The notes beneath the pieces are model-generated. The model ran no database searches. It was given only the letters and a program-made list of their open reading frames with translations, and was not told the origin of the DNA. DNA of 34,004 nt, from IMG/VR virus record IMGVR_UViG_3300025084_000105, positions 1-34,004 of that record; one strand, 5' to 3'. A program made the position numbers and the translations under genes. The stretch comes from a virus (taxonomy: Duplodnaviria; Caudoviricetes). This document shows, one piece after another, positions 1 through 34,004 of this stretch (its first letter is position 1; each line of letters starts with the position of its first letter).

Positions 1-1
1 A

Positions 2-928
2 ATCATAAAGAGGGCTGAAAAGAAAAAGTGGAGAGAGATAGAGAAGGATGCTACTAAGTATAACCTTCTTCGTGAATCTCTTAGTGCTGAGTTCTTTGAG
101 TCTTTGTCTAACCATAAACCTGCGCCTGTTAAAAGAGTACCATTGAATCAAGGTACAGAGTACGCTGTGGTTCTTTCACCTACCGATTTACACTTTGGTA
201 AATATGGTTGGGTTGATGAAGTAGGGCAAAGTTATGACTTAGAAGAGGCAAAACATAGAGTTCTTACAAAAACAGAAGAGTTATTAGCAAGATTACCTAG
301 TCAACCGGAAAAGTTCTTTGTAGGTATTGGTTCTGATTGGTTTCACGTTGATAACGATGTGGGTACAACGACAGCAGGTACAGGTCAAGATATGGCGGCT
401 ACACCTGCACAGATTCTTATGCAGGGTTGCGACCTTGCACGACAGCACATTGATTTACTAAGAACAGTAAGTGATGTTGAATTAGTGTTTATGGGTGGTA
501 ATCACGATAGACATACAAGTATCATGCTTATGCTTTACTTAGAAGCCTATTACAATTCCTGTGAAGATGTTACAGTTTCAGTAAGTCCTAATATCAGACA
601 GTATATTACTTATGGTAATAATCTAATTGGATTTACACACGGTGATGGCAAAGTTATGAATAAACTACATTCTCTTATGGCTCACGAAGCAAGAAGGGAT
701 TGGGGTAAAACAGTAAACCATCTTTGGTTTCACGGACATTTACATCATCAACAAATGAAAGAAGTGGGTGGATGTATAGTAGTTCAATTACCTAGTCTAG
801 CAGGAGAAGATAGATACCACAGCCGAAACGGATATGTTATGGCTAGAGCCGGATTGTCTGCTTATATGATTGACAAAAATCTCGGTTTGACAGGAAGTTT
901 GTTTGCGCCGGTGATACATGATGAGTAG
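2..928 (+). CDS. Calcineurin-like metallophosphoesterase (5'-truncated by window edge)
   Basis: Frame is open from base 2. Motifs DLHFG, GSDWFH, GNHD, FTHGDG and HGHLHH match the metallophosphoesterase fold. Confidence 0.85.
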   Translation: MIKRAEKKKWREIEKDATKYNLLRESLSAEFFESLSNHKPAPVKRVPLNQGTEYAVVLSPTDLHFGKYGWVDEVGQSYDLEEAKHRVLTKTEELLARLPSQPEKFFVGIGSDWFHVDNDVGTTTAGTGQDMAATPAQILMQGCDLARQHIDLLRTVSDVELVFMGGNHDRHTSIMLMLYLEAYYNSCEDVTVSVSPNIRQYITYGNNLIGFTHGDGKVMNKLHSLMAHEARRDWGKTVNHLWFHGHLHHQQMKEVGGCIVVQLPSLAGEDRYHSRNGYVMARAGLSAYMIDKNLGLTGSLFAPVIHDE

Positions 929-1043
929 GTGGACTAGCGCAAAATGTTGGGCGTGTGGTTGGGAAGCCCCACGTATGGAAATACAAAAGGCTAAGGCAGG
1001 TATTTGTCCTCATTGTCATAAGAAAGAATTACATCCGATGTGA
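918..1043 (+). CDS. Small Zn-ribbon protein (41 aa, MMSRWTSAKCWACG...CPHC)
   Basis: Translated by hand. Two CxxC pairs, GGTGA RBS upstream, and it fills the gap before terL. Confidence 0.65.
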   Translation: MMSRWTSAKCWACGWEAPRMEIQKAKAGICPHCHKKELHPM

Positions 1044-1047
1044 TATT

Positions 1048-2556
1048 ATGGGTTTTACACAAGATTTGGCTATGGAACGTAGTAGGCGTTCGGTAAAGTA
1101 TTTTTACGAGTGGCTTGGTTATACTTGGGGAGACCACATAGGAGAATGGATGGATATGTATGGTGATAGAAAGGGTGCAGAAGTGCATCGTGTTTGTGTA
1201 ATTGCACCAAGAGACCATAGTAAGTCAACTACTCTTAGGGTAAAACTATTACATCAATGTTTGTTTGAAAAGAAGGCAAATGGTAAGCCTTTTACTTGTT
1301 GGTTGATTTCTGCGAGTAAAGATACTGCTATTAGAAGGCTACAAGAAATTAGAGACGATTTGAAGTTACATCCTCAATTGTCTAGGTACTTAGACCCAAA
1401 GAAAGGTAATAAAACGGAAATACATTTTACTAATGGGGCGTGGATAATGGCTACGTCTGTTGGTTCAGCGATTCGTGGTGAACATCCTGCTTGTGTAGCA
1501 TTTGATGATGTATTGGTTGACTCCGATGAAATGAATCCTACCACTTTACAACAATGGTTTAGAAAGGCTATCACACCTATGCTTTCTCCGGGTTCTTCTT
1601 TTTATGTAGTAGGTACACCTATGTCTATGACTGACCTTTATCATACAGAAATGTTGGCTAACAATGCTTGGAAAAGCGATACATGGAATGCTATTGTTAA
1701 CTACGATGAATATAAAAGTAGTAATGGTGAAGTAGAGCCGGAAGCACTTTGGCCGGAATATCGTAGTATTAAGTTTCTACTAGAACAAAAAGATGCTGTT
1801 GGTGAATTAGAGTTTGCACAGGAGTACCTATGTAGGGTAGTCGATGATGACTCTTCTGTATTTCCTCAAAACTTAGTGCGTAAGAATCTTGATTTAGATA
1901 CTATAATACAAACAGAAAAATTAGATAATAACCGATATGTTATAGGATTTGACCCTGCACATGGTCTTGGTAAGGATTACAGCGTAATGATAGTTCTTAG
2001 GCAAGATGAACAAGGTTTTATACACTTTGTAAATATGTGGAGACGTAATGACTTCCCACCGGACAAACAAGCAAATATGTTAATTGAGTGGTCTAAGCGT
2101 TTTGGTAATTGCCCGATAGCAGTCGAAGATGTGGGCTTCCAACAAATGTATGAAAGTCTGCTTGCACAAAAAGGTGCGGTAGTAGATTACAGACCTAGTA
2201 AGGTAGGCAACAGGACTTTGAAGCAAGGTATCTTAAACAGACTAAGAGTTTGGTTTGAGAGAGAAATGGTAGTCTTACCTTATGGTAATGATGAGACTAG
2301 AAGAATGCTTGAGATTATTCTTGACGAATTAAAGACCCATGCGTGGCGTGATGGGATGATTGTTGATTTAGGCAGACATAACGATACAGTTATGGCCTTT
2401 GCACACGCCATAGACCAATTCACATACAAAACCCCCGATATGCCCGTGATTATGAAAACTATGACGGGTGGAGAGTGGATGGGGGGCAGTACCACAGGTC
2501 TGAATAGAGAACGTAGTGGTATTGGCGGAAAAGTGATAAATAGGAGAGGATTGTAA
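1048..2556 (+). CDS. terL: Terminase large subunit
   Basis: Walker A-like APRDHSKST, Walker B CVAFDD, coupling motif VVGTP, RNase H-like IGFDPA/DYSV/HNDTVMA. Start moved to MGFTQD (1048). Confidence 0.93.
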   Translation: MGFTQDLAMERSRRSVKYFYEWLGYTWGDHIGEWMDMYGDRKGAEVHRVCVIAPRDHSKSTTLRVKLLHQCLFEKKANGKPFTCWLISASKDTAIRRLQEIRDDLKLHPQLSRYLDPKKGNKTEIHFTNGAWIMATSVGSAIRGEHPACVAFDDVLVDSDEMNPTTLQQWFRKAITPMLSPGSSFYVVGTPMSMTDLYHTEMLANNAWKSDTWNAIVNYDEYKSSNGEVEPEALWPEYRSIKFLLEQKDAVGELEFAQEYLCRVVDDDSSVFPQNLVRKNLDLDTIIQTEKLDNNRYVIGFDPAHGLGKDYSVMIVLRQDEQGFIHFVNMWRRNDFPPDKQANMLIEWSKRFGNCPIAVEDVGFQQMYESLLAQKGAVVDYRPSKVGNRTLKQGILNRLRVWFEREMVVLPYGNDETRRMLEIILDELKTHAWRDGMIVDLGRHNDTVMAFAHAIDQFTYKTPDMPVIMKTMTGGEWMGGSTTGLNRERSGIGGKVINRRGL

Positions 2557-2798
2557 TGCCCGGCCCAATGAAGAGAAAAAAATTGTATAGACACATATTA
2601 AAAAACTTGTATGACGATGGCTACTTTAACGAGTGGCGGCAGACTGATGAGGTTTGTCGAAAGGTAAATGAAGGTGTTCCCGATAGATGGACACAGATGT
2701 ACGGCAGTTCCGTATTTAGATATATGCGGGAGTTAGAGGTAAAGGAACGACATCTTTGGCGCAGAACCCAAATGATACGTGAGTGGAAAAAATTATAA
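2556..2798 (+). CDS. Small basic protein, possible winged-helix
   Basis: ORF coupled to the terL stop with a GGAGAGG RBS. Helix pattern resembles the other small wHTH-like ORFs in the window. Confidence 0.6.
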   Translation: MPGPMKRKKLYRHILKNLYDDGYFNEWRQTDEVCRKVNEGVPDRWTQMYGSSVFRYMRELEVKERHLWRRTQMIREWKKL

Positions 2799-2867
2799 AA
2801 AAATATTTTTCAAAAAAATTATAATATATTCCGTGAGGTGCTAGGCGGGGGGTGGCTACCAAAAAAT

Positions 2868-2999
2868 CTAGTTTTTGGCAACTACTTCAAAATTACGAGT
2901 CCAAAATAAACACATATCCGACCGATAAACTTCAAAAGTTTTTCCGGTTTTTTTATTGCGTAGCGTTATTATAGTATAGTCATCGGGCGTGTTGCTCAT
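2868..2999 (-). CDS. Small hypothetical protein (43 aa, MSNTPDDYTIITLRNKKTGKTFEVY...)
   Basis: Translated by hand. A TATA-like TTCATAAG lies ~30 nt upstream on the minus strand (leaderless spacing). Confidence 0.55.
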   Translation of the reverse strand: MSNTPDDYTIITLRNKKTGKTFEVYRSDMCLFWTRNFEVVAKN

Positions 3000-3217
3000 A
3001 TACTGTGGTCTATCTTTTCCCTTATGAACTTAACGGTGTAGCATTCTCTTATTGACTAATTCGGAAGGTTTATATACCCCCAGCCCATCGGAGACACGTA
3101 CTACTACACCATGCGAGGCGGTGCAATAACTACACTAGGTAATAAAATAAAACTACGATAAAATAAAATAAAGATAAAATGACGGTGCAGTTTTTACACC
3201 ACACCGCCAAATTAATT

Positions 3218-3454
3218 TTACCAATCTTCTTTAGGTTGGTCTCTTACTTTTATTGTCCAATGTGTACTATAATAATTCCACTTTTCGGACTTGAATACTA
3301 AGTTAGGAAACTTAGTCCTCAAATGTTTCAAGTATGTCCTAGCATCCTTGAAATGAAGGCTCTCAGTGCCTTCAATACTGCTTCCTATCGTTATGCCTGT
3401 TTTTTCACTAAAGGAGTGCCAATGACTCCATGTATGGTTATTGTCTCCGTACAT
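3218..3454 (-). CDS. Hypothetical protein (78 aa, starts MYGDNNH)
   Basis: Minus-strand GGCAACCTTATATACC lies ~29 nt before ATG 3454, so the start was shortened from the ORF track. Confidence 0.65.
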   Translation of the reverse strand: MYGDNNHTWSHWHSFSEKTGITIGSSIEGTESLHFKDARTYLKHLRTKFPNLVFKSEKWNYYSTHWTIKVRDQPKEDW

Positions 3455-3643
3455 ATGCTTCCGTGCGGATGGGGGTATATAAGGTTGCCTATGTAGCATT
3501 CTGACCCCATACCCACAGGGTCGAGACCTAATCATCCTCAACGTAAGACAGACAGTATATAGTCTTTCCGTTATACTATTCTCTTAATACTATTCTAATG
3601 TCTACATCGGCAACCTTATATAGTACCCCCCCGTGGGATAAAC

Positions 3644-3850
3644 ATGGAAGCAGAAGTAAGCATTACCTACACGACAACGATAACCGAAGATAGTATGACA
3701 GAAGAAGAGTTTAGAGACTATATAGAAGCGAAACTATTTAGAAGCCTAGATATTGGGATTGGATATGCGGATGAAGAATCATGCGAGATAAATATTGAAG
3801 AACAATGGTGGGAAGATAAGGACTTATACGGGGAAGATGAAGAAGAGTAA
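3644..3850 (+). CDS. Small highly acidic protein
   Basis: TATA at 3615 and ATG 29 nt later. D/E-rich. Confidence 0.75.
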   Translation: MEAEVSITYTTTITEDSMTEEEFRDYIEAKLFRSLDIGIGYADEESCEINIEEQWWEDKDLYGEDEEE

Positions 3851-3880
3851 TCTTTATATACCTAACCCCCCTAGCATAGA

Positions 3881-4089
3881 CTGTAAGAGACACACCCGAA
3901 CAAGTAGGCGGGAGACACACCCGAAAACGGCCGAACAGTAAGGCGTATCAATTACACCTGCCACATCTTAGATGTGGAGAGGTAAGGCCGTTGAATGGCG
4001 GTGTTTAGGTAACGCCTATTCGGGATTCATCATCCCCCCTCTTAAGCCTTCGCCCCTACTGATGAGGGGGCGAGGGTTGCAGACTTTTT
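3881..4089 (+). ncRNA. Candidate ~200-nt structured non-coding RNA
   Basis: Own TATA at 3853 with no ATG at the expected start. Nested helices 3895-3910/4013-4024, 3926-3932/3986-3992, 3961-3967/3971-3977 and 4046-4057/4066-4077, then a T-tract. Confidence 0.6.
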
Positions 4090-4279
4090 CTAATATAACA
4101 ATGTTTATATACCCCCATCCCGTCAGAGGCACGGGGTGGACACATATTTTTTTACGGGGGGTATATTGGCCTTGCCTAATCATACTCAACGTAGTGCAGA
4201 GGGTATATAGTCTTTCGCCTCTTGAGGTCTCACTTTACTATAATCGGCAGGTTTATATACCCTTACCCCTTCGGATAGA

Positions 4280-4384
4280 ATGAGCAACATGAGCCGAATG
4301 AATGAGATACTAAGAGAATTGATAAACAAAGGGTTTATAACCAAAGACGAACACGACAGTATATCCCTAGAGTGGGAGTTTTAA
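4280..4384 (+). CDS. Microprotein (34 aa, MSNMSRMNEILRELINKGF...)
   Basis: Translated by hand. TATA at 4252, ATG 28 nt downstream. Confidence 0.55.
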   Translation: MSNMSRMNEILRELINKGFITKDEHDSISLEWEF

Positions 4385-4396
4385 GGAGTGAGGAAA

Positions 4397-4537
4397 ATGG
4401 AAAGAAATGAAATAATAATAGGATTGATTGACGAGAGATTGCAGGAATTAGTTGAGGGTATGCCTCATCTAACAGAGGAAGAATGTGAAGAGTACGCTCT
4501 TCTATATCTTGAACGTGAGGAACAGATTAGGAAATAA
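4397..4537 (+). CDS. Acidic microprotein (46 aa, MERNEIIIGLIDERLQEL...)
   Basis: Translated by hand. GGAGTGAGG RBS upstream and a hairpin/T-tract downstream. Confidence 0.6.
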   Translation: MERNEIIIGLIDERLQELVEGMPHLTEEECEEYALLYLEREEQIRK

Positions 4538-4551
4538 GACGAAAACGAATT

Positions 4552-4584
4552 GAGGGGGGTGATTTTCGCCCCTCTCTTTTTTTT
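4552..4584 (+). terminator. Hairpin plus T8 terminator
   Basis: GAGGGGGGTGA-TTTT-CGCCCCTCTC followed by TTTTTTTT. Confidence 0.7.
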
Positions 4585-4713
4585 GTGATTGTATGATAAT
4601 AATGTTTATATACCTACATCTCATCTCAGGCACGGGGTTGGGTACGAGAAACGCCAACACGGGCGAGAATCTCTTATCGGCATCTTTATATACCCTAACC
4701 CCCTCGGATGTTC

Positions 4714-4839
4714 ATGGCGAAGATACAACCATGCGATGAATGCGGCGGATATGATTTTATTGAGAGAAAGGGCTACTTACCTATATGTGAGTTTTGTTCT
4801 TCGTGGGGCTTTATACCCCCTGTCTTAGTAGTTGAATAA
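4714..4839 (+). CDS. Zn-ribbon microprotein (41 aa, CDEC...CEFC)
   Basis: Translated by hand. TATA at 4685, ATG 29 nt downstream, hairpin at 4845-4871 after the stop. Confidence 0.65.
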   Translation: MAKIQPCDECGGYDFIERKGYLPICEFCSSWGFIPPVLVVE

Positions 4840-4877
4840 GATGGAAGGGGGGATTTCTCCCCCCAACCTTCTCAGCC

Positions 4878-5093
4878 TCAGAAGAGGGGTTCTATCCAAG
4901 CCTCGCCCATTTTGGGGCGAGAGCATTTTTTACAGAACATATATTGATGACATCGGTCATATACTTGCTCTGATGTTTGGGCGTTCTCTATTTCTTTTTT
5001 AGGTGCGTTATGGTTTGCGTGGTGTGTGCAATCTTCGCACATCCCATCAACTCTCCATGCCGCTTCCATTATTGGCGGGTGTATCTTCGTCAT
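4878..5093 (-). CDS. Small Zn-finger protein (CEDC...CKKC)
   Basis: ORF track, AAGGAG RBS, two CxxC pairs. Confidence 0.65.
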   Translation of the reverse strand: MTKIHPPIMEAAWRVDGMCEDCTHHANHNAPKKEIENAQTSEQVYDRCHQYMFCKKCSRPKMGEAWIEPLF

Positions 5094-5148
5094 GTTTTCG
5101 TGTCTCCTTTTTTTCGTTTCGCTTTGCGTTTCAAGTCCTTACCATATA

Positions 5149-5259
5149 TTATTTTATATGCGACTTAGTTTTATCGAACCATTTTTTGCTTATAGTCCTT
5201 TCGTCTCTCTGTGTACTTTCTTTATATACTCTTAATAATTTTGAGTCTATCCGTACCAT
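5149..5259 (-). CDS. Basic microprotein (36 aa, MVRIDSKLLRVYK...)
   Basis: Translated by hand. AAGGAG RBS, downstream of the 5321 minus-strand TATA. Confidence 0.45.
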   Translation of the reverse strand: MVRIDSKLLRVYKESTQRDERTISKKWFDKTKSHIK

Positions 5260-5320
5260 TTTTCTTATTCTCCTTGTCGTATTTTGTCTATACCTTACAG
5301 GGCTTCCGAATGCGTTTCTC

Positions 5321-5440
5321 CTTATATACCTTTCGTTTTTAACCCCTTATATACTTTACGGTTTTAACTGCTTATATAGTTTTCGGTTTTAACCCCTTAT
5401 ATACCTTTCGGTGCTTTTAACCCCTTATAACCTTTTCGAT
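5321..5440 (-). repeat. Five tandem ~25-bp units, each a BRE-TATA on the minus strand (consensus CCGAAAGGTATATAAGGGGTTAAAA)
   Basis: CTTATA starts at 5321, 5346, 5371, 5396 and 5424 (periods 25, 25, 25, 28). Confidence 0.85.
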
Positions 5441-5635
5441 AAGTTTATATACCCTTTTAATTGAGACGGTTTTATAATAAGGTTTATATACCTACATCTC
5501 ATCTGGTATGGTGTAAGTGGGGCGACCGGATAGGTTTATATACCCTAACCCCCTCTGGTATGGACTAAATGAGCAGAGCCGACCGAATCGCTACCTTTAT
5601 AACCCCTACCCCCCTAGCATAGACGAGGAAGTAGT

Positions 5636-5860
5636 ATGGTATTAGAAACCCGACTAGAAATTGAAGCCCAACAACGAACGCTAACATTGGATAACAGCAG
5701 CGTAAGACTTGCTAAGTCCTTTTGTGAAACTGCTTTAGAGCATTTCGCTAACGGTGAAATAGGCCGTGCTTTGACTTGCGTCAGCCTAGCGAGTGAGTTT
5801 AGACAAGATGCTCTTGATGCACTAACGCATGAAGAAGTAATGAGACACTTTAACGAATAA
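5636..5860 (+). CDS. Hypothetical helical protein
   Basis: ORF track. TATA at 5596, GAGG RBS, hairpin and T-tract at 5885-5919. Confidence 0.7.
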   Translation: MVLETRLEIEAQQRTLTLDNSSVRLAKSFCETALEHFANGEIGRALTCVSLASEFRQDALDALTHEEVMRHFNE

Positions 5861-6119
5861 GACGACAGCACCCGACAACGTAAGCAGTCGGCCTCTAAAC
5901 GGGGTCGGCTGTGTTTTTTAGAACTCTATATAATAATGTTTATAAGGGTTAAGCCCATCTCAGATGCAAGACGATGACAAGGCGACAACGGGATAATATC
6001 GGAGTCCACCCCGTTCCTAAGATGAGATGCGGGTATATAATCTTTATGATATATTATTCTCTTATCATGTGAAAGGTTATCATCGACAGGTTTAATAGGG
6101 GAGAGCGAGTCGGAGTATC

Positions 6120-6284
6120 ATGGCCGCAATAGCAGACATATATGAGACGACATACCACGTTGATTGGAGTATTAAGGGAGAACTGACCGTTTGGCGGGCT
6201 AACTTCCTTGATTATGAGTCATACAATGACTTTGTATCACAAGACGGTATTCAAGTCTTAGAAGTAACCACAACACAACGATGA
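6120..6284 (+). CDS. Microprotein (54 aa, MAAIADIYETTYHVDWSIKG...)
   Basis: Translated by hand. TATA-like TTTAATAG at 6090, ATG 30 nt later. Confidence 0.65.
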   Translation: MAAIADIYETTYHVDWSIKGELTVWRANFLDYESYNDFVSQDGIQVLEVTTTQR

Positions 6285-6333
6285 AAGCCAAAGACCTCGC
6301 AGCCCTTCGGGGCTGTGGGGCAAATTATTTTTT
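6283..6333 (+). terminator. Conserved 3' hairpin element, copy 1 (UUCG loop)
   Basis: GAAAGCCAAAGACCTCGCAGCCC-TTCG-GGGCTGTGGGGCAAAT plus T-tract. A second copy lies at 7437-7481. Confidence 0.7.
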
Positions 6334-6467
6334 CGCTAATAATACGGACTCACGGAAGAGAAGAAAGGCCGGAAAGGTTTATAAGGGAATACGTGGTCTC
6401 CTATGGATGAAATGAGCCAACGGGATAGAATCGACAGGTTAATAAGCAAATACTCACAGGGTCATAT

Positions 6468-6749
6468 ATGAGCCGTAGCAGCCAAACAACGCCCCGCACT
6501 AGAAACGAGATATACGACTTCGTATATGATACATATTGTGAATGGAGAGACAATGACTTTCATACATTCACCCTAATTATTGAAAAGGAATTAGGTGTTA
6601 CATCTGATGAAGTTTATGACTTTTATACTAAATATGCCGAGAATGATTTTGATGAGTTTATTTTACAAATTGTTGCACTAGCAATCATTACCCATAATAT
6701 CGAAAGAATGATTGGTATGTCGCTCGATGAATTACATCCGAATCTTTGA
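6468..6749 (+). CDS. Acidic hypothetical protein
   Basis: ORF track. TATA-like site at 6439 and a GAAA-loop hairpin at 6748-6780. Confidence 0.75.
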   Translation: MSRSSQTTPRTRNEIYDFVYDTYCEWRDNDFHTFTLIIEKELGVTSDEVYDFYTKYAENDFDEFILQIVALAIITHNIERMIGMSLDELHPNL

Positions 6750-7089
6750 GATAGTTGGGGAGAAATCCCCTTCTATCTTTTCACGCTATAACTACGGACT
6801 CACGGAAGAGAACGCACTTTGAAAGGGTTTATATACTAATACCCCGTATGACATGGACTAAATGAACCAACGGGAAGAGAGACCCCTTAATAATAATCTT
6901 TATAAGGGTTAAGCCCATCGGGTATGGGCGAAGTGAAATCGGGGCGAGTGAGAATACTATAACCGAAAGATTATATACCCCCAGCCCTTCGGGTATGGAC
7001 TAAATGAGTAATCGGGGCGGAATAGAAGGGTTCTTAAGCAAATACGTTTTCGCTAAGATTGCCCGCAGAGGCATAAAGGAGACGATAAA

Positions 7090-7407
7090 ATGAAACAGAC
7101 AGTAAATGAATATGACTTCGTAAGAAGTTTTGATGAAATGAACAGAGAAAGCAATTTCTCAAGGGCGGGCAGGTTTGCCCTCTTTGAGTATTTAGAGGAA
7201 GTGTACGGAGACGATTACGAACTTGATGTAATCGGTATCTGTTGCTCATTCAATGAGTATGAGAGCCTTGAGGAATACAACGAGGCATACGGTACAGAAT
7301 ACGAGGAAATATATGAGATTGAAGCATTAGTATGTTCTGATTATGGCTACGACAACGGAAACACAGACACCGAAGTTTATAACGCATTCATAACTTACGA
7401 ACATTAA
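7090..7407 (+). CDS. Highly acidic phage protein (possible DNA mimic)
   Basis: AAGGAG RBS. The NFS..G..ALFEYLEE...ELDVIGICC pattern recalls an uncharacterised phage early-gene family. Function is inferred only from charge. Confidence 0.75.
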   Translation: MKQTVNEYDFVRSFDEMNRESNFSRAGRFALFEYLEEVYGDDYELDVIGICCSFNEYESLEEYNEAYGTEYEEIYEIEALVCSDYGYDNGNTDTEVYNAFITYEH

Positions 7408-7436
7408 GCCGATAGAGCCAATTTAAGCCCAACAAC

Positions 7437-7481
7437 GAAAGCCTAAGACCTCGACCCCCCTCTTGAGGGGTCGGGGCAAAT
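7437..7481 (+). terminator. Conserved 3' hairpin element, copy 2
   Basis: GAAAGCCTAAGACCTCGACCCC...GGGGTCGGGGCAAAT. Flanks are conserved with copy 1 while the stem sequence differs. Confidence 0.65.
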
Positions 7482-7875
7482 CTTGCGTATAGAGACGGAC
7501 TCACGGAAGAGAAGAGACTCGGAGAACCCTTATATACTGAAACGCTCTCTCGCATGGACTAAATGAGTATCGGGGAAGAGAGAATAGTATAAGGGAAAGA
7601 CTATAAGCCTCAAGCCCATCTTAGAGACGGGGATGGCTACGAGGCGAGTCGCCTTTTTTTCATCATCATCCATTTGAACGGTGTAGATGTACCCTTATAA
7701 ACTTTTGCTTGTGAAGGTCTCTTATTTTTTTAGAGAATGCTTAATAATAATGTTTATAAGCCTTAAGCCCATCTCGACACGGGCAAAATGACACGGGGAT
7801 GACGCTTGTGAGGCAGGGTTCACAATGTTTATAAGCCCCCCGCCCATCTGATACAGGCAAAGTGAGCCGCTTCCA

Positions 7876-8010
7876 TTTTTACACTAACTTTACTTTTTGC
7901 ACTAAGTGTAGTAAAACTCACCTAATGTAATTAAAAACACTTAATGTATGTAAAAACACCTAGTAAAATAAAAAAACCTAGTGTAATTAATGCACTAAGT
8001 GTTTTACTCA
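7876..8010. repeat. AT-rich cluster of CAC(C/T)(T/A)A(A/G)TGT-like repeats at ~20-nt spacing
   Basis: GCACTAAGTGT (twice), CACCTAATGTAAT, CACTTAATGTA, CACCTAGTAAA, ACCTAGTGTAAT. Confidence 0.6.
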
Positions 8011-8107
8011 AAAATAAAAACTAAAAAGGAGATTCTAAAAACATAACCTTTAAGTAGTAAAACTTTCTCTCGACACGGTTTATTGTACACCTGCGACATT
8101 TCCATAG

Positions 8108-8905
8108 ATGACATATAAACATAAATCGAGCATAACCCCCGTAAATGATGCAAAAGACCCCCGCACATTAAATAGTATCACAGCGTCAGCGAGATTAATG
8201 CTTGACATCGAGACACGAATACAACAGAAGTTTAACGACATGAAAACCGCTAGAGAGAATATGAAACTAGGAATCAAATATTCCTCAAGGTCTCTCGGTG
8301 GACATACTACACAGTATCGAAAATTGTGCCTAGAGGCAGGTATAGAGCCATCCATTTTAGGCAACCCTAGTAAGACATCATTCAAGGTTAAATCAAGCCT
8401 AGAAACACCCACTATTATCATAGGAAAACCATGCCGTTACAAGGCTTGTAAGGGTCGAAATCACAAGGCACATAATGAGAAGTGTCCGGTTGCTTCTAGT
8501 CGTGGTAAAACAGGCGGTAAAAATGGTCTAGGAGATAGCAAAAAACGCCTCGGAGAAACTAACGGTAATTTTAGAGATGTTCGACCTTGTGGATGTCCTA
8601 TGAGACAGCATAAAACCACCTGTATTCATTCAAAAAACTATCATAATAATCTACTCAAGAATAATACTTTTGACACAAAACTAATTCATCAAAAAAATCT
8701 ACAAGCCAAAAAAATACTCAATTATTCATGGAAACATGAGGCTATTTCAATACAAAAAATACCCCTCGGTTTCCTTAAATCCTTAGATGCGGTTTGTTCA
8801 TGCTGTTCATGGGTAGGTAAAGCAAATCAAGCATCAAAAGTACATCAAACAGATGTTAACACACAAAATCCTGTAAGAGTAATATGCAACGCTTGCGAGG
8901 CATAA
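8108..8905 (+). CDS. Basic Cys/His-rich protein, putative multi-Zn nucleic-acid-binding protein
   Basis: CRYKAC..H..H..C, CGC...H...C and CSCC...CNAC clusters. K/R-rich. Confidence 0.7.
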   Translation: MTYKHKSSITPVNDAKDPRTLNSITASARLMLDIETRIQQKFNDMKTARENMKLGIKYSSRSLGGHTTQYRKLCLEAGIEPSILGNPSKTSFKVKSSLETPTIIIGKPCRYKACKGRNHKAHNEKCPVASSRGKTGGKNGLGDSKKRLGETNGNFRDVRPCGCPMRQHKTTCIHSKNYHNNLLKNNTFDTKLIHQKNLQAKKILNYSWKHEAISIQKIPLGFLKSLDAVCSCCSWVGKANQASKVHQTDVNTQNPVRVICNACEA

Positions 8906-8943
8906 TCAACAGGTTTAAGAATGATAGGCGAGGTGAGACAAAT

Positions 8944-9216
8944 ATGAGTAAAATGGAAGAAGCACTAAAAATGATTGACGAACAATTGGAAGCACTAGAC
9001 GAGGCTAAACAAGAAATAGATATTCTTAGTAGAAAAGAAGGCCATTATAACAGATTGAATGATGTGTTTATGACTAGGGCGAGAATGGATGGATTACTTA
9101 CAGCACATTACATCATAAGAATGCTGACAGAAAAAGACGAAGAACATTTACAAGATTTAGAAACAATATTCAAAGTTTGTTATGATAATATAAATAGAGA
9201 TGTAATTCGTAGATAG
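8944..9216 (+). CDS. Hypothetical coiled-coil protein (starts MSKMEE)
   Basis: Start set by the 55-nt spacing from the ACGCTTGCG box. Confidence 0.75.
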   Translation: MSKMEEALKMIDEQLEALDEAKQEIDILSRKEGHYNRLNDVFMTRARMDGLLTAHYIIRMLTEKDEEHLQDLETIFKVCYDNINRDVIRR

Positions 9217-9228
9217 GAGAGGAATAAA

Positions 9229-9576
9229 ATGCAAGAAAATGATAAAAAGTTTTGGTTCAATTTCATAGAAATGGGCTACAAAGTAAGAAAAAATCCGACA
9301 GGAAAAATACAATTTGAAATCAATAATGTGTCTTTTGAGTTAGCACATTCACCACCTGTATTGCTAGAAAATAGAGCAGGACTTGACCCCGAAAAACCAA
9401 TACTATCAAGCGAATGGTTCAGACTATACAGAGTAAAAGAAGAAACGGAATATGGTATGCTCACCACTAGCAAAAAAATGATTGGTAGTGATTTTTATTG
9501 TCTAGGTAGAAAAGATATTCACGATATGGCCGATGATGGGATAAAACATTTGACGCTTGCGAGGCAAGAACATTAA
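9229..9576 (+). CDS. Hypothetical protein
   Basis: ORF track, GGAGAGG RBS. Confidence 0.7.
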   Translation: MQENDKKFWFNFIEMGYKVRKNPTGKIQFEINNVSFELAHSPPVLLENRAGLDPEKPILSSEWFRLYRVKEETEYGMLTTSKKMIGSDFYCLGRKDIHDMADDGIKHLTLARQEH

Positions 9577-9692
9577 CTTTAAGAGTAAAGAACGAGGAGA
9601 GACAGATATGAGTAAGCGAGGAGAGCGAGGACAAACACAGCGAATTGTAAATATACTTTTGGATGATTCTAAAAGATACGGGAGAGATAGAT

Positions 9693-9860
9693 ATGAAAAT
9701 TGAATGGTATGATACAAGATATTTGAAATGCCCTTGTTGTAGGGAAATATCACCTGCTTTCTTTTATCTTAAGGATATTAAATCGTGGGTAAAAATACAT
9801 TATGAAAAGTGTGGGGCAACGAGTTTTTCAGAAGATGGATATGTTGAGGTGATTGAATGA
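9693..9860 (+). CDS. Small Zn-binding protein (CPCC...H..C)
   Basis: GGAGAG RBS before MKIEWY. It is preceded by a 31-aa ORF at 9608-9703. Confidence 0.6.
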   Translation: MKIEWYDTRYLKCPCCREISPAFFYLKDIKSWVKIHYEKCGATSFSEDGYVEVIE

Positions 9861-10198
9861 AAATTAATCCTCACGCCTATGATAGAATGGCTCTAAGATT
9901 GACTCAATCTGAGAAGGATTTAGTCGAGGCTAGGGTAAGACACGCCTATGATAAAATGAATGGAAGCACGGCCTCTCTAGGGGTAGTAACAATGGATATT
10001 GGAGAGCAACGTAAGACCGATAATTCAGGCTACGAATCAAACGGCAATTTAGTAATAGGAGTAGTTAGAAACGGAATATTAAAAACCGTATTCTTGAGAA
10101 GAGATACACAAGAGGTTTCAAAGAAAACAATTTACACCGACAAATTATCATGGTCTATAAAAAAGAGAGCGACAGGAAAAAAGGCAAGAAGAAGATAA
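9857..10198 (+). CDS. Hypothetical basic protein, weakly RelE/DUF4258-like
   Basis: GAGGTGA RBS. HAYDRMALR...VVRNGILKTV pattern; fold call is tentative. Confidence 0.6.
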   Translation: MKINPHAYDRMALRLTQSEKDLVEARVRHAYDKMNGSTASLGVVTMDIGEQRKTDNSGYESNGNLVIGVVRNGILKTVFLRRDTQEVSKKTIYTDKLSWSIKKRATGKKARRR

Positions 10199-10258
10199 AT
10201 GACGCTTGAGAAGCAGGATAACAACAGTTATAAAGAAAAAACTAGGAGAGACAGATAT

Positions 10259-10858
10259 ATGAATAGAGATGAGAGAAGAGTACCGAAATACTACGCCTAC
10301 AAATACTATGCGGGCGACCCTTGCTATGTCATAGATGATAGTAGATGGGGTGAGTTTTGTGATTTGTTATGGTTTTGTCAAGCAGAGAATAAAAAAGATT
10401 ACGGGCATGAATATCCTGTATATCTTAAATGGGTTGTTGATGATATTCCTTATACCATAGAAGTATGGGATAGTCCGGGCGGAGATGGTACATGGAACTT
10501 TAGTAATACCGTAAAAGAAATGCGTGGTTGGATTGCAGGTACGGAAATGGGTGTAGATGCAGGTTTATTGGCTATCGTACCTTATGGTGCTATTTCTAAT
10601 AACAGCACTTGTTCAGATAAAGATAACATAAAAGAAATATCAAATCTAGGTATTGTTTTTACCGAAGAACCAATCTTAGAAACAGGTATGCACGTAGTAG
10701 GTGAAGTAAGACTAAATGACACAGATGAAAATAATGTATATTATTGCTATAATTGCGGTGAACATACCTATGAGGATGATGTGATAGATTGTGAAAACTA
10801 TAATTGTATGGGATGCCATATATGTTATGAATGTGAATGTGAGGATGAGGAAGAATGA
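10259..10858 (+). CDS. Phage hypothetical protein with GDPCY/GDG/VDAG motifs and C-terminal Cys cluster
   Basis: Motifs seen in the translation. Start set by promoter spacing. Confidence 0.75.
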   Translation: MNRDERRVPKYYAYKYYAGDPCYVIDDSRWGEFCDLLWFCQAENKKDYGHEYPVYLKWVVDDIPYTIEVWDSPGGDGTWNFSNTVKEMRGWIAGTEMGVDAGLLAIVPYGAISNNSTCSDKDNIKEISNLGIVFTEEPILETGMHVVGEVRLNDTDENNVYYCYNCGEHTYEDDVIDCENYNCMGCHICYECECEDEEE

Positions 10859-10952
10859 TGACGCTTGCGACACACAATAGCAAAGTTCTTAAGCAGATGC
10901 TTCGAGGACAATTTACAAGTCAAACAATGACGACAACAAAGGAGATGAAAAA

Positions 10953-11948
10953 ATGACAATGAGAAACATGATGGCGGCAATAAGCCGCTTTGGAAAGCCC
11001 GCACAAGGAACGACTGCCGAAGAGGTCTTGCAGAACGCAGGACTAAACTTCGATGTGGCTATTGAGCCACTATATACATCTAAAGGTAAGCCGATTAGGT
11101 CTAAGTTTAATCGTGTCTTTAGAACTGACAATGACACAACATTAGGTGTTGTCGGTAAAACGTATGTACCAATGCAAAATGATAGACTATTAGGTATTGC
11201 TAACGAATTGGTACAACGTGGTAAAATCAATTGGGATAGAATAGGCATGGTAGGCGAAGGTGAAAAATTATTCGCCTCTTTCCAATTAGACGAAGGCTTT
11301 ACTATTCGTGGTTGGGATGATGTTGATAGTTATATTTACCTTACAAATACACATGACGGTAGCGGTGGTATTAGAGTAATTCCTAGCAACGTAACCATAG
11401 GATGTTCTAACCAATACAGTCATCTAATGGCGGGTATTAAAAGAACAGGTATTGACCCTAAGAAATTAGTAATACGCCATTCAGCAAAGCAAGAAGATAG
11501 AGTGGCGGAATTAGTCGAAGCACTAAAAATAGTGGATATGCTCAACCAACAATTCGTTTCAGACGCAGAACAATTGGTACAAATAGAAATGTCTCAAAAC
11601 GAAAGAATAGAGTTTTACCTAGATACTTTTGGGATAAAACAACATGAAGATTTGATGAAGGGCGGCAAAGATTATGATGCTAACAACCCTTACGGATTGA
11701 CGACTAGAGGACAGAATACAGTAACAAAATTACTAGAGATAGAGGCACACCCTACCAACAACCACAACGGCAACGGTGGAACAGCCCTAGCCGCCTTTAA
11801 TACAGCGACTTACATGATAGACCATGAGTGGACTTATGACCGCAAGGGAGAGAAGTCTAACGACAAGAGAGTAGAGAGTGCTATCATGGGTACGGGTGCA
11901 AGAATGAAATCCAAAGCATGGGAAAACTTAGTAGGAGAGTACCTATAA
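10953..11948 (+). CDS. DUF932 / TIGR03299-like phage-plasmid protein
   Basis: AGLNFDV, RTD...LGVVG..Y.PMQN, LTNTHDGSG, CSNQ, IRHS and G.GARMKSKAW are typical of the family. Confidence 0.85.
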   Translation: MTMRNMMAAISRFGKPAQGTTAEEVLQNAGLNFDVAIEPLYTSKGKPIRSKFNRVFRTDNDTTLGVVGKTYVPMQNDRLLGIANELVQRGKINWDRIGMVGEGEKLFASFQLDEGFTIRGWDDVDSYIYLTNTHDGSGGIRVIPSNVTIGCSNQYSHLMAGIKRTGIDPKKLVIRHSAKQEDRVAELVEALKIVDMLNQQFVSDAEQLVQIEMSQNERIEFYLDTFGIKQHEDLMKGGKDYDANNPYGLTTRGQNTVTKLLEIEAHPTNNHNGNGGTALAAFNTATYMIDHEWTYDRKGEKSNDKRVESAIMGTGARMKSKAWENLVGEYL

Positions 11949-12095
11949 AACTTAAGGGATTGTTGGGGGGATATAACTAAGTCTTTTGGGCTGTGTTTGT
12001 CATTCGTTTCTATCCTCATCCCCCCAACGCCCACCGACTTACGCTTGCGACACAATAACAAAAAGATTAAAAGGAAAAGACAGGTGGAGAAAAAC

Positions 12096-12644
12096 ATGAA
12101 CATATTTGTATTAAACGAAAACCCCGAATTAGCAGCAAGAGATTACTGTAATAAGCACCTACCTAAGATGTGTGTAGAAATGTTACAGATGTTAGGTAGT
12201 GCCGTGATTAGACACGGTGCAACGCCCGACATGATGCCACTTACTAAAAAAGGTACGCCTCTACGTGGTGGCTACCACAACCACCCTTGTACTATTTTTT
12301 CAGGGGAAACTAAAGACAATTACAATTGGGTTGTACGTCATGCCTTAGAGTTATGTAAAGAATACACAGACAAGTATAACAAAATACATTTTTGTGAGGC
12401 AGGTATTCGTCATCTTAGTAATATGGCAAATCTAATTCCCGAAGGCGACCTTACACATTTTGCTCTTGCTATGCCCGATGAATACAGACCCGAACCCGTT
12501 GATGGAGAGATTGTATATCATACTTATGCGGCACAAGCAGTAGACGCTTACAGACGTTATTATCATAGCAAGGAGTTTGCTCGATGGGATGACCGTAATG
12601 TACCTACATGGTGGCAAAGTTATAGATATGTGGGGTTAGAATAA
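12096..12644 (+). CDS. Pyrimidine-dimer DNA glycosylase / endonuclease V-like protein
   Basis: MNIFVL...A...CNKH..KM.VE..Q, HNHPCT, AMPDEY and AYRRYY match the phage UV-repair-like family. Start at 12096. Confidence 0.75.
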   Translation: MNIFVLNENPELAARDYCNKHLPKMCVEMLQMLGSAVIRHGATPDMMPLTKKGTPLRGGYHNHPCTIFSGETKDNYNWVVRHALELCKEYTDKYNKIHFCEAGIRHLSNMANLIPEGDLTHFALAMPDEYRPEPVDGEIVYHTYAAQAVDAYRRYYHSKEFARWDDRNVPTWWQSYRYVGLE

Positions 12645-12760
12645 TGATTAGTGATGCCTTCAAACAATTATTAGGTGAGGATGCACCGCTTATAATAGCA
12701 CAAATTATAGGTGTTTCTTTTTTGGTAATAGTAAGTTTATTTTTGGCGGTGTTTGCTTGA
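12644..12760 (+). CDS. Single-TM micropeptide (38 aa)
   Basis: Translated by hand. Hydrophobic LIIAQIIGVSFLVIVSLFLAVFA, coupled to the upstream stop. Confidence 0.5.
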   Translation: MISDAFKQLLGEDAPLIIAQIIGVSFLVIVSLFLAVFA

Positions 12761-12813
12761 CGCTTGCGAGACAAGATAGTAAGGTTCTTAAGCGAACACT
12801 CCGAGGACTAGAT

Positions 12814-12963
12814 ATGACAGGAGACAACAACCTAGAAGATTGGAAGCCTAGCCAATGGGTCTTACAAAGACTTGACAAGTTAGGAATGACATCACAAGAA
12901 GTAAAAATGATAAACAGAAAAAGAAATGACGATAACAAAAGAGCGAGGAATAAAAATGAATAA
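12814..12963 (+). CDS. Small hypothetical protein
   Basis: Start is 54 nt after the ACGCTTGCG box. Confidence 0.55.
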   Translation: MTGDNNLEDWKPSQWVLQRLDKLGMTSQEVKMINRKRNDDNKRARNKNE

Positions 12964-13204
12964 AGAAGAAGTAAGAAAAAAGAATGACGCACTAAGAAGA
13001 AATGCCCCTATACCGGAAGGTGAACACGACATTAGAGGATATAGGTTTGAGAATTACCACAACGGTATTGAGATGATGATTGTTAGTCATTGGGTTGGAG
13101 ACATGGGTGTAATCCTTTGGACTTCTGATGCCGGAGATATATACTCGACTAGAGATATTAAAGGACATTGGATGATGCTAGACGAAGAACCACAAGGATG
13201 GTGA
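12956..13204 (+). CDS. Hypothetical protein (starts MNKEEV)
   Basis: GAGG RBS, overlaps the upstream stop. Confidence 0.65.
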   Translation: MNKEEVRKKNDALRRNAPIPEGEHDIRGYRFENYHNGIEMMIVSHWVGDMGVILWTSDAGDIYSTRDIKGHWMMLDEEPQGW

Positions 13205-13210
13205 AGAATA

Positions 13211-13336
13211 ATGAATAGTTTAGAATTAAGCCATATAGCGAACCTTGTATGGTATATAAATGGGAAAGAGCCTCTTAATGGTGATGACATTGAAGATATA
13301 ATGAGAGCCTTAAAAGAATGGAATGGGGATGAGTAA
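13211..13336 (+). CDS. Microprotein (41 aa)
   Basis: Translated by hand. GGTGA RBS. Confidence 0.55.
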   Translation: MNSLELSHIANLVWYINGKEPLNGDDIEDIMRALKEWNGDE

Positions 13337-13337
13337 G

Positions 13338-13502
13338 ATGAGTACAATTAAGATAAAAGTAAAAATAGAAATTGAAGAAGAAATAGAGATTGACGCAGAT
13401 GATTTGATACACCAAAGTATTGATGATTATATGGAAAGTGTAATAGACAGTCCATCGGATTACATAGACCTTATGAATGGGATTGATTGGCAGGTGGTTT
13501 AG
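13338..13502 (+). CDS. Very acidic microprotein (54 aa)
   Basis: Translated by hand. Tightly packed between neighbours. Confidence 0.6.
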   Translation: MSTIKIKVKIEIEEEIEIDADDLIHQSIDDYMESVIDSPSDYIDLMNGIDWQVV

Positions 13503-13730
13503 ATGAGTAAGATGATGGAAGTTAGACTACAAGAGATTGCTGATGAATTACAAGCACTAAGAGATGTCGAAGAGGCTTGTGATTATGCCTTGCATTACAT
13601 AGCAGAAGTAGCACACACTTTACCCAATAACATAGGTATGAGCCACCATGCAGAAATGGAGATGGAAGAAGTGCATTGTGAAGTACAAGAAAGAATACAA
13701 GAGTTAGAAGATAAAATAGGGGCGATATAA
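13503..13730 (+). CDS. Acidic coiled-coil protein
   Basis: ORF track, GGTGG RBS. Confidence 0.7.
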   Translation: MSKMMEVRLQEIADELQALRDVEEACDYALHYIAEVAHTLPNNIGMSHHAEMEMEEVHCEVQERIQELEDKIGAI

Positions 13731-13731
13731 A

Positions 13732-13986
13732 ATGAAATTAGAAAACATGACAAAAAAACAACTGATTAAAGAAATCGAGAGATTAAACAACGAATGCGAA
13801 GCATTATGGAATATTGCAGATTGTTGGTCTATGTGTGAGGATGATTACTCCATGCACGACCAATATGAAGCCCTCGATGAGAGATACGACATTGATGAGA
13901 ATAATGGCCGTATCATCCTCAAAGAGTTGTATGATTATACAGAAGAAGATGGCTACCAATTAAAAGAAACAGGTGATGATGAATGA
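13732..13986 (+). CDS. Acidic hypothetical protein
   Basis: ORF track, operonic spacing. Confidence 0.7.
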   Translation: MKLENMTKKQLIKEIERLNNECEALWNIADCWSMCEDDYSMHDQYEALDERYDIDENNGRIILKELYDYTEEDGYQLKETGDDE

Positions 13987-14279
13987 GTGAATTAAAAAGA
14001 GATTATTGGAGTGATACATTAGTTTGTATTACCGGAAAAGTAAAGATAGATAGACGAGAGATTGCGGCAATAGTTATATCACCCGTAAAAAAACCTGTTT
14101 ATTATACGGGTAATGAAACCCATGAAGATTATAACCATCTTAACATACATCTAAAGTCCGGTACTATTTTTACCGTGAAAGAATATGATGTAAATACCAT
14201 AGCAAACCTATACTTGACACAATCACCACATGAAGAGGTGCATATAGTACCTAACAACAAACAGGAGAGTGAAGAGTAA
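13983..14279 (+). CDS. Hypothetical protein
   Basis: ORF track, GGTGA RBS, ATGA overlap. Confidence 0.7.
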   Translation: MSELKRDYWSDTLVCITGKVKIDRREIAAIVISPVKKPVYYTGNETHEDYNHLNIHLKSGTIFTVKEYDVNTIANLYLTQSPHEEVHIVPNNKQESEE

Positions 14280-14364
14280 TGCCTAACAAGAGACAGAATG
14301 CGGCACGATTGTATAGATATAATATGAAATACAAGAGCCGAAACACGAATAGGGAAGAAGAGGA

Positions 14365-14457
14365 ATGAGGTGTATAATATGTCCAAAAGTATCGGGGGAA
14401 AACAAATGTCGAGTATGCAATTACCATTTTGGGTACAGGAAATCAGAAGAAGAATAA
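14365..14457 (+). CDS. Zn-finger micropeptide (30 aa, CIIC...CRVC)
   Basis: Translated by hand. Follows a 29-aa ORF at 14279-14368 with an ATGA overlap. Confidence 0.45.
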   Translation: MRCIICPKVSGENKCRVCNYHFGYRKSEEE

Positions 14458-14559
14458 CGGTAATAATAACTTACCCTAGTAGTAGGATTTCATCTAGGAT
14501 GCAAACGCTTGCGAGACATGATGACAAGACTTATAAGCAGAAGCGAGGTGGTCTATAAC

Positions 14560-14796
14560 ATGGAAAACGTAAGCATGAACGCACATAGTATAAAGGAAAT
14601 AAGATTAGTTAGAGGCACAGATGATTTGAGCCAACTACTTAGGATTATGATAGTAGGTAAAGATGGTAGTACAACAGACATAAGTTTGTTTGGTGAATAT
14701 ACTATTCCCCCTGCGATAGTAATAGACGAAAATTGTGAGAAAATAAGATTTGATAAAATTAATTTTATCGGAGATATAATCGAGGAAGAGGAATAA
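14560..14796 (+). CDS. Hypothetical protein (starts MENVSM)
   Basis: Start is 55 nt after the ACGCTTGCG box. Confidence 0.7.
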   Translation: MENVSMNAHSIKEIRLVRGTDDLSQLLRIMIVGKDGSTTDISLFGEYTIPPAIVIDENCEKIRFDKINFIGDIIEEEE

Positions 14797-14798
14797 AT

Positions 14799-15020
14799 AT
14801 GAGAGCAAAGTCAGTAACACACGTTGAATACGAATTGATAAAATACATTATGGAAAATAATAACGTAAGAGTAGTATATGATAAAATGGTAACAGACGAG
14901 GTAACAAAGAAAAGGTTCAATACGGCAGCAAAGAACGTAGCCAAATTGATAACAAACTTAGCGGATAGAAGAAAGCATAAGTTACCCGAAAACCACGTTG
15001 ATTATGAGGTGAAAGAATGA
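14799..15020 (+). CDS. Hypothetical protein
   Basis: ORF track, GAGG RBS. Confidence 0.7.
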   Translation: MRAKSVTHVEYELIKYIMENNNVRVVYDKMVTDEVTKKRFNTAAKNVAKLITNLADRRKHKLPENHVDYEVKE

Positions 15021-15316
15021 ATGAGTATAGATGGGAAAAACTAGATGCTGATATGAGAAGCGACATGGCCGAGGAATACATACAAGAGAGATGTCCACAT
15101 GAAGATGTATATATTAATGAAATAACGGTAAAAATACAGTCAAAGCCTGTTGATGGTTGGGATTTAGATAGTTGGAAAATATACTTACAGAAAGTAGGAA
15201 CAGAAATGTTTGAGTTGTATGCCGAAGTAGTATGTGAAAAGTGTGGTGCAAGTCAAGAGCAACATATAGACCTAGATGCAGTATTAGAGACAGGAACATG
15301 GGAGTGGGAAGAATGA
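15017..15316 (+). CDS. Hypothetical protein with CPH...CEKC
   Basis: ORF track, GAGGTGA RBS. Confidence 0.7.
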   Translation: MNEYRWEKLDADMRSDMAEEYIQERCPHEDVYINEITVKIQSKPVDGWDLDSWKIYLQKVGTEMFELYAEVVCEKCGASQEQHIDLDAVLETGTWEWEE

Positions 15317-15444
15317 GTGGTCGTACATCTTTTTGGTTAGCCCCACCTAGACATTCAAGAGTATTCTTCGATGTAGTTGAAAAGCCTTCACGCTTGCGTA
15401 GCGTCATAGAAAGACTTAAAAGTATAGGTCGGGTGCGATAAAAT

Positions 15445-15633
15445 ATGAGTAAGAATAGAAGATGGATAAACTTTGCGAGATACAGTAGCCCACCGATGGC
15501 TAAAGGAAAAGTATTAAATTGCTTATTTATGTCTCATGCCGAGATACCTTGTTTGCATCTTGAATTAGAAGTAAATGGTATTGTGTATGAAGGTACATTA
15601 CCCGTAAAAGTAAGTGAGGATGAGGAAGAATGA
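15445..15633 (+). CDS. Hypothetical protein
   Basis: Start is 55 nt after the ACGCTTGCG box. Confidence 0.65.
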   Translation: MSKNRRWINFARYSSPPMAKGKVLNCLFMSHAEIPCLHLELEVNGIVYEGTLPVKVSEDEEE

Positions 15634-15818
15634 GTAGTATAGAGGAAAAAGTAATTGCCGAGATTAGACAACGTGCTAAAAAAGGCGAGGCCAAATACGG
15701 TACTACAATGGATAGGGATGACCTATCTTTTGTCGAATGGGTACAGCATTTGAAAGAAGAATTGATGGATGCAGTAGTGTACGCACAGAAGATTATTGAC
15801 GCTTGCGACACGGAATAG
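15630..15818 (+). CDS. Small all-alpha NTP pyrophosphatase (MazG-like) protein
   Basis: KG.AKYG..MDR.DL...W..HLKEELMDAVVY contains the EExxD motif. Confidence 0.65.
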   Translation: MSSIEEKVIAEIRQRAKKGEAKYGTTMDRDDLSFVEWVQHLKEELMDAVVYAQKIIDACDTE

Positions 15819-15852
15819 AACACTTTATAAGTGCTTAATAGGTGGAAAGAAT

Positions 15853-16110
15853 ATGCGAAGAAAGACGGCTAGAGACGAGATTTTGCTTACCCTGAAAAAC
15901 AATCCCGAAGGGTTGACGGCAAGTGAAATCATGGATAAGATGAACCCTAAAAAAACTAGAAGTGTCAGAAACCCTAGACACGTTAGTAATTTATTGAAGG
16001 GTATGAAGGGTGTAAAAAAGACAGACAAGAAGAGGTACATTAAAGACATTGAAACATGGTCTTACAAAGTCAACATATATTATTACGAAGATGAGGGGGC
16101 AGAAATATGA
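15853..16110 (+). CDS. Winged-helix DNA-binding protein
   Basis: ILLTLKNNPEGLTASEIMDKM...RHVSNLL is a wHTH pattern. Confidence 0.7.
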   Translation: MRRKTARDEILLTLKNNPEGLTASEIMDKMNPKKTRSVRNPRHVSNLLKGMKGVKKTDKKRYIKDIETWSYKVNIYYYEDEGAEI

Positions 16111-16295
16111 GTGAAGAATGGGAAAATGATATTAGATGGTGGATAGACGAAGCATTGACTGAATTAGAAAATGCTATGGATGCACTAAACAAACTGAATA
16201 GACAAACAGATGTAATAGACGATGTTGAGTATAATAAAATAAATAGAGCAATATGGGAGATAGAACAAATACTAAAGGAGAGGTTAGATAGATGA
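16107..16295 (+). CDS. Small coiled-coil protein
   Basis: ORF track, ATGA overlap. Confidence 0.65.
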   Translation: MSEEWENDIRWWIDEALTELENAMDALNKLNRQTDVIDDVEYNKINRAIWEIEQILKERLDR

Positions 16296-16537
16296 GAAAA
16301 TACAAAGATTATTTAGAAGATAAAAAGAGAGAAGCAGAAGAAGAAAAAAAGTTAACCCAATACACCGATAATGACGAGGTAAATGAGTTGCGTCAGTTGG
16401 TCGAGGACATGACTAAATGGATGAGTATAGGCAACAACAGGGCTAATATACCCAAGAAGGTTATTGAAGAGTTTAAGGGTACTATGAAGAGGGCTAATTA
16501 TATCAAGGCTACTAACATGGCTCACAGACAAAAATGA
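16292..16537 (+). CDS. Hypothetical protein
   Basis: ORF track, GGAGAGG RBS. Confidence 0.65.
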   Translation: MRKYKDYLEDKKREAEEEKKLTQYTDNDEVNELRQLVEDMTKWMSIGNNRANIPKKVIEEFKGTMKRANYIKATNMAHRQK

Positions 16538-17343
16538 TTGGAGAATCTATGAAGTTTATTAGACCTAAAACTACTACTGTACTAGATGCTATACAATATA
16601 CATCGGTAAATGGTGTAGCACGAAAGACACCACAGATAGTTTTATCCCTAAACAAACAGGACTTAGATTTAAAAATTGTTGATAGATATGTACTTCTCGA
16701 TTTCTTTCGAGCGTTGAAGCCGGAAGAAGATGTTAAATATCTTGATATGATGTACACTATTTACCCTACTGATATAGAAATGATGGGCTTTTCATTCACC
16801 GAGTTTGTATCTCATTGGTTAGATACTTCTACGGTAAAAGAAATACCTGTGTATGTAAAGGATAATGTTATAGAGGCAATTGTATTGAATAGAAGTAAAA
16901 GTATATACATAGACCAAAATAGAATAGTAATAAAAAATATACTAGATGAACTCCACGCTTGCGACACAGGGTGGGAGAGCAATATCACTACCTTACATCT
17001 TAACATAGATAGATATGTATATGGTAAAGCACCTTGCTTACAGTTTGATTGTGGTAATATGCGGATAGAGGTACTTACACTACGCAACACTACATACATA
17101 GTAGGTAGGTATAAGGTAGGTAGTGGATGGGTTCAGCCGTTAAAATATCGGATAAAGCGTAAATGGACACACTTGATGTCTTTGGATGAATTATTCGATG
17201 TATTAACGCCTTATGTAAATACACTAAAAAATATGAACGAAAAAGAATTACCGACAAGAAATAAGTTCGGAGATAGAGCAGCGAAATTAAACTTTAGGGA
17301 TAGAAATAAGTTGGAATACGAGGATTATTTTAATTCTTTTTAA
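16534..17343 (+). CDS. Hypothetical protein
   Basis: 269-aa ORF with no motif recognised. The start may be 16549. Confidence 0.75.
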   Translation: MIGESMKFIRPKTTTVLDAIQYTSVNGVARKTPQIVLSLNKQDLDLKIVDRYVLLDFFRALKPEEDVKYLDMMYTIYPTDIEMMGFSFTEFVSHWLDTSTVKEIPVYVKDNVIEAIVLNRSKSIYIDQNRIVIKNILDELHACDTGWESNITTLHLNIDRYVYGKAPCLQFDCGNMRIEVLTLRNTTYIVGRYKVGSGWVQPLKYRIKRKWTHLMSLDELFDVLTPYVNTLKNMNEKELPTRNKFGDRAAKLNFRDRNKLEYEDYFNSF

Positions 17344-17356
17344 TATTTCGAGAGTC

Positions 17357-17508
17357 TACAAAATTAAAAAAACGCTTTACTGAAAGCCTATGAGTTAATT
17401 ATTTAATTATTTCAATAGTGTTTTAGGTAGGTAGGTATCTAAAAATACCATTGAAGAAAATAAAAAAATAAAAACAATAGAGCAGTACCACGTTTTATTA
17501 GTTTTGTA
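17357..17508. other. AT-rich ~150-bp imperfect palindrome, candidate replication origin
   Basis: Outer arms TACAAAATTAAAAAAACGCTTTACTG / CAGTACCACGTTTTATTAGTTTTGTA. Inner arms TTCAATAGTGTTTTAGGTA / TATCTAAAAATACCATTGAA. Confidence 0.55.
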
Positions 17509-17560
17509 AAAATATAATTAAGTGAAAGAATTATAACCGTAGTTGTAGAGAGATGATAAT

Positions 17561-17935
17561 ATGAAAAGAGAAGGACACAGATTTAGTAAGAGAGGTGCTA
17601 ATAAACGAATACAAACTAAAGTTTATGAGTACCTACAAGAAGAAGGAGAAAAAACAGCGAGCGAAATAGCACATTGGTATAATGCAGTCTTAGAAAGCGA
17701 TAATAAATATTATGCTAGAGGCAGAAATCAAGGTACTAATGCAAGACAGGTTAGTAATGTAATGGCTAAGTCATTATTGTTTGAGAAGGTAGGACAGACT
17801 ATGTTTAATGGATTAGTAGCCGTATGGGATGCTAGACCCCTAGACGATGTAGTTGAAAGGGCTATTGCCTCAAAAAGACATATCAAAAAATACCCAATGT
17901 TTTTACAGAAAGCAATACAGGAGAGATTAGAATGA
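17561..17935 (+). CDS. Winged-helix DNA-binding protein
   Basis: VYEYLQEEGEKTASEIAHWYN...ARQVSNVM. Confidence 0.7.
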   Translation: MKREGHRFSKRGANKRIQTKVYEYLQEEGEKTASEIAHWYNAVLESDNKYYARGRNQGTNARQVSNVMAKSLLFEKVGQTMFNGLVAVWDARPLDDVVERAIASKRHIKKYPMFLQKAIQERLE

Positions 17936-18717
17936 GTTATTTGAAACAGCGTGGAGACACGGATTTTTTGTGGATGAACCCACCCTATGATAAAAACGAA
18001 CCCACTACTTTAGTAGTATATTATTCTAGTGAGCAAGGCTTTGCTTCTCTAATAGCAGGTTCTAGTTTAGTAGGTAATAGTGAACCCGTATGTAAAATAT
18101 TCTCAAAACTACATCAAGTTGAGCCTATGAATAGTTTGCCATTACCAACCTACCCCGAATGGAGAATGTATTGTAAATATAATTCTGACGGTAGGCGTTA
18201 TTTTATCCTTAAACTATCTCATGCTTATGTACCTTCACCGGAACATACAAAGGCGTGGTTGTATAACTATCCTGTTATGAGAGATATTATACTAGAAATG
18301 AGTACCTGCGGGGTTGATGAGTTAGTTTATTTAACATCAAATGTTATGCAAGATTTCTTGTTTGAAGAACAGCCACAGATACCACAAAAAGAATTGATAG
18401 TATATGATTACGTTGAACCCGAAGATGATGTCTTACAATTGACTAATGGGGAAGTTATAGACGATTTAGAAATGATTATGCCTTCGCCTTCGTGGATTAT
18501 GTGTAGTCTCTTCAATAACTTTTGCGGTAAAAGTATTCGTGGTAATTGGTTGGTGGTTTGTGCCAATGATAATACTACATATATCAATAAAAAAGAGGCT
18601 GATAGATTGTTAGAGTATATGATGCAGGTTCATGGTTTGCCGTATGACACTCTTTATTATAGTGAAATGATGACGGCTCTAAGCCACGCAGAACACATGG
18701 GGGCTAATTTACAATGA
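17932..18717 (+). CDS. PAC2 (proteasome assembly chaperone)-family-like protein
   Basis: TLVVYYSSEQGFASLIAG, IILEMSTCGVDELVYLTS and EADRLLEYMMQVHGLPYDT follow the PAC2 pattern. Recognised by eye; divergent. Confidence 0.5.
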   Translation: MSYLKQRGDTDFLWMNPPYDKNEPTTLVVYYSSEQGFASLIAGSSLVGNSEPVCKIFSKLHQVEPMNSLPLPTYPEWRMYCKYNSDGRRYFILKLSHAYVPSPEHTKAWLYNYPVMRDIILEMSTCGVDELVYLTSNVMQDFLFEEQPQIPQKELIVYDYVEPEDDVLQLTNGEVIDDLEMIMPSPSWIMCSLFNNFCGKSIRGNWLVVCANDNTTYINKKEADRLLEYMMQVHGLPYDTLYYSEMMTALSHAEHMGANLQ

Positions 18718-20045
18718 ATATTTTCGATAAAACTATTGAGTTTGCACAGAGAAATTACTTCGTAGGTGTTGAAGATAAAATACCTATCTTCCTATGTAGT
18801 ATAGGTAGTCATATTTTTAATGCACTTAATAAGTGTAGTCGGTGCGACTTTGACCCCGATAGCCCTTTGGTAAATCAAGAAGATGGTGATTTCGTTATAG
18901 AAAATTGCCCTCTTAGACACGATAACATACCATTCTATACACCTATGTCTCAATTGCCCGACACACGTATTCACATACTAATGAGAGGTGCGAAAGGTAG
19001 TGGTAAGTCTGTTCTTATTCTTATGTTCCTAGCGGAAGGCACAGGTTTAGTGTATAACTCTAACTCTGATTTAGGGCAGGGTTTCAACACCATGATGGGT
19101 GCTAACTCTATCACAGAGGCAGGTATGTTTGGTAGTGTTGATGAAGAAGGAAATATAGCAGGTCGCCCAATCGCTAGAGAAATGTGTGGCGGCTTCTTAG
19201 GATTTGAAGAGTTTTCCTCTATGTCCGATGCGTCTAAAAAAGACCACAGTATGGATATGAAAAATCAATTACTTACATCACTAGACAATGGTAGAGTGCA
19301 GAAGGCTATGCGTAGCGGTTGGGTAAATTACACTACACGCTACACAGTTTGGGCGGGTACACAACCTGCTAGGTTTGAGTTAGATAGCGGTCTTGATAGG
19401 CGTTTCTTCATCATAGATATAGAGATGACACCCGAAAAGGAAAGGGAGTATAAACTAGCACAACACGCTCAAGCGAATATGCAAAAAGAAGATAGAATTG
19501 CGTTGGCTAATCTTAATATGGAGATAAAAGAATGGATAAGAAATAGAATGCACCAAGCAGTAGCCAATCCACCAACAGGAATATTGTTTGGTAATGATAT
19601 TATGGAATGGATTGATAGACCGGATGTACGAAGTTTCGAGGCAGATTTATTCCGTAGGATGTGTATAGGTTATGCTATGATGCAACCTACTTATCGTGGT
19701 GGAGAGCCGTTGATAATTACTCTTGATGATACTTTAAGGGAAATACTAAATCAATCACTAACACAACGCAGAAGAGTTATGGATGCAGACTTAGAATTAA
19801 TTCGTTCAGCGTTTTGGATGAAGGACATACCTAAGAGCCAATTACTAAAAGAGATTTCACGAATGATAACGATGGGAGATTACCAATCGGCTAAGCGTTG
19901 GTTAATTGAAAACCTTGAGGGGCAGACATGGTACAGCGAAGTCGAGCCTAGTGTTAAAAGAAGAGGCCGTAAGGGTGTTATTTGCCGCTTTGGTAAAGTA
20001 AGTGAAGAAAGTGAACCTGTAAAATGGGGTGGAAAAAATGTTTAA
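18714..20045 (+). CDS. AAA+ ATPase, MCM-like (putative replicative helicase)
   Basis: Walker A GAKGSGKS, SITEAGMFGSV (MCM S.AGL-like), Walker B GGFLGFEEF, Arg finger LDRRF. Confidence 0.75.
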   Translation: MNIFDKTIEFAQRNYFVGVEDKIPIFLCSIGSHIFNALNKCSRCDFDPDSPLVNQEDGDFVIENCPLRHDNIPFYTPMSQLPDTRIHILMRGAKGSGKSVLILMFLAEGTGLVYNSNSDLGQGFNTMMGANSITEAGMFGSVDEEGNIAGRPIAREMCGGFLGFEEFSSMSDASKKDHSMDMKNQLLTSLDNGRVQKAMRSGWVNYTTRYTVWAGTQPARFELDSGLDRRFFIIDIEMTPEKEREYKLAQHAQANMQKEDRIALANLNMEIKEWIRNRMHQAVANPPTGILFGNDIMEWIDRPDVRSFEADLFRRMCIGYAMMQPTYRGGEPLIITLDDTLREILNQSLTQRRRVMDADLELIRSAFWMKDIPKSQLLKEISRMITMGDYQSAKRWLIENLEGQTWYSEVEPSVKRRGRKGVICRFGKVSEESEPVKWGGKNV

Positions 20046-20424
20046 GGAAAGAACGGGATTGAGAGCAAGAGGAAGAAAAAATAGTAAGATGTTAGAATGT
20101 GCGGGTAGGTTCTTTTGTGAACAGCCGGATGATGAATGGTTTACAGCCAAACAAATATATTACCGCATGACTTTCAAAAATGGTAATCTCTATAAAAATC
20201 ATAGATTTGCTAGAAGTTTTGGTACGTTTTGTTCTCACCTAAATAACCATGAGGGTTTCAAAAGAAAGAAAGATACAGCCGTTGGTAAACATCACCTGTA
20301 TATTTTCGATAAAAATAACTACGAAAAGTATTTCCCGACAGACCCGCACCGAGCAAGAGGAGACGAAAGAGTGTATATCGGCAAAGGTACTAAGGTTTAT
20401 AAGGATAAACAAGGAAGTGAGTAA
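20038..20424 (+). CDS. Basic protein, possible winged-helix
   Basis: EWFTAKQIYYRM...FGTFCSHL. GGGGTGG RBS before MFKERT. Confidence 0.6.
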   Translation: MFKERTGLRARGRKNSKMLECAGRFFCEQPDDEWFTAKQIYYRMTFKNGNLYKNHRFARSFGTFCSHLNNHEGFKRKKDTAVGKHHLYIFDKNNYEKYFPTDPHRARGDERVYIGKGTKVYKDKQGSE

Positions 20425-20425
20425 T

Positions 20426-21043
20426 ATGAGAACCAAGACAGAGATACATCAAAGGCTTGCGACAGAAAATGATGCCTTCGCAATAGAGGTACTACGATGG
20501 GTTCTAGCGGGTGGTTGTGATATGTGCGAACACAAAGAAAGGAAAGAGTTAGAGAAACAAGTATTCAATGATGATACTTCTCCTAGTTATCTTGAGGCTA
20601 AATATAATTGGCCGGATGGTACAGTAATGCACCACATGGACACGCACATGGAATATAACCCTACTGAGGCTATGCACATGGAACAGGCCCGTTCTCAATC
20701 TATCAATACGTTAGACTCCGCAGAGGATATTGTTATTAGGATAAGAAATTATTTGGATGAGTTAGAGGCTAGAAAAGAAGCCGAAGGTGGTATCACATCA
20801 GAGTTTGTAGCCGATGCCTCTAGGCTTATCGCACAGGCTAATACTTCGCTAAAATTAGTGGGTCAATTGAAGAAAGAAATAGGTGTTGATAGCCAATTGC
20901 TACTAGCCAACAACCAATTAAATCATGTTAGTCGTATTCTTGTTGAGACGTTAGCAGACCAACCTAAACTACTTGATGATGTGGAAAAGAAATTGAACCT
21001 ACTATCCACACCTATTGATGTTCCCTTTGAGGTGATTGAATGA
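20426..21043 (+). CDS. CxxCxH Zn-finger/HTH plus coiled-coil protein
   Basis: CDMCEH...HMDTH followed by long helices. Start moved to MRTKTE. Architecture resembles some terminase small subunits (tentative). Confidence 0.7.
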   Translation: MRTKTEIHQRLATENDAFAIEVLRWVLAGGCDMCEHKERKELEKQVFNDDTSPSYLEAKYNWPDGTVMHHMDTHMEYNPTEAMHMEQARSQSINTLDSAEDIVIRIRNYLDELEARKEAEGGITSEFVADASRLIAQANTSLKLVGQLKKEIGVDSQLLLANNQLNHVSRILVETLADQPKLLDDVEKKLNLLSTPIDVPFEVIE

Positions 21044-21294
21044 GTAAAAAGTGGAGAAAAACTACTGATAAGTATTTTGCTACTAGACCTATTTTTAAGG
21101 AAGAAATACCTAACTTGATAAAGAGTATGATAGAAGATGGTCTTTTTGCTATGATAACTAGTGAGGGTATATTTTGGTTTCATGGTGGTTATCGCCTACA
21201 AAAAAAAGTAGTGCGTAGTATGTGGAACTTATCTACACATCAAATGAAAAGAGTAGAAGATTACATCTATGGGAATGACCCATTTGATTTATAA
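21040..21294 (+). CDS. Hypothetical protein
   Basis: ORF track, GAGGTGA RBS. Confidence 0.7.
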   Translation: MSKKWRKTTDKYFATRPIFKEEIPNLIKSMIEDGLFAMITSEGIFWFHGGYRLQKKVVRSMWNLSTHQMKRVEDYIYGNDPFDL

Positions 21295-21325
21295 ACATGG
21301 TTTTGAGAAAAATTGACTAAAAAAA

Positions 21326-22003
21326 TTGAAAGGGGGTATCAGCATTATAATTTTTACTAATGACGAAACACCTTTCCGTAGCGACAATGAAATTATTATG
21401 TACGGTACAATAGATAGTATTCCTACCTTAAAAGAAACTACATACATACTACACACTAACAAGTTTTCATCTAACGATGTCATCACATGGTCTCCTTTAG
21501 TACAGAATAAGTTAGTTATAATTACGGAAAAATTACCTAAGTTATCCAAGAAGGCGAAGGAATTATGTGTAATAGATGACAACCTAAAGAAGAAAGATAA
21601 CAACGAAACATTTATGTTAGTTAGAGGTATGCTCAATTGGGAAGATAGAAATAGGGTAAAAGCATTGTACCGAGAGCAACCTACCGCTTTGCTGTTATGG
21701 TTTCTAAAATCGAACATAGATGATATAAAAATGTGGAGAAGAGTAGCAAAGGTGCTTTACTTTTTACCGGAAAAGTATCTTAAAGCATCTTTGATATATG
21801 GTATTAAGCCATCTCGTAAAAGAGTGGTGTGGCCTAAAAAGAAAAAGACGGTAAAAGAAAAACCGGAATTGTTTCGTGAGACTGATAAGCATTGGGAGAT
21901 ACTTTTAGAAAACTCTATAACCGTAGCCAATGAAGTTAGAGACAATGGTGATGTACCGAAAGGTATGCGTAAAACCAAAGAGAGGCAACATACGTGGATA
22001 TAA
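21326..22003 (+). CDS. Degenerate RFC large-subunit-like protein lacking a P-loop
   Basis: IIIFTND and EQPTALLLWFLKSNI resemble RFC-L PIILIAND and ETP..L..WIDEN. No Walker A seen; start uncertain. Confidence 0.45.
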   Translation: MKGGISIIIFTNDETPFRSDNEIIMYGTIDSIPTLKETTYILHTNKFSSNDVITWSPLVQNKLVIITEKLPKLSKKAKELCVIDDNLKKKDNNETFMLVRGMLNWEDRNRVKALYREQPTALLLWFLKSNIDDIKMWRRVAKVLYFLPEKYLKASLIYGIKPSRKRVVWPKKKKTVKEKPELFRETDKHWEILLENSITVANEVRDNGDVPKGMRKTKERQHTWI

Positions 22004-22212
22004 TATGGTCGAATCTTTTATGTATATTTTCCTTTTTAGGGTTAGGTTTCTTTTGTTTATTTGTTGAAGAAATGATACAAAAGTTTTTTGAGGATAGAGT
22101 AATTCTTATTAAACAAGACGCTTGCGAAGCACCCCGTAGTCCGTGTGGGGAATACGAACAAAACTCCTTCGCAGACGGTATATTTTGGGCTGATGTGGGG
22201 AACGACTTATAA
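21994..22212 (+). CDS. Small membrane protein
   Basis: N-terminal hydrophobic stretch. Confidence 0.5.
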   Translation: MDIIWSNLLCIFSFLGLGFFCLFVEEMIQKFFEDRVILIKQDACEAPRSPCGEYEQNSFADGIFWADVGNDL

Positions 22213-22235
22213 TACCTATACGCTAACAGTTATAC

Positions 22236-22634
22236 ATGAGTGCAAATAACCGAAGAGTTAGGCGGCTCATAGTAGAGATATTATGGGAGTACGGTGCTAT
22301 GACAAAAGAGGGCGTAGCACAGAAGTTATCTAGTGAGAAGAATGTACGTGCAGTACCTTCACCCCACAGTCTTTCAGCACTTCTTTCTAAGAATCCACAG
22401 ATAGTAGCGATAGGTTCTGAACTTGTCGAGAATGCTGTCGGTATCAAGGCTAAACATTTAGTGTATGATATTGACCGTGAATTGATACAACATCGAGACG
22501 AAATAGTTTATACCCGTAGTCCTACCGTGATGACACCTAAGCAACGTGAAATAGCACAACAATGTACTTGTGGGAAGATACGTGTTTTTCCACCGGAAAC
22601 GGACAAGTGCTTACATTGTATAAGAAAGGGTTAA
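22236..22634 (+). CDS. Winged-helix plus C-terminal Zn-ribbon protein, putative transcription regulator
   Basis: IVEILWEYGAMTKEGVAQKL...SPHSLSALL and CTCG...CLHC. TATA ~29 nt upstream. Confidence 0.7.
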   Translation: MSANNRRVRRLIVEILWEYGAMTKEGVAQKLSSEKNVRAVPSPHSLSALLSKNPQIVAIGSELVENAVGIKAKHLVYDIDRELIQHRDEIVYTRSPTVMTPKQREIAQQCTCGKIRVFPPETDKCLHCIRKG

Positions 22635-22649
22635 TACAACAGTTAGGAT

Positions 22650-22994
22650 ATGGTCTATATGGTAGGGATGATGCGAGACGACATTGACACCATCATAAGA
22701 GGAATGTTGCAGACAGAAAGCCATGTTGATTTTAGTAGAATACTAACACAAGAGAATATGTTTGACGCTTCTCTCATACGTTCCTTTTTATTCCAAGCCT
22801 TTGAAGAAGAAGAGTTTGAAGAAGAGATGTTTAATCTCTCGGATGATTTTATCAGAGGTGTTCTTTCCGGTTTAATGCTTGCTGTTATGGTTGAAAGAAG
22901 AAACGGAGAGCGTATGGGTACACGTAGTCATTCTGAAATAGTTGATTTATATGATAGTGGTTTGGCCTACATAGCGGAAAAGGCAATCAAATAG
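22650..22994 (+). CDS. Acidic hypothetical protein
   Basis: ORF track. Start uncertain. Confidence 0.7.
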   Translation: MVYMVGMMRDDIDTIIRGMLQTESHVDFSRILTQENMFDASLIRSFLFQAFEEEEFEEEMFNLSDDFIRGVLSGLMLAVMVERRNGERMGTRSHSEIVDLYDSGLAYIAEKAIK

Positions 22995-23024
22995 TTTATA
23001 ACCGTAATCTAATGACGGTTAGAT

Positions 23025-23912
23025 ATGCTTTGGGCGAACAAATATAGACCTGCTACCTTTGAAGAGTGTGTTGGTGGTATCAAACATTGTGATTGGTTAA
23101 TCAATGAAATGCAACACGTATTGCTATACAGTAGGGGTGCGGGAACAGGCAAGACTACTCTTGCTTATGTTCTAGCAAATCAGTTAGGTTATCAATTACA
23201 TATATTCAATGCTTCCTCTAAGAAAACTAGAGGTATAGGGTTTGTCGAAGAAGAGTTAATTCCTTTGACACGTTCCGGTAATTACAAACAAATTATATTA
23301 TTAGATGAGGCAGACCAATTGACACCCGAAGCACAGGGGGCTTTGAAAGGTGTGATAGAGAATGCACAGGGCTACTTTATTCTTACTTGTAATGACATAA
23401 GCAAGGTTAGCCAATGGATTCAATCACGATGTCTTAAGATGTCGATAGACCCTTTGAAAGAAGATGCTATGATGGGTAGGTTAGAATATATTTGTGGTGC
23501 AGAAAATGTAGGTATTACAGAGACGCAACTGCGTCAAATATGCAAAGCCAATTTAGGAGACATGAGAAATGCTATCAACGCATTACAAGCGTATGCTTCA
23601 TTCGATGAACCTATTGGTGCATCACAATTTGTTAGAAGTTTAGGAGACCTAGACTTCGATAGTATTTCTTTCTTAAAACTATGTTTTAAGGATAATGATT
23701 TTAGTAGTAGTTATACTATGCTAAAGGATGAAGATACACGCTCGGTTGTTCGTGCTGTCTTTACAGATGCGGTTGACGGTGAGGCTTCAACCAAAAATAA
23801 ACTTCGTGTGATTGATGCGGCTATTACCGCAGAACGTGATATAATAGATGGTGTTGATGAGTTTATTGTCAAGGCCAACTTTGTCCGAATGATGGTAGGA
23901 GAAAGTTTATAA
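23025..23912 (+). CDS. rfcS: Replication factor C small subunit (clamp loader)
   Basis: LWANKYRP, GAGTGKTT, LDEAD, QSRC and GDMRNAINALQ. Confidence 0.93.
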   Translation: MLWANKYRPATFEECVGGIKHCDWLINEMQHVLLYSRGAGTGKTTLAYVLANQLGYQLHIFNASSKKTRGIGFVEEELIPLTRSGNYKQIILLDEADQLTPEAQGALKGVIENAQGYFILTCNDISKVSQWIQSRCLKMSIDPLKEDAMMGRLEYICGAENVGITETQLRQICKANLGDMRNAINALQAYASFDEPIGASQFVRSLGDLDFDSISFLKLCFKDNDFSSSYTMLKDEDTRSVVRAVFTDAVDGEASTKNKLRVIDAAITAERDIIDGVDEFIVKANFVRMMVGESL

Positions 23913-23951
23913 CCGTAATCAATCAACGGAAGAATAACAAAGGTGAAAAAA

Positions 23952-25133
23952 ATGTCTGATGATATGCTGAATAATATTGCTAAAACGCTGAATGTCGCAC
24001 CACAAATGGTGCAAGAGAGGGCTGATGCTGTCCTCGCTGAACAGGGTGCTGCGTGGAAAAACGCAGGTCGCTCTGATGAGGATTGTTTTATCCTTGCTCT
24101 TAGAGTAGCAGGAAGAAACATTACTACTGAAAATGCGAGAATGCGGAGAGCAGGTGCAGATACATACGAAGGTATGTTTATCTCTGTACCACGCCCTAAA
24201 GAATGGGGTAAAATACTCTACAATAAAATGAAGAACCAAATGATTAATGCTAGTAGTGATGTTCGCATGGCTCTAGTGAATAGTGGTGCAGTAGTGCTGT
24301 TTGAGAATAACCATGATGGCTCATACACAAGACTTGCGGCAGAAATGTTCGGCTTTGGTGCAGAAAGTGAAGTTTCTTCACTACCAAAACACACTATGCA
24401 ATTAGATGCTAACACACATTTCTATGTAGTGTGGGATAAAAATAACGCAACCTTCCCTAGCGGTGATGCTAACTTCAAGTACGGTGCGGCTCGGCCTCAA
24501 GATGAGAGAGAAAGAACTTCATTGTTCTATGGCCGACCACAAGGTGCAACGGGTGAACCGCAGGTGTTTACTGTAAGCGGTAATGGACAGGCGGCTGACC
24601 GTCAATTCCCTACCTTCACACCACTTACTATTCCCCTAAAAACAGGTAAGAATAATAGATGTTATATGAACTTAGATGTTTCATTACCTACTATCAATGC
24701 AGATTTGGCTAGTATGTTTAGCGGTTCTCCTGTTGATATGCTACCTGCTATTATTGGTGATGAAAATATGTTGCCAAACTTAGGTGCTTTGGGTGCTTAC
24801 TACGATAACTTCAACGGTAAAGATGGTTGGTGGGATAGAACCTGTGCAACTGTTGCAGAAGTTATACACATAGACCCAAGAGACAATGGTGGCTCTATCT
24901 TAGTTTGTGGTGATGTTGATATTACTTCAATGGCAGGTACGATAGATGTTTACTGTGATGATATACCTTCCTTCGGTGTTGGTACTAAATTACTACTACA
25001 CGGTCAAGCATGGAGAAGTCGTGAAGGTGAAGATAGAATGAGTGTAAATGGTTGGTGGGCTTTCGATGAAGTTGCACAAATGGTTACACCGGACTTTGAT
25101 GATGACAATTCCACCGAAGGGTGGGATGCTTGA
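23952..25133 (+). CDS. Putative ssDNA-binding protein (RPA/OB-fold-like)
   Basis: Beta-rich C-terminus, acidic tail (DFDDDNSTEGWDA) and position in the replication module. GGTGA RBS before MSDDML. Confidence 0.5.
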   Translation: MSDDMLNNIAKTLNVAPQMVQERADAVLAEQGAAWKNAGRSDEDCFILALRVAGRNITTENARMRRAGADTYEGMFISVPRPKEWGKILYNKMKNQMINASSDVRMALVNSGAVVLFENNHDGSYTRLAAEMFGFGAESEVSSLPKHTMQLDANTHFYVVWDKNNATFPSGDANFKYGAARPQDERERTSLFYGRPQGATGEPQVFTVSGNGQAADRQFPTFTPLTIPLKTGKNNRCYMNLDVSLPTINADLASMFSGSPVDMLPAIIGDENMLPNLGALGAYYDNFNGKDGWWDRTCATVAEVIHIDPRDNGGSILVCGDVDITSMAGTIDVYCDDIPSFGVGTKLLLHGQAWRSREGEDRMSVNGWWAFDEVAQMVTPDFDDDNSTEGWDA

Positions 25134-25450
25134 TTATTAACACATGGAAGGCCGTAGGGGAGTTTATACTTCTTGAAAGCCATGAGAGTATGAGTAGTAG
25201 TGGTCTTATCACAGAGACCATGTATACTGTTCACTCGATTGGTAGACAAGTACCAAGTGAATTAGCAGTAGGGGATAGTGTAGTCTTGACAGAAGAGGCT
25301 ATACTCTCCTCTCTCCATCCCGAAAGAACTGATGGTATATTTGTTATACATTACAGTAAAATATGTGCTGTCTGTTCTTTTAATGATGACTTTGGTAGTT
25401 ATGTAAATGGTGAAATGTACGACCAAGATATGCACGATGATTTATTTTAG
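25121..25450 (+). CDS. groES: Co-chaperonin GroES-like
   Basis: KAVGEFILLE...SSSGLI...VHSIG...LAVGDSVV...SKICAV, immediately upstream of GroEL. Start uncertain. Confidence 0.7.
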   Translation: MGCLIINTWKAVGEFILLESHESMSSSGLITETMYTVHSIGRQVPSELAVGDSVVLTEEAILSSLHPERTDGIFVIHYSKICAVCSFNDDFGSYVNGEMYDQDMHDDLF

Positions 25451-25459
25451 GTGATAAAA

Positions 25460-26992
25460 ATGGAAACAATATTAACAGGGGCAGAGGCACGTTCAAAATT
25501 GCTTGTAGGGGTAAACAAAGTAGCAAACTCTATCAAGGGTACTTTGGGTGCTAATGCAAGAACGGTAATCATACAAAACCCTATGGGTGCGCCCGTCATT
25601 CTTAATGATGGCGTTACCATAGCACGTGCTGTAACCGATACAGACCCGTATATTCAGATGGGGATAGATTTATTAAAGGAAGTAGCATCAGAGGCACAGG
25701 AAAAATCCGGTGATGGTACTACTAGCGCAACATTGATAGCACAGACATTGTGTAATGGCTCATTGTCTCTGATGGAAAAGGGTATTTCTCCCTTAAAAAT
25801 ACGTGATGAGTTTAAAGATTATTTAGAGGAGACCATTGAGTATCTTAGAGATGATGTTATAACGGATTTCGATTTGAAAGATGTGGCTACTATTGCCGCT
25901 AATAACGATGAAGAGTTAGGTGTTATGATTGCTGATGTAGTTAAGGAAGTAGGGTCAACAGGTGCTATAACAATAGAAACTTCACCAACAACCGAAACAT
26001 ACATTAAAGATTCATCCGGTGTCGAGGTGAATGCGGGTTATGCTCATAATCTTATGGCTAACTCCCCTAGAAACAAATGTCTCTTAGAAAATCCTTACGT
26101 GGTATGTACCACAGAAAAGATAGAAAACTTTAATACATTACTTCCTTCATTGGAAATTGCCGTCAAAGACGGCAGACCGATTATATTCTTTTGTGCTGAT
26201 TATAACCCACAGATGGTGCAGAACCTTTTAGTAAATATTATACAGGGTAAAGTAAGTGCTTGTATAGTTAAACCTAGTGGTATGCACGAACAGAAGCAAG
26301 CGTGGCTAGAAGATATTGCAGCGTTGACAGGGGCTAAGTTAATTTCTGTTACCTTAAAAGAAAGTATTAATAATATAACACCGAATAGTATGGGTGATGC
26401 AGACCGTATAGAGGCTAGTGCTAGAAGTACAATTATAAGTAGAAAGAGTGTAGAAAATCTAACACACCTAGATACTTTAAGGGAAAATATAGAAGGTGCT
26501 GAACACGAATGGTTAGCAGAACAAATGAATAATCGTCTATCAAGACTTACTACGGGCATCTCAACAATTTATGTTGGGGGTGCTACCGAAGTCGAGCAGG
26601 TAGAAAGAAAAGAGAGAGTAGATGATGCAGTTAACGCTTGTCGTCATGCTCTTGAATCCGGTGTTGTCATCGGGGGTGGCGCAACATTATACCATGCTTC
26701 ACTAGCGTTGAGTGAGGCGGGGTTTGACGGTGATGTTTTTGAGTTGTTTGTGAATGGTTTGCTAACACCTATCACTACTATTAGAGAGAATAGTGGAAAC
26801 CCTATGCTCGGTGATGTATTTCATGTAGGTAAGGGTAGTTATGTTTGTGGTAAGACAGGACAGTATAGAGACGCTAAACATGATGGGGTCTATGACCCTG
26901 TTAACGTAGTAATCAACAGTTTGGAGAGTGCTGTGTCTGTTGCCGCATTGGTCTTAATGACTGATGCTGCTATCATAGCACCGAGGGAGTAA
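25460..26992 (+). CDS. groEL: Group I chaperonin GroEL
   Basis: GTLGANAR, NDGVTIA, SGDGTTSA, VGGATEVE..ERKERVDDA, GGG and GVYDP. No GGM tail. Confidence 0.95.
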   Translation: METILTGAEARSKLLVGVNKVANSIKGTLGANARTVIIQNPMGAPVILNDGVTIARAVTDTDPYIQMGIDLLKEVASEAQEKSGDGTTSATLIAQTLCNGSLSLMEKGISPLKIRDEFKDYLEETIEYLRDDVITDFDLKDVATIAANNDEELGVMIADVVKEVGSTGAITIETSPTTETYIKDSSGVEVNAGYAHNLMANSPRNKCLLENPYVVCTTEKIENFNTLLPSLEIAVKDGRPIIFFCADYNPQMVQNLLVNIIQGKVSACIVKPSGMHEQKQAWLEDIAALTGAKLISVTLKESINNITPNSMGDADRIEASARSTIISRKSVENLTHLDTLRENIEGAEHEWLAEQMNNRLSRLTTGISTIYVGGATEVEQVERKERVDDAVNACRHALESGVVIGGGATLYHASLALSEAGFDGDVFELFVNGLLTPITTIRENSGNPMLGDVFHVGKGSYVCGKTGQYRDAKHDGVYDPVNVVINSLESAVSVAALVLMTDAAIIAPRE

Positions 26993-27027
26993 GAAGGTTT
27001 ATAACCGTAATCAAATGAGGAATATAT

Positions 27028-27978
27028 ATGAGTTGGGGAGAGAAAGCACCGAACAAGACTGAAACTAAAACAAAGACTGTCGAGCCTAAGACTAGGTTTG
27101 ATGAAGCGTATTACAGGAGTTTATTTGAGAATAACACAATGAAAACTGTAACACATAGAGCCGCATTTATAGGCCATGAGAACACGGCTAAAACAGGATT
27201 GGCTCTATCATTACTAGATACAGAAATCAAAGAAGGTAAGAAGGTATATATTTTTGATGTGGATAACTCGGCTAAATCAACGGTTGATTACGTCTATCCT
27301 AATCAAGATAATATTATCGTTCTACCGTTGCACGATGAAACAGATGACTCTATCTTTGATGATGATAACAATGTCGATTACAAAGCGTTGTTGGATAAAA
27401 CGTCATACTACGTGAACATTCTTGCTAACATAGTTAAAGAAGCACCCGACAGTATTGGTGGTATTATCTTTGACGGTGGTTCAACATTCCTAAAATGGTG
27501 TGAACACGCTATGCGAGCCTCACTATTGGATAGAGGTATTATTGAGACAGAAGATGGTACATTCAATCAGAAGGAATGGAGAGAGCGTAACCGTCTATAC
27601 AGAAATATTCTATCAAGACTTCACAGTCTTAATGTGGCTAAGGTATATTTCACCTTCCACTTGAAGGCGGTCTCGCAGTATATGGATGACGGAACAGGTA
27701 AAAAGGTTCTGATGACCGTTGGCTTTAGACCGGAATGGGAGAAAGGTACTATGAGAAAGTTTTCTCAACAGGTATTCCTAAGCAGATACATGAAGAAAGC
27801 AGACCCCGCAGCAGGTGTTGAAGGAGATAGAAGCCTTGCTGATAACGAATGGGTTGTACGTGCTACTATTGAAGAGATGAAAGGTAGTAACATAGAAAAG
27901 GTAGGTACTACACACGATATACTAAGAATAAAAGATGGTAAAGTCGAATGGTACGGGCTACCCTTTATGACGGAGTGA
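27028..27978 (+). CDS. RecA-superfamily ATPase (RadA/Sak4-like)
   Basis: Variant Walker A GHENTAKT, YIFDVD strand, Walker B IIFDGGS. Confidence 0.65.
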   Translation: MSWGEKAPNKTETKTKTVEPKTRFDEAYYRSLFENNTMKTVTHRAAFIGHENTAKTGLALSLLDTEIKEGKKVYIFDVDNSAKSTVDYVYPNQDNIIVLPLHDETDDSIFDDDNNVDYKALLDKTSYYVNILANIVKEAPDSIGGIIFDGGSTFLKWCEHAMRASLLDRGIIETEDGTFNQKEWRERNRLYRNILSRLHSLNVAKVYFTFHLKAVSQYMDDGTGKKVLMTVGFRPEWEKGTMRKFSQQVFLSRYMKKADPAAGVEGDRSLADNEWVVRATIEEMKGSNIEKVGTTHDILRIKDGKVEWYGLPFMTE

Positions 27979-27982
27979 TTGT

Positions 27983-28816
27983 ATGGAGTACCCTGTAATA
28001 GTCGAATGCAATTCTTTGGTGTGGTTGTTGCAGTTAGCACAACGAAAACAAACAATTGACGGTAAAAGTATTCCTCAAATACATTCCGCTTCTTTGATGG
28101 TCGAGAATAATAGGTTGTACTGTCGGTCTTTAGTAAAGGATGGCGTTACTTCTCTGATAAATATATCTATACCTTGTCATGGTGATGGTAATGGTTTGGC
28201 TTTCCCGATTACTGATATTGATAATGTGTTAGGTGTACTCAAATATCATGGCGGTGCTATTAATATGATTAACAAAGGCGATAAGATTATGTTTAAGAGT
28301 GGTAGCAAACAAACTACTATTGGCGGTAATACAAGTGCTAGAGCATTTCCACATACACCGGAAACAATTAGTCAATGGTACACTAAGTCTAACGATATAG
28401 TTAAAAAGATAGACGCAGAAAACAAAACCTACACTAAGAATGACGGTTCTGTTATAGAACCTTTGGTCTTGTTGGAAGGTCTTGACAGCACTACTATGTA
28501 TGAAGCGTTTAGATGTGATTCTATGAACGGACAAAAGTTTAATCAATATAGTGTTTCTTATGAAGAAGGTAAGTTATCAATAGGTGTAGGTAAAGAACTT
28601 AAGGGTAAAACTACTACGGTGATAGATGTTGACGCTTGTGAAGCAGACCCAATAACAGCCACTTACAACGGTGGTTTAGAATACATATTCCGCAATCTTA
28701 ATAGTGATGTTAGTATCGCTATATGGGATTTTACAGAGGTCAACATGGGCTATCCTATGTTGATTACGCTAGGTGATGGCGATTTTATATTCCAAATGAG
28801 TAACATTGGAGAGTGA
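27983..28816 (+). CDS. Putative PCNA-like sliding clamp
   Basis: 277 aa with a two-domain beta/alpha pattern ending ATYNGGLEYIF...YPMLITL. RFC and PolB lie nearby. Confidence 0.55.
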   Translation: MEYPVIVECNSLVWLLQLAQRKQTIDGKSIPQIHSASLMVENNRLYCRSLVKDGVTSLINISIPCHGDGNGLAFPITDIDNVLGVLKYHGGAINMINKGDKIMFKSGSKQTTIGGNTSARAFPHTPETISQWYTKSNDIVKKIDAENKTYTKNDGSVIEPLVLLEGLDSTTMYEAFRCDSMNGQKFNQYSVSYEEGKLSIGVGKELKGKTTTVIDVDACEADPITATYNGGLEYIFRNLNSDVSIAIWDFTEVNMGYPMLITLGDGDFIFQMSNIGE

Positions 28817-28820
28817 TATT

Positions 28821-29096
28821 ATGGTAAATATAACATTGAAAGATATAGAACTAGGAGAAAACAGTAAGGTGATTGAGATTGATGGAGAAGAATACAACGT
28901 AAGTGTTGGCTTTTATCCTTCATCTAATAAAGGGCTTCATAGAGAAGAAGCATGGTTGCGTACCGAGTACGTTGACAACGGTAAGACTATGGCAGAGATA
29001 GGTGCTATGTGCGGTGTAACTGCTATGGCTGTTAACGCATGGCTAAACAAACACGGTATTACCACTAGACCTAGAGGACAAAGGAAATCTTTATAA
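28821..29096 (+). CDS. Small HTH protein
   Basis: WLRTEYVDNGKTMAEIGAMCGVTAMAVNAWLNKHGI. Confidence 0.75.
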   Translation: MVNITLKDIELGENSKVIEIDGEEYNVSVGFYPSSNKGLHREEAWLRTEYVDNGKTMAEIGAMCGVTAMAVNAWLNKHGITTRPRGQRKSL

Positions 29097-29187
29097 GCGT
29101 AATCACAGGAGATTATAATATGAGCCAAGAGTGTTTAATTTGTGGTGCGTATAATGATAGAAACTGTGGATGTTGGAGAGATAGATT

Positions 29188-29337
29188 ATGGTAAGACCAC
29201 GTAAGTTTCCTTTTACCGCTTGTGAAAAGTGTGGTGCTAATTTCTCTTGGATTTTTTATGACAACGTAGAAGGCGAAGGTGATATTTATGAGTGTGAAAA
29301 TTGTAACCACATGATAATAGATAGGGTAGTCGCATGA
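29188..29337 (+). CDS. Zn-ribbon microprotein (49 aa, CEKC...CENC)
   Basis: Translated by hand. ATGA overlap with polB. Preceded by a 24-aa Cys ORF at 29120-29194. Confidence 0.6.
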   Translation: MVRPRKFPFTACEKCGANFSWIFYDNVEGEGDIYECENCNHMIIDRVVA

Positions 29338-31571
29338 TTGTCGAAAGAGGAAGAGGTCGAGATATAATTATCAGAGGTCGAGACAAAAACAATGCTAGGT
29401 ACGAAAAAACTATCACAGGATATTGGCCTTATGCCTTTGTATCTGATGTGGATGCCGAACATATAGATGAAGCGGTTCGTAAAGAAAGTGGCTACACAGG
29501 TCTTTATGGTGAAAGTCTGACTAAAATAGTTTGTGCTACACCTTTTGACGTTAAACAATTATCTTATTACGGTACTACATGGGAAGCAAACATTCCCTAT
29601 GTTAATAGAGTTTTGTCTGATTATATCAATGACGGCAACGACCCCATAGAAAACTACAACCACAGGACATGGTACATGGATTGTGAGTGGTCTCCTACAA
29701 CAAATAAAATGAGGGTAATGGTAGTTTACGATAGTTTTACCGAAAAGGAATACGTTTGGTTTGTAGAACCAACGCTTGCGGGGCAGGGTCTTAAAGACGG
29801 GCAGGGTAAGGCTTACAAAGAATATGGTGAGTACAAATACGAAACACCTGCTATGGGTTTTGCTACTGAAAGAGATATGCTTATTCACTTTTTGCGGCAT
29901 ATGAAAAGACAAGACCCCGATATTATAGCGGGTTGGTATGTTGTAGGTGCTGACATAAAACAGATAATGGAAAGATGTAGGGCTTGTGGTCTGTCGGAGT
30001 TGACTCTTTCTCCTATGAGAAAGGTTAGATATGAGTTTAAGGATTGGGCGCAACCAATAGTCGGTAGGAATTGTATAGACTTGATGCTTGCTGTTTCTAA
30101 ACTATGGGAGTTGAAGAATGGAAAATTGCCTTCCTACAAACTAGACGATGTGGCTTACGAGATATTAGGTGAACAGAAAATCCAATTAGAGAAAGGTCAT
30201 AACGAATCATGGTGGGAAGATAAGGCTTTGTATTTACACTACGCTAGACAAGATGTTAGACTATTGCCTAAACTAGATGAGGCAGTAAATGCGTTAGATT
30301 ATTATACTTCGCTACAACACATCGTACAATGTGATTTGAGGTCAACACCCTTTATCACAAAGATGTTCAGTCAATTGGTTTTGACTGACTCTGATTTCGA
30401 CAGAAGGATTCCTACACAACCACAGTTTGCTAAGGTTGATTATGAAGGCGCTGATATATTAGATGTTGAGGCAGGTGTTTATGATAACGTAGGTATCTTA
30501 GATATAAAGGCTATGTATCACAGTAATGCTGCTAAGTATAATATCAGTTGGGATAGTTTAGACTCCGAAGGAGTAGACTGCGGGAACGGCACTAAGTTTT
30601 CACAGGATAAAAAAGGATTACTTGTAAGACAAATGGATAAGATGACAGACTTAAGAAATATTTTTAAGATGAAAATGCTTGTCTCGGATGGTGATAAGAA
30701 AAGAAAGTGGGATTGTATGCAGTTTGCCGCTAAGACTTTAGTTGCTTCTATGTATGGTGTTTGTGGAGATGCTAAGTACGGTATGTATCATCCCGACATA
30801 GCGGCTGCTATCACACACACTTCAAGAGCCTCTTTGGGTGAACTTATGGTAGAAGCACAGAGAGTAGGTTTCAATGTTATCTACGGCCACACGGACTCTG
30901 TATTCTGTCAAATACCTACGCCCGAAAAAGGTTTAGAATTGTTGCCTTTAATCAACGAAAGAATAGCGCCAATGGAAGCCGAGTTTGAAAAGTGGTGTCC
31001 TAGACTTATCATGGTAGCCAAGAATAGATATACGGGTAAAGTAACTTGGACAGATGGTGAGTATCATACACCAAACATTTACGTTAAAGGTATTGAGATG
31101 AAGCAAAGTAGGATGCCTAAAGTAATGAAGGATGCTATGCTCGATACTATTACGGGTATACTAAATCGTGAAAGTGAGGATGCTACCACACAGCGTATAT
31201 CAGAATTAATTACGTCTGTAATGGGGGGTAAAACACCTGCGAAAGATTTGTGTATGAAAGGAAAGATAGAAAGGGATTTGTCGCAATACAAAGTCCTGTC
31301 CGGTTCATCAGCAGGTGCGGCTTGGGCTAATGAGTTTCTAGGTAAAGGATATAGAGCAGGGTCTTTCTTCTTAGTAACACTAGATGATGACGGTAAGTAT
31401 ATCGCATTTGACGACCCCTCTGAAATTGAAGGTATCAAAAGTATAGGGGTAAAAGTATTAGTTGATAGATTTATTATCAAGAAGATAACACCTTACTTTG
31501 AGTTGGCGGGTTGGAATACGCAACCGTTACAAAACGCAAAGAATGGTTTAGCCCATGTTGAGTGGGTATAG
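29334..31571 (+). CDS. polB: Family B DNA polymerase
   Basis: Exonuclease motifs MDCEW, GW....D and YARQD. Polymerase motifs DIKAMYHS, KTLVASMYG, YGHTDS, KNRY and KGIE. Confidence 0.95.
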   Translation: MIVERGRGRDIIIRGRDKNNARYEKTITGYWPYAFVSDVDAEHIDEAVRKESGYTGLYGESLTKIVCATPFDVKQLSYYGTTWEANIPYVNRVLSDYINDGNDPIENYNHRTWYMDCEWSPTTNKMRVMVVYDSFTEKEYVWFVEPTLAGQGLKDGQGKAYKEYGEYKYETPAMGFATERDMLIHFLRHMKRQDPDIIAGWYVVGADIKQIMERCRACGLSELTLSPMRKVRYEFKDWAQPIVGRNCIDLMLAVSKLWELKNGKLPSYKLDDVAYEILGEQKIQLEKGHNESWWEDKALYLHYARQDVRLLPKLDEAVNALDYYTSLQHIVQCDLRSTPFITKMFSQLVLTDSDFDRRIPTQPQFAKVDYEGADILDVEAGVYDNVGILDIKAMYHSNAAKYNISWDSLDSEGVDCGNGTKFSQDKKGLLVRQMDKMTDLRNIFKMKMLVSDGDKKRKWDCMQFAAKTLVASMYGVCGDAKYGMYHPDIAAAITHTSRASLGELMVEAQRVGFNVIYGHTDSVFCQIPTPEKGLELLPLINERIAPMEAEFEKWCPRLIMVAKNRYTGKVTWTDGEYHTPNIYVKGIEMKQSRMPKVMKDAMLDTITGILNRESEDATTQRISELITSVMGGKTPAKDLCMKGKIERDLSQYKVLSGSSAGAAWANEFLGKGYRAGSFFLVTLDDDGKYIAFDDPSEIEGIKSIGVKVLVDRFIIKKITPYFELAGWNTQPLQNAKNGLAHVEWV

Positions 31572-31606
31572 TAATCTTTATAACCGTAATTAGATGAGGG
31601 GTATAT

Positions 31607-31915
31607 ATGTCGAAGAAAGTTAGTCAAGAAGAATTGAATGAAGTAATAGGCAATTTCTCTAGGGAAGTTGCACACGTATTACAAGTATTAGGTGCTGATG
31701 TGATAAAGATGCAGACTATGTTATACAACCATTTAGACGAAGAAGGTAAGATAGAGAGAATTGTCTGTACGAATTGTGGAGAAGAATTGTTGAGACCTAA
31801 TATTCGTGGTGTCGAAAAGAGTGATGACTGCCCTGCTTGTGGTGAGAACATTTTTGGAAACTCACAGAGTACGTTTGAAAATTGGGATGCAGGAATAACA
31901 CAAGAAGAAGAGTGA
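31607..31915 (+). CDS. Zn-ribbon protein (CTNC...CPAC)
   Basis: ORF track, class TTTATAACCGTAAT promoter 30 nt upstream. Confidence 0.75.
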   Translation: MSKKVSQEELNEVIGNFSREVAHVLQVLGADVIKMQTMLYNHLDEEGKIERIVCTNCGEELLRPNIRGVEKSDDCPACGENIFGNSQSTFENWDAGITQEEE

Positions 31916-31919
31916 AATT

Positions 31920-32744
31920 ATGAATGCGTCATCTTATAATCCTATGGATGAAGGTTCACTAAGAATTAGTAAGTCCTCATTTATGACATACAAAATGTGT
32001 CCTCGACAATTTTATTGGAGATACATAGCAGATATACCTACCCCACCTGCTACTGAGCAGATGATTAGGGGTACTAAAATACATAATGTTATGGAGAGAG
32101 GTTTATTAGACGGTGCTGATGTACTGATGGAAGCCGCAGAACATGAGGGTGTCGCAGATGACGAAGGTGTTGATTCATTAAACCTTCTATTGCATCAGAT
32201 AGCGCATGACATGGGTGGTTTTGAAGTAGTTGAAGCAGAGGTTAAACACGAAGTCTATGAAGAGATAGACGGACATCCTGTTGTGTGGGTGGGTCTTATA
32301 GACGGTGTGTTGAAGCATCCCGAAACAGGAAAATTGGTATTAGTAGAATTAAAGACAGGCAATATGTCTATGTCTAAACTAGGTAGGACTAGAAAGGAAT
32401 TGGTGTATTATACTAGGATGCTAAGGAAGTTAGATTATGAAGATGTATCACACTTCTTATACATTAGCCCCGACTATGAATACGATGAAGATGATAAATT
32501 ATTGTTAGAGGGTGATAAGAGAGGAAAAACAATGTGGGTAGGCGCAGAGCGTGGGTTCGCATTATTAGAACCGTTTTTAGAGCGTTCCTATAATGCCTTT
32601 GAGGAATCATTATATGACACTATTGACTCACTTACTTCCCACCAATGGCCTATGAAATGGAATGATTATTTCTGCCCTATGTGGTGTGATTTCTCACTTA
32701 ATTGTGAGGCAGAATTGAACGGTATTACGGAGTGGGGCTTGTGA
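31920..32744 (+). CDS. Cas4-like / PD-(D/E)XK exonuclease with Fe-S cysteines
   Basis: CPRQF, GTKIH, GLIDGV, VELKTG and C-terminal CPMWC.....C. Confidence 0.85.
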   Translation: MNASSYNPMDEGSLRISKSSFMTYKMCPRQFYWRYIADIPTPPATEQMIRGTKIHNVMERGLLDGADVLMEAAEHEGVADDEGVDSLNLLLHQIAHDMGGFEVVEAEVKHEVYEEIDGHPVVWVGLIDGVLKHPETGKLVLVELKTGNMSMSKLGRTRKELVYYTRMLRKLDYEDVSHFLYISPDYEYDEDDKLLLEGDKRGKTMWVGAERGFALLEPFLERSYNAFEESLYDTIDSLTSHQWPMKWNDYFCPMWCDFSLNCEAELNGITEWGL

Positions 32745-32749
32745 TTGGT

Positions 32750-32887
32750 ATGGAATGTATTGCGTGTGGTTCAGATGACCTGTGGGAAGGTTCAGAAGTT
32801 ATTTGGAGAGTGAACGGTCAGACAGGTAATGCCCCCGAACAGATTACTATTTGGGCTTGTGAGTGCGGAAGTCAACAAACGGAGTGA
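32750..32887 (+). CDS. Zn-ribbon microprotein (45 aa, CIAC...CEC)
   Basis: Translated by hand. Fills the gap before the primase. Confidence 0.55.
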   Translation: MECIACGSDDLWEGSEVIWRVNGQTGNAPEQITIWACECGSQQTE

Positions 32888-32891
32888 AAAA

Positions 32892-33887
32892 ATGCCGTTG
32901 GATTTTCCTAGAGAGATTGGCTTGCGCCGTACTCTTTGTATGAGTAGAGATGACTTTGATACTTATATCGAAAAAGTAAATGGTAAGGCTTCCTGTTATA
33001 CTTCCCTGTATTCGTTTGAGAGAAAAGATGAAAGAAGGTCTTGGAAGATGGATGTTGAGTCAGTAGTCATGGACAGAGCATGGTGGGATTTTGATATGTT
33101 AGACGGTGGAAACCTAGAGGATGTCAAGAAAGATGTCGCTACATTAATCGCTAGATTAAATGGTGATGTTAGAACTGTATTCACAGGGAGAGGATTTCAC
33201 GTTCACCAATTCTTCGACACGCCTGTAAAGGGTACTATGATTTCTAAACATTTAGATAGATACCAAAGGTTGATGGCTCAAGGGTTGATAACATTAGACG
33301 GTGTAGGCTTCCCACAAAAACTTACACGTATACCCGACACCTACAACCCCACTAGAGGTAAATGGTCTGTAAATATAGATACGGAAGCATTCATAAAAAG
33401 TCCTCTAAAATATAACATACCTAATAGACCGCAAGAGGCTCTATTACATTTAGACCCCTTTAGAGGTGAAAGACCTAATGATGGTTTCAATATCAGAAAA
33501 TGGATTGCTGATAACCCTAGAAAAGAAGTGCCTATACCTGTTACACAGTTTGATGGTAAGATTGGAAACGCAGGTCTAATACCTATACCACCGTGTTTAG
33601 AAAAGGCTATGAACCATGAAAACCCTAAACATACACATAGGATAGCATTAGTGCAACACTTAGCGGAAAACCTAAGATGGTTTGCACATCCCTCGACTTT
33701 GACACAAGAGCAAAGAAGAGACACAATAGATACAATAGTTAATTTTATCTCTAAACTAAATTGGAGAGACTTTAACGAACATACATCAAGATTCCACGTT
33801 GGTAGTGTAATAGACTACGAACACGTTCCCACTAAGTGCTGTACGGATGCAGGGGCTTGTTGGGCGCATGATGGAGTAAAGAGGTAA
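32892..33887 (+). CDS. Archaeo-eukaryotic primase, PriS fused to a PriL-like C-terminal domain
   Basis: WWDFD, TGRGFHV and RIPDTYN, then PPCL...H.HR..LV and terminal Cys residues. GGAGTGA RBS before MPLDFP. Confidence 0.88.
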   Translation: MPLDFPREIGLRRTLCMSRDDFDTYIEKVNGKASCYTSLYSFERKDERRSWKMDVESVVMDRAWWDFDMLDGGNLEDVKKDVATLIARLNGDVRTVFTGRGFHVHQFFDTPVKGTMISKHLDRYQRLMAQGLITLDGVGFPQKLTRIPDTYNPTRGKWSVNIDTEAFIKSPLKYNIPNRPQEALLHLDPFRGERPNDGFNIRKWIADNPRKEVPIPVTQFDGKIGNAGLIPIPPCLEKAMNHENPKHTHRIALVQHLAENLRWFAHPSTLTQEQRRDTIDTIVNFISKLNWRDFNEHTSRFHVGSVIDYEHVPTKCCTDAGACWAHDGVKR

Positions 33888-33891
33888 TAAT

Positions 33892-34004
33892 ATGATGACA
33901 ATGGAACTTATAACAATAGCACAAGCAAAAGTATGTAATATGTGTGGTAGTGAATGGACTACACAGACGACACTAGAAAAGTATTGCGGTAAATGTAACT
34001 CCCA
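33892..34004 (+). CDS. Zn-ribbon protein, 3'-truncated
   Basis: GAGGT RBS, CNMC...CGKC, open to the window end. Confidence 0.55.
   Translation, partial: MMTMELITIAQAKVCNMCGSEWTTQTTLEKYCGKCNS

Follow-up and report, generated by a model that had tools for sequence, protein, structure and literature searches.

The window, by which we mean the whole 34,004-nt (34-kb) stretch of DNA analysed here, is an entire virus record; related viral records reach 65–72 kb. By Pfam, it codes for a terminase, a clamp-loader ATPase, a chaperonin, a family B DNA polymerase (PolB) and a PD-(D/E)XK nuclease, with a metallophosphoesterase gene directly upstream of the terminase gene. Among annotated phage records, the best matches of the PolB were haloviruses, at 24–25% identity. 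As markers of group C magroviruses we used PolB, clamp loader, chaperonin and a DP1-like phosphoesterase gene within the structural block, and the gene set portrayed in PMC5434244 is compatible with the Pfam matches of the window. The virus thus appears to be magrovirus-like, with a gene content that fits group C. Its host is presumably a member of the Poseidoniales, a link that, according to PMC5434244, cannot be demonstrated directly. The viral chaperonin shares only 22–33% identity with its matches in five Poseidoniales genomes, and a chaperonin scan across genome contigs gave no match. The window also holds a gene of the pyrimidine-dimer DNA glycosylase family (PF03013) at 11997–12644, a UV-repair function within a surface-ocean virus.

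From 2800 to 8100 the window carries small genes, and one TATA promoter recurs there many times. We counted about 25 copies on both strands, several of them followed by ATGGACTAA (Met-Asp-stop) or by no ORF (5536, 6829, 7530), together with five tandem 25-nt copies at 5312–5442 and a 98-nt unit that occurs three times (6328–6425, 6778–6875 and 7479–7576) with ACGGACTCACGGAAGAGAA upstream of the TATA box as a possible operator. The region looks like one of recombining cassettes, or like a sink for host transcription factors. It contains a second strong fold on the minus strand at 4831–5040 (z −6.0 and −4.6), terminator-like hairpins included. One promoter copy, at 3853, precedes the element studied here, which an initial annotation had proposed to be a structured RNA of about 200 nt with its own promoter and terminator. 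Its features are as follows; homologous loci (L numbers) and RNA runs (X numbers) are described below.

3853..3860, plus strand: TATA box of archaeal type, TTTATATA, one copy of the promoter repeated in the early region
3881..3883, plus strand: predicted transcription start, from the 27–28 nt TATA-to-ATG spacing of ORFs 3644 and 4280
3882..3956, plus strand: variable 5' domain, a long hairpin closed by UGUAA/UUACA, after the minimum free energy (MFE) fold of L028
3898..3906 opposite 3933..3940, plus strand: GAACAAGUA opposite GAACAGUA, within the 5' domain
3912..3925, plus strand: strain-specific 14-nt duplication of 3887–3900
3958..4082, plus strand: conserved core, closed by helix P1 (3958–3961/4079–4082)
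3962..3976, plus strand: P2 hairpin; five of five modelled pairs change on both sides
3977..3986, plus strand: 5' strand of P3, GAGAGG, and UAAG (P3 is 3977–3982/4038–4043); RGAGGU is Shine-Dalgarno-like
3987..4002, plus strand: P4 hairpin, optional, missing in L053
4006..4018, plus strand: P5 hairpin, optional, missing in L053
4022..4036, plus strand: P6 hairpin with the 7-nt loop UUCAUCA (4026–4032), first kissing loop; three of four pairs change on both sides
4038..4046, plus strand: 3' strand of P3 and linker, CCUCUUAAG; CCUCCUAAG in four of eight types
4047..4076, plus strand: P7 hairpin, its loop holding UGAUGA (4060–4065), second kissing loop; seven of nine modelled pairs change on both sides
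4085..4089, plus strand: T5 tract, likely terminator, from the sequence

Using blastn and nhmmer on 78 terminase loci, we detected two homologs: one with 78% identity, lying on the opposite strand (L028, L029, L030), and a remote one (L044). L125, L145, L155 and the near-identical L149 came from pattern scans; the patterns that gave L125, L145 and L155 demanded CCTCYTAAG, and L028, L044 and L053 were found without that demand. A covariance model for which only four clade-2 sequences served as training set, run on 81 sources, gave 69 bits for the window, 61 for L028 and 28 for L053, which was new. In total there are eight distinct homologous sequences from five branches of one magrovirus-like clade, the branches being counted on a quick tree of terminases that are at least 80% identical; only about five independent lineages were sampled. 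The readable flanking genes of the homologs are relatives of window genes. In the pattern scans, 7 of 32, 8 of 16 and 11 of 26 loci were judged by their profile to be the RNA and the rest were put down to chance. Five small contigs whose match looked alike were dropped once two of them (L084, L095) turned out to carry it inside RdRp reading frames. Looser scans yielded no new type, whether among 107 loci (100 scored, all read), at least 119 (100 scored), at least 120 (100 scored, all read), or ten loci of which one was the RNA, L053 again. A structure descriptor run over 1.67 Mb recovered six of the seven known types, missing L155, at a chance rate of 12–14 matches per 0.66 Mb of shuffled sequence; the further candidates it gave were coding or palindromic. 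Poseidoniales genomes gave no instance with model R1 (0/151), model R2 (0/151) or a pattern (0/301), in scans that scored the top 20–34 candidates per genome and had no positive control, and GenBank phage records gave ten short matches at chance level.

The RNA is an accessory element with a patchy distribution: it is present in 4 of 38 viral records and in one of the four near-complete ones (very diverged copies could escape), and its position and strand vary between viruses. No early protein family common to all RNA-bearing viruses was found. In L044 (9010–9330), L145, L125 and L155, the RNA cassette and other early promoters are bordered by palindromes specific to each lineage (CTACATAATGTTATGTAG; CTACAAATTAATTTGTAG), which are possible operators.

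The conserved core contains a four-way junction, and two adjacent arms, P6 and P7, end in loops that are complementary in all types (CAUCA/UGAUG). In L053 the loops read UUAUCA and UGAUAG, so that CAUCA/UGAUG becomes UAUCA/UGAUA, one two-sided change, read by hand, in one lineage; MAFFT misaligns the kissing loop of L053 and the automatic count of two-sided changes in the kiss is therefore zero. P3 is the sole helix that hardly varies, with five of its six pairs invariant across the eight sequences. All types retain a U that is unpaired after GAGG, the UAAG of the junction is invariant, and the main junction is almost free of unpaired bases. L053 is a natural minimal form of ~100 nt (z −5.8), from which P4 and P5 are cleanly deleted to leave a 12-bp arm with a 7-nt loop. 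At that locus (6657–6807) the 5' domain is longer and branched, and the 5' and 3' ends are paired. In the 5' domain, GAACAAGUA opposite GAACAGUA resembles a double loop-E motif; a GGC/GCC stem of this domain is replaced by AAC/GUU in L028 through two compensatory changes. Contigs of the RNA runs X2, X3 and X4 likewise carry paired changes in P5, at 4006 and 4018.

Covariation supports this fold, as the initial annotation had suggested it should if the element were real. When the 3' half was aligned plainly with MAFFT, pairing held in 91.3% of cells and two-sided changes were present in 7 of 18 pairs, values that none of 500 shuffles reached, although related sequences may outscore such shuffles without structure; structures slid along the same alignment pair 38–66%. 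The model-fitted alignment, which leans towards structure, gives 97.3% of cells paired and 22 of 34 pairs two-sided. Two-sided changes occur in six helices. Folded alone by free energy, the core takes the conserved fold in the window (z −5.5 sense, versus −2.5 antisense), L028, L044, L145 and L053, partly in L155 and not in L125, and the sense strand has the better z in six of seven types. We conclude that the conserved, covarying RNA structure is real. In three dimensions, the P6 and P7 loops would be expected to pair and to clamp both arms alongside each other, giving a rigid body without protein.

The shape that had been read from the single sequence was different. Every pairing listed at the outset is present (CTGTAA 3881/TTGCAG 4077, TAAGAG 3884/CTCTTA 4039, 3895/4013, 3926/3986 and 3961–3977), as is the 14-nt repeat at 3887 and 3912, and 3875–4095 has a folding energy of −82.8 kcal/mol (z −4.7), matched by none of 200 shuffles, with a long bulged rod as its MFE structure. 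The long-range pairings that make this rod each lose one to three pairs in L028 (CCCGAA/TTCGGG keeps 4 of 6, TAGGCG/CGCCTA 3 of 6 and AACGGCC/GGCCGTT 5 of 7), which retains all 7 pairs of the hairpin CCACATC/GATGTGG, one of them through a compensatory change, and 10 of 11 in the 3' hairpin. As the conserved fold, the rod is not supported. The 14-nt repeat, proposed as a means of switching between alternative folds, is missing in L028 and in the X1, X3 and X4 contigs and is no conserved switch. By the nearest-neighbour model, the rod has −82.6 and the conserved fold −72.9 kcal/mol with the repeat; without it, the values are −74.3 and −72.4 kcal/mol, tertiary contacts excluded. Given these energies and the lack of the repeat in L028 and three runs, the rod is largely a product of the strain-specific duplication. 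The advantage of the rod in this strain, ~10 kcal/mol, still counts against the conserved fold here, and the RNA of this strain may misfold or may be rescued by co-transcriptional folding.

The rod had invited a comparison with 6S RNA, which is also about 200 nt long and has its own promoter and terminator, and a decoy for RNA polymerase built as a long bulged rod would agree with the single-sequence MFE structure of this strain. The rod pairs, however, break in L028, and without the duplication both folds lie within 2 kcal/mol; L053 and clade 2 fold as multi-junctions; in the conserved fold a 5' hairpin precedes a multi-junction core with a contact between loops, unlike a rod with a central bubble; the host is archaeal; and Rfam gave no 6S match. 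We regard a 6S-like role as extremely unlikely.

The promoter proposed for the element was borne out. The TATA box at 3853 and the absence of an ATG at the leaderless position were both confirmed, and ORFs 3644 and 4280, which are leaderless, start 28 and 27 nt from their own TATA boxes; we therefore predict the transcription start at 3881–3883. In the homologs a UGU lies 27–30 nt from the TATA box, and in six of seven homolog types a script pattern picked out a TATA-like box at the same distance, the box of L145 being looser. In the L028 homolog near 7510 (minus strand), AUG UAA stands at the predicted start; such RNAs may have originated from promoter cassettes with dead ORFs. At the other end, P7 is followed by UU and then the T tract, and five of seven homolog types have such a tract, L028 and L145 lacking a clear one. 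The idea that the 3' hairpin is a terminator probably holds as far as the T5 tract at 4085–4089 is concerned; a role in termination alone does not fit, given that its loop would pair with another loop and given L028 and L145.

Contigs from four RNA runs (X1–X4, three studies) cover 3785–4349 at depths of 2–3.6. The runs were picked for containing the stretch and so give no evidence of abundance; some of the contigs span the promoter or the T tract, and contigs cannot reveal ends or strand. When 20 kb of coding genes were compared with the same runs, the matches listed included short partial ones in X1, X3 and X4 and diverged relatives in X2. The low depth and the spanning contigs leave room for a reading in which nothing acts as free RNA and the locus is a DNA-level element or a decayed cassette, its hairpins kept for termination or recombination; promoter copies without ORFs and other stable hairpins do crowd the region. 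The two-sided changes in six helices, the G-U pairs, the better z of the sense strand and the clean deletion of an arm in L053 all speak against it, and we consider it quite improbable. The element is likely made as a free, stand-alone RNA of about 200 nt in early transcription.

It also proved to be non-coding. An overlapping ORF at 3972–4283 was rejected as a protein-coding gene, as its start, frame and length are not conserved and it has no Pfam match; the frame ends after 23–50 codons in six of six homologs, and L028 has no ATG. Searches of Rfam returned nothing at gathering score and chance-level hits only at E up to 10. ARAGORN, Rfam and comparisons of features bear out the earlier judgement that this is not a tRNA, SRP or RNase P RNA. 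No Rfam model of a known riboswitch or self-cleaving ribozyme matched; reading UGAUGA as a box of a C/D RNA failed for want of a conserved box D; and resemblances to hammerhead, twister, RNase P and cobalamin RNAs, judged from consensus sequences, had the wrong topology. The RNase P P4 pseudoknot has the consensus GAGGAAAGUCC with CGGCUU on the 3' side. In the viral RNA, GAGGUAAGGCC resembles the 5' part, is missing in L053 and has no conserved 3' partner, and Rfam gave no match; the scans of 151 Poseidoniales genomes with models R1 and R2, at 20–34 top candidates per genome, gave no host source either. The RNA thus appears to be a stand-alone structured viral RNA of new architecture, outside SRP, tRNA, 6S, RNase P, prohead RNA and all Rfam models tested.

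Of the known RNAs, the SRP Alu domain, as described in PMC4231752, comes close in several respects. First, the prokaryotic domain has adjacent hairpins with a short linker and a five-base pairing of loops after a pyrimidine-U, a five-pair kiss following a U-turn. Second, it is protein-free and of tRNA-like size, and it competes with elongation factors (PMC4231752). Third, host SRP RNA copies (Archaea_SRP, RF01857) have a YU-plus-five loop of the same pattern on shorter arms. The differences are equally definite: the arms of the viral RNA are ~5 bp longer and the additional P2 makes a four-way junction, there is no S domain or helix 8 (the SRP54 site), the long hairpin comes before rather than after, and the UGU linker that PMC4231752 places between helices 3 and 4 is replaced by YUAAG, a UGU linker being absent from some host SRP copies as well. 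The hosts keep their own SRP RNA. Identity as an SRP RNA was rejected, as neither gathering score nor E up to 10 gave a match in Rfam and UGU and helix 8 are lacking.

Likeness to tRNA is seen in the second junction. P3 and P6 together make 11–12 bp with a 7-nt loop and so match a tRNA acceptor/T arm in size, the loop starting GGUUCA in clade 2, and P4 and P5 are placed like D and anticodon arms; tmRNA, with its tRNA-like domain (TLD), and YrlA offer tRNA-like domains for comparison. The viral RNA differs in having U for A at position 58, no 7-nt anticodon loop and no CCA end, its ends being embedded in the junction, and ARAGORN found no tRNA gene in the window or in any of 21 loci. A rigid RNA of tRNA size could nevertheless soak up a defence protein, for instance a nuclease cleaving tRNA or the 16S tail, and so keep the infection from being aborted. 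The cloverleaf-like junction with GGUUCA would suit such a decoy, as would a patchy accessory cassette among small early genes (4 of 38 records, five terminase branches); bacterial toxins that remove the anti-Shine-Dalgarno tail provide a precedent, according to PMC12620021 and PMC12274833. Against it, the tail-like strand is paired, ARAGORN sees no tRNA, and no partner protein is common to the RNA-bearing viruses. On balance we hold an anti-defence role to be unlikely, though it stays in contention.

The two arms joined by a kiss allow two further readings. Purine and cobalamin riboswitches have two arms joined by a kissing loop, and this layout, together with UAAG fixed at the junction, would accommodate an aptamer for a small molecule (an immune signal, for example) or a ribozyme; UCCUAAGC resembles a twister loop. 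Rfam riboswitch and ribozyme models, on the other hand, gave no match at E up to 10 or 1, the main junction offers almost no unpaired bases, and the RNA controls no downstream gene, a new promoter following it. We consider this reading improbable. The prohead RNA of phi29 has complementary loops on neighbouring arms and lies near packaging genes, and an RNA of its kind would be expected in every member of a virus group. A packaging or assembly RNA of this kind, with loops pairing between molecules into rings, would account for the two complementary loops on adjacent arms, and the viral RNA does lie 1.3–6.3 kb downstream of the terminase in loci holding both. It is, however, accessory and patchy: it was found in one of four near-complete records only, and neither in the other three nor in close relatives with long early regions. 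Its promoter is of the early type, its position and strand vary and it has no Rfam match, and we find a packaging role very improbable.

The most conserved part of the RNA points elsewhere. The Poseidoniales 16S gene ends in GGATCACCTCCT. Of 25 loci flagged as 16S (30 examined), 24 have AAG directly after it, which gives CCUCCUAAG; this sequence is exact in four of the eight RNA types and one change away in the other four. The 3' strand of P3 with its linker, CCUCYUAAG, equals the last six bases of the 16S gene together with three bases of the trailer. Among the Poseidoniales 16S ends (L561–L590), conservation is also strong just after the anti-Shine-Dalgarno (AAGAAA); the mature 16S rRNA of this order may extend further than usual, or AAGAAA may be a processing signal. 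Since the most conserved part of the RNA copies the 16S tail of the likely host, the RNA may act on the protein-making machinery. Our preferred reading, which we put forward tentatively and short of even confidence, is that this accessory early RNA acts on the host small ribosomal subunit or on factors that handle the 16S tail. The tRNA-arm length of P3 with P6 and the Alu-like layout of two arms with complementary loops are further hints of a role in translation.

How it might do so can be outlined. The virus would make a free RNA of ~200 nt early, behind its own TATA box; the P6 and P7 loops would lock two arms into a rigid, protein-free body like the SRP Alu domain; and P3 would present a copy of the pairing between Shine-Dalgarno and 16S tail. 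P3 could then open and base-pair to the 16S tails of unengaged small subunits, or it could show a mimic of the tail to factors that bind the 16S tail. In either case the leaderless early messages of the virus would be favoured, and the early viral ORFs adjoining the RNA are leaderless. In this specific form, a caged Shine-Dalgarno/16S-tail helix on a kissing-loop scaffold that traps small subunits or the factors maturing or guarding the 16S tail, and so steers translation to leaderless viral messages, the proposal is doubtful. Such a ribosome decoy would parallel the role that 6S RNA has for RNA polymerase.

Several observations weigh against an action on translation. The 16S match was noticed post hoc, and CCUCCU is forced by pairing with GGAGG; three of the eight types came from patterns requiring CCTCYTAAG; UAAG follows both strands of P3, which suggests a structural motif instead; and P3 is buried in the junction and would need to open. 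The virus also uses Shine-Dalgarno sites, which precede 16 of 29 viral starts with at least four matching bases, two of them with eight. Complementarity or identity of the RNA to host 16S or SRP RNA was not above shuffles in 24 of 24 duplex tests and in 11 of 12 alignments.

Large structured RNAs of phages, GOLLD and ROOL, are described in 10.1101/2024.12.08.627333. The present RNA is like them a stand-alone structured viral ncRNA, and differs in its size (~200 nt), its archaeal virus, the lack of Rfam similarity and the lack of a neighbouring tRNA cluster. No structured ncRNA of magroviruses was found in Rfam 15 or in the literature searched under Poseidoniales structured RNA, archaeal-virus kissing loops and anti-Shine-Dalgarno decoys, and the available parts of two magrovirus papers (PMC11706807, PMC10160649) held no ncRNA passage under the terms tried. 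A search of the supplements of the viral RNA screen of Fremin et al. 2023 (PMC10690425), its alignment archives and one table excepted, gave no match, and the family may be among the candidates of that screen. With its covariation, a minimal form of ~100 nt in L053 and a defined loop contact, the RNA is ready to be transcribed, probed and solved without a cultured virus or host. If it does act through the 16S tail, it would represent a new viral route to the takeover of translation and a handle on the competition between Shine-Dalgarno-led and leaderless initiation in archaea.

Two other hairpin arrangements were seen among related loci. In L008 (~9415–9510, minus strand) and L026 (~4530–4630, minus strand), adjacent hairpins with the complementary loops AGCAUCAU and AUGAUGCU lie at the start of a leaderless ORF, and one change there is both synonymous and compensatory; these may form a second kissing-loop element. 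In another clade, a repeated hairpin, CCTACA(A/T)TTTTGTAGG, occurs in the early region of L073 (12380–12480), L074 (15040–15290) and L078 (7540–8000).
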